Source of the DNA: Eledone cirrhosa
Taxonomy: Eukaryota
Direction: 5' to 3'
DNA length: 64,000 nt
NCBI GenBank assembly: GCA_964016885.1
Contig: OZ024742.1
Span: 273,048,001 to 273,112,000 of the forward strand
Positions 1-64,000 of the stretch are shown in pieces. Below the pieces are notes generated by a model. That model made no database searches. It saw only the letters and a list, made by a program, of their open reading frames with translations, and was not told the origin of the DNA. Every line of letters starts with the position of its first letter. The stretch's first letter is position 1. The position numbers were made by a program, and so were the translations under genes.

Positions 1-60
<60 letters not shown>

Positions 61-296
61 ATATCGAAATGGTCTCATCAGGACTCGAACTGTTTCATTC
101 GAGGAAATCATCTGGACTTTTCTGATGGTTTCGTTCGAATAAACTTGTTTTATTCCTGTAGAAACCATTTGTATATTAAAAATGTATATTCAGTTATGTA
201 TTGAGTACCTTACTTACTGTCGTTACCCCCGATTAAACCCGTGATATACATATCTATATATCTATATATCTATATCTATATCTATGTATCTATCTA

Positions 297-368
<72 letters not shown>
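1..368. repeat. (TA)n/(TATC)n microsatellites flanking a ~185-bp cassette (61-245)
   Basis: Directly visible dinucleotide runs at 1-60 and ~245-368. Confidence 0.95.
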
Positions 369-372
<4 letters not shown>

Positions 373-535
373 GAAATTAAAAGATGGTTAAAACATTCCA
401 TATATTACTTTTTTTGCGATTTTCAAAAACAAATACCATCCTGGGACGATAGTTGCGTTATCATCAGATATAATAAGGTTACATGATATGATGCCTAAAA
501 ATAAAACACTTGTGAACAAGAAAGTGTCCATCAAC

Positions 536-567
<32 letters not shown>

Positions 568-596
568 GTATATATATATATGTATGTATATATATA

Positions 597-668
<72 letters not shown>

Positions 669-675
<7 letters not shown>

Positions 676-838
676 CAAGGCTCTGATACCATCAACACTA
701 TAAACACAGAGCTGGCATATATAAGAACTGACTAACAGCCTGATGAGGTCATAGCCATTCAATGGCTATCATCGAAATATATATACGAATAAATAAAGGA
801 TTATGAGTTCAAGCAATTGACTTATTTTTCGTCACTAT
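669..838 (+). mobile_element. Solo fragment of a PLE terminal repeat (pLTR) embedded in (TA)n
   Basis: Near-identical to 17158-17325 and 20912-21077; contains CTGATGAG-ATAGCCATTcAATGGCTAT-CGAAA core. Confidence 0.9.
735..790 (+). ncRNA. Degenerate hammerhead ribozyme (stem I broken)
   Basis: CUGAUGA, stem II and GAAA-UAUAUAUA intact; stem I arms ACAGC/CGAAT no longer pair, unlike the ACTGC/GCAGT copies. Confidence 0.6.
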
Positions 839-941
839 ATATATATATATATATATATATGCATATATATACGTGTATATATATATATATATATATGCAT
901 ATATATACGTGTATATATATATATATATATATATGCATATA

Positions 942-1003
<62 letters not shown>

Positions 1004-1004
<1 letters not shown>

Positions 1005-1235
1005 GGTGGTGGATTGGTAGTATCGGTAGAGTGTCGGACGCTATGCTTTATAACATAGAGTTACGGCCCTTTATTAACTGAGTTCAAATCACGCCGAGGT
1101 TAACCTTGCCTTTCACCCTTACGGGGTCGATAAGTTAAATTAACAATAATGCAATGGGTTAATTGCTGACCTTGTGCCAAACATAGAGACTGGTGTTCTG
1201 AAATAGCCAAACATAGAGGTTGGTGTTCTGAAATA
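1004..1235 (+). mobile_element. tRNA-derived SINE with 30-bp tandem duplication at its 3' end
   Basis: A-box-like TGGTAGTATCGG, B-box GAGTTCAAATC, body GCCGAGGTTAAC..GGGGTCGATAA; GCCAAACATAGAG..TCTGAAATA twice (1176-1235). Confidence 0.85.
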
Positions 1236-1332
1236 GCGAATAATACATGAATGTACGCATAGTATATTTGGCAATATACCGTATGTTTAATTAAAAACAT
1301 TTAGAAGACCATACGCTATCAGTTTTAAAGTA

Positions 1333-2565
1333 GTGGCTATGTCACTTACTTTGTTTCGGCGAAATAAGGGCGAGAAGCTGACAGACAGTTTCACGCTGGT
1401 TGGCATTCAGTCAGTACCTCTCCCTTCTTTCACCGAACCGAAGTTACTTATTGATAAGATGGTAATGAGGAATTGCAAGAGGAGACACACTGGTCTTGCT
1501 ATGGGATGGATAGACTACAAAAAGGCATTTGACATGGTGCCTCATTCTTGGATCACCAAAAGCCTGGAGATCTTCAAGGTGGCAGATAACATCAGACGGT
1601 TGTTGGGCAAAAGTATGAAGTCCTGGGAAACAGAGTTAACATCAACTGGAGAATCCTTGGGAAGCGTGAAGATCAAGAGAGGTATCTTCCAGGGAGATAG
1701 TCTGTCCCCTCTGTTGTTTGTCCTTGCCCTGATGCCCCTGACCACTGTACTGCGAAAAGTGAGAACAGGATACAGGTTGGGAAAGGGAGGGCTTACCATA
1801 AATCACCTCCTCTTCATGGACGATCTTAAGCTCTTCGGGAAGAGTGAGAAGGAGTTGGATGTGCTTGTTGACACTGTCCGTATTTTCAGCAATGATATAT
1901 GTATGCAATTTGGTATTAATAAGTGTGGAGTCATTTTGATGAAGAGGGGTAAGTTGAGCAGAAGCAACAGAATCCAGGTACCAACAGGTGAGAGGATAAA
2001 GGAAATTGACTCTGAAGAAGGATACAAGTATTTGGGCGTTCTGGAGGCTGATGAGATCAAGAACAAAAAAATGAAGGAATTGATAAGAACTGAATACATT
2101 CGGAGAGTAAGGAGCGTATTAAAATCACATATGAACAGTAGGTATGTCATAAGTGCAGTAAATTCCCGAGCTGTGTCTATTATTACGTACAGTGCGGGAA
2201 TTCTGAGATGGAATGTTGCTGAACAAAAAGAAATGGATAGGAAGACTAGGAAGCTATTGACTATCTACAACATGTTCCACAAGGGGAGTGATGTCGATAG
2301 ACTCTACTTAAGGAGATCTGAAGGTGGAAGAGGTCTTATCAGCATAGAGGACTGTGTTCAGATGGAGAAAAACAACCTACACAAATACGTGACTGATAGT
2401 AGGGTGCCAATGCTCAGAATTTTACTGAAGGAGAGGACAATAGACGAAGGGATGCCCAAGGAGGAAATAACATCAAGGAGAAAGAGTAACCTTCAGGAAA
2501 AATCCCTTCATAGTACCTTCTTTGAAAAACTGAATTTAGAGATCCACAGACATGGAACTGGTTGA
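1333..2565 (+). pseudogene. Reverse transcriptase ORF of the Dong-like LINE (frameshifted near 2520; first ~35 aa not element-derived)
   Basis: 410-aa ORF with non-LTR RT motifs plus RLYLRRSEGGRGL; continuation lies in other frames with stops. Confidence 0.85.
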
Positions 2566-3187
2566 AAAGAGGAGACCTTAAAAAGGCTACAGAAGGAATG
2601 TTAATGGCTGAGCAGGAGCAGGCCCTCAAAACGATGTGGTTGAAATACCATATTTACAAGGAGGAGGCTAGCCCACTGAGCAGGATGAGGAGAGAGAGAG
2701 AAGACTGTGGCTCACATTGTATCCGAGTGTAAACACCTAGCCCAAACCCACTATAAGGTCTGGAGACATGATGTGATGGGCAGGGTGATCCACTGGCACC
2801 TATGCAAAGTAAACAATTTGTCACATTCTGAGAGTGGTTTGAGCATAAGCCAGAGTCGGTGATAGAAAACGATCAGGTGAAGGTGCTGTGGGATTTTAGG
2901 ATACAGACGGACTAGAAACTGGAACACAATAGACCTGACCTGGTGATTGTGAACAAAGAAAAAAGATCGTAGCTGATTGTGGATGTGGCCTGCCCATTCG
3001 ACACGAGAGTGCAAGAGAAGGAGAGGGAGAAAATTAACCGATACCAGGACTTAAAGTGGGAGGTAAAAAGGATTTGGAACTGCCATGAAGTCAAAGTGAT
3101 CCCGATTGTCATAGGCGCAGGTAGTGGCTTGATATTCATTTCAACAAACTTTCCAGTTAACTAACATCAATGACTGAGACTCAAAGA
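1440..3187 (+). mobile_element. 5'-truncated R4/Dong-like non-LTR retrotransposon (RT + CCHC + restriction-like endonuclease)
   Basis: RT motifs IDYKKAFDMV, GIFQGDSLSPLLF, FMDD; downstream broken frames give HIVSECKHL and HNRPDLVIV..DVACPFD (PD-(D/E)xK); 3' end followed by TAA repeats. Confidence 0.9.
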
Positions 3188-3207
3188 GTAATAACAATAA
3201 TAATAAT

Positions 3208-6200
3208 GATTTTTTTATAGGCCACAAGGGCTGAAATGTAGAAAAAAATTACAGACAGCACAGGACGGTACAGGTCGGTACGATGTGGGTTTTTTGCGTG
3301 TGAAGATTTTTATTATTTATATAAGAAACGTAAAAGAAAAAAGACATAGAAACATATATATATATAACAATAAAAATGAAAATTCAAACAATGAAAAATT
3401 TCCCAATTGAAGTAAAACCTCCGAGGGTTACTCGTGGCGAAAACCAAACAAAACGCTACGGCCACCCTAACCACCAGAGCAAGAGCCCTCTCTCAATTTA
3501 TTTTCCATTACTCAAACTACAAGCGTATATTCAGAGCGGTCCCGTTCACTCGGACCATTTTCGCTACATTCACCCACCTTTCAACAAACTTGGTAGAAGA
3601 CAGCACTTGCCTCTCAACTCTGATTTTCCTCTCCAAGTGAAATTTGAAAAAGTTAATCAGGTATTCGCCGAATGTCTTCAATCCTTTCAACCTTGTCCAC
3701 CATCCATTTTCTATCGCCATGCCCACGGGGCAGGTGAAAACTGCCTGCCCTTCCACCTCCTTAAAGGAGGACGGCGGGGCTATCTACACAATGGACTCAG
3801 TCGATAACCGCGTCGGTCCTACACGCGACAGCAACTGTTCGACATAGCTCTACATGTCAGCAATGCTCGGGCACTTAAAGGAGTGCGTGCACGACAGGTT
3901 CGTCGTTCTGCGCCCATCTCGGACAGGCTCGGCTGACGGCACTTCCATGCCTGTAGAGCTTATCGGGAACTGGAAAATCTCCCCGGTAGCACTGCCAGGT
4001 CAGGGATTTCTGGAAGTTATCCATAGGCCCTGGGTTGAAAGTTCTCCAGAAGAGAGAAAACAGCTGATTTTCTTCGACGCCCAGGATCTTATTGCACTCC
4101 CCCACCCCACCCCAGTAGTCCTCTTTGGATGTTCCACCAATACTGGTGCCCAGCTGGCAGAGCGTAGAGAGCGCTTGGAGACATTCCAGTTTCCAAGCGC
4201 TATCCCTCGGTCTTTTCCTGACCCAGAACTGCAGTTCCGTCAAGGAGATGAGCTGTGGCAAAACGTGCCTGGCTAACGGCGACCACACCTGTTCTCCGTC
4301 AAGGAAGCACCAAAGATGTCGTAGCCTCAGCGCATGTTTGCGCACCATCAGCTATGGCATGCCCAGTCCTCCACGCAACGGGTGTTGACAGTAGATGGAT
4401 CGTCTGACCATGGGAGCGCCTCCCTTCCACAAAAAGAGGAAGTGGAGGCGCACTATTTTGGTGAGAGTTGGGCCGGGCAAGCGACGACGGTGAGGCGGTA
4501 GCAGATGGCGGATGCGATTTATGTATTTACCACCTCCGCCCGGCCTTTCAGGGACAGCTTCCTCTCGGCCCATTTCTGGGTGAGGTAGGCCACATTGCTC
4601 GTCAGCTCGTTCCAGTTTTTCTCCATATGGAGATCCGGACCGATCAGAAACCGAGCAATGTAACCGATCTTTCCGTCCAGCGCCCAACGACGCTGTCTGA
4701 TGACATGGACTTGCCTCTCCAGGTTCCGAGTTGCATGCCCATTGACTTTTCCTGATTTATCTTTGCTCCTGTCACCGCTACGTATTCCTTGAGAGCGGTG
4801 CCTAGCATCTGGTTGTGTTTGGTGCTCGACACACACCACGGTGGCATCGTCGGCGTAAGATGATACGGATCTCCCGTATTCCAGTTCACGTGGGACCCCC
4901 TCATTGTCTCCAATGTATGCAGTAACAGGTCGAGGGCCAATACGTACAAGAGGGACGAGAGAGGACAAACTTGGCGTTACGAGCACATGATGTTGAAATG
5001 CTGCGACAGGAGCCCATTCACACTCACAATCGAGCAGATGTCGCTGTGCATCTCAGCGATACAGCCTTTAAAACCAAGCCCAAAGCCGGCCCCCTCTAGG
5101 AACGCAGCCAGATACCGGTGGTCGATCCTATCAAATGCTTTAAATCAGGGCCCCACCCGTGCCATGTTACTTAACCACCCTCCCTATGATATATCGAATG
5201 AGATAGAGGTTGTCGTGGATGGTCTCTCCGTAATGACACATGTATGTGCCTCTCACACCAGATCACCGACGACAAGCGCCAATCTTTTTGCTAACCCCTT
5301 TGTCCAAAATGTTGAACTCTGCCTCTAGCAGAGTTATGGGACCGAAGTTCTCTATAACGTACTTTTTCTCCGGGACTTTTCTGAGCAGCGCCTATCACTC
5401 CCCGGCTCACAAAACTGGGAATGCCCTCGTTCTGCTGCCAGTTGCAGTGGACATCTGCCAAGAGGTCTCCGAACAAGCCTGGCATGTACGAATAAAGCTC
5501 GTCCGACAGACAATCCAAAACTGGCAATTTACCCCTCGCGCAGTCAGACATCGATCCCGTATTACATCTGCTGTTATCGGCTTTTCGCTGCACTGTGCTG
5601 CGGTAACCGACAGCCGCGCCAGTCCAACGACGTATGCACTGAAGTCCATACTCCGATCCGGCCCACCACCCGTTCCCTAACAATTGAACAAAGTGCTGCT
5701 AAAAAGCCACATACATCTGCTCGGGTTCGAGTAACGTGCGCCGGTTTTGACCAGGCAAAGATTTAATTGTGGACTTGTTTCCACGTCGCGCCTCCACCAC
5801 CCAAACCCTTTGAACGGCTTTCATCTCCTTCTGTCTCAGAGCACGCGCTCTATCTCTGACAAGGAAGCCTTCACGCTTTGCGTTGAAGAATTGGTCAAGT
5901 GCCAGTCACGCCGCAAGCAATTTGGTCGCGATGCCTGTCCTAAACGCCTCTTCTATCTTTCAAACTAGCTTTCCTACTCTATGTTCCTTAATTACTACTC
6001 CTTTGCTAAACCTTATTGATTCTACTCTAATAGCCTTTTTCAGCGTAAACCACCACCTGTTGTTGACGATCGTACCGGTCAACACACGCTTAACTAATTC
6101 GCTTATCCGGTCTCTGTAATCTTTGCGCGCCCGGAAAGACGCGTTCCGATTCCAGTAACCGGGTCCTTGCCTATGAAGTCTATCTAAGTCAACTTCACAG

Positions 6201-8480
6201 ATCACAAATTTGGAGTCCGTGTATTCGAATACTTTAAATTGTGATCAACCTACACTAGCCTTATCTGTTTCCCTACAGATGTTCCAAGAAAGGTCTCTAG
6301 ACGTCTGAAAAGTTTGCCCGTCCTGCCCTTGTTGGGGCGTAGACGGCTACTAGCCTAAAAGCAATGCTCCTCACTGCCTGTCACGTCCAGTACCACCGAC
6401 TTACTTTCTGGGCTCAGGAAGATGGCACCTGTGGCGAGATCCAAGCCTCTCCGAAAAAGCACAGCAACTCCGCCCCCCGCTCCCGGACGGCTGGGAGATG
6501 CGTACACATCGTAAGCCGAAGATCGGTGCGAAGTTTCGTGCTTCGGAGATTCTGATCTCGCTGATGGCCACCACATCTATGTTTAGTGGCATGAGGTCGT
6601 TGAGCAGGTGACCCTGCTTCCCAGATGACCCCAGGCAACGTAATTTTATACTGACTATTCTAAGTACGGCCATGCTGGATGAGGAAACAGGGTAATGAGA
6701 AGGGATCACTTACGTTGATCGTGTGGGGAAGGAACAGTAGAACCGTCCCTTCGGCTTGTCATGGGTGTCTCCAAGATGATATCTGTATAGATTCTCTTGG
6801 TGAGTGAACCACTGAAATTTTTGCGTTCATTGTTTATTGTCTTCCAGTTTAATTTCGACAACTGTAATGTTTTTAGGTAATGTTCTTGGTGTTGGTGGGG
6901 TGTGGTAATTTAAGTCTAAAATATCGGTGTGCTGTTTTATATGTTCCATTAATCCTTTTTTTGTTGGTGTGTGTATGTGGGGGGGGGGGGCCTTGTTGTT
7001 GCTGTTGGGTATGTGTGCCTTGTTGTGTTTGCGATGTTGCTGTTTGTGGTGATGCTGGTGGTGGTGTGGTTGTTGTTCGTTGTGATGCTTTTAGTCGTGA
7101 TGGTAATGGTGGTGTTGTTGCTGGAAGTCTCAGTGCAGCCTTTTCCCCTCTCTTTTGCTTTCACCTTTGGAGCGAGGACTGTGGTGTTTTTGCGTGTGTC
7201 TTTTTGTTGACAAGCGTTTTCCAATCTTCAGCTGCCTCATGCTACATGTCCGACTGTGAGACGTCGGGGACGGGTATGAGTTCTATCCTCTCATTTGTCT
7301 TTGTTGTTGTTATTGATGGTGTTGGTGGTGGAGCATTGTCTGCCGTTCTTGGCACAGGTGCAGCTAGTGCAACTGTTTCTGATGCTGCGGCTGCCACCGC
7401 TGTTTTTGATGTTCATGGCTTTGGTGCGGGTGCCCCGGACGTTGTCTTCCTACTTTCTGTAGAAGCTCCCGTCCTTTTCGCTGACTGCTCTGTTTCTGGT
7501 GGCAGCGGTTTCGGTGTTGGAAGGAGGAGGACCTTCGCCCCTGTTATTTTCTCTGGGCAGAAGGCCCTGAGGTGAGACTTCAATCCACAGTTGAAACATT
7601 TTGGGCGCCTTCCTTCCACAGATATGGGAAGTTGGAGCCATTCCCGAGGTCTATTACGTCGGGAATAGCGCTGGTGCTGTCCGTTTGGATAAGCATCTCC
7701 ATTCCAATACCGGACCAGTCCTCTCTCCCCAACTTCTGTACCTGCAGAATTGTTGTTTTATCCTCGATGCCCGCAAGAACATACACGACCAGCCAAGGCA
7801 GGGGTAAGTAGGGTGGAACATTGGTTACCCTAACTTTTACAATTTTTTTCCCACAGTAAAGTGGGACTAACTTTTTGTCATCAGTTCCTAGGATCCTCAG
7901 TGAGTGCGATTTTGCTTTCTGTGTGGTAGCAAAATAGACGCCCACGGTAGCATATTTCTTGCCTCGGGTGATGTGGGTTTTCCATGTCCATATATTTCAC
8001 AAGTCCTTCTTGATTTGGGCCTCCATGGCTCTCTCCACAAGTCACGATTTCGTGTCAATTTTGCGGTATGACACTGTGCGTCACTCTTGTTCCTCCAGAA
8101 AGTCGGTTGGTGGTTTCAAGGACACTGAAAATTCAGATCTGGTTACCATGTGTATTGCGACCGCCATCTCCTCCACTGTGTTCGGGACTGTTTCTACGTT
8201 GCGAACCACCTTTTCAAAAGTGATGGTCCCTTTTTAATGGCATCATTGTTGCCGCCACTACTGCAGCTACTGGTGTTGTTGTTTGTGCTGTTGCTGTTGC
8301 TACTGCTACAAATGGTGTTGTTGATGTTGTTGCTGTTATCTGTTGGTTGTGTCTTTGGTGTCGCCGTTTTTGTTCTCGGTGCAATTTGTATTGTTGCTGT
8401 TGGTGTTGTCGCTATTTGTTTTCATGTTAGTGGTGTTAATATTGTACTACAACTCTTCAAATGTGCATGTATAATACATA
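3208..8480 (-). mobile_element. Tx1-clade LINE copy A (ORF1 zinc knuckle, APE, RT, C-terminal Cys motif), decayed
   Basis: ORF1 CFNCGLKSHLRAFC (7413-7619); APE start IVSIKLRCL..DVVAISE..GGGVAVLF; RT SSYADD, GGLGMP; CPRWAQNDEPVVHAL; 3' end abuts the TAA tail of the Dong copy. Confidence 0.9.
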
Positions 8481-8496
8481 AAATAATGTTCAAATA

Positions 8497-9280
8497 TCAG
8501 GAAAATGAAGTGTATGAGTCATGAAATACATGTCTGCGTGTGTATGGAGGGGGGATATCAGGTGTAGTGTTGGCGAATTTCAGGAAGCATGGAGGTTGTA
8601 AAGGATGCAATGTCTCGACAGCTAACAACTGATGCAGGTAATTTGTTCCATGCTTCAGTATCTCTGAGCTTGAAAAACTGTTTCCGAAACTCATGGGAGC
8701 TGTGCTGTTTTCTGACTTTGTAGGCATGCCCATGTGTGCTAGATATTTGGATATCAAAACGATGTTCGGGATTGTTGTTGGCAAGATGGTTAATAATTGT
8801 GTGGGTGTTTAGCAAGCCAGTTGCCAGACGTCGAAGCTTCAATGTATCCATGACAAGGGAAGCAAGGCGTTCGGAATATGGTAGATGCCTGATGGGGGGT
8901 ATTTGCTTGGTTGCACGTCTTTGAACAGTTTCCAGGAAATCAATGTTCAGAGCAAGATAGGGGTTTCAGACTGGTGAAGCAAATTCTAAGGGTGGCCGCA
9001 CCATAGCTATATACATCTTCAAGTAGATAGCTGGATAGTAGCTGACAAAGGTCTTGCTGGGTGATGCTAAGACACTTTCGGCCGTCTTGACAATTTTACA
9101 GGCGACTTCGTCCAACGCAAATCGCTGCTGACTAATGCCTAGGTCACGTTCACAAGAAGACTGTGGAGGGAGTATGTGGACGTTGGGTTTTTCCTCCCAA
9201 AATGCATGGTGGTACACTTGTCCACAGCCAACTTGATTTGCCAGTCCGTGATCCATTGCTGCATTGTGTCCAGGTCTGAT
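8497..9280 (-). mobile_element. CR1-clade LINE 3' fragment
   Basis: MVRPPLEFASPV, LETVQRRATK, YSERLASL..TLKLRR, THGHAYK, WNKLPASVV: C-terminus typical of CR1 ORF2. Confidence 0.8.
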
Positions 9281-11289
9281 TGCAGAAAAGGTCCATTTAC
9301 CAAATTGGTCCTTTTAGTGCCTGGCCTGCGTGTCTGCCTCCACCATTGCTGTTGAACAACAACAACAAAAACGGACGATCGTGTTTTCCTCTACCATTGT
9401 TCCTGAACAACGGCAAAAACCAACGCCCGATGCTCCCGCTACTACTCCTGTTGAAGCACATCATTAAGAACAGCAACCCATCTCTTCCTCTCTCGTTACT
9501 TCTCAACAACAACGATCGACGATTGTGTCTTCGACTACCATTCCTGTTGAAGAAGAAGAACAACAACAAAAAAGATAGTACATATGATAGAATCACAATA
9601 AAAATAGCAACGAGCTGTACATATGCATATATGTACACATACATACATAGCTTCGCGTACATACCCATGCACATACGCACATATATACACACATAGATAT
9701 CCACGCACTGGGGTACACACGCCTTCACTTATATATACATTCGGTATACCAGGATGTATCTCAATTCTAGCACTCAATGCCATATTACTTCCTAAAAACA
9801 AGGGTGACGGAGTGTATTAATAAAGAGGAAAAGTTGAAGATGTTAGGGTCCTTTATTAATTGAGCCGTTATAGATATTTCAATGACGATATATATCGTGA
9901 TTTCATCAGACAGCTAAAATTGATTGAAAGGCAACATTTCCAAGGCAATTTTGGTTTGAAGAGAGCGGATTAAAAAAATGTGTATATGTTTGCTTTGAGT
10001 ATCCGCACCCTTCTAACTTTCAGAACATCCCGGCAGCCCTGCGTAGTCACAGGCGTGTGGGTGGCTGACCACACAACTACAACCGAGAATACAACCAACC
10101 TTATTTGTTCTCTCCAGCTACCAGTCCTCTGCCACCTCAGCCGACAACTCAGTATGGTCAGTGGGAGTGAGAAATAGCCAAAATTTATGTACTGCTAGCT
10201 TTGGTGGACAGCAGAATATTAGTGCATTCGTACCCGCTACCCGTTTATGGAGGGATAATATACAGATCATCAACCCCAAAGTGAGAAAGCTACCTACTGC
10301 TATGGTTAATATAACTTATCATAGAAAATGCTTGAGGTTTCACAACACGAAAATCCAAAGCATTCAATATTTCACACGTTAAGAGTTAAAAGTGGGAAGT
10401 CCAGAAAACTAGACATCAGTCGATATGCTAAGAAAAATATTTCACTGGCAAAATGTATATTCGTATGAGGGATTGGTTTCAGAGCTGGGTATTAACTTGT
10501 TATGACACCCCACAGAAAAACACTGGCCTCTTGTCGAGAATGCCAGGCAATATTTAAAGTATCTAATGTAACGAACGTAAAAATTAAATAAGTAGTTGGT
10601 ATCAGTTCTATCCGGTGCAGACAAATAATATATTAATGATTTAAAGGAAAATCTAAGAAAAGGGATAAAAGTGTAAGGATGAACGGAAAAAATTGGATTA
10701 TGAAGAAAATAAAGGAAAACATATGTATATATATAAAGGTAAACAAGTATAATAAAAAGAATGAATGAGAGAAAATGCATGAAAAGAAATTGAAGGAAAA
10801 TCCGTGATAAATGTCTGAGTGGGGGCGTGTTATAGAGAGTCAGTTATATACACAGTGCTTCGGGTATTTTTGTACGTGCAGTTGCAGCCTGGTGAACGTC
10901 ACAGGCTGTCCGTGGCTATATGAGGCAGGGTGCGATCCGGCAGGAGATCTGTCTTCTAAGGTGTTGTATGGAGAATAAGAGGTAGTTGTTGCTTTTAGTT
11001 CCCTCATTAATCCGTTCAAAAGTTGTTCCGTAGTAAATTTCCGTCACCATTAGGTGTGTCCAACTGTTGGGGGTACCATATGTCTGTTTTATTTGGAACC
11101 TGTTGGCGATGTTTCTGCAAGCGTGTGGCAACAAATGTCAGCTTCATATTGCCCTGATGTCTCTATACAAATGCCCGAGTAAATGTGTTCGGGAAAATGG
11201 CACTAATTCTAATCAATTCCATTTGGATTTGGATTCCTCCAATGGTGCATACTCTGATCTATCCAGTTCATTATTTTCATTAACAGAAT

Positions 11290-12115
11290 TGACATGCTTG
11301 GCAGGTTTGTTTGTGGTATCATGACTAGTGCGTGTAAAATCAGTCGGCTAGAATTTGCAGACATCAAGGTGTTACTAAACTCGACAGAAGCTGAACTCCG
11401 ACTTGCAGTTGATAGGTTTGATGCCGAGTGCTGATGACTTGAATGAAAATACACGCTGTGAAATCTGAGGCACCCGTCCTTACAAGTAAGCCTCCGCATT
11501 GTACTCTACATGTAAGTAGAGTTACCATGTAGCAGGTGGAGTTCAAGTATCTCAGGACTGTGTTCATTAATGATGGAATGCAAGTGGCTGCATTAAGGGC
11601 AATGATTGCAAAAGCTGATTCAGTAATGCGCCGGCTTCAGCATTCGGTAATCAGAAAGGAGGTAGGGTTAAAAGCCAAATTCGCTATCTCTAATTCGGTA
11701 TTCGTGCCAACCGTTACCTATGTTCATGTATATTGTGTAACGACCGAAAAAATACGATCGCGAATACAAGCGCCCGAATGATGTTCCTCTAAAGGTTCTA
11801 TAATGTAGTAGTCACTCATGCAAGAGCCTCTAATCAGAATTGATTGATAACAGCTCCGATAATATGGACATGTTCGCAGAATGTCTCTGTAAATATCGGT
11901 GGCTAGATTTTACGGGCAAAACTAATCGGCAGGATACCCAGATGTTAACCCGAGGTAGAAAGTAAGATATCAGTCCTGAACTTCGTTGGTTTCACTTGGG
12001 CATCAAGCCGAATCAGTTGGAAGCTGTTTCGGTTGTGACAGGATCCGCTGGATGGGGTGTTTGAGATATCAACCCCCTACTCTTCTCTCAGTAATAAGTG
12101 TGCGACGAAGATGAA
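11290..12115 (+). mobile_element. RTE-like LINE 3' fragment, decayed
   Basis: EFKYLRTVFINDG, KAKFAISNSVFVPTVTY..RSRIQAPE resemble the RT thumb region of RTE ORFs. Confidence 0.7.
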
Positions 12116-12242
12116 TGTTTTTTAAACAAACGAGTAGTTTATCGCTCTACTTGGCTGAATACAATAAATGAAATCTGAGTTTTTCGAATATTAATGATAA
12201 TATACGATTCGTTTTCAATTATGCAAGCAACCTCATTAAAGC

Positions 12243-12566
12243 TATGTCAGTAGAATGACCCCGCTATCTTGCTCTTGTGTTGGCATGTAAACAGAACTCC
12301 ACAAGCTACTGTTTTGGGGGTGATTACCATTCAACAGTACAGTATACTGCTTACCTCTCAACTGTTAGAGCTAGTGAAAATTTATGATATTTTCTAAAAT
12401 ATACAGTGACATATCGGCCTGATTTGCATATTAGCAGACTACCTGATCAGTCAGATCTGCATATTAGCAGCCCCAGTGATTAACCAGATTTGCATATAAG
12501 CGGATTGGCAGTTCTGTTTACATGCCAACACAAGAGCAAGAAAGACGGGGAAATTCTACTAACGTA
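12243..12566. mobile_element. MITE-like element with ~56-bp terminal inverted repeats
   Basis: 12267-12298 is the exact reverse complement of 12510-12541; outer arms imperfectly match; TA at both ends. Confidence 0.8.
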
Positions 12567-12634
12567 TCTTTATATTGAATAATTGCAATCGAATAGAATA
12601 TTATTATTAATCTTCGAAAATCTCGGATTACATT

Positions 12635-12635
<1 letters not shown>

Positions 12636-12680
<45 letters not shown>

Positions 12681-12688
12681 CGTGTGTG

Positions 12689-12753
<65 letters not shown>

Positions 12754-12780
12754 GTGTTTGTCTGTGAATATATATATATG
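12636..12780. repeat. (TA)n(TG)n compound microsatellite
   Basis: Directly visible. Confidence 0.95.
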
Positions 12781-12934
12781 CATATATGTATTATGTATAT
12801 ATATGAGTTTGGGTGTGTATGTATATAACTGCTCATACATCTGCAGATACATAATTATTATCATGATTTTCAACACTTAGACCCACATGTCTATATACAT
12901 GCTTATACACATATAGAATGATATATGCATTGGT

Positions 12935-13205
12935 AGAGGCGTGTTGCCTTATGGTAAGGGTGTTCGTCTAACGATCAATGCCGTGGGTTCGATTTCTGGG
13001 CTGGTTATCGTGTTGTGTTTTTGAGGCAAACACAACCCTTGACGTTGCTTCAGTATAATCAGCTAAACTTGAGTACCAGTAGTAACTGGGGATTTAACCC
13101 TGTGATGAAATGGCATCCTGTCCATAGGGGAGTTTTCAACTGTCGGTCTCTTCATGCCAGGAAACCTGGATAATCACATGCCTGGTGAGCCTCCGTGCTC
13201 AAGAC
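12935..13205 (+). mobile_element. Second tRNA-derived SINE family, decayed
   Basis: tRNA-like head with GGTTCGATTTC B-box followed by TTGTGTTTTTGAGGCAAACAC body; unrelated to the main SINE. Confidence 0.55.
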
Positions 13206-13434
13206 AGAATTGAGATGTTTTAGATACAAATATTCGCACACACACAGATATATCCTATATACACATGTATATACGTTAATATAGTATATGTACGTTAATA
13301 TACTATATATATATACTATATATATATATATATATAGTGGTGGAACATTGGAAGGTAATATCCGTAGTGGTAGAGCACTCAGTCCATGGGACGAGTTTGG
13401 TAGAAGTGGTTACACAACAGTTAGTCACACCATA

Positions 13435-13474
13435 CCGAGAACAATTGTTTCACCTTAGCGGATCCTCAGCTTGG
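13435..13474 (-). ncRNA. Minimal hammerhead ribozyme (left inverted pLTR)
   Basis: Minus strand reads CCAAG-CUGAGGA-UCCGCUAAGGU-GAAA-CAAUUG-UU-CUCGG; one mismatch in stem I. Confidence 0.7.
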
Positions 13475-14073
13475 AATGGGCATGTTTATAGGAACAGGAA
13501 GGACAACCGTACGAACGCGCATCTGCAGAAACCCGGTCACTTCACACAGGCAATACTAGACGGCGTGCGAGAGGTGTAAGGGAGATAACTGCGAAAGTCC
13601 GAAAAGTGTTTAGTTTGAAAATAAAATTAAAAAGAATCAGTCCGGAGCCTTGTAGTTATGCAATAGGTGTGTGGCGACGTGTGGACAACGTGTGAAAATG
13701 CATTTCTCGTGTGTTTAGCAATCACTATTGCGTAATATCTTTAGAATAGTTATTCGCTCGTCAATACATAAGCCACACGTCGGATTTACTCGAATCTTTG
13801 ACAAGGCGGCATCCTACTATAACACGGCCTTGGCTAACAGCGGCTTCTCGCAACCTATCACTTACTCTCTCACTAGCAACAACACCATTAAGAAAAATAA
13901 GCGCAACAATAGACAAACTATCTGGTTCTCCCCTCCCTTCTCACTCAACGTTAAAACCAATGTAGGAAAAAAAATGTATAGCCCTCTTAGATAGACACTT
14001 TCCCATAGATCATAAATACCGATCCATCTTTAACTGACAAAAATTTAAACTAGGATACTCCTGCGCTAAGAAC

Positions 14074-14598
14074 ATGAAGGCCCACATCACCAACCGCCCA
14101 AGGAACAACACCACACCAGGGTGCTTTTGCCGTAAGCCTGAAGCTTGCCCATTTCAACAGCAATGCAACACACCAGCTATAATTTATGAAGCTGTGGTCA
14201 CTTCCAACCGACCAAACGAACCACAGGAGGTCAAATCCTATGTGGGCATGGTGGAGGGCCGATTTAAGGAACGTTTCCTGAACCACCAGTCTACCTTCAC
14301 GTACCCGGACAGACATTCATCCACGAAACTCGCGAGTAACGTCTGGTCCCTCAAGGACTCAAGTATAGACTACTCTATTCAATGGAAAGCCATCACTAAG
14401 TCTACGCCATACGCAAAGGGAAATCCGACGTGTGGCTTATGTATTGACGAACGAATAACTATTCTAAAGAGATTAAGCAATAGTGACTGCCTAAACACGA
14501 TATATGAATTGTTCACACGTTGTCCACACGTCGGCAAACACCTATTGCATAACTACAAGGCTCCGGACTGTTTCTTTGTAATTTTAATTTCAACCTAA
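14074..14598 (+). pseudogene. PLE GIY-YIG endonuclease domain fragment
   Basis: AIIYEA...SYVGMVEGRFKERFLNH...CGLCIDE...ELFTRCPH. Confidence 0.85.
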
Positions 14599-14732
14599 AA
14601 ACCTTCGGACTTTCGCAGTTATCTCCCTTAAACCTCTCGCACGCAGTCTAGTATTGCCTGTGTGAAGTGACCGGGTTTCTGCGCATGCGTCTTCGTACGG
14701 TTCTCCTTCCTGTTCCTATAACCATTCCCGTT

Positions 14733-14772
14733 CCGAGCTGAGGATCCGCTAATATGAAACAATTGTTCTCGG
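14733..14772 (+). ncRNA. Minimal hammerhead ribozyme (right pLTR)
   Basis: CCGAG-CUGAGGA-UCCGCUAAUAU-GAAA-CAAUUG-UU-CUCGG: stem I CCGAG/CUCGG, palindromic stem III ACAAUUGU, GUU triplet; stem II weak. Confidence 0.75.
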
Positions 14773-14799
14773 TTTGGTGAACTAACTGTTGCGTAACCA

Positions 14800-14836
<37 letters not shown>

Positions 14837-14887
14837 CAATAGCCGAAATACGGTTCTCGCTAATTTATATTTGGATATATATATATA

Positions 14888-15000
14888 TATTAAAAAAACA
14901 GATTAAACTTTAACCAAATAATCGCTGCTTTCACCATTAATATCCCGTTAAGGGTGAAAGCAGCGATTGCTTGCTTAAATTTTAATCTGTTATTTTAATA
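14888..15000. repeat. Long imperfect hairpin
   Basis: AATCGCTGCTTTCACC / GGTGAAAGCAGCGATT perfect core, extended by AACAGATTAAA / TTTAATCTGTT. Confidence 0.85.
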
Positions 15001-15091
15001 AATATTTGCTCCGTGGATCTTATATATTTGACATATATTTAGCCTTATCGAGGCCTCTTTGGATTTTAGTCCTCAAATTTATTATTATTAC

Positions 15092-15193
<102 letters not shown>

Positions 15194-15450
15194 CGTAAAA
15201 CATGTCTATAGAATCACCAGATAAAATATATACCGCTTCCTCTTCCAATTAGCATAATTAAACATATAAAAATAAAGGCTACTATGAGGAAATCTCCGAC
15301 AAATAACCGAAACCAGCCCCTTCGCGGCGGTTACGACTGATCATTTATCGAATATTTCGACACCATGTATGAATCGACCCGATATACAGTCAACTAAACA
15401 GAATTAGGTGTAAAATAAACTAGAAGAAAAGTGTACATATTTAATTACCT

Positions 15451-15519
15451 CTACCATGGTTTCATCCGCATTTTAAGACATCCGATAACATTAGATATCT
15501 AGAGCTTCGGATTCTTCAG
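15451..15519 (-). ncRNA. Hammerhead-like motif with extended stem II
   Basis: Minus strand: CUGAAGA-AUCCG..39 nt..CGGAU-GAAA-CCAUGG-UA; stem I partner missing next to the (TA)n run. Confidence 0.6.
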
Positions 15520-15521
15520 TT

Positions 15522-15598
<77 letters not shown>

Positions 15599-16309
15599 GA
15601 GGAGAGATTACTAAAATAATTTCATCCAGAGAAAATTATCCTTACTGCTGTTTCAAAATCAACAGAATAAGGGATAGACCATCAATAGCCTTTGAATTTA
15701 GAAACTGAGGGAAGGAGAATTGTTTATCATTAGGGAAACATGCTTATACAATAATGTACCGCTCAATGAAAGTGTGTAAGTTGTTGTATATGTATATAAA
15801 ACAATGCATAACAGGTAAATTGGCACAAGTTTCAAGTGGGTATATTTATAATTTTATTGCAGTCTAAATTTTAAATATTACCAGCTTGAAAAATCACTTG
15901 TAATATTTTGTGATTTATATTGAACAAATTATGAATGTTAATAAAGAAGTGTAATTGCCGAATTGCTCTCGCCGTTGTGTACTTTTGGTTGTTGTGACTG
16001 ACTATTGTTGTTGTTGTTGTTGTTGTTAAAATTATTATTATTATCGTTGTTGTTGTTGCGTTAGGGATTATTAGCGTTGTTGTGGCAGTCAGTATCACTA
16101 TAGTTTCTTTTATCTTCGTTATCGAGGCTGTATTTCTTGCTATTGTCAATGATGTTATTTTTGTCATGGTTGTAGCTCAGTCTTTTCAGTGTTTCTTTCC
16201 AGCGGACATTTGCGAGGCTCCCGTACAGCTCTGAGTTATTCATCCTCAGTGTATACTTATATATATATATATATATTTACATACATATAGAAAGTTGGTT
16301 GTGGACTTC

Positions 16310-16862
16310 CTGTATCTGTGAGAAAAGCTTGGGAACACAAAGGATGATGAGGTGGCGAGGAAGAGCAAGGCCAAGCCGGTGTGTAACATTTTGAGGTTGG
16401 TGTGGAAGTCGGACCTTCGTAAAAACATGAAGATCTGTGTTTTGGGGGCGCTACAGTAGAGTATGTGCTCTTGTACGCGTCTGAGACTTGGACACTGACC
16501 ATTAGTCTCATTCAGATGATGGATGGTTTCTGCACGACAACGCTGAGAATGGCTCTGCATATTAGTAAGTATACAATGAGGATGAATAACTCAGAGCTGT
16601 ACGGGAGCCTCCCAAATGTCCTCTCGAAAGTAACACAGAGGAGACTGAGGTAAGCTACACATGCTCATCGACATTCGGAGTTGACACTGCAATCACTGGA
16701 CCTGTGGGAGCCCCTACACGGACACACTAGAAGAGGGAAACCATGGATGACATATATTGATGCTCTAAGGACAGAAACTGGTCTCTGGGAGACGGAGGAG
16801 ATGGCTATGGCTATGATGATTAGAGATAGAGAGCACTGGTGAGAACTCATCCATGGATGTCG
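16310..16862 (+). mobile_element. RTE-like LINE 3' fragment
   Basis: VLLYASETWTLT..DGFCTTTLRMAL..NSELYG..RRLR, then WEPLHGHTRRGKP..YID. Confidence 0.75.
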
Positions 16863-16884
16863 GGAATTTTACCCGCCCTAGATA

Positions 16885-17093
<209 letters not shown>

Positions 17094-17223
17094 ACACTGG
17101 CCAATGAGAATTAAGACTATTCCTGCTGACAACATTAAATTATTCCTAACAAGCTCATATGTCCCAATGCTCTGATACCATAAACACTATAAACACAGAG
17201 CTGGCATATCTAAAAACTGACTA

Positions 17224-17279
17224 ACTGCCTGATGAGGTCATATCCATTCAATGGCTATCATCGAAATATATATAGCAGT
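17224..17279 (+). ncRNA. Type-I hammerhead ribozyme in 5' pLTR
   Basis: ACUGC-CUGAUGA-G..stem II..C-GAAA-UAUAUA-UA-GCAGU; stem I ACUGC/GCAGU; predicted cut after A17274. Confidence 0.85.
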
Positions 17280-17468
17280 AAATAAAGGATTATGAGTTCA
17301 TGCAATTGACTTATGTTTCGTCACTATTATAACTCCTGAACTTATATCTTCGTCGAGTGCTCCCTATCCGCATACTGAAGTACTGGATTTTACCAACACT
17401 TACTTACTTGCTTACCCCATGCTCCACACCCTGTTGAGCGCTTCATACAGTAGCGGACCGCAGCCAAT

Positions 17469-19664
17469 ATGAATAAACTCACCACTCTGGCATCACTGAA
17501 GGACATCCCATTACCGAGTAAAAGAGAATACACCAGGAATCTCACTAAGAGTACTGACTCCCTAATACGCAGGATGAGGTGGACGGCTTACCACTTTGAT
17601 AGAGGAAACCCCAATATTAATAACAAAAAAGCCATGGAGAGCCTCTTCAAATCAAGAAGGACCCCCCCCCCTCCACAATAGACTATTGGAAGAGTTAGAA
17701 AACGAAATGATTGGCATCATTTCCAATATCAAATTTTCCGACCGACCATACCGGGGTCGAGAGTACCTTAGACGACTGGAAAATGGAATTACCGAGCTTA
17801 AGGAATCTACAGGAATACTCGTCCATGCCGACAAAACCAACAACTTTTACAGCATGGAAGTTCAACTTTACCATGAGCTAATCCTCATGGAATTGAGAAA
17901 AAGCTGCAAAAAAACGCCTGAGGCTACCCTGGAGGATATCATCATCAAGGCTTATGAGATCGTATCTGGTCTTGGCATAGATGATAGGACGGCCCCATAC
18001 CAACCAAGGGAGCCGAGGATTACCATTAACGAGCACAAACAAAAATTCGAGTCTAACCTGCCGGTCAGACTGATAACCCCCTCCCGGTCAGACATGGGAT
18101 TATTAGCAAAAGCATTTTAGATAGGATCCTGCCCACACTTAAGAGTAAAATAAGGTTACAACTCTGGCCCTGCACCAGCCAGGTGCTGGACTGTTTCACA
18201 TTTTTACCTGACAAACAGAGGACTAGCTTCATACAACTAGACATCAACAATTACTACTCGTCTATCTTGCCCATAGTCCTGAACAAGGCATCATATTCGC
18301 GATGAATAGGACAGACCTAACACGTGACGAGGTCCAAATCATACACGCCGCCAGAAAGACCCTGATCCGATTCACTGGGGATATATGGACCCCGAGCAAC
18401 TGGCCAAATCATTTTTCATTACAATGGGCTTCATTGACTCCGCGCAGCTAACGGACTTGGTTGGGATATACATACTCTACGAGATCAGGAGTAAAGTACC
18501 CAACCTGGGTGGCAGGCTGTACCGAGACGACGCATTCTTCACCGTAGTGGACCACAGCGCCACAATGGTCGAAAATATGAAGAGGAGAATTAGGCACTTC
18601 TTTAGCAAGGTAGGACTTATAGTAGAGATGGAACCCAATAGAAAAGTAGTGAATTTCCTTGACACCACCCTCAACCTCAACACCAAGCTAAACCACTCAT
18701 ATCATAAACCCAATGAGAAGCTGGTGTATATCAACGCTGAGTCCAATCACCGTAGATCTATTATTAAGGCCGTAGTTAAGAGTGTCTCTGGCAGGATCTC
18801 TAACTTGTCGGCCAATAAAGAGATCTTCAATAATAACGGTGATTACTATAACTCAGCGCTAGCTAAGGCGTCCCACGGCCATAGGATCAGCTATAACCCT
18901 AAGGGACGTGATCGAGATGACCCAAGGGTACCCCGGACCAATACTCTCAGGGGCATGAGTCGCGATGGACCAAGGCGGACATCCAACAACCCCTGAAGAA
19001 TAGGACCAGGAAGGTCACATGGTATAACCCTCCGTACTCGGTGGGTCTACGTACCAGCCTGGCTAGAACATTCTTTAGAGTACTGGCTAAATGTTTCCCT
19101 AGGGCCCACAAGTACCATACAATATTCAACAGGCACACAGTGAAACTTTCCTACTCAACCACTCGCTCCGTAGCCCGTGAACCCCGGAGCCACCAAGCTG
19201 AACCAGCACGCGGGACGCACCAGAGCCCGGACAGGCCCAACTAGCACACCGGAACTCAACGACCCTGGGCTGATTGCGGCGGCAACCCAGCCAACCCCGA
19301 GTGATGGTAACCAAGCTGTACATGTGGTGGGGCTTAAGAAGTCATGTAATTGCAGAGACCCATCCCTATGCTCCCTCAGTAATGATTGCATGACGAAAAA
19401 CGTAGTCTACAGGTGCAGAGAAAATGTACGGCCCTTTTTGAATTGATCTGGAAGCTCAAACTTGAAAAGGGCCCGCACTCTCTGGTCTGGTCCGTGGTTA
19501 GAAAGGTTCCCCCAGACAGAGGCGGGTCTGGTATTTGCAACCTCTGTCTTAGTGAGACACTCGAGATACTTCATGGCGGAACCAAGCTATTAAACAGAAC
19601 GGCCGACTTATTCGATGCCTGCAGAGACCTATGGACGGAAACTTTCCTCAAGCTATATGGATAA
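17469..19664 (+). pseudogene. PLE RT + GIY-YIG polyprotein, multiply frameshifted
   Basis: ORF pieces 17469-17681, 17596-18120, 18385-18996, 19041-19244, 19177-19446 and 19386-19664 are collinear with PLE domain order. Confidence 0.88.
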
Positions 19665-20977
19665 ACCCCGGTTAAAGCCTCCCACAACGCCCCCTCCCCC
19701 TCCTGTAGGTCCCCTACACCCCGTACCAATGACCAATGGACAGCAACAACCACCCATAGTTTGTGGTCCCTATGGTGGATGGTCCACCGGATCCTCTACT
19801 GGTTAGGAGTCATCAAAACCGCGTTTTATTGAACCTGAGGACCCCCCCCCCGGGGAGCGGCCCACACAGGATGAACAATTATCCCAAGGTACTAACCTTA
19901 TACGCTTGAATGTGTGCCCGCAACCGTGCATTGTGTGTGTATACTGGGACTGCGTGAATGTACACACTCAAGTGAACGCAACGTAATACTAATACCCCAG
20001 GTCGGATTGATAAATGTTCGAGTGTATGCTTAAGAGCATATTTGTATATACTCTCTTGTATGAGTGCACATGTGTATATAGACATACACGCTCATCCAGA
20101 AATATAAAAGTGTGGGTGGGTATATATGTCTGTACTAAGGGATTTGCCTAAGCTCTAAAGCCCCCATGCTATTGTTGTGAAGATATATATCACCCTCTAC
20201 TTTTGTCTAGTCTAACCAATAACTTTTCCAAACACCCACTTTACTTTTCTTTAAAAATAACACCCACCTAGTTTTATGTCTGCCTTATACTTGGATTTGG
20301 GAGCCTCTGTCTTATATATATATATGCACTTGTGCGTACATATATATATATATACACACCTGTATGGATTTGTGTGTGTCTGAGTGGGTAGGTGTGAGTG
20401 TATGTACAAGTCAACCAACATAAGTCTTTTTATTTCTAAATTTTCTAAACTATCTAAGTATTTGACTCCAAACATTATTTTAAGTGTTACCACCCCACAT
20501 TAATTCCTCAATGTGCATGTGTGGATGTGTGTGTGTGTCTGTGGAGGTGGGTGTGAGTGTATGTGCAAGCCAACCTACATAAGTATTTTTATTTGTAAAT
20601 GTTCTACTCTAACCATAATTTTCAGTAGCACCACTCCACATAAATTCATCAATTTAAGAATGACCTGTAGTATCTATTTCATATTAATTGAATATATATC
20701 TATTAATCTTAATTGAATATATATCTGACCAGGAATGCTTTTTGTTAAAATCAGTCATATGGAACTATTGTCATCTTGCCTGACAGTTTGAACTTTACAA
20801 CACCACCTGCCTCTTTGAGGTCAAATACCAACCCTACTAGCATCTACAAACCGACCAATGAGAATTAAGATTATTCCTGCTGACAAAATTAAACTATTCC
20901 TAACAAGCTCATATAACCCAAGGCTCTGATACCATCAAGACTATAACCACAGAGCTGGCATATCTAAGAACTGACTA

Positions 20978-21033
20978 ACTGCCTGATGAGGGCATAGCCA
21001 TTCAATGGCTATCATCGAAATATATATAGCAGT
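20978..21033 (+). ncRNA. Type-I hammerhead ribozyme in 3' pLTR
   Basis: Same core; stem II AUAGCCAUU/AAUGGCUAU fully complementary; predicted cut after A21028. Confidence 0.87.
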
Positions 21034-21074
21034 AAATAAAGGATTATGAATTCATGCAATTGACTTATGTTTCG

Positions 21075-21250
<176 letters not shown>

Positions 21251-21430
21251 TCATTCGTCGACTACTGTAGAGATGATGGATCTCACTCTCATGGCCCAGA
21301 GCTCCCTGTACCCCATCGCCGCCCCCAGGTCCTGTCTACTAATTCCCGTATCCCTAGAGATAACGTCAGGGAATGACAGCTTCCTACTCCTAGTCAGGCT
21401 GGAGTCAGGGTTCCAGAGCAATACATAAAC
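21251..21430 (-). mobile_element. RTE-like LINE 3' end with (GAT)n tail
   Basis: VLLWNPDSSLTRSRKLSFPDVISRDTG..AMGYRELW, similar to the end of the 16310-16862 fragment. Confidence 0.6.
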
Positions 21431-21659
21431 AGTCAGCCATGAATTTATAATTTGCATTCAGCACTGTTAATTACAAACATAATTATCACTGGGAGACAGA
21501 GAACACGCTTCCCGGACGAATGTCAGACAGACATTCTTTGCACCGATCGGCCAATCGGTGCCTTGTTAATTTGACGTAAATGCCTTGGCAGATCGAATAT
21601 CTGTAGATGCGATAAGAATCTTACAACTGAAATCAGTGTTATCAAGTTACTGCGTTCAC

Positions 21660-22030
<371 letters not shown>

Positions 22031-23059
22031 AATATTAATAATCGAAAGTCAAATATTAATAATCATTACATCCACTTAAAAAAACTACATTCCTAAAACA
22101 TCCATTGACAGAAGCAATTGTTAACAAAAAAATATTTAGTGCAAAACATTCATTTACTGGCTAAAACAGTCATCGATCAATTACTTTCGAATATGTTTCC
22201 CACTCCTGCATCCGGATTCCGTATCGTAGCTAATATTTACCAACGTAACCTCTCGACAGCATACAAAACAGTGGCAAATCATAATCCTTCATTGACCTCC
22301 CTGTATATAAACATTACTGGAGTCAGACTTGCCGAAAGGCACCAGTTTTGGAACAAAACATTTCCCGAAATAAAATATGTAGTGTCCTAAACAACAGTGA
22401 AACGTCACGATAAGTTTACACTACTCATAAAGAAAACTATAGTGAACACACAAACTTGCAAACAATGATTGATTTCAAGTAGTAGTAGTAATAGTAGTAA
22501 TACGTGTAGTATTAGCAATATGTATAGTGCGCATATGAAGACCGATCATCAACAGTCATGAGCACTTATTACCCTTCTGTCAAGTTAATAATAATTTTAA
22601 TACTACATCAAAAACAAAACAGTTGAAACAATGATACTCATTTTAGTCTTGTTGGTATTTTATAATTGTTGCTTTTAATGTTGTCGCTGCCGATGTTATT
22701 TTCGTTGTTGTCGCTGGTGGGAGTAATGTTGTTTAGCCTCAGAAGAGTGAATATTTACGATACTGACCAAATGCATTGGTGTTACATGCACAGTTTAGAT
22801 AAGATATAAAACCCAAATCATCAAATTACATTAATCATTTCATATTTTGAAATGCCAAATATTATTGTTCTGATAGTTCAAACATCAAAAATGTACTCCG
22901 GGACCTGAGATGTTCAACACGTAAGTCAAGCAAGAGGGGAGACTCATGTTCGCAAGGGCTTATACAGTTAACAATCCAAACAACTACATAGTTGGGTCAT
23001 TGAAGCATGGTAGTTCTCAATTTCAAACTGGATAAAAATGGTATTTCTTTTACCCTCGT

Positions 23060-23295
23060 TATTTTTAAACCCAGATGACTTCATGGGTACAGCACTTTCT
23101 GGTCATATTTGGGACCTCCAAGACAACAATATTACCTACCATCTAACTTGGAGCCTACTTTCCAAGGCAAAATCTTACTCGTGAGGACGCCGTCCGTGCA
23201 ATTTATTCTCGGAGGAAACGATCCAGATGCTGTTTGCAAATGACCAATTGTTAAACAAAAAGGAAGAACTCATTACCTCTTGTAAACACAGAATA
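23060..23295 (+). mobile_element. PLE GIY-YIG C-terminal remnant
   Basis: Manual translation TALSGHIWDLQDNNITYHLTWSLL..*..CNLFSEE..LLNKKEELITSCKH parallels 14074-14598. Confidence 0.7.
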
Positions 23296-24007
23296 TATAG
23301 GACATATATTACCCTTAAACCTCCTCACGACCCGTGTGGGTAGATCTTGGCTTTTATACGCTTCCCACTTCCATACTAAGTTAGAGCAAACGCCAAGCAT
23401 CCTTAGATAGCAATAGAATATTTTATTTATTGTTGACACTTTCTAAACTTCCTTAGGTAGAAATAGAATATTTTTATTTTTCCGAAAATATACATATTGC
23501 CCTATGGAACCAGCCGAACAGATAGCTATGACACTTTACTAAACTCATAGTTTAAGCATGATGCACAAAGTTACTCGTAGCCATTACTGAACCGCCACTA
23601 TGGCAGGCATGGTATATAGAGTTAACGTGTACTGGCATATACACTTATATCATGCCAGTGCATAAGCACTATCACAAACTATAGCGTCAGAATTGTTAAA
23701 GAATGCTATTAGCTAACCTTCAATTATATTATTTCCTTTTGCGAATGTTTGGCGATAGCTTTGATATACATGTTAAATTGACACTTTCAGACACTTTGAG
23801 GAATTTACATTACTATAGAACCTTAGCTAACTCACAACAGTATGAGAAAAGAAAAGAATAGTACTATCTTTAAGATTAAGAGTAGATTTATGGGTGTTTG
23901 AAATCAAGTAAAATGGAATGAAAGTGAATTAGTGAATGAGACGCTCTTCCCAGGTCATAGAGCAATTAATAGCTAGATTTCTCTATGATGAGGAGAAATA
24001 GTAATAA

Positions 24008-25565
24008 ATGCAAACTAAGAAAAACATAAATACTTTTGACTTATATACGCACAAAAAGCATATCATTTTAACTGCACGGAAAACCTTAATTAAATTCAAC
24101 AACCATCTTTGGACCAGAGCAGATAGAGATAATAATTTCGATATCACTATGGGGTCATCAGACTCGGCGCAAATAACAGATCTTGTGGGGCTTTGTATTA
24201 ACAATACATTACATAGAACACTCCCGGAGATGACCGGTGGTTTATATCGTGATGATATGCTGCTGTTAATTGAAAACAATAATAATTGTGAAATCAATAG
24301 AAAAAGAAAATCAATAATACAATTTTTTAATAGCTATAATCTTAAGTTAGAAATAGAGAATAATTATAAAATTGTTAACTTTTTAGACGTAACATTAAAC
24401 CTTACTGGACTATACTATCCATTCCATAAAATTAATGAGAATCTAAACTACGTTAGCTTCAACTCTAATCACCCTAGATCCGTTAAGAACACTATCGTAA
24501 ATTCTGTACAACAACGTATTTCTCAAATTTTAGCGAATAAAAATATAATTGAAGATAAGGCACAATATTATAATGAAGCTTTAAATAGAGCAGGCTATAA
24601 TAATGACATCGACAATAATGATAAGGCAATTAACCATAATATTAACCATAATATTAATTATAATCATAATAAGAAACCTAGCATAAACTCTAAAATTAAT
24701 AGAAGAAATAGAACTAGAAACATAATCTGGTATGCTCTCCCATTTTCACTAAGTATTAAAACACCTCTAGCTAAACTATTGTTACAGCTCTTGATAAATG
24801 TTTTCCCAAGGCCCATATATATCATTTAATCTTTAACAGACATACAATTAAACTATCTTAATCTACTACTATGAACCTAGCACAAAATATAAATAGAATC
24901 AATAATAGAAATCTAAACCATAACCAGAATAGCACTAATATCTCTAGCAATATCCAATGTAATAATACTGTTCCGAATAATATAAACTCTGGTAAATGTA
25001 ATTGTAGAATTAAATCTAACTGTCCTCTAAAAAAATAACTGTTTAGTTAAAAATGTGATCTATAAATGCAATGTCAAAACCAATGATAATACTTTTAACT
25101 ATGTTGGCTCAACTCGTACAGACTTTAAATCTCGTTTCAATAACCATAAATGCTCTTTTAATAATTGTTTCTACTTTAGGCACAAGGCCAGCAATTACCC
25201 AGTGCATTACTGGTACTTTATTTTATCTACCCTGTAAGGATGAAAGGCAAAGTCAACTCGGCGGGATTTGAAATCAGATCGTAAAGGGACGTAACTATGC
25301 TGGAAAGCGTGGCATCCGACCCTCTACCGATACTGCTAATCCAAAAATCTTCAACTTCTCTATCCAACTTGATATGGAACTTAAAATCCCAAAATAGAGA
25401 CTATTCTTTATCTTGGAATATCATTTCTAAGCACCTGCTTACAATAACACACCTTTAGCCCAATTTTGCATTTTGTGTGTTGAAGAAATTTGTTTTATAC
25501 TTAAATGTAAGAACTCCATTAATTTACGCAACAATTTATTTAGTTCTTGTAAACATCGCCAAAAC
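24008..25565 (+). mobile_element. AT-rich 5'-truncated PLE (RT + GIY-YIG), interrupted by a SINE
   Basis: ITMGSSDSAQITDLVG, GGLYRDDML, FLDVTLNL, SNHP, WYALPFS; CNCRIKSNCPL; IYKC..YVGSTRTDFKSRFNNH. Confidence 0.9.
25160..25343 (-). mobile_element. tRNA-derived SINE inserted in the PLE endonuclease region
   Basis: Reverse complement of the SINE consensus seen at 56052-56245. Confidence 0.9.
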
Positions 25566-27341
25566 TCAACCTTTAGATCTATATATACAATATAATTACA
25601 CGTTAAATCTTCTCTACATAATGTTTAATTTATCCAAACACCTATAATCTCATTTGTTAAATTATATGCATATATGTTCATAAATTCTAAATCTTTTATT
25701 TAAATTTAATGTAATTCTAATTTTAATATCTTTTACTTCTTAAATATATATATTTTACTTCTTAAATTTTTACTTTTTAATATTTTTAATATTTTTACTT
25801 CTTAAATATCTTTATATTTTATTTTTATTTATCTTACTTCCAAAATATCTCATAATCTTTTTGAAAAATTACTTAACATTTTAAAATAAATTACTTATTT
25901 CCCAAAAACTCTTTTTTGGGTCACCTTAATATTTTTAATATATATTTTAGTATTTTTCTAACATTTTAAATATTTCTAAATATTTAAAAGTATTTTTTAA
26001 TATTTCTTAATATTTTATTATATTTTTGAATAATTTTAGGTTTTTAATTAAATTTCCTGAATAATTTTAGGTTTTAATTAATTTTAAACACTTTTTTAAT
26101 GTTTTTAAAAGGTTCTTTAGTATCTTCGGCTTCTTTTTGAGGTTTTTAAAAAATCTCATGGAAAGTTTTTCCAGGAATTTTCGAGAATTTTGTCTAGAAT
26201 TGTTAATATTTTATAGTCTTAATTTTTAATTTTTAAATTTTAAAATTTTTAAAACTTTTAAATTTTTTGTAATTTTTTGTTATTATTTAATATTAGAGTT
26301 ATATCCAATAACTAACTCTGGCTAAATATATCTTTAAACATATCTTTGTCAAAATTATCTCATAATAACTAATGTATAAACAAACTGGGATTTTTAATAT
26401 TTTTAATATTTTTCCATATGTAAAACATTAAAACATATAAGACATCTTATTGACTCAGTTAATTTAATTTAATTTAAATACTTACACTAAATATAAACTA
26501 GTATCCCTCATAATTTATCACCTATAACATGATATACCCATCTATCCACTCATATATTTATCCTTATATCTATCCTTATATCTACATTTTAATAAAGAAA
26601 CATATCCTTATATCTACATTTTATCCTATGCTTCTACTTCATATTTATTTAAATCTTTTAATATGTTTTAATATATTTTGATATATTTTAATATATCTTT
26701 ATTTTTATTTTTAATATATTTTTAATTTTCTATATACTTAGAATAATAAATAAATATTTATTATAATAGAATTCTAACAATTATTAGTAAATATATGTAA
26801 CATAAATATGTAACATAAACATAAGACGTATTTACGTTATATGAAGTCATCCTCGGATAAGCTTCTTTCCTCGCTCTTCGCGTTACTTCTACATACATTA
26901 AGATATTCTCTTTTCTTTTCTTTTCTCTCTTTTCTTTTCTCTCTCTTCTTTTTTTTCTCTGTCTTCTTCCCAAAGCGTAATTTAAATAAACGGTTTTTTT
27001 TTCAATTTTTCGGACATTCATTTTCATATTCACACAGAACTTTGAATTACCCTCAATAAAATTGTTCACTATCCAGCGTATTTTCAACCGTCAAGGTTGT
27101 TTTCCACGGCTATGTCACTATTTAGGAAACAAATGTATCTGTTGAAAGCGCACCAAGACTGCCTTTGTTGCCCTTGAAATATATATAATAAAATAATTAT
27201 GGTTTTATAAATATAGTTTACATTTATTAATATATTGTATATATATATATATACATATATAACGAAGGAAATGTGGTAAGGAACCAGGTGGACCATAACG
27301 CACCAAAGTACTCAATACTTAGGGTACTAGAGTGGCTAATA

Positions 27342-27479
27342 GGAACCAGTAAGACCCCGACGGCTGAGCTCAAGCCGTTTCGACGGCTAATTCTGGACAG
27401 CTAATTCTGGACGGCTAATTCTGTCCAGAATTAGCCGTCGAAACGGCTTGAACTCAGCCGTCGGGGTCTTACTGGTCCC
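27342..27479. mobile_element. 138-bp foldback MITE with TA flanks
   Basis: 59-bp arms 27342-27400 and 27421-27479 are reverse complements with 2 mismatches; TA at 27340-41 and 27480-81. Confidence 0.88.
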
Positions 27480-27484
27480 TATAT

Positions 27485-27592
<108 letters not shown>

Positions 27593-27804
27593 ACATACAT
27601 GATTGCGAAAGCCTGAAAGTACCTGTTCAATTAACACTTAACATTTAATATTCTACCATAATATTTCATTCTAATACCATTATAAATTTTAAAGGATTGT
27701 AAATAAAACGAGTAAATCAGACAAAGTTGGAATACCTTTTAATAATATAATCTTCTATACACAAACATACACACCCGTGTATATTTATCTATATATATAT
27801 ATAC

Positions 27805-27844
<40 letters not shown>

Positions 27845-29214
27845 TTACACACACACACACATATAAAAAAAATATATATATACTCACACATATATGTGTG
27901 TGTACATGTATGTGCGAATGTGTGAGTGTGTAGAGGATAATTCTATACTTGGAATCGGATATGACTGGGAAAGCAATAAGCAACATCAGATGGAAAGAGA
28001 ATTTATTTTCTCTCTGTATGTCTACTGTTATATAATTCGCGGTGTGCTGAAGGGATATATGATCATTATGGATAATAGATGTTTCACTAAATTAAGGCAA
28101 TCTGGTGTATTGCATAACGACACATTAGAATGACCTGTACATAATGTTTTAATACGTTCCAAATTATGAATTGTCAATTTTTTAAAGTGGTCTTTAAGAT
28201 ATCATAATAAAAATATGAACTATTTTCGGCAGCGGCGTATAAGATGTATACATTGATACGGCTTAGAAACATATGTATTCCCATCATATTACGATGATAT
28301 ATATGTATATATATAAGTGTTTGTGTGTGTGCGTGTGTGCGTATGTGTGTGTATATGCGTGTGTGTGTGTCTGTATAGAGAGAGATAGAAAGGAAATTAG
28401 AGACAGAATAGAGTGCTATCTGCAATATATTTATAGGAAAAGAAAGAAAAGAGAGAGGGAGAGAGAAATGCATACAGATGTGTGCACGCCCACACACACA
28501 CTCTCACACACACACTCAGACACACACACACATGTACATCAACACACACACTAACATATTTATGTCATCATATTCATGTTAGACATTATATATATTAAAC
28601 CAACGACCTGTTCGCAAGTGTAAATTTAAAGGAAATTGATTCTCTTCGTATACTGTTGCTTAAACTTCAATTAGAACGTTGTGACACTTTCTGGGATTTG
28701 TATCATATGTATATATTTATTTTAAAACTAGCACTTAATTTTTATACCTCTGTATCTGTAACTTATTATGTCTATGGTGATGATGGTGATGGTTGTGAGT
28801 ATAATGGTGATGGTGACGAAGATGATAAGGAGGAGGAAGTGGATCATTACGATGATATCGTAGATAGTGTCTTTCGGTTTCAGCGATGAATATTAAGTTT
28901 GTCGACAACCATAAGGTCAACCACTGGACTTATCGTGTAAGTATTTGAGCATTACACATACACAAGTACCAATAATTGAATTGCGAATCCGAATCAGCGT
29001 GATTCAATAGGTGATAGGGTTATATGACGTTCACCTTCGTAATACAATTATATCTGATAAGAATGCATGTTTTCTGTAATGTCTAATAAGATGAGCCCGT
29101 GCGTATTAAGTCTCCCATTCTATTGCTGAAGTTTTCGTGGATCAAGATATCAGTATAATAATTTTCATAACAATTTTCATAGAAGATTTTCATCCCTTAA
29201 ACAGTATATTGTGT

Positions 29215-29276
29215 GTGCAAATCGAATGTACTTTGAAGTGGTTATATATAATCAGTGTAGTACATTCGATTTGCAC
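29215..29276. other. 62-nt hairpin
   Basis: GTGCAAATCGAATGTACT / AGTACATTCGATTTGCAC perfect 18-bp inverted repeat. Confidence 0.85.
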
Positions 29277-29479
29277 TAATACATTGGCTGTTATATATAT
29301 CTAACTACGCACAAAAGGGAACAACTAATTAAAGGAAAATTAATGATTTTAATGATTTTAATGATTTTAATTAAGCATACAGTATATTGTCAAATATACT
29401 ATATATACATTCATGTATACATCGCTATTTCAGAGCACCAATTCTAATTATATATATATATATAAGGAAGTGGCTCTCA

Positions 29480-30110
29480 TTGACACGTGTTCCTTGGTCC
29501 GTGAGCGTACCTTCTTTATGGCACTTCCAATATAGGAAGAAACCTTTTTTGCGCGTGAGATAGCCCGCATATTTTCTCAGGCAAACTTCTACGTTGTTGA
29601 AGGACAATTAGAAAGCATGCATATATCGTTGTTTTTTGGTTGATGTCTGCGGATTAGTCTCCTCAATGAGGGTCCAAAGTGTGCCAGCCACATATTCTAT
29701 TCTTCCCTACGGATGGTAGGATATGTTATCCTTAGCGGCACGTGTCCACCTAGTTCATTTACGTCTTGCAGCCTTGGCATTTCGGCGTTTGGTGAGTGAA
29801 ATAGTGTGGACGTTTTCTGTGAGAACTCTTTGAAATTCTTCCGCACAGATATGTCTGTCGCTACTCTCGCTGCATATGTTGCCTATGCGGGACAGATCAT
29901 TCCGTGTCTAAACCACTCTGGCTCTGTAGAGAGCGGAGGTCAGGTGTATAATAAATTTTGGATTTTATGTATCCCTCTTCTATGACTCTTTGTGGGATGT
30001 CGAGTGGAGGTCAACTAGGGAAGTGTTTATCCAACAGGAGTGAGAATGCCTTGGAATGGATTGGATTGTTGCCTGAATGGTGGATAGTAATCACTAAAGA
30101 ATGAGTCCTT
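29480..30110 (-). mobile_element. Decayed PLE remnant (linker + GIY-YIG)
   Basis: Manual minus-strand translation gives YYPPF, LLLDKHFP and SSYIGSAIKKVRSRTKEH in broken frames. Confidence 0.6.
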
Positions 30111-30221
30111 GATACATAAACAGAGGTTAATGCGTTATGTTATGTAAAACAAATGATAAACTGGTATGATCTCTCTAGGTAATCAGTGATGACCTTGTGC
30201 CTGAATCAGAAAACGTTATAC

Positions 30222-30612
30222 CGTAGATTAACAGTAACAGTAGAGGATCGGATAACATATTTTCCGGGATATAGTTACGTCGTTGTACGTTCTGATTTCA
30301 AATATCGCCGAGGTTAGCTTTGTCTTCAACCTATACGGGTGTCGATAAAATAAAGTACCAGTAATGTACTGAGTAATTGCTGGCCTTGTGCCAAAAGTAG
30401 AAACAATTATAATTGAAGTACGGTGGATTGGCAATATTGGTAGATGGTCGGACGCCATGATTTGCAGCAAAGAGTTACGACCCTTATGGTCTGAGTTCAA
30501 ATCCCGCCGAGGTTAACTTTGCCTTTCATCCTTACGGGGTCGATAAAATAAAGTACCAGTAATGCACTGAGTAACTGCTGGCCTTGTATCAAAAGTAGAA
30601 ACAATTATAATT
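30222..30612 (+). mobile_element. Two tandem SINE copies
   Basis: Consensus body ending GGCCTTGT(G/A)(C/T)CAAAAGTAGAAACAATTATAATT twice. Confidence 0.9.
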
Positions 30613-31752
30613 AAAATAAGGTATGCTCTTTTTCCTGTTGTGATTTCCGGTATACGCATTAAGTATTAGCACTTCTGTTTAATTTTGTTTTGATGTAGGG
30701 ACATAAGGAGGCACATTATTTTATGAAGACGTTGAACTAATGGAAATAATTTTAAATAATTTGCGATCTTTCTAACATACATGCTCATACTCCCACATGC
30801 ATCAATGCATCAAAAACACGTGAGTACATGCAAGCGCAGATATAGGCATTAACACCTACACTTGTTAATACAATCAGTGATATGACTAATTCCAACTCAG
30901 CGAAGGAAAATACCTTAATTACTATATGATATTTATATTTATCGGACACACAAATTACATGTATGCACACAGACATTTACACATACACACACGCGCATGC
31001 AAACAAAAATAAACACGGGTGTACGCGAAAACACGTGTTGTAGAGAAAATTACAGTACTTACAATAGAATTTAACAAAAAGAAGTTCAATAAATTTCAAA
31101 ATAATAGAAAATCTATAAATAACTCTGTCTAATATATTAGTAAACGTGTCTACTTTTGGAAGAGCTATGCAAACAGGTCGTTACCGGAAATAAATTGTTT
31201 GATAAAAATAAATTGTCTAAGCAAGGAGAGTAGGAAACAGATGAAAAACGAACTAAATACACAGCTCAATCTCTCTCTCTCTATCTATCTATCTCTCTTT
31301 CTCTCACTCCCCACCCCTCTCTCTTTCTCATTCGCTCTGTTTGTAATTGAGCTACAATGGATAATTAAATCCAACTGAACGTCGAATGATATATTTCACA
31401 CAGCTTGTGGCCACGAAAGAACGTGATAATGTGACATTTTCTTTAATAAACAACTGGAACTGATTTGTGGGAAATATATCGTCCGTCTTCCTAATATAAA
31501 TGCTTAAAAATAATGAAGTAACAAAAAGAAAACCAATATAAAGTCTAAATGAAAACGTCAAGTACAATAGTTTGAAATATGTGGAAAAAATGCTGACGTT
31601 TGAATCTTTAAATTAACACATACAAAATATACTTAGAAGGCCCCGTGGTACATTCCCAAGAATAACGTAATGATACAACAATTAACGTGGAGAAAACGTG
31701 ACGTACTTTTGTCAGAATAAAATATAGAATAACTGGAACAATTACATTTAAT

Positions 31753-31880
31753 AATAATTGTTTCTACTTGTGGCACAAGGCCAGCAATTAACCAGTACAT
31801 TACCGGTACTTTATTTTATCGACCCCGTAACGATGAAACGCAAAGTTAACGTCGACGGGATTTGAACTCAAACCGTAAAT
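31753..31880 (-). mobile_element. 5'-truncated SINE
   Basis: Reverse complement of SINE B-box, body and tail; adjacent TAA repeats. Confidence 0.85.
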
Positions 31881-32265
31881 ACTACTAAGAATATTTCAAA
31901 TAAAAACATATTGCGAAACCGAATAATAGCAAACTGTTTTAAATGGAATACAAAATAGCTGAAATAAAATGTAAACATTTGAATAAATAAAGAAATTTAG
32001 AAAATAAATCATTGTAGAACTAATGTTTGTGTTCTGTTCTTGACGCCAAATTTTCTGTAGAAATATTGTTGAAAATATTGACATTTTAGTGGGTGTGAAC
32101 TCCATATAACGTAAATAATTAACACGAAGGTTAATTATACATTTAAAAATATAAAGTCCATTCATTGTGATGGAAGTTTTCCTATATAGATGTAATATAA
32201 TTTAATATAAATATAAGCATAGTTGAATTATGATTACAAGTTTTAAGTCATAGTAGTAAATATTG

Positions 32266-32464
32266 GTTTCTTATAAAGGCATAAGACCATTAAATCGATT
32301 AAATCGACCCCAGCGCGTAACTGGTACTTTATTTTATCAACGTCGTAAGGATGAAAGGCAAAGTTAACATCGGTGGGATTTGAACTTAGATCATAAAGGG
32401 CCGTAACTCTATGTTGCAAAGCATGGCGTCCGACCCTCTACCGATACTGCCAATCCACCGCCCT
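32266..32464 (-). mobile_element. SINE with variant 3' segment
   Basis: Full head and body, but the tail reads GTACCAGTTACGCGCTGGGGTCGATTTAATCGAT on the minus strand. Confidence 0.85.
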
Positions 32465-34399
32465 AATAGTAGTGAATATTAGTAAATATTTCAATAACTT
32501 TTCATTCGAAAACTTTACTTTTAAAAAGGCAAAACATTGACAATATATATCCCACACTTGATATGGAAGAATACAATGGTAACTGTTATAAACATGCACA
32601 TATGAGAAGAAGAAGAAGAAAATATTCATGTGCAGCATATTGGCTTTCTGTATGACGTAAACTTTTAAAATGGATGCATAGACATTTCTAGACAAACCGT
32701 GTAGATGCGTTATTTCAAACGACTAATTGACATTTTGGAATATGCAGCTATTGCTAATTTCACAGTAAAAATTCAACGGCTAGAACAATTAAATATGTGT
32801 ATATACGCATGCCATGATATATGCAGCTGGGATTTTGCAATCATTAAATTGAAGAGTACATATGCACTTTACGTGCAGTCATTTAATCTGAGTCCCGTGT
32901 GATTACTTGCTATAACAACTTTGGAGTTAACAGCTATACTAGAGAACTCTGACTTGGAATAGCAGAGATACTCATGAGTTAACAAGTGGTTTGATTTAGG
33001 CTGCTGCAGTGTGCGTTTGTGCACTTTTAATGCGATAGAGAAATATTGCCATATAAAGATGAAGTCACATTGACATTCTTTACGTCTTAAAACTCGTGAT
33101 ATTTGTTTGCACCAATAAAAGATTGGGGATGACATTTACAGACTTCTATACTGAACGAAGATTTGAAGCATGTGGCTCTCGTTTCTCATCAGGTTTGTAA
33201 AAGCAGTGAGATACTACATTGCACTATCATTTAACCAAAGCCACTAACTCACTTTGCAATGGGAGTCAGCTCTGCAAAGGAGTTGAATGTTCCTTTCCTA
33301 TTAAGTTATTAATTATAGCTTGGGGTAATGTGGTTTCCTAAACGTACGTGCATTTTCCCCATTAGTAATTTTATATGGTAAGCATCTCACGATTTGTGGT
33401 CTAAAGTATTTTCATAAAATCAATTGCAGTCAGTCGTTGCAATGAATAGCTGTATGCAAAATTCGTTGATGCTTCCAAAGAAGTTCTATTCAAATCTTAG
33501 CTAAGCATCGCCATTTACATTGATGGGATCTTCCAAATGATCGTCTGTGCATACCCGTGATATTTTTGGAGATGTGCTCCTGATGGGGATGTTCAGGATA
33601 AATAATAAACAAGATCTGTGAGCTGAGCCTTGAAGCAACTCCACATAGAAGCATAGAATTGTATGTATTTTTTATTTCTTTTACACATGATCCGTCATGA
33701 TATAAGAGTAGCTCTTATCCATCATCCCTGTTCTAATATCAAAGAATGTCTATCATGAAAAAACCATTGTTGGTGCAATTAAAAGTGTTTTCTGTTACCT
33801 ATTAACTGTTTTCTAAATATTTGAACAAAATATTGTCCAGGTTAATTAATACGAAATAAACGAGGACTACTGTTACATATCGTGAGTGTGTTACAATATT
33901 TGTGACCGGTGTCACGTTAATGATTCTATTGTTTGAGCCAAGTTCGATTCAGAGAAAGGGATCAAATTATTATCTAATGTCCCATAAGCGCATCACCACT
34001 CAGTTTTAAGTCATTTAAGCAATGCACACATACATTGTTTTCCGCCACATTTTGCAGTCTCAGTTTCAGTGTTATATTCACGCCAGTCACCAATCTGGTA
34101 ATTTGTCAATCCTGCTAAGACTAGGCTTTTCTAGAGGCGGCCTTTGTTTCTCTCACCATAGTGCGACACTGGTTTGTGGGATTTTTCTTATGAGATATGG
34201 GTGACATATAATGCATCATTTCCCTTTGTAGTTTACCGCTGTTGGTCCGGGGTTAACATTCGTTTGCCAGTTGTTCACTTATATCGCAACAAGCCTTCAT
34301 ACATGGTGACCGTATCGCTATTCGCCACCCGCGGCCCGTTCTCTAGCGGAAGATCTATGCTGAGCATGTGGTTTGAATGTCTAAGTAAAGAGACGCTGG

Positions 34400-34632
34400 A
34401 CAGATTTTACTGACAAAACCAACCAGGAGAAGACAGAGGGGTAGACTTCCAGCAAGGTGATTGGATAACATCCATGGCTACTCTCGATGGGGGATCTAGC
34501 CGGATCAGCTGGAGACGATAGCTTCTGACAGGGCCCGCTGGAAGGAGTGTTTGAGGTCTCCGTCCCCATGACCCTCCCATGAAAAATTGGGCGATAAAAA
34601 TTAAGAAAAGTGGGTGAGGAGGAGAAGAAGAA
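34400..34632 (+). mobile_element. RTE-like LINE 3' end
   Basis: KPTRRRQRGRLPAR*LDNI-like translation followed by purine-rich GAG/AAG tail. Confidence 0.5.
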
Positions 34633-34680
34633 AATAATAATAATAATTATTATTATTATAATATTAATAATAATAATAAT

Positions 34681-36760
34681 GATTTCTTTATTAACCACAA
34701 GGGTTTACATAAAGTAGACATTAAAGACAGTACAGGACAATACAGGACGGTACAAATGGGTATTTCTGCGTGTAAAAAAAAAACCAGAGGATGTAACAAA
34801 AAAATAACAATGAAAAAATTCCCCAATAGGGGGGAGACTTCCGAGGGACATTGGAGAAAGCCCATTAAAAGCCACAGTGACCCTGACCACAAGGGCAAGT
34901 GCCCTCTCCCAGTTTTACACCTTTAATTTAGAGGCACATACTCACTCGGGCCATACTTGCTTCTCTCACCCATCTTTCAACAAAATGCTGGGAAGAGACA
35001 ACTTTCCTCTCTTGTTATTGGTTTGTTTCTGTTTCGCTTTTTGGTGACTTTTGTGGTGTTGGTGATGGTGGTGTTGGGGTTAATGATGGTGATGGTGTTG
35101 GTGATTGTGGTGATGGGGTTGGTGATGCTGGTGTGGATGGAGGCATAGATGTCCTTACGGTTTTTTTTGATAGTTTGTTTGTTTCCTATTGTATTTTATT
35201 TTTAAAGGGAGAAGGAAGAGTATTTTTTTTTCTTTTTTGGCTTCTTGTTTTCTTTTTTCATTTACCCCTGCCACTCCTCGTCGTCACAATCTGTTTCCAG
35301 TTGCGATAGGTCGGGGAGTGGAAAATCCTCCACAGGCGTTGGTTTTGGTTGTGGCGTGGTGCTAGTTCTGGCGCGTTGGGTGGTGGTGGTGTCGGTTTTG
35401 CTACTGTTGCTCGGGTTGTTGCTGTTACAGTTGCTTATGTTGTTGCTGCCATTTCTGCTGCTGGTGATGTTGATGGTTCTGTCACTGGAGTGAGTAAGAG
35501 AGGTGGCCTCAACTTTTTAGCCTGAAGGCAGAAAGCCCTTAGGTGGGTTCCTTCAGCGCAAACGACACACCTAGCCCTTCTGCTCTCGACGATTACGATG
35601 AGGTGGCTGCCGTCAGTGTGGTCTATTACCTCTGGGATCTCCACAATGCTTTTTTGGTCCGCTTGGATCAGGAGCTCCATCCCAGATCCGGACCAGTTCT
35701 CCTGCTTTTCTTTCGCTATTTCGATTATCTTGGTGTTGGCCTCGATACCGGCGAAGACAGCAGCCATTAGCCAGGGAATTTCGATGGCCGTTTAAACGTG
35801 GGTCACCCTGATATTCACGAATCTCTGGCCACAATAGCTTGGGACGAGTGTGAAGTCGTCTCTGGTCTCCTGTGGTATTCCAAAGAACGCCTCCACGGTT
35901 CCATATTTCTGCCCACGTCTGATGTGGGGTTTTTTTGCCCACACATGTCCCGAAGTTTTTTGGATTTGGGACACGGATGCTCGTTCCACTCGGCGCGTTT
36001 TATGTTAATCGTCCGATATGACAGCGGTGCTCCATTTTATTAGGTGGGGGGTGAGGCTGACCCTGTATCCATCTTTCTTTACCATTCTCTTGGTATCATC
36101 TAATTCCTCCTGAGTTACCTGGATTGCTACGCACTTTTTTTGCTAATCTGGTAAAAGACAGGGTGGTTTTCTTATTCTCATTGTTGTTGTTGCCGTTGTT
36201 GTTATCATTATGTTTATTATTGTTATTTTTAATTTCAATTGTGGTGGTGGTGGCGTCAATGGTGTTCGGTGTGGAAGAGTCCATTCTGGGTGAATCCATT
36301 TCGATGTCACGAGATAATTTTTTTTCTTTTGTTTCTGTTGTCGCTGTGGTGGTGGTGGTGGGGGTGGCGGCTTTAATACATGCAGCCATTGGTAATGACG
36401 GGAAATGTAAGTCTGCTCTGCTTGAGACAAATTTAAATTATTGCTACTGCTTATATTTTTAGTGTTGACAAACGTAGTAATATTTACAATGGTGGTGTCG
36501 GTGTGAGGTGTTAGTTTGTCAGGAAGGTGTGGCTGTGAGTCGTCCATGATTTTTCGAAATATTTTTGGCTTTGATAATTATAAAAGTTTAATTTTGGGCT
36601 CAAGGCCCCAATCTTTTTGAGTGTCCTTTTCCGAAAGCAAATTTTGTGAGCTTATAAATAGTTAACAACAAAAATTTTCCATAAATGGCAATTTTAAACT
36701 AACGAAAACAACAAACCTTTGCGGAGCCCACGATGATAAGATTTCCCTACGTAAGTCGCC
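34681..36760 (-). mobile_element. Tx1 copy B, internally deleted (5' UTR + ORF1 + 3' end)
   Basis: Both termini match copy D; ORF1 CVVCAEGTHLRAFC present; ORF2 absent except the last few codons (junction ~35010). Confidence 0.88.
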
Positions 36761-36767
36761 AATAATA

Positions 36768-36833
<66 letters not shown>
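36761..36833. repeat. (AAT)n spacer between tandem Tx1 copies
   Basis: Directly visible. Confidence 0.95.
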
Positions 36834-36834
<1 letters not shown>

Positions 36835-39800
36835 CTTTCTTTATTAACCACAAGGGTTTCCATGAGGTGGACATTAAGGACAGTACAGGACAATACAGGA
36901 CGGTACAAATGGGCATTTCTGCGTGTAAAAAAAACAGGATGAAATAAAAAAAATAACAATGAAAAATTCCCCAATAGTAGGGAATCTTCCGACGGACATT
37001 TGTGGAGAAAGCCCATTAAAAGGCCACAGTGACCCTGACCACCAGGGCAAGTGCCTTCTCACAGTTTTCCACCTTTAATTTACTCGGGCCATACTTGCAT
37101 CTCTCACCCATCTTTCAACAAAATGCTGGGAAGAGAGCACTTCCCTCTCTACCCTGATTTTCCTTTTCAAATGAAATTTGAAAAAGTTAATCAGGGCATC
37201 ACCGAAGAGGTAATTGCTTGTCTTCAGCCCTTTCAAAAGTTTCCACCATACTCTCTCTTTCGCCATGGCCTCCAGACAGATACAAACTGCCTATCCTTCC
37301 CGGCTAAAGGAAGAGGGCGGGGCAATCCTCACGAAGGACTCAGCTGATAGCTGGATCCGTCCTACACGTGACAGCGGGTGTTCGACATAAACCCACAAGT
37401 CAGCAATGCTCGGACACTGGACGAGTGCGTGCAGGACGGTTTCATTGCCTTGGGCGCATCTCGGACATGCCCGGCTGACGGCACCTCCATGCCTGTAGAG
37501 TTTATCCCGAACTGGCAAAGCTCCTCGGTAGCACTGCCAGGCCAGGGATTTTCGTCGACGCCTAGAGTTTCTCCAAGCACGTCGTCGTTCTTCCCCTCCA
37601 CTAATCCTCTATAGAACGCCAAGGTGGAGTTTCCACCGATCACATGGCCCGATTGGTCGAGGGCTGTGAGCGCCTGAAAACATTCCAGTCTCCAAGCGCT
37701 CCCTCTCGGTCTTCGCTTGACCCAGGACTGCAGCTCCGTCAAGGAGACGAGCTGAGGAAAGACGTGTCTAGCAAACGGCGACAACACCTGATCACCGTCG
37801 AGGAAGAGGTGGAGATGTCGTAGCCTGGGCGCGTGTCTGCGCATCATCAGCCACGGCATGCCCAGCCCTCCACGTAGCGGGTGTTGACAGCAGTTGGACC
37901 GCCTGACCATCGGAGCGCGTACCTTCCACTAAAAACGAAAGAGCAAACACTCCAGCGCTGTCAGGCGGGGCTTAGGACAAGGTACGACGGTCAGGCGGTA
38001 GTAGATGTACGCGTTAGCCACTTTCGTTCGACCTTTCAGGGATAGCTTCCAGTCCGCCCATTTCTGGTTGAGAGAAGTCACCCTGCTCGTCACCTCGTCT
38101 CAGTTTTTGTCCGTCTGGAGGTCCGGACAGTACCAATCACCGAGCAATTTAACCGGTCCGTCCGTCCAGCACCCGACGACGCTGTTGGACGGCATGGACC
38201 TGCCTCTCCAGGTGCTGAGCTGCAGGCCCACTGACTTTTCCTGGTTGATCATTGCTCCTGTCACCGCTTCGTATTCTCTTAGTGTAGTGCCGATCGCCTC
38301 GATGTGTTTGGCGTTCGACACCACTACGGTGACATCGTCCGCATATGCTGACACGGATCTTCCACATTCTAGTTCGCGCGGGACCCTCCTCAACGTCTCC
38401 AGTGTGTGCAGTAATTGCTCGAGAGTCAATACGTACAAGAGGGACGAGAGCCGACATCCTTGGCGGACCGAGCTCATCATGTTGAACGGTTCCGAAACGT
38501 GACCGTTCACTCACACCACAGAGCAGATGTCGCTGTGAATGGCAGCGATCAAGCCTCTGAAGACGGTCCCAATGCCAGCCGCCCTCAGGACTGCCGCTAG
38601 GTAACGATGGTCGACCCTATCGAAAGCTTTCGACTGATCTAAATTGATCAAGGACCCACCCGTGCCAGGTTCCCTAGCTACCCTCTCTACGATGTATCGA
38701 ATGAGGTGGAGGTTGTCGTGGATGGATCTGTCGGGAGAGGCGCACGTCTGCGCCTCTGCCACCAGACCACCAACGACAAGCGCCAACCTCTTTGCTAGCA
38801 AATTGGCCAAAATCTTGAACTCTGTGTTTAGCAGAGTTATGGGCCTGAAATTATCTGTTATCCCCCTTGTCCGGATCCTTTCTCAGCAGCGCCACAGCTC
38901 CTCGGCTCACAGAGCTGGGAATTCTCCCGTTATGTTGCCAGTTGCAGTAGACGTCCGCCAAGAGGCCTGCGAACAAGTCTGGCATCTGTACGTAAAGTTC
39001 ATAGGGCAGACCATCCAAACCAAGCGATTTAACCCTTCTACAGCAAGTCATTGCCTCCCGTACTTAAGCGGCTGTTATCGGCTTTTCGCAACACTCCGCC
39101 TCAGTGGACGAGAGCCGCGGCAGTCCGTCGAGGTAGACACTAAAGTCCATCCCTCGATCCGGCCCGCCGCTGCCCCTGAACAGCTGTGCGAAGTGTCGCT
39201 GAAAAGCTTCACACATTTTCCCGATATCGAGTAGCATGCGCCCGTCGTCGTCCACCAAAGACCGTATCGTGGCTTTGTTGACACGAGGCGCCTCCGCCAC
39301 TCGGGCCCATTGAACGGCTTTCGTCCCCTCGTGACTGAGAGCACGCACCCTAGCTCTGACAACGCAGCCTTCGTGCTTTGCATTGAAGAATTGATCAAGG
39401 GCCAATTTCGCCGCAAGTACGTCGCTTTGCTAAGCACCTCGTCTAATTTTCTAACTAATTCTCCCTCTGCTCTATTTTTCTAATAAACCTAATGGACTCT
39501 ATTCTAATTGCTCTTTTCAGAGCAAACCTACACTTGTTGACGATGGCCCCCGTCAACGCCCGCTTAACTAGTTCGCTAATCCGGTCTCTGTAGGCCTTGC
39601 GCGCTGGTAAAGAAGCGTTTAGCTTCCAGTAGCAGGATCCTCGATAACGAATTTGTGGTCCGTGTAGCTGACTATCTTGAATTGTGGACAGCCCATGCTA
39701 GTCCTATCTATTTCCCTACAACATACTCTATGTAGATATGATCTGGATCACCCGATGCGGTTTGTCCAATTCCACATTGGCATATACGGGAAATCCAATC

Positions 39801-41698
39801 GGTATCTGTCGTCAGTCCAAAACGCCTGGGCAGGTTGGTGAGGCTCTTGCACCCTCCTCCCATATTCGTTAATCCCACACAGTCCTAGCGTGCATCTAAG
39901 AACCCGTTCCAGTCGCCCACTAACACTAAATAGCGGGACGTTCCAAGAAAAGTCTCCAGACACCGGAAGAAATTAGACCGCCATGCTCCTGTCGGGGCAT
40001 GGACGGCCACTAGCCTGAAAGCTTGCCCGTCTCAGCTGGTTACGAGCAGCACCACCAACTTACCTTCTGGGTCCAGGAAGATGGTCCGTATGGCGAGATC
40101 CAAGCCTCTCCGAAAAAGCACAGCAACCCCTAGTCCCAATCCAGGACGGCTGGGAGATGCGTGTACATCGTAGCCGCCGAAGATCGGTGCGAAGGCCCGT
40201 GCTTCGGAGATTCTGGTCTCGCTGATGGCCACTACATCTATGTTTAGTGACTTGGCCCTGCTTACATGACGACCCCAAGCCATGTGCATATATGCTGCCT
40301 ATTCTGAGCGAGGTCATGTTGAAAGGGAGTGGAAAAGATGGGAAAGACCACCTACCTTACTTCTCTTAGGGGAAGGATGGTTTCTCCATCATTTTCACTG
40401 CTTGTGGCCTCCTCACGAAGGATGTCCTTATAAATCCTCCTGGAGAGTGCTTGTCGGAATTCTCCGATGTCTTTGGTGTATTATTGTTTTAGTGTCGTGT
40501 ACGTTTTCTGTGTGATGCGAGTGATTTGTATGTGTGGAGGTGGTGTGAACTTTTGGGGTGTTGTGTAGTCTTATTCTGTGATTCTGGTGTTGTGTTGCAT
40601 GTAGTGTAATAATTGGTTGTTGTTCAAATGTAATGCTGTGTAGTGTGTATCGGTTTGGTTCTTTTGTTTTGTTCGCGTTTGCTGTGGGTGTCTCTGTTTC
40701 GCTTTTTGGTGGTGACTTTTGTGGTGTTGGTGATGGTGGTGTTGGGGTTAATGATGGTGATGGTGTTGGTGTTTTTGGTGATGGGGTTGGTAATGCTGGT
40801 GTGGATGGTGGCATAGCTGTCCTAACTTTTTTGCTTGATAGTTTATATGTTTCCATCTGTATTTTTTTTGGGGGGGGGGGGGGGGTGGAAGGAAGGGTTT
40901 TTTTTCCTTTTTGGGCTTCTTTGTCTTTTTTTCTTTTTTCCTGATACAGTTTCCCACTCCTCGTTGTCACAATCTGTCTCCAGTTGCGATAGGTCGGAGA
41001 GTGGAAAATCCTCCACAGGCGTTGGTTTAGGTTGTGGCGTGGTGGATGGGGGAGGCGCTGGTGCTAGTTCTGGCGCGGTGGGTGGTGATGTTGGTTTTGC
41101 TACTGTTGCTGGGGTTGTTGCTGCTACAGTGATTGCTGCCATTTCTGCTGCTGGTGGTGTTTATGGTTGTGTCACTGGGGTGGGTAAGATCGGTGGCTTC
41201 AACTTTTTCGCCTGAGGGCAGAAAGCCTTTTGGTGTGTTTCTTCACCACAAACGACACACCTAGGCCTTCTACCCTCCACGATTACGGTGAGGTGGCGGC
41301 CGTCAGTGAGGTCTATTACCTCTGGGATTTTCTCAATGCTTTTTTGGTCCGCTTGGATCAGGAGCTCCATCCCAGATCCGGACCAGTTCTCCTGCTTTTC
41401 CTTTGACATTTCAATTATTTTGGTGTTGGCCTCAATGCCGGATAGGACGGCAGCCATTAGTCAGGGAATTTCGATGGCCGGCGGAACATGCGTCACCCTG
41501 ATCTTCACGACGTCTGGCCACAATAACTTGGAACGAGTGTGAAGTCGTCGCTTCTTAATGGGGCCATGGAGTGCACTCTGGCCTCCTGTGGTGTTCCAAA
41601 GAACACGTCCACGGTTCCATATTTCTGCCCACGTCTGATGTGGGTGCTTTTCGCCCACACATGTCCCAAAGCTTTTTGGGATTTGGGACTCGGATGCC
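36834..41698 (-). mobile_element. Tx1 copy C, 5'-truncated within ORF1
   Basis: CVVCGEETHQKAFC; DVVAISETR; LDGLPYELY; LDQSKAFDRVDH; VRQGC; AYADDV; CPRCAQGNETVLHALVQC. Confidence 0.92.
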
Positions 41699-41824
41699 AT
41701 AAATAAAGAGGTCTCATATGGGTTTATTAGGACTGTTTAATTTGAGTTATATATCGGATACATTCTGATGTGGAAATCAGTATAAATGATTTTCATTAAT
41801 GTTTATACCACCACACACAGACAT

Positions 41825-41917
<93 letters not shown>

Positions 41918-42552
41918 GGTGCATTCATACATATACATGTATAAATATATGCATACATGCAAAATTATTACTTACCATGTATACAAACATATATACATAC
42001 ATGGCGGCTGTAACTCGACTTCGATTAACGCCATCGGTTGAAACTTAAACATGCGCATCATGAAGCTGGCCTTTTATTCCAGCCAGAGACTGGCATATTG
42101 TCGACAATACCATGCATCGCAAATAATGTCATATATCAAGCAATGATTGGGTTTGAAGCTTTTTCTAAGTAAGGAAAGGTTTTGCACGGGCTCACTCCCA
42201 CTCTCTGAAGAGCGAATGCAATTGCCCAAAATGAATAACTGGTCGACATCATTGGATGCAAATGAAGTCGCAGTTCATATATCAGAGTGACCTTCTCCTC
42301 GAGACCCAGAGAGATATATTAAGGAAGACTAGGAGTATCTCGCTCTACACACACAAAAATAAACTTTATTGGGTGGCCGTTGACTCTCCTGATTTCCTCC
42401 ACTCTTTGACGGGTTTAGTTTTTCCGCGGGGTGTCCACATTCACCCTCCTCATGAAACAAGCTTGGTGTGGTTGCCGGTTTAGTCACCGACGACCCGACC
42501 AAGCACAGGTTGTACTGGGTTTCATGCTACAGTAGCATTGAAAAGCGACCTG

Positions 42553-42632
42553 ACATACATACATACATACATACATACATACATACATACATACATACAT
42601 ACATACATACATACATACATACACACATACAT
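42553..42632. repeat. (CATA)n microsatellite, possibly the tail of an upstream decayed retroelement
   Basis: Repeat visible; upstream element not identified. Confidence 0.85.
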
Positions 42633-43679
42633 TCATGTTGTGAACCACAATTTTAAGCTTTTTTACTTTCTCAACCCTTGAAATGTGATATGTCGACAAT
42701 GTGTTCAGCTTCTCTGTTCAAATCATCAACAAATTATAATGGAATAAAAAGCTGCATTTAAATAGGGGGAGAAATAAATTTACCATTTGTGTGGGCACTT
42801 GCCCTGCAATCTTGAATTTACCACAAAACATTTTACTCACACTTTGCTACACAGTCGATGCAGAAATCTGTCATAGAATCACTGGAAAATTATTTTCAGA
42901 TTCATAACCATTAAATGGATTGTAGAGTGTATTTCCCTTTTAACATTTTGCTATTCCCTGATCTACTTGAATGCGCTGTTGCCATTAAAATACAGAACCT
43001 TTCTGACAATGGTTCGCTTCACGTGTTTTATTTTTGTTAAACAAATCTCATCTCTGTTTTTGGTATTTCGTGTAGTAGGCGATTCTATTCGAGCATGCTA
43101 TTGTCTGCAAGCGTTTGTTGTATTTTTACTGCGTCATCTATCTTGTGGCCTATTGAATAACTGTCAGTGAAATAATTTGATTTTCGAATATATTGAAATC
43201 TATTCAGCTTAGATAATTCAAAGAAATAAGTAGATTTTAGAATATATAGCTTTGAATTTAGCTAAGATGCATGTATCTATATATTAGTAGAAGCCATTTG
43301 ATAACTGAATGGCGTCTGCAAGGAATTATATCTGTTCGCATACGTAGGTATTCAAATTTATATAGCAACGAAGTGACCACGTATCAACAATGAGAAAAAG
43401 AGAAATAAAAGGAGAGTAGCATTGAAGAAGAATGGAAAATAATCTCAACTTAAACTCAATTAAATTTTCTGGTCCAATCTTCTGACACAAATATGAATGT
43501 GAAGGTATCTGGTGGGAACGATATTTCTAATTAGGCCTAACAATCGAAAGACTACAATGTTTAAAGAGACTGAAAAGGAAGATTTATATAAACGTGGCAT
43601 GCACTCACGAAATCATAGTTTTGCTTTTCTTTTATATTACATAGGTTATAATAATAATAATTATTATTATTATTATTGT

Positions 43680-44398
43680 TCTTTGAGTCTCAGTCATTGA
43701 TGTTATTTAACTGGAAAGTTTGTTGAAATAAATATCAAACCACTACCTGCAGCCTCAGACATCCAGGACGTATCGGAGGGTTCTTGCTGTTCCCAGCAAG
43801 CATGCCTTTGGAAGTGTACCAAAAAACCGGGCTGGACTAATCTTCTTTAACCATCCTTGGAAACTCTTTGAGATAATAGCTAGTGCGTTTATGACAATTG
43901 GGACGACCTTGATCTCATGGTAGTTGCGAATTATTTTTAACTCACACTTTAAATCCTGGTATCGGTTAATTTTCTCCTTCTCCTTTACTTGCACTCTCGT
44001 GTCAAATGGGCAGGCTACATCTACAATCAGGCGCGATCTTTTTTCCTTGTCAAAAATCACTAGGTCAGGCCGATTGTGTTCTAATTTCTTGTCCCTATGT
44101 ATCCTAAAATCTTGGCTTATGGTCATACCACTTCTCAGAATGTGGTAAATTGTTTAGTTTGCATAGATGCCAGTAAATCACTTTTCCTATCGTATCATGT
44201 CTCCAGCCTTTATAGTGAGTAGGCTAGGTATTTACACTCGAATACAATGTGAGCCACAATCTCCCTTCTCTCTCCACAGATCCTACACATAGAGCTAGCC
44301 TTATCCTTGTCAATATTGAGTTTCACCCACTTTGTTATGAGGGCTTGCTTTTGCGCAGCCATTAGCATTGCTTCTGTAGCTTTTTTAAGGTCTCTTCT
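43680..44398 (-). mobile_element. R4/Dong-like LINE 3' fragment (CCHC + RLE), TAA repeats on both sides
   Basis: HNRPDLVIFDK..DVACPFD..EKINRYQDLK..KACLLGTARTLR; 3' UTR matches 3118-3187. Confidence 0.9.
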
Positions 44399-44426
44399 TT
44401 TTATTATTAATATTATTATTATTATT

Positions 44427-47400
44427 GGCGACCTACGTAGGAAATCGTATTATCGTGAGTTCTGCAAAGGATTGTTATTTTCAGTTGTTTCAAATTGCCG
44501 GTTATTGACATTTTTTGTTGTTAAAAGTTAATAAGTTCACATATATTGTTTTCTGAAAAGGACACTAAAATATTTAGGGCTTTGAGCCCAAAATTTAAAA
44601 TTTTATAATTATTAAACAAAAACTTTCTTTGAAAAAACATGGACGGCTCTCAGCCACACACAGCTGACACCCTTCCTCACAAACAAACACCTCACACCAA
44701 CACCACCATTGTAAATATTAGTACGGTTGCCAACACTAAAAATATAAGCAATGACAATATTTTAAATTTGTCACATGCAGGCATTCATTTCACGCCATTA
44801 CCAATAACTGCAGGTGTTAATGCCGCCACTCCCACCAACACCACAGCGACAACAGAAACAAAAAAAAAATTATTATCTCGTGACATCGAAATGGATTCAC
44901 CCAGAATGGACTCTTCCACGTCGAACACCACTGACACCACCACCACCACTACCACAACTGAAACTGAAAATAACAAAAAAAATAACAATAACAACAACAG
45001 AAACAACAACAACAACATCAACACCAGCGCAAAACAAAATGTGTCGTTTGCCAAAGCAGTCAAGTAAAGCGAAACAATCGGGGCAAGCCAGGATGAATTA
45101 AATGAAGCCAAGAGAATGGTAAAAAAGATGGGTACAGGGTCAGCCTCGCCCCCCGCCCCCTTCTAATAAAATGGAGCATCGGTGCCTATACACTCTGTCT
45201 TATCGGACGATAAACACAAAATCACGCCGAGTGGAACGGGCATCCGAGTCCCAGATACAAAAAGCTTTGGGACATGTGTGGGCGAAGAAAACCCACATCA
45301 TACGTGGCAAGAAATATGGAACCGTGGACGTTTTCTTTGGAACCCCACTGGAAGCCAGAGAGCACTCCATGTTCCCATTAAGAAGTAACGACTTCACACT
45401 CGTCCCAAGCTAGTGGTCAGAGAATCGTGAAGATCAGGGTGACCCACGTTCTGCCGGCCATCGAATTTATGTGGCTAATGGCTGCCGTCCTCGCATCCAC
45501 GAAAATAATTGAGGTAACAAAAGAAAAGCAGGAGAACTGGTCCAGATCTGGCATAGAGCTCCTGATCCAAGCGGACCGAAAACACATTGAGGAAATTCCA
45601 GAGGTGATAGACCTCAATGACGGCAGCCACCTCACCGTAATCGTTGAGGGTAGAAGTCATAGGTGTGTCGTTTGTGGCGAATGAACCCACATAAAGGCTT
45701 TCTGCCCTCAGGCTAAATAATTGAGGCCACCTCTCCTAGCCACCTCAGTGACTCAACAATCAAAACCACCAGCAGCAGAAATGACAGCAACAACTGTAGC
45801 AGCAACAACAGAAGCAACTGTAGCAGCAACAACCCCAGCAACAGTAGCAAAATAACACCACCGCCACCCACCAGAATTAGCACCAGCGCCTACATCATCC
45901 ACCACGCCACAAACAAAACGAACACCGGTGGAGGATTTTCCACTCCCCGGCCTATCCCAGCTGGAGACAGATTGTGACGAGGAGGAAGAGTGGGGAAAAA
46001 AAAAGAAAAATAATTTAAAAAAGAAAAAATCCTCTTCCCTCGCCCTCCAAAAACAAATTGCAGTGATAAACAAATAAGCAAACAAACAAAAAAGTTAAGA
46101 CAGCTATGCCACCACCCACACCAGCATCACCAGTTCCATCACCACAAACACCACCACCATCATTAACCCCACAAGCACCATCACCACACCACAAAAATCA
46201 CCAAAAAGCGAAACAGAAACAAACCCACAACAAACGCAAAGAAAACAAAACAACGAAAACGATAGACACTACACTGCATTAAATTTGAGGATTGGCAGTA
46301 TCGGTAGAGGGTCTGACGCCATGCTTTGACGCATGGAGTTACGGCCCTTGCCATTCTTAGTCCTAATCCCGCCGAGGTTAACTTTGCCTTTCATCCTTAC
46401 AGGGTCGATAAAATAAAGAACCAGTAATACACTGGGTAGTTGCTGGCCTTGTGCCAAAAGTAGAGACAATTAAATTTTAACAACCACCAATTATTACACA
46501 ACATTCAACACAACACCAGCATCACAGAATAAGACTACACAACACCCCAAAAATTCACACCACCTCCACACATACAAATCACTCGCATCACACAGAAAAT
46601 GTACACAACACTAAAACAAAAATTCCCCAAGGACTTCGCAGACTTCCGACAAACACTCTCCAGGATGATTTATAAGGACATCGTTCCGGAGGAAGCCATA
46701 GGCAGTGAGAAGTATGGTCAAACCATCTTTCCTCTACGAGAAGTGAGGTAAGTGGTCTTTCCCATCTTTTTCCACTCCTTTTCAACATGACCTCAAACAG
46801 AATAGGCAGCATAAATACGCGTGGCCTGTGGTCGTTATGGAAGCATGGCTACCTGCTCAATGACCTCAGGTCACTAAACATAGATATGGTGGCAATGAGC
46901 GAGACCAGAATCTCGGAAGCCAGAGCCTTCGCACCGATCTTCGGCGGCTACGATGTGTACGCATCTCCCAGCCGTCCTGGATCGGGGCGAGTGATTGCTG
47001 TGCTTTTTCGGAGAGGTTTGGATCTCCCCATACGGGCCATCTTCCTGGACCCAGAACGTAAGTTCGTGGGGATGGACGTGACCAGCGGAGACGGGAAAGA
47101 TTTCAGGCCAATAGCCGTCTTTGCCCCGACAGGAATAGGGCGGCCTGATTTCTTCCGACGTCTGGATTTCTTCTCTTTACTGTTAGTTGGCGACTGGAAC
47201 GGGATCTTAGATGCACGCTGGGACGGTGTGGGATTAGCGGATAGCGGAGAAGGGTGTAAAAGCCTCACAAACCTGCTCAGATGGTTTCAACTGTCTGACA
47301 GGTACAGTCTGGATTTCCCGAATGTGCCAATGTAGACATGAACAAACCGCATAAGGTCATCCAGGTTATATCTAGATAGAGTATTTTGTAGGGAAATAGA

Positions 47401-50361
47401 TAGGTCTAGCATAGGCTGTCCACATTTCTAAATAGTCAGCTACACGGACCACAAATTCCTGATCTGTGAGATTGACTTAGATAGGTTTCATAGACAGGGA
47501 CCCGGCTACAGGAAGCTAAACGCGTCATTAACAGCACGAAAGGCCTACAGAGACCGGATTAGCAAACTAGTTAAGCGGGTGTTAAGGGGGCCATCGTCAA
47601 CAACAAATGGTGGTTTGCTCTGAAAAGAGCGATTAGAATAGAGTCCATTAGGTTTAGTAAGGCTTTAGCAATAGAGGAAAAAAACGAGGCGCTTAATATA
47701 GGCATCGCGACCGACGTACTTGCGACGAAATTGGCCCTGGACCAATTCTTCAATGCAAAGCACGAAGGGTGCGTTGTCAAATCTTTAGTGCGTGATCACA
47801 GACACGAGGGGACGAAATCCGTTCAATCGGCCTGATTGGCGGAGGCAACAAAGACACGATCCGGTTTTTGGTGGACCACGACGGGCGCATGCTACTCAAT
47901 CCTGGGCAAATGTGTTAAGCTTTTCTGCGACACTTCGCTCAGCTGTTTGGGGGCAGTGGCGGGCCGGATAGAGGGATGGATTTTAGTGCCTATCTCGACG
48001 GACTGCCGCGGCTCTCGGCCACTGAGGCGGAGTGTTGCGAAAAGCCGATAACAGCCGATTAAGTACGAGAGGCAATGATTGGCTGCAAAAGGGGTAAATC
48101 ACCTCGTTTGAATGGTCTGCCGTATGAACTTTACGTACAGATGCCAGACTTGTTCGAAGGCCGCTTGGCGGATGTTTACTGCAGTTTGCAACAGAATTGG
48201 AGTATTGCCAGTTCTGTGAGCCGACGAGCGGTGGCGCTGCTGAGAAAGGATCCGAACAAGGGGGATGACATAGATAATATCAGGCCCATAACTCTGCTGA
48301 ACACAGAGTTCAAGATTTTCGCCAAGCTGATAGAAGAATGGTGGCGCTTGTCGTTGGTGGTCTGGTGGCAGAAGCGCAACATGCGCCCTTCCAGACAGAT
48401 CCATCCACGACAATCTCCGCCTCAATGCAAAATACATCGTGGAGAGGGTAGCTAGGGAATCTGGCACGGGTATGTCCTTGATCAATTTAGATCAGTCGAA
48501 AGCTTTCGATAGGGTCGACTATCGTTACCTGGCGGCAGTCCTGAGGGCGGCTGCCATGCACAGCGACATCTGCTCTGTGATATGAGTGAATGGTCACCTT
48601 TGGTAACCGTGCAACATCATACACTCGGTCCGCCAAGTATGTCCCCTCTCGTCCCTCTTGTACGTATTGTCTCTCGAGCCATTACTGCACAAGCTGGGGT
48701 CGTTGAGGGGTTGTCCCACGCGAACTAGGATGCGGCAGATCCGTGTCAGCATATGCGGACGAAGTCACCGTAGTGGTGTTGAACGCCAAACACATCGAGG
48801 CGATCGGCACTACACTAAGAGAATACGAGGCGGTGACAGGAGCAATGATCAACCAGGAAAAATCGGTGGCCCTGCAGCTCGGCACCTGGAAAGGCAGGTC
48901 CATGCCGTCCAACAGCCTCGTCGAGCGCTGGACAGACAGACCAGTTAAATTGCCAGGTGTCTGTTTCGGTCCGGACCTCCAGACGGACACAAACCTCGGA
49001 CGAGGTGGCGAGCAGGATGGCTTCTCTCACCCAGAAATGGGCAGAGAGGAAGCTATCCCTGAACGGTCGAGCGGGGGTGGCGAATGCGTACATCGCGTCT
49101 GTCATCTACTACCACTTGACCGTCGTGCCTTATTCTAAGCCTTGCCTGACTGCGCTGGAATGTTTACTCTTTCGCTTTTTGTGGAAGGGACGCGCTCCGA
49201 TGGTCAGGCGGTCCATCTGCTGTCAACACCCGCAACGTGGAGGGCTGGCCATGCCGTGACTGATGATGCGCAGACACGCGCTCAAGCTCGACATCTCCAC
49301 CTTCCTCGACGGTGATCAGGTGTGTTCACCGTTTACTAGACGCGTCTTTCCCCAGCTCGTCTCCTTGAGGGAGCTGCAGTCCTGGGTCAAGCGAAGACCG
49401 AGAGGGCGTGCTTGGAGACTGGTTGTCTTCAGGTGCTTATAGCCCTCGACTAGTCGGGCAATGTGTTCGGTGGAAACTCCACCTTGGCGATCTATGGAGG
49501 ATTAGTGGATGGGAAGAGCGACGACGTTCTTGGGGAAACTCTAGGCGTCGACGAAAATCAACTAGCCAATCTCTTCAGTGGAACATTCGGCCGGTGCCTA
49601 TGGACAACTTCCAGAAATCCCTGGCCTGGCAGTGCTACCGAGGAGCTTTGCATGTCGGGATAAACTATACAGGCATGGAGGTGCTGTCAGCCAGGCATGT
49701 CCGAGATGCGCGAACGGTGACGAAACCGTCCTGCATGCACTCGTCCAGTGTCCGAGCATTGCTGACTTGTGGTTTATGTCGAACACCTGCTGCCGCGTGT
49801 AGCACGGCTCCGGCTATCAGCTGAGTCAATGTTAGTATTGCCCCGCCCTCTTCCTTTAGCCGGGAAGGGCAGGCATTTTTTTCTGTCTGGTGGCCATGGC
49901 GAAAGATATAGTATGGTGGACGCGTTTGAAAGTTGATGCCCTGATTAAGTTTTTCAAATTTCATTTCAAAAGGGAAAATGAGGGTAGAGAGGAAAGTGAT
50001 CTCTTCCCAGCATTTTTTTGAAAGATGGATGAGAGAGGCAAGAATGGCCCGTATGAATGGACCTACTCTATGTATGTGCCTGTAAATTGAATGTGGAAAA
50101 CTGGCAGAGGGCACTTGCCCTAGTGGTCAGGGTCACCGTCGCTTTTTTAATGGGCTTTCTCCACGAATGTCCCTCGGAAGTCTCCCCCCTATTGGGGAAT
50201 TTTTCATTGTTTCTCTTTCTGTTACGTTTTCTGTTTTTGTTTTTATTACACGCAAAAATGCCCATTTGTACCGTCCTGTATTGTCCTGTATTGTCCTGTA
50301 TTGTCTTGTATTGTCCTTAATGTCTTACTTTGTGTAAACCCTTGTGGTTAATAAAGAAAGC
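44427..50361 (+). mobile_element. Tx1 copy D, full length (~5.9 kb) but with stops and frameshifts
   Basis: Starts (ATT)n|GGCGACCTACG; ORF1 from 44639; ORF2 from 46787 (SINTRGL, MSETR, GDWN); ends AATAAAGAAAGC|(ATT)n. Confidence 0.93.
46286..46472 (+). mobile_element. SINE inserted in ORF1 of Tx1 copy D
   Basis: SINE consensus interrupts sequence collinear with copies C and E. Confidence 0.9.
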
Positions 50362-50376
50362 ATTATTATTATTATT

Positions 50377-53300
50377 GAATTACGTAGGAAATTGTATTAT
50401 CGTGAGTTCCATAAATGTTTTTTTTTCAGTCGTTTCGAATTGCCAATTATGGCAAATGTTTGTTGTAATATTGTTAAGTGTTTATAAGTTCATATATATT
50501 GCTTTCTGAAAAGGACATTAACAAATATTAAGGACTTGTGCGCCAACTTAAAATTTATTTTCTCAAACAAACAATTTTTCTTAAAAAAAAATGATGTGTG
50601 GCATTCGTCTACCCAAATCTAGCCAGCTATCTCGTGACAGCAGCTCTAACATACACACCACTCCCACCACCATCATCGTGAGCCTTTCTCCAGATGCTAA
50701 GACCGAAAATGTTTTCGATAACAGCAGCAGCAGCAGCATTAGCAATTAACAATGTTTGCCACGTGCAGACGTAGATTTCCCGCCCTTACCAATGTCTATA
50801 GGTGTTAAAGCCGCCATCTCACCATATCAATGTCAAAGAGTACATCCAACACCATTGTTAACACCACCACCACCACCACCACCACCACTGTAGCAAAAAC
50901 TGGAAGAAAAAAATTATCTCGTGATATCAAAATAGATTCTTCCAAAATTGATTCTGCCACGTCGAACGCCACTAACACCACCACCCCCACAACAACACCA
51001 ACAACCACAACTGAAACAAAACAATAATAACAAAAGAAACATTAACAACAAAGCAACAACAGCAATAATAAGAATACCACAGTAACAACAACACCAGCGC
51101 AAAACAAAGCGGCGAACAAAAACGAAACATTTGAGGCAAACCAGGAATAAATTAATAAGGCCAGGCGAATGATGGAAAAAAATGGTTAAAGTGTCAGCCT
51201 CAATCCCTCCCATCAAATAACATGCAATATCCGCGCCTTTGTATTGTATGATTTTGCACGACCAATGTAAAAATACGCCAACTGGAGCGTGCATCCAAGT
51301 CCCAGATCTAAAAAGCTTTGGGATATGTATGGGCTCAAAAAACCCACATCAGACGTGGACAAAGATATGGAACCGTGGATGTGTTGTTTGGAACCCCACA
51401 GGAAGCCAGAGAGCATTCCATAGCCACGTTAAAAAGTGTCGAGTTCACACTCGTCCCAAGCTCCTGTGGACAAAGACTGGTAAAAGAAAGGTGATCTAGA
51501 TTTCGCCGGCCTTTGAAATTCCCTGGCTGATGTTTGCCATTCCCGCCGACATCGAGAACGGCACAAAAGTCATCGAGATGATTAGATTAAAACGAGAAAA
51601 TGGTCCGGATCTGTAATAGAGCTCCTGATCCAAGCGGACCAAAAAACATCCAAGAGATTCCAGAGGTGATAGACCTCGATGACGTTAGCCACCTCACCGT
51701 AATCGTTGTGTCATTTGTGGTGAGGGAACCCACTTAAATGCCTTATACCCCCAGGGGATAGCAAAACCTTGAGGCCACTTTTACTGCCCACTCCAGTGAC
51801 TCAATCATCAAAACCAGCTGCAGCAGAAATGGCAACAACAACTGTGCAGCAATGACAACAGCAAATGCTGTAGCAACAGTAGCAAAACCAACACTATCAA
51901 AGCACCAGAAGTAGCACCATCCACCACGCCACAACCAACCCCAACGCCGGTGTGGGACATTCCACTCCGCGACCTCTCACAAATGGAGACAGATTGTGAC
52001 GAGGAGGAGAGGTGAGAAACAGTATCTGCAAAAAAAAAGAAACAAAAAAAGAAACAACCCCCCCCCCCCCAAAAAAAAACACTCTTTCTTCGCCCACTTA
52101 AAAACAAAATACAGGGCAAAACAACATAGAAAGTAACTCAGCTATGTCCCAACTCACACCAACGCCACCAGCCCGATCACCGCAAACACCAACATCATCA
52201 ACATTATCAACCAGACACCACCATCAGCAACACCACAAAAAACCCCAACAAGCGAAACTGAAACAAACCCACAACAAACGCAAACAAAACAAAGCAACCA
52301 ATCCGATTCACACTACACAGGTTTAAACTTGAACAACAAGCAATTATTACACTACATCCAACACAACACCAGCATCCCAGAGTAAAACTACGAAACACCC
52401 CAAAAATTACACCAGCCACACACATATAATCAGTCGTATCGCACAGAAAACACACAACAGTAAAATTAAAATTCCCCAAGGACAAAGTGGTCGTTCCCAT
52501 CTTTGCCCACTCCTTTTCAACATGACATTACTCAGAATAAGCAGTATAAATACGTGTAAACAGGGGTCGTCTTCGAAGCAGGGTCACCTGCTCAACAACC
52601 TCAAGTCAATGAATATAGATGTGGTTGCCATCACCGATACCAGAATTTCCGAGGCTCATGCCTTCGCACCCTTCTTCCGCAGTTACGATGTGTACGCATC
52701 TCCAAGCCGCCTGGGATTTGGAGGCGGAGTCGTTGTGTTGTTTTGGAGAGGGCTGGATCTCGTGATACGGATCATCTCCCTGGACCCAGAAGGTAAGTCG
52801 CTGGTGCTGAACGAACCAGCAGCGAAGGCTATGCTTTTAGGCTAGTGGCTATTTATGCCCCGACAGGCGCAGAACAGCCTGCTTTCTTCAGGAACTGGAG
52901 ACCTTCCTATGTACAGTCCGCTCTTTAATTTTAGTGGTCGATCGGAACGGGATCTTGGATGCACGCTGAGATTGTGTGGGATTAGTGGATAGGTAAGTAG
53001 GGTGTAAAAGCCTCGCAAATCTTCTTAGACGTTTTCAACTGGATTTCCCGAACGTGCCAATGTGGACCTAGACAAAACGCATTGGGTCACCCAGATCATA
53101 TCTAGATAGGGTATTTTGTAGGGAAATAGATAAGTCTTGCATAGTCTGTCCGGAATTCAAAATAGTCGACTACACGGAAAACAAATTCGTGATCTGTGTC
53201 GTTGATTTAGATAGGCTTCATTGACAGGAACCCAGCTCCTGGAAGTTAAAGGTTTTGTTAAAAGAGCGAAAAGCCTACAGGGACCGGATTAGCGAACTAG

Positions 53301-56035
53301 TTAAGCGGGCGTTGACGGGGGCCATTGTCAACAACAAATGGTGGTTTGCCCTGAAAACAGCGATTAGAATAGATTCCGTTAGGTTTAGTAAAGCGTTAAC
53401 AATAGTGTAAAATATAGAGAGGGAGAACTATTTAGACAATTAGACGAGGCGCTTAGTGAAGTCATCGCAACCGGCATGCTTGAATCGAAATTCTTCAACG
53501 CAAAGCAAGAAGGGTGCGTTGTCAGAGCTAGGGCGCGTGCTCTCAAACACAAGGGGCTGAAAGCCGTTCAATGGGCCCGAGTGACAGAGACGCGTCGTGT
53601 GAAGAAAACCAAGATCCGGGCTTTGGCGGACCACGAGGATGGCATGATACTCGATCCCGGGAAAATGTGTGCGGCTTTTCAGTGACACAAAGAGTAAATC
53701 ATCTGGTTTCAATGGACTGCCCCATGAAATTTACGTACACATGCCAGGTTTGTTCGGAGAACTCTTGTCGGGCGACTACTGCAACCGACAGTAGAAAGGG
53801 TGAATCTCCGGTTCTGTGAGCTGAGGATTAGAGGCGCTGCTTAGAAAGTATCCGAACAAGGGGGATAACATTGATAATTTCAGGCCCATAACGCTGCTAA
53901 ACACAGAGTTCAAGAATTTGGCTAAGGTGATAGCATAGAGGTTGGCGCTTGTCGTTGGTGGTCTGCTGAGAGAGGCGCAGCCATGTGAAATTCCAGACAG
54001 ATCCATCCACGACAACCTACATCTCTTGCGATTCATCGTGGAGAGGGTAGCTAGGGAACCTGGCACGGGCGGGTCCTTGATCAATTTAGATCATTCAAAA
54101 GCTTTCGATAGGGTCGACTATCGTTACCTGGCGGCAGTCCTGAGGGCGGCTTGCTTTGGTCCCGCCTTCAGAATCTGGATCGCTGCCATGCACAGAGACA
54201 TCTGCTCTGTGGTGAGACTGAAGGGTCACCTTTCGGAAACGTTCAACTTCATGCGCTCGGTCTGCCAAGTATGTCACATCTCGTCTCTGTTGTACGCATT
54301 GACTTTCGAGCCGTTATTGCACAAACTGGAGACGTTGAGGGGGTTTCCAGCGCGAACTGGGAAATGAAAGAACCTTGTCAGCATATTTAGACGACGTCAC
54401 TGTAGTGTTGTCGATCGCCAAGCACATCGAGTCGATCGGCACTACACTAAGAGAATACGAGGTAGTTACAGGAGCAATGATTAACCAGGAAAAGTCGGTT
54501 GGCCCGCAGCTCTGCGCCTGGAGAGGCAGGTCCATGCCAACTAACAACGTCGTCGGGTGCTGGACGCACGGATCGGTTAAACTGCTCGGGGTCTGGTTTG
54601 GTCCGAACATCCAGACGGACAAAAACTGGTACGAGGTGAAGAGAAACTTGGCCACTCCCACCCAGAAAGGGGCCGAGAGGTAGCTATCCGCGTACTTCGC
54701 GTCCGTCATCTAATATCGCCTCACGATCGGGCCTTGTGCTACGACGCGTGTTTCCCCAGCTCCTCTCCTTGACGGAGCTGCAGTCCTGAGTCAAGCGAAA
54801 ACTGAGAGGGTCGCTTGGATAGTGAAATGTCTTCAGGCGCTTACAGGGTGAGAGAGGCAAGAATGGCTCGAATGAATTGGCCTATCGTGAGCGAGTGCCT
54901 CTAGCATTGTAGGAGGAAAACTATGTGGAGGGCTGGGCATGCCGTGGCTAATGATGCGCAGACACGCACTGAGGCTGCGCAATCTGCAGATATTCTGGTC
55001 TAAACAGTGATCATGTGTGGTCACCGTTTGTTAGACGGGCCTTTCTGCTACAGTCCTGGGTCAAGAATAGACCGAGACTGGGTGACTGCCACAGGAAAGT
55101 TGCCAAGCACTCACTGCCCCCTACCAGACGGGCATGCTGTCAGTGGAACATCAACTGTCGAGTTCTATAGAGGATTAGTGGTGGGTAAGTGCGACGACGC
55201 ACTCGGAGAGGCTCTGGGCGTCGATGAAGGCGAACTAACCAGTCTGTTCCGGAGGACTTTCGAGCCGGGACGATGGATAATTCCCAAAAGTCACTCGCTT
55301 TGCAGTGCTACCGGGGGGCACTGCCGGTTCGAGATACACTCTACATCCACGGAAGTGCTGTCAGACGGACCTGCCCCAGATGCGCGCAGAGAGACGAAAC
55401 CGTTCTGCAGGCACTCGTCCAGTGTCCGTGCATTACTGACTTATAGAGTTATGTCGAACAGCTGTTATCGCGTGTGGAACGAATCCAGCTATCGGTCGAG
55501 TCCATAGTGAAGATCGACCCGCCGCCTTCTTTTGGTCAGGAAACGGCAGGCAATTTTCCTCTGTCTAGTGACAGTAGCGAAAGAGGTTGTATGGTGGACT
55601 AGGTTTAAAGGACTGAAGACAGACGATTTTTTATTCGGCCAATCCCTCATCAACCTTTTCAAGTTTCCCTTGGAAAGGAAGGTGAGGGTGGAGAGAGAAG
55701 TGCTGCCCCCCCATTACATTTGCTGAAAGGTGGGTAAATGTTGCGAGAATGGCCCGTGTGAGCGGCCTTACTCTAATCATGCGTCTGTAGGTGAGTGAAT
55801 TTGAGGAGAGGGGTGCCCTTTCCGGGTGCTCTCGAAGCGTTGGGTCGTTCAGGATTGGTGGGTACCTGAGTGAACTCTGGGTGGTCATCCCCACTATTGG
55901 GGAATTTTTCTTGTAATTTTCTTGTTATTTGTTTATTTTTATTATTGTTTACAAGTTGTATATGTAAACCCCCCACTGTCCCAGTATTGTGTATTGTCCC
56001 CTACAAGTCGGCCCTTGTGGCCAATAAATGAAATC
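50377..56035 (+). mobile_element. Tx1 copy E, near full length, rearranged near 54740-54930
   Basis: 5' end homologous to D; APE from 52522; SKAFDRVDY, AYLDDV; 3' end CCCTTGTGGCCAATAAATGAAATC|(ATT)n. Confidence 0.9.
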
Positions 56036-56051
56036 ATTATTATTATTATTG

Positions 56052-56433
56052 TTGGAGGTGGATTGGCAGTATTGGTAGAGGGTCGGATGCAATGCTTGGA
56101 AGCATAGAGTTACCTCCCTGTATGATCTAATTTCAAATCCCGCCGAGGTTAACTTTGCCTTTCATCCTTCCGGGGTCGATAGAATAAAGTACCAGTAATG
56201 CATTGGGTAATTGCTGGCCTTGTGCCAAAAGTAGAAACAATTATTATTATTATTGTTAGGGCGGTGGAATTATTATTATTATTAGGGCAGTGGAATGGCA
56301 GTATCGGTAGAAGGTCGGACGCCATACCTTGAAGCATAGAGTTACCTCGCTTTATGATCTGAGATCAAATCCCGCCGAGGTTAACTTTGACTTTCATCCT
56401 TATTGGGTCGATAATATAAAGTACCAGTAATAC
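56052..56433 (+). mobile_element. Two tandem SINEs separated by (ATT)n
   Basis: 56052-56245 complete; 56284-56433 3'-truncated at the Dong junction. Confidence 0.9.
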
Positions 56434-58550
56434 GGACAGTGTCAACAAGTACATCCAATTTCTTCTCACACAATTCCCAAAGTGTTTAAGATCGTCCATG
56501 AAGAAGAGGTGGTTGATCGTAAGCTCTCCTTTTCCCAACTTGTATCCTGCTCTCACTTTTCGCAATATGACGGACAGGGGTATCAGGGCAAGGACAAACA
56601 ATAAAGGAGACAAACTATCTCCCTGGAAGATGCCTGTCTTTATCTTCACGCTTTCCAAGGATTCTCCACCTGATGTTAACTCTGTTTCCCAGGACTTCAT
56701 AATATTGCTTAATAGTTGTCTGATGTTATCTGCCACCTTGAAGATCTCTAGGCTTTTGGTTATCCAAGAATGAGGTACCATGTCGAATGCCTTTTTGTAA
56801 TCTATCCATCCCATGGCAAGACCAGTGTGCCACCTCTTGCAAGTCCTCATTACCATTTTTTCAATAAGTAACTGGTCTTTTGTCCACGGAACTTCTTTCG
56901 ACATCCTTTCTGTTTGTCCGGTAACAAGTTGTTTATGTGGAGGTGATATTAGATTTTCTGAGACACAATTCTTGTTAACAGTTTCCACATTACGGACACA
57001 CATGTGATAGGACTATAGTTGGTAACATCATTACCCTTGATTCGGTCTTTCATTACCAGAACTTTGGTACCTTTTTTCAACCACTCTGGTACTTCACCCA
57101 ATATCAAGCAGTCATTGAACACGGTTGTCAGTTTTAGGTGGAGGGATGTTTTTAATCCAATACATTAGCACACCATCTGGGCCCTAGCACACCAACTGGG
57201 CCTGGTGATTTCCAGTTGGTTAGTTTTTTGGCCTCCCCTTTAAGAGTTTTTACTGTGATACTCAAATCAGGTTGTTGGTGTGCTTGTTCACTAATCTTTT
57301 GAAATGTCTCAATCCACACTGCCTGACTATTATGTTCAACATCCTGCTCTCATATTCTACTCCAGAATGTCTTAATCTGTCCCGCCTCAGGAATCAGGTC
57401 GCTGCCTCTTTCTTTCCCTTCAAGCTGTCCAAACAACATCTTCTGGTTGTTGTCAAACATGCAGTTCTGTCTATACTGACTAACTCTGTTCTCATGCCGC
57501 CTCATCTTTGCACTTGTTGCTACAATACGTTGCTTCAGTTCCTCTATTATAACATTTAACTCTTTTCGCCTAGTTTTTCAATCTATCTTTATTATCTATA
57601 TTTCGTAATGTCCCATTAAGTATAACTCAAACTTTGCAATGTATTTTCTCATTTCCATAATTTGACCATTCAGTCGTTTCTTCCACCAAGGTTCTGATAT
57701 TTCTTGTTTGTTGTTTCCTCTTGTTTTTATCCCAAGTAATTTACTCACCACGTTTGCGGTTGCTTTGAGGATATTGTTCCATTGGTGAAGGTTCCTCGCC
57801 TCAAGGTGTGGGATGCCCTTGTTTACCTTAGCTGTTGTTTCTTTTAACTTTTTCCTTTACAAATCTTAGGTTCATAGGTTTGCCACTATCATTGTTCATT
57901 TCATCTACCACTAAGTTCAGGATATCAACCAAATATTGCCCTAGCCCGTCAACATTCATTTCCTAAATGGCCGTAGCTTTGTTCCAAATGTTATTTATTT
58001 CAGCATTCAGATCGTTGTCTGCTTCGGATGCTTCCTCAGGTCTCTCAACTTATTCACCTTCATTTCCCACTGGCTCAATTGCCTGATATACTCCACTCGC
58101 CATTTCCAACTTAATCTCTCTGCTCAGTTCGTTCTGTTCCAACTTGCTTATCCATCCATTAGTTCTTATTACACGAGCCTATTCGGCCAATTTCTGTTCA
58201 CCGATTTTAAATAGACTGATCTCGATCCAGATGTTATGCATCCGTTTCCTATAGACTTGTTTGGGGGGGGGGGGTTACTCTTCGAGTAACATTTTATGAC
58301 AGTTCTATTCAATTCTTTCGTCCAGTTGGTTCTTGTCCATTTCCTTCTTCTTCTTCCTCCAACACCAGCAGTATTTGGATGACAGCCCGCTCCCTGCTGC
58401 TTGGCATGGGACCACTTGCTGGATGAGAGTCTTTCACATGACGTTCCAGTCTCCTTTTCACCGTTATTCGAGCTGTTTAGGTTCGATACTTAAACACTCA
58501 TATGGAGGATTGGTGAATTTATGGTTACATAACCACCGATATTTTTAGCG
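56430..58550 (-). mobile_element. R4/Dong-like LINE 5' half (N-terminal region + RT start)
   Basis: RT segment closely matches 1445-1885; upstream broken frames read RTNWTKELNRTVIKCY, YRKRMHNIW, EQKLAE, NGWISKLE. Confidence 0.85.
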
Positions 58551-58885
58551 TGGCACCATAACGTTGTAGACGAAAATAAATAAATAAATAAATAAAAATA
58601 TAAAAAAGTAAAAATAAATTTCATTGTAATGTTTGAATGTCTGACCTAGTTTTTTTTCTTTTTCTTTTTGTTTTTCAAGGCCAGTAACATCGGTTACTAG
58701 TATGGTTGTTGCTGCTGCTGCTGTTTTTGATTTTAGCTACGCTAACTTAGTAGTCATAGCAACGAGGGAGGTAGGGGGTGTTGCGTTCAAAACTTTTGAA
58801 ATTAGTTTTTCTTTTGATGTTGCGTTTGTTTTTGTCTGTGTTCTGTTCTGTAATTGTTCGACTTGTTACTTATCAGTGCATAATG

Positions 58886-59245
58886 TACCAGTAATGCACT
58901 GGTGAATGGCTGGCCTTGTGCCAAAAGTAGAAACAATTATTATTTTACATCGCCGAGGTTGACTTTGCCTTTCATCCTTACGGGGTCGATAAAATAAAGT
59001 ACCAGTAATGAACTGGTTAATTGCTGGCCTTGTGCCTAAAGTAGAAACAATTATTTGACATCGGCATTATCGGTAGAGGGTCGGACGCCATACTTTGTAG
59101 CAAAGAGTTACGGCTCTTTATGGTCTGAGTTCAACTCCCGCCGAGGTTAACTTTGCCTTTCATCCTTATAGGGTCGATAAAATAAAGTACCAGTAATACA
59201 TTGTTGATAATTGATGGCCTTGTGCCAAAAGTAGAAACATTTATT
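58886..59245 (+). mobile_element. Stack of three partial/complete SINE copies
   Basis: Tail GGCCTTGTGCC(A/T)AAAGTAGAAACA repeated three times. Confidence 0.9.
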
Positions 59246-59796
59246 ATTTGACATCGTTCAAACTAAACAATTTGAGAGAATTTAGAGACACTGTGGGTAT
59301 GGTGTGGCGTGCGGTGGCTGCAGGTGCCTAGTGGTGCCTAGCAATGTGGTGAACGCCAGTTTGGGCAGTGTCTAGCAACGGGGTGAACGCAAGTTTGGGA
59401 AGTACCTAGCGTAGTACCTAGCAACGGGGTAAACGCCAGTTTGGGATCTCCCGGTGCTAGGCAGTTGGACGCAGGCAGGCGAGGAGTAAGGAGCAGTGAC
59501 GATAGCAGCGCTAGTGAAAAGAGCAAAACGATATGGGACTGTTGATACGAAGATAGAGACGGCCAACCGAGGAAGACGGATGTACAAGAAATGGTCTTCA
59601 AACTACCAGGCGAGGGAGATTGAGCGGCGCCTTTGAAAAGCGGTAAGTGAGATAGCTTTTTCCAACCACAAGCTATTTCGGCAACTGGAAACAGATCTGA
59701 CTGAACAAAGAAAAAAGAAGAAAATCTACTGGAAAAACAGAGAGGAGTCTGTTGTTTTTTGTTTTTTTTGTCACTTACCGCTAGACAAATCAGAGG

Positions 59797-60558
59797 ATGG
59801 CGACAAGACTACGGACGAGCGAAGCCATCAGGGCATTTACCGGGGAGCGTGATGTAATCACTTGGCTGCGGAAAGTTCGGCTGGTCGCAAGCTTGCAGAT
59901 GATAGAGGATGTGGTTGGCCTAATGGCACTCTACCTCGAGGGAGACGCGCTGGTACTCTTCCTTGAGTTGGACGAGCATAGCCAAAGAGATGCGCAGAAG
60001 ATTGATCGGCGTCTGATAGATGCATTCGCCGAGGGACCGTTGGCAGCTTTTGCTAAGCTGGCGAGAACCAGGTGGAATGGTGAGGGCGTCGACATTTTCG
60101 CAGCGGAAATACGGCGGTTGGCCATGTTGGCTGGTTATCAGGCGGAATGGGAACGCACGGTGCGGTTGGCGTTCATTAATGGATTTCCAGACGACATAGC
60201 GGTCAAACTGCAGCAAGTCCCGGGTTATAAAGAGATGGAAATGCGTTCACTGGTGGAACAAGCCCGGATCATAGCAGAAGATGCCAAAAAGAGTGTTGCG
60301 GCGATAGCAACTACGGAGGCTCAGGACACCTGGCAGCGAAACAGTGAAAGGGAGGCAACCTCGGCACGCGGTCGCCCGCGAACGTTTAGAGGGCGCTGTT
60401 TTCGTTGCCAGGGCCCGAACATGGCTAGAGACTGTAGAGAGTTGAGGCCGGAGATAATTTGCTACCGGTGTAAGCGACCAGGCCACATCGCTACTAACTG
60501 CGACCAGGGAAACGATCCAAGGGGAACTACTGCGCCGGTAGTTGCCCCTTACGAGTAG
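59797..60558 (+). CDS. gag: Gag-like protein with two zinc knuckles
   Basis: Intact 253-aa ATG ORF; CFRCQGPNMARDC (degenerate) and CYRCKRPGHIATNC; capsid-like F.GE.DV..WL, LYLEGDA, AFINGFP. Confidence 0.85.
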   Translation: MATRLRTSEAIRAFTGERDVITWLRKVRLVASLQMIEDVVGLMALYLEGDALVLFLELDEHSQRDAQKIDRRLIDAFAEGPLAAFAKLARTRWNGEGVDIFAAEIRRLAMLAGYQAEWERTVRLAFINGFPDDIAVKLQQVPGYKEMEMRSLVEQARIIAEDAKKSVAAIATTEAQDTWQRNSEREATSARGRPRTFRGRCFRCQGPNMARDCRELRPEIICYRCKRPGHIATNCDQGNDPRGTTAPVVAPYE

Positions 60559-60564
60559 CGGCGC
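60507..60564 (+). promoter_or_regulatory. Programmed -1 ribosomal frameshift signal (G GGA AAC + H-type pseudoknot)
   Basis: Heptamer in gag frame; 5-nt spacer; stem 1 60519-30/60538-50; loop GCGCCG pairs with CGGCGC 60559-64. Confidence 0.82.
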
Positions 60565-61001
60565 TGCCCGTGGTGGAAGTCTTCGTGAGGGGGAAGCCAC
60601 AGCGAGCCCTCGTGGACACGGGCTGTACAACGACACTGGTGACCGCAGGGGTGGTGCAGAGGTGGGGAGGGAAGAGCAGTGTAAGGGCAGTCGACGGCAG
60701 CAAAATCGAATGCCGAGGTCGCAGCGAGATGGAAATAGCGGTACGGGGAAGGAGGATAAAGCTTTCGGCCATCGTAGTAGACAGTGTGGTGGATGGGATC
60801 GGCGTGGTTATGGGCATGGACGCGATTGGCCGTTTAGGAGGCGTCACGGTGGACAACCTCGGTGTGTCGTTTGGCGTTGCTGCATCGGCATGCGCTGTGA
60901 GTGCACGTCATGAGAACCAGAAGGCCCACGAGGAGGAATACCCCGCTTACACTGTGCTGGACAGCAAACTTCCACGTGCAGAGAGACGAGGAGGAAATTG
61001 A
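60507..61001 (+). CDS. Retropepsin-type aspartic protease in the -1 frame relative to gag
   Basis: ALVDTGCTTT active site, VRAVDG flap, VVMGMD; frame open from the slippery site at 60507. Confidence 0.8.
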   Translation, partial: GKRSKGNYCAGSCPLRVAALPVVEVFVRGKPQRALVDTGCTTTLVTAGVVQRWGGKSSVRAVDGSKIECRGRSEMEIAVRGRRIKLSAIVVDSVVDGIGVVMGMDAIGRLGGVTVDNLGVSFGVAASACAVSARHENQKAHEEEYPAYTVLDSKLPRAERRGGN

Positions 61002-61436
61002 TCCTTGAGATCAGGGGGGGGGGCGTGTGGGTATGGTGTGGCGTGCGGTAGCTGCAGGTGCCTAGTGGTGCCTAGCAACGGGGTGAACGCCAGTTTGGGC
61101 AGTATCTAGCAACGGGGTGAATGCAAGTCTGGGCAGTACCTAGCGTAGTACCTAGCAACGGGGTAAACGCCAGTTTGGGATCTCCCGGTGCTAGGCAGTT
61201 GGAAGCAGGTAGGCGAGGAGTAAGGAGCAGTGACGATAGCAGCGCTAGTGAAAAGAGTAAAACGATATGGGACTTTTGATACGAAGATAGAGACGGCCAA
61301 CCGAGGAAGACGGATGTACAAGAAATGGTCTTCAAACTACCAGGCGAGGGAGATTGAGCGGTGCCTTTGAAAAGCGGTAAGTGAGATAGCTTTTTCCAAC
61401 CACAGATATAACTACAATCATTATTATTATTATGTT

Positions 61437-61635
61437 AAGGGCGATGGATTGGCAGTATCGATAGAGGGTCGGACGCCATGCTTTCCAGCATAGTTACGTC
61501 CCTTTACGATCTGAGTTCAAGTCCCGCCAAGGTTGACTTTACCCTTCATCCTTACGGGGTCGATAAAATAAAAGTACCAGTAATGCACTGGATAATTGCT
61601 GGCCTTGTGCCTAAAGTAGAAACAATTATTATTAT
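61437..61635 (+). mobile_element. SINE between (ATT)n tracts
   Basis: A-box TGGCAGTATCGA, B-box GAGTTCAAGTCC, consensus tail. Confidence 0.9.
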
Positions 61636-61973
61636 TATGTTGGTTTTGCCACTGTTGTTCATGTTGGGATGTTCAAAATTTTCTTTTGACCGGGTCACTA
61701 AATCAGTCTATTTGTATCTTTTGGTAGCTATTTCCTTTCTAGTCATGAGTAGTGGTACTATTACATTCCCTCTCTTAACAGAAGGTAGTGAGAGAATAAT
61801 GATGGTAGCAATGATGGAGTGGTCACTGTAGTGATGGTTTAGTGGTACTGTAGTGATGGTGTTGTTGCAGATGTTGGTTTGTCTCTAGCTAATTATTATT
61901 ATTGAAGCATAGAGTTACGGCCTACTGGTTAATTGCTGGCCTTGTGCAAAAAGTAGAAACAATTATTATTATT

Positions 61974-63390
61974 GGTCTAATCGGACGTCTTTTGCTCGCT
62001 CCCAGTAAGTCTTTGCCTGTTAAAATTAATTGTTGTTAACAATCTCTTTTTGTGTAAGGGACATAAGCCGTTAGACTTTGCCCTGTGAAGGGGAGAGTAT
62101 AATATTTGGACCTTTTGGCCCAATTATTTGAACATTTTACTTAAAAAAATAAAATTATTTTAAAAATTCATGTCTGAGCCACGCCGCCCAGCAATATGTT
62201 TGCTGTCGTGTGGCAACGGCGTAAAAGTTGAGAGGAGGGTTAGTGAAATTCATACAAAATACATCACCACAAACAACGAGAACAAAGACAACAACACTGA
62301 GAACACTAATTTATGAAAGAATTACCACACCAACTACAACAATAACAGCCTCAACCAAAATACAGACAACAGAAATAAATGACAACAAATACAACAACGA
62401 TATTAACACCACTAACAAGAAAATAAACAACGACAACACAAACAGAAACAATACAAATTGCACCGAAACCAACAACAACGGTGGAACCAAAAACACAACC
62501 AACTACAACAGTGATAACAGCAACAACGCCAACAACACCGTTTGTAGCAGTAGCAAAAGCAACAGTACCAACAACAAGAGCAGTAGCGGCAGCAATAAGG
62601 GTGCCGCTGAAAAATGAGCCACTTTTTTCTCAGATGTGTCCCGAAATATAGAGACAGTAGTAGTCACGGAGGAGGAGATGGCAGTCGCAAGAGCCATGGT
62701 GCCGCGAAACGACAACAGAGTTTCCCGGAAACCTCCACCCGATTTCTTCAAAGACTAGCAGCTGCGAACGGTGACTTACCGCACCGTACGCAAAATATCA
62801 CATCGGATGGAGAGAGCCACGGAGGCTCAAATCTATAAGGCCTTGCGGTGCGTCTAGGAGCGCAAACCCCACATCAGCCGAGGCAAAATGTACGCCACAG
62901 TAGACGTACTTTTCGACAACCTCCAAGCGCCGAAGTCTCACACTTTGGAAACTCTAAAGAGTGAGTAGATAGTCTTGGTGCCCTCCTACTACGGGCAGAA
63001 ATATGTGAGGGTCAAAGTGACCCAGGTCCCGTCCGGCATGCACATACCTTAGCTGACCGCGTCTGTACTGGCTAGAATATCTAGGAGAAGACCACCATAC
63101 TGCAAATACAGAGAATGGGAAGAGAGAACTGGTCAGGAATACGCATGCACATTCTAATACTGACAGACCAGTAGTGCATCGAGGCTATCCCCGATATCAC
63201 AGACCTCGAAGAAGAGCTCCAACTCCCTATAAGCATGGAAGGAAGGCGCCCAAAGTGCTATCGCTGTGAGCAGAGTGGTCAGCTGAGGGCCTTCTTCCCG
63301 CAGAAAACATCCAAGAAGAGGGCCTCCTCCTTCCGACGCCTGATCCGCTGCTACCAAGAGCAAGGCAGGAACAGAGGCAGAAGCCCCTTC
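61974..63390 (+). mobile_element. Tx1 copy F (5' UTR + ORF1), subfamily related to copy A
   Basis: Starts (ATT)n|GG; MEGRRPKCYRCEQSGQLRAF matches copy A ORF1; ends by fusion to a Dong fragment. Confidence 0.82.
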
Positions 63391-64000
63391 CATGCTCATA
63401 CCACTTCTCAGAATGTGGTAAATTGTTTACTTTGCATATATGCCAGTGGATCACGCTGCCTATCACATCATGTCGGCAGCCTTTATAGTGAGTCTGGGCT
63501 AGGTGTTTACACTCGGATACAATGTGAACCACAGTCTCCTCTCTCTATATCCACAGATCCTACATATTGGGCTAGCCTCCTCCTTGTAAATATGGTGTTT
63601 CACCCACTTCGTTCTGAGGGCCTGCTCTTGCGCAGCCATTAACATTCCTTCTGTAGCCTTTTTAAGGTCTCTTTTTAACCAGTTCCATATTTATGGATCT
63701 CTAAATTCAGTTTTCTTAAAGAAGGTACTATGATGGGTTTTTCCATGAAGGTTGCTCTTCCTCCATGTTGTTCTTTCCTCCTTGGACATCCCCTAGTCTA
63801 TTGTCTTCTCCTTCAGTACAATTTTGAGCATTGGCTCCCTACTGTTAGTCACGTATTTGTGTAGGTTGTTTTTCTCCATCTGAACACAGTCTTCTATGCT
63901 GATAAGACCTCTTCCACCTTCAGATCTCCTTAAGTAGAGTCTATCGACAACACTCCTATTGTGGAACATGTTGTAGATAGTCAATAGCTTCCTAGTCTTC
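63390..64000 (-). mobile_element. R4/Dong-like LINE middle fragment, runs off the window
   Basis: RLYLRRSEGGRGLISIEDC and HIVSECKHLAQTHYK..RHD match 2240-2845. Confidence 0.9.

Follow-up and report, generated by a model that had tools for sequence, protein, structure and literature searches.

At gag-pro sites of the SRV-1/MPMV type, a G GGA AAC heptamer, a short spacer and a downstream structure set the ratio of Gag to Gag-Pro(-Pol). The structures at these sites are compact, experimentally solved pseudoknots, and the viruses use two successive shifts. HIV-1 gag-pol combines the heptamer U UUU UUA with a simple, stable stem-loop as stimulator. The minimal pseudoknot of the coronavirus IBV, which has been verified by mutagenesis, consists of a stem 1 of 11 to 12 bp, a stem 2 of 6 bp and loops of 1 to 2 nt and about 8 nt. 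At the MMTV pro-pol site, G GAU UUA, re-pairing of the P-site codon involves a mismatch in the middle position. PEG10, an immobile host gene of mammals, is a domesticated gag-pol gene of the sushi-ichi type of Ty3/gypsy elements, and the GGGAAAC heptamer is tied to it in the literature. In the account given in PMC5009743, PEG10 frameshifting uses an identified pseudoknot, and G_GGA_AAC is among the heptamers on which eukaryotic ribosomes are most prone to shift. A 2003 survey, covering mainly Drosophila elements as summarised in that paper, found pol at -1 in 28 of 51 animal LTR elements.

Here, we analyzed a stretch of 64,000 nt from Eledone cirrhosa (assembly GCA_964016885.1, contig OZ024742.1, positions 273,048,001 to 273,112,000 of the forward strand), referred to as the window herein. 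The window contains a gag/pol overlap at which ribosomes likely slip by -1 on G GGA AAC (60507-13), at a hairpin 5 nt downstream, and enter the protease-polymerase frame. The register of the heptamer, the spacer, the hairpin and an open -1 frame that leads without an AUG into a DTG protease are plain features of the DNA, and this layout is conserved in relatives. From them we infer slippage itself, its rate and the role of the hairpin as its stimulator.

Like PEG10, the site has G GGA AAC at a gag/protease overlap, a -1 frame and a putative structured stimulator downstream; PEG10 differs in using a pseudoknot, whereas the element described here belongs to a mobile, multi-copy family of another clade, in which the hairpin is the supported structure. 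Unlike the SRV-1/MPMV type, the family has PR, RT, RNase H and IN in one -1 frame in its full copies. The conserved part of the cassette, heptamer plus stem-loop, resembles that of HIV-1, although the HIV-1 stem is shorter than the 12 to 14 bp seen here. A candidate pseudoknot at the site has the same geometry as the minimal IBV knot, but its second stem, read from complementarity, is not conserved. As in the animal LTR elements of the 2003 survey, pol lies at -1 and a classical heptamer is suitably placed between gag and pol; what sets the present clade apart from the surveyed elements is a DUF7047 domain, an RNase H of the RVT_3/RNase_H type, homologs in crustaceans and a cephalopod, and the occurrence of both split and fused gag-pol forms. 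The frameshift device is ordinary and well known and involves no new principle. Mildly new are the clade, its three heptamer variants and the split and fused forms found together, and the locus is a clear case, backed by comparison with relatives, of probable gag-pol ratio control through -1 frameshifting, in a retroelement clade to which the protein search attached no name or description.

The window copy and its family

The overlap lies in an element with the features of an LTR retrotransposon, namely two TG...CA LTRs, a polypurine tract and a gag with CCHC knuckles (Table 1). The LTR pair is 96% identical over a 300-nt repeat, a divergence of about 4%. Inside each LTR, a 34-nt unit is repeated in tandem about 2.2-2.3 times (59334-59410 and 61071-61144), and extra short matches to this unit in other copies suggest a variable repeat number. 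A clean target-site duplication was not found, as the 5 nt on either side of the LTRs (59287-59291 and 61405-61409) differ at 2 of 5 positions; later mutation may account for this, or recombination between copies may.

Table 1. Coordinates of the LTR element and of its gag/pol junction within the window
Feature	Position	Strand	Basis
5' LTR, 379 nt, TG...CA ends	59292..59670	+	direct repeat with 61026-61404
gag ORF, first ATG 59797 (residues counted from ORF start), stop TAG 60556-58	59797..60558	+	ORF 59785-60558, stop to stop
-1 frame ORF, 167 codons: N-terminal pol leader, aspartyl protease, short tail made by the deletion	60498..61001	+	ORF and Pfam
Slippery heptamer G GGA AAC, gag register	60507..60513	+	sequence reading
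5-nt spacer GAUCC	60514..60518	+	sequence reading; 60515 is A or G among copies
Stem 1 hairpin, 12 bp, G60544 bulged, 7-nt loop 60531-37	60519..60550	+	sequence reading and folding
Candidate stem 2, 60532-37 (GCGCCG) with 60559-64 (CGGCGC)	60532..60564	+	exact 6-bp complementarity
Private internal deletion junction, 7-nt overlap between two homology blocks	60957..60963	+	alignment to full-length copies
Polypurine tract, A then ten G, just upstream of 3' LTR	61013..61023	+	sequence reading
3' LTR, 379 nt, TG...CA ends	61026..61404	+	direct repeat with 59292-59670

The surroundings of the element are repetitive. It sits inside a cluster of short interspersed repeats, copies of which (65-95% alike, from families of 46-81 nt) occupy both flanks at 58877-59245 and 61448-61967. 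Two open frames on the minus strand (56365-57164 and 63499-63999) carry reverse-transcriptase-like motifs, FFMDD for example; they look like fragments of non-LTR retrotransposons and are unrelated to the frameshift site. The stretch 62225-62838 is of low complexity and rich in Thr, Asn and Ser codons, with several frames open on both strands.

Searches of the 3.0-Gb genome yielded 653 candidates with a 301-nt probe (40 scored), 1,372 with a protein probe (150 scored) and 964 with a probe across the deletion junction (40 scored), and the family has more than 1,300 candidate copies. The protein probe was part of P0056, a relative that is 50% identical. All 150 of its scored matches had 47-51% identity, which is consistent with the present family, and no other related family was found among them. 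The pol frame was open over 949-961 codons in 8 of the 150, whose matched part contained no stop, so the family is probably young.

Four 10-kb stretches that we examined held full-length copies of about 4.4-4.6 kb from LTR to LTR. Their gag spans 257 codons from stop to stop and is followed at -1 by a pol of about 960 codons, in which protease, DUF7047, an RNase H matching Pfam RVT_3/RNase_H and an integrase (rve) succeed one another. RVT_1 was recorded for most protein homologs of the family's pol, and the order PR-RT-RNase H-IN was found in the full-length copies, all four within the -1 frame.

The window copy measures only 2.1 kb from LTR to LTR. When the ends of the four full-length copies were aligned to the window, they matched 59291-60963 and 60957-61404; RT, RNase H and IN, about 2.37 kb, are missing and PR is kept; through the deletion, 60963 now abuts sequence close upstream of the 3' LTR. 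Homology to the window ends at 60963 in 29 other loci. Among the 40 scored matches of the junction probe, the window alone spanned the junction, which marks the deletion as private. The window copy, derived by deletion, is not an intact element. It is also not a Gag-PR element, a reading that we rejected since the copy ends after PR only through this private deletion. The original prediction had proposed a still intact control of the Gag to Gag-PR ratio. Its first half stands insofar as the cassette sequence is unmutated in the window copy, but the second does not, as the family's predicted products are Gag and Gag-Pol (PR-RT-RNase H-IN) and the window copy is deleted.

The gag/pol junction and its relatives

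G GGA AAC lies in the X XXY YYZ register of gag, which reads CAG GGA AAC with gag codons GGA at 60508-10 and AAC at 60511-13. The -1 frame overlaps gag by 61 nt and stays open into a protease with Asp-Thr-Gly at 60615-23, which Pfam aspartyl-protease models match (gag-asp_proteas, E 1e-6); both the register and the open frame into a DTG protease had been predicted and are confirmed. Translation of 60498-61001 gave no Met codon upstream of DTG. The gag product has two CCHC knuckles near its C-terminus (Pfam zf-CCHC, E 3e-5), and its N-terminus aligns in kind with the Gag of fused relatives. GGGAAAC occurs 13 times in the window against 7.2 expected, and the heptamer on its own is not more than chance.

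The place of the shift can be narrowed by comparison with elements in which Gag and Pol are fused. In these proteins, the region after the last CCHC knuckle runs into a peptide that resembles the one encoded over stem 1 in the window's -1 frame, KGNYCAGSCPLR, with KGYCATGCPLRP in P0056 as an example of its counterpart in a single-ORF Gag-Pol. Since the -1 frame opens at 60498 and the stem-1 peptide is matched in fused relatives, the shift is placed before about 60520, within about 22 nt. The heptamer falls inside this stretch.

Upon comparison of 57 distinct genomic copies, we found that 54 are without an indel across 60498-60564, so the -1 offset between gag and pol is the family norm and not a private indel. 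The heptamer GGGAAAC is kept in 53 of the 57 and the gag TAG in 54. These counts weigh on the alternative in which nothing is recoded, the offset being decay or pol being made through its own start, splicing or polymerase slippage on GGGAAA. Such a reading agrees with the defective state of the window copy and with the existence of single-ORF relatives, from which it follows that a 1-nt change can convert one arrangement into the other, but it is at odds with an offset common to 54 of 57 copies and to four distant relatives with long open gag and pol, and with a -1 frame that has no Met codon before DTG. Public-run contigs, which are of unlisted kind and drop rare variants, also listed no 1-nt insertion or deletion at the heptamer; none of the runs with the sequence was listed as RNA, and one public run from a second organism (X5) covers 60664-60700 only. 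We consider this alternative highly improbable. A +1 shift or stop-codon readthrough was rejected because pol lies at -1, and internal initiation because no AUG precedes DTG.

Ribosomal slippage at the heptamer is also supported by relatives for which DNA was found, namely a metagenome contig (L036) and four loci on contigs filed under bacterial MAGs (L067, L068, L070 and L071), whose Pol is 38-47% identical. Together with the present family, these make only six lineages with DNA. Pol lies at -1 to a CCHC-bearing gag in L036, L068, L070 and L071; in L067, gag is broken and pol is at -1 to a CCHC-bearing frame. All five carry an in-register heptamer at the homologous spot, which reads GGGAAAC in L036 and L070, AAAAAAC in L068 and GGAAAAC in L067 and L071. 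Thus, across lineages the A-site AAAC is constant while the P-site triplet varies, and this variation includes G GAA AAC. The latter is not a canonical X XXY YYZ heptamer, and both of its carriers are on contigs with broken frames. Re-pairing on it would need a G-U pair in the middle position, a middle mismatch like that at MMTV pro-pol, where the A-site codon differs.

The four MAG-filed loci with a junction are part of eight (L067-L074) returned by the scan of genome contigs. The junction is absent from the other four (L069 and L072-L074), and a DUF7047 search of those four MAG records added none. L036 was the only relative in the scan of metagenome contigs, and the scan of viral contigs returned none. 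The contigs of L067-L074, one of which is 25 kb long and has three matches, encode relatives of animal-type LTR retroelements and are most likely mis-binned eukaryotic DNA.

At the protein level, 709 homologs were found at E 0.001. The best 120 of these (P0001-P0120) include named proteins from two crustaceans and a cephalopod along with many unnamed ones; all 120 are hypothetical or uncharacterized, and the search gave no name or description for the clade. Most of the best 120 are pol-only, with about 950 aa, and most come from contigs whose length, about 3-5 kb, is that of a complete element. By a hand count based on the position of DTG, about 28 of the homologs listed are single-ORF Gag-Pol proteins of roughly 1,100-1,240 aa. 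G-K-(R/L/P), the reading expected from GGN AAA Cnn, was found in all 13 pol-only homologs whose ORF extends to the site and in about 5 of the approximately 28 fused forms (hand counts on the listings). The clade offers a natural comparison between split forms with heptamer and hairpin and fused single-ORF forms that would not need them. In a protein atlas, the search led to a DUF7047 cluster of its own and then to generic retroviral, Pao and gypsy clusters, which we treat as leads only; the RNase H of the clade matches Pfam RVT_3/RNase_H, as opposed to the RT_RNaseH models listed for the gypsy-type clusters. A PDB sequence search with Pol gave no match at E 0.001.

Four elements of a canonical -1 site are present in this family: an in-register heptamer, a 5-nt spacer followed by a stable structure, an overlapping -1 gene without its own start, and conservation among relatives. 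In the mechanism that we propose, the hairpin would pause ribosomes whose P site holds GGA and whose A site holds AAC, and, following the tandem-slippage model, the tRNA-Gly and tRNA-Asn paired there would shift to GGG AAA. This would give Gag through the Asn codon at 60511-13, followed by the -1 frame read from 60513 on. Full-length copies are predicted to make Gag and a minority of Gag-Pol of about 1,200 aa, a size that matches the fused Gag-Pol of related single-ORF elements. On the window copy, which lacks RT, RNase H and IN, a shifted ribosome would terminate at 61001, beyond the protease. For annotation, gag and pol throughout this family should be joined by a -1 shift at the GGGAAAC heptamer.

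The hairpin downstream of the heptamer

The predicted stem of 12 bp with one bulge, set 5 nt behind the heptamer, was found as described. Its arms are AAGGGGAACUAC (60519-30) and GUAGUUgCCCCUU (60538-50), and the minimum-energy fold extends it by the pairs U60531-G60537 and G60532-C60536. This gives a stem of 12-14 bp with a computed energy of -15.5 kcal/mol as drawn and -18.6 kcal/mol when extended. The 64-nt fold has a z of -2.3, and 4 of 200 shuffles were at least as stable. For a full-length copy, we compared the 40 nt behind the heptamer with 1,155 windows of that size from the coding region, among which they fell in the top 0.26%. The hairpin is more than chance.

The same test was applied to all six lineages by ranking the 40 nt that start 4 nt after the heptamer against all windows of that size in the element's own coding region. 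The ranks were 0.26%, 0.24%, 1.9%, 0.18%, 0.17% and 0.14%, with a Fisher combined p of 2.6e-10 for 40-nt windows and 2.2e-7 for 50-nt windows. Hence, each element has few if any local folds more stable than its hairpin. In all six, its first paired base lies +5 to +7 and its last +37 to +42 after the heptamer, and the minimum-energy fold contains at least nine nested pairs. A six-cassette MAFFT alignment put the arms out of register, and the helices were therefore tabulated from the folds. Apart from a shared G-run and C-run, the arms differ, with two to three standard pair types at 8 of the first 9 pair positions. For the relatives' 60-nt folds, mononucleotide shuffles mostly gave weak z-scores (+0.75 to -2.5), an effect of the G+C-rich sequences; the relatives' hairpins are supported by position and rank and not by the shuffles.

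Two reading frames run through the hairpin, as does a conserved Cys-Ala peptide motif also found in single-ORF relatives, so part of the hairpin's sequence conservation is at the protein level. This raises the alternative that overlapping frames coding for a conserved peptide produce the hairpin as a by-product, any slippage being due to the heptamer alone or to another signal. Two observations fit: relatives without need of a frameshift retain Cys-Ala-(Gly/Ser) over the loop, and in six of six lineages the G-run in the 5' arm codes for Gly when read at -1. The 3' arm argues otherwise, for the peptides that it encodes are unlike one another in all six (CPL, FHP, LQS, FLP, GGP and FSH), yet the pairing is kept, which means that a shared peptide does not explain the pairing. 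A by-product of coding would also not account for a hairpin at or near the top of local fold stability in each element, nor for a heptamer-hairpin distance fixed at 5-7 nt. We regard this alternative as improbable, and the comparison of the six sequences points to a constraint on the hairpin at the RNA level.

Within the genome, the original prediction had looked to covariation among copies, and here it found no backing. Two sets of 30 copies, 92-100% alike where compared, showed no covariation; their changes are scattered singletons plus two shared variants. One of the shared variants is in the spacer (60515, A to G in 6 of 30 copies) and the other lies where the partner strand of stem 2 begins (60559, with A for C in 7 of 30). 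None of the 30 copies showed a shared variant in the heptamer or in stem 1. An Rfam scan of 59200-61500 with E up to 10 returned five chance-level matches (E 1.8-6.1) and no frameshift element.

A candidate second stem

The loop GCGCCG had been noted as complementary to CGGCGC at 60559-64, and 60559-64 is indeed the exact reverse complement of 60532-37. On this basis, the stimulator might be an H-type pseudoknot resembling the minimal IBV knot, with stem 1 (60519-30/60538-50) and stem 2 (60532-37/60559-64) connected by loops of 1 nt (60531) and 8 nt (60551-58), lengths that match those tolerated in IBV-type knots. The gag stop TAG is situated between stem 1 and the stem-2 partner.

Several results speak for such a knot. 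The complementarity is exact, 6 bp long and G+C-rich, and when the 45 nt downstream were replaced by 2,000 dinucleotide shuffles, 98.8% of these did worse (p 0.012). When real 45-nt windows of three full copies were used instead, 2.3-4.5% complemented the loop equally well, the windows of the true site included. Against chance, stem 2 is borderline. We also made a rough sum of the pseudoknot energy from the stem-1 helix (-20.5 kcal/mol) and the stem-2 stacks (about -14.9, the duplex of -10.8 less its initiation term), using pseudoknot penalties of 7-9 kcal/mol plus 0.3 per unpaired base. The resulting estimate of about -24 to -26 kcal/mol compares with -24.8 for the nested minimum and -15.5 to -18.6 for stem 1 alone. 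Lastly, among three listed loci with pol open over 961 aa, none of the three differs at 60559; the two that are changed in the stretch differ at 60515.

The knot nevertheless meets opposition from the fold itself and from the relatives. Stem 2 would form at the expense of the 2-bp extension of stem 1 and of the 3' hairpin in the minimum-energy fold, and this nested fold, in which stem 1 is extended and the 3' strand of stem 2 lies in a small hairpin, is about as stable as the knot. The loop sequence UGCGC is set by the conserved Cys-Ala codon pair, which means that GCGC-type partners arise easily. The A at 60559 in 7 of 30 copies, which also accounts for 8,042 of 9,682 of the contig depth in public run X1, brings stem 2 down to 5 bp, and no compensatory changes for stem 2 were seen among the genomic copies examined. 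In none of the five relatives was loop-to-downstream pairing significant (p 0.38, 0.31, 0.56, 0.30 and 0.09), nor was conservation or covariation of stem 2 found among them. The modeled pseudoknot is feasible but not favoured, and we hold it to be a doubtful candidate for the stimulator. The prediction of a complete -1 cassette with an H-type pseudoknot can thus be divided. Its frameshift part is well supported by relatives, through a -1 pol and the positions of heptamer and hairpin, while the knot part comes down to a 6-bp complementarity in this family only. The outcome was equally split for structural conservation, as the position of the stem-1 hairpin recurs in five relatives and stem 2 does not.

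Tentatively, these comparisons could be joined into a history of the unnamed DUF7047 clade, LTR retroelements of about 4-4.5 kb with homologs in crustaceans and a cephalopod. Its members may share an old, position-locked frameshift module, with a constant A-site AAAC, a P-site triplet of GGG, AAA or the non-canonical GGA, and a hairpin that always spans +5 to +42. Many lineages would then have lost this module by gag-pol fusion, and the family described here may have added a second stem to give an IBV-like pseudoknot.
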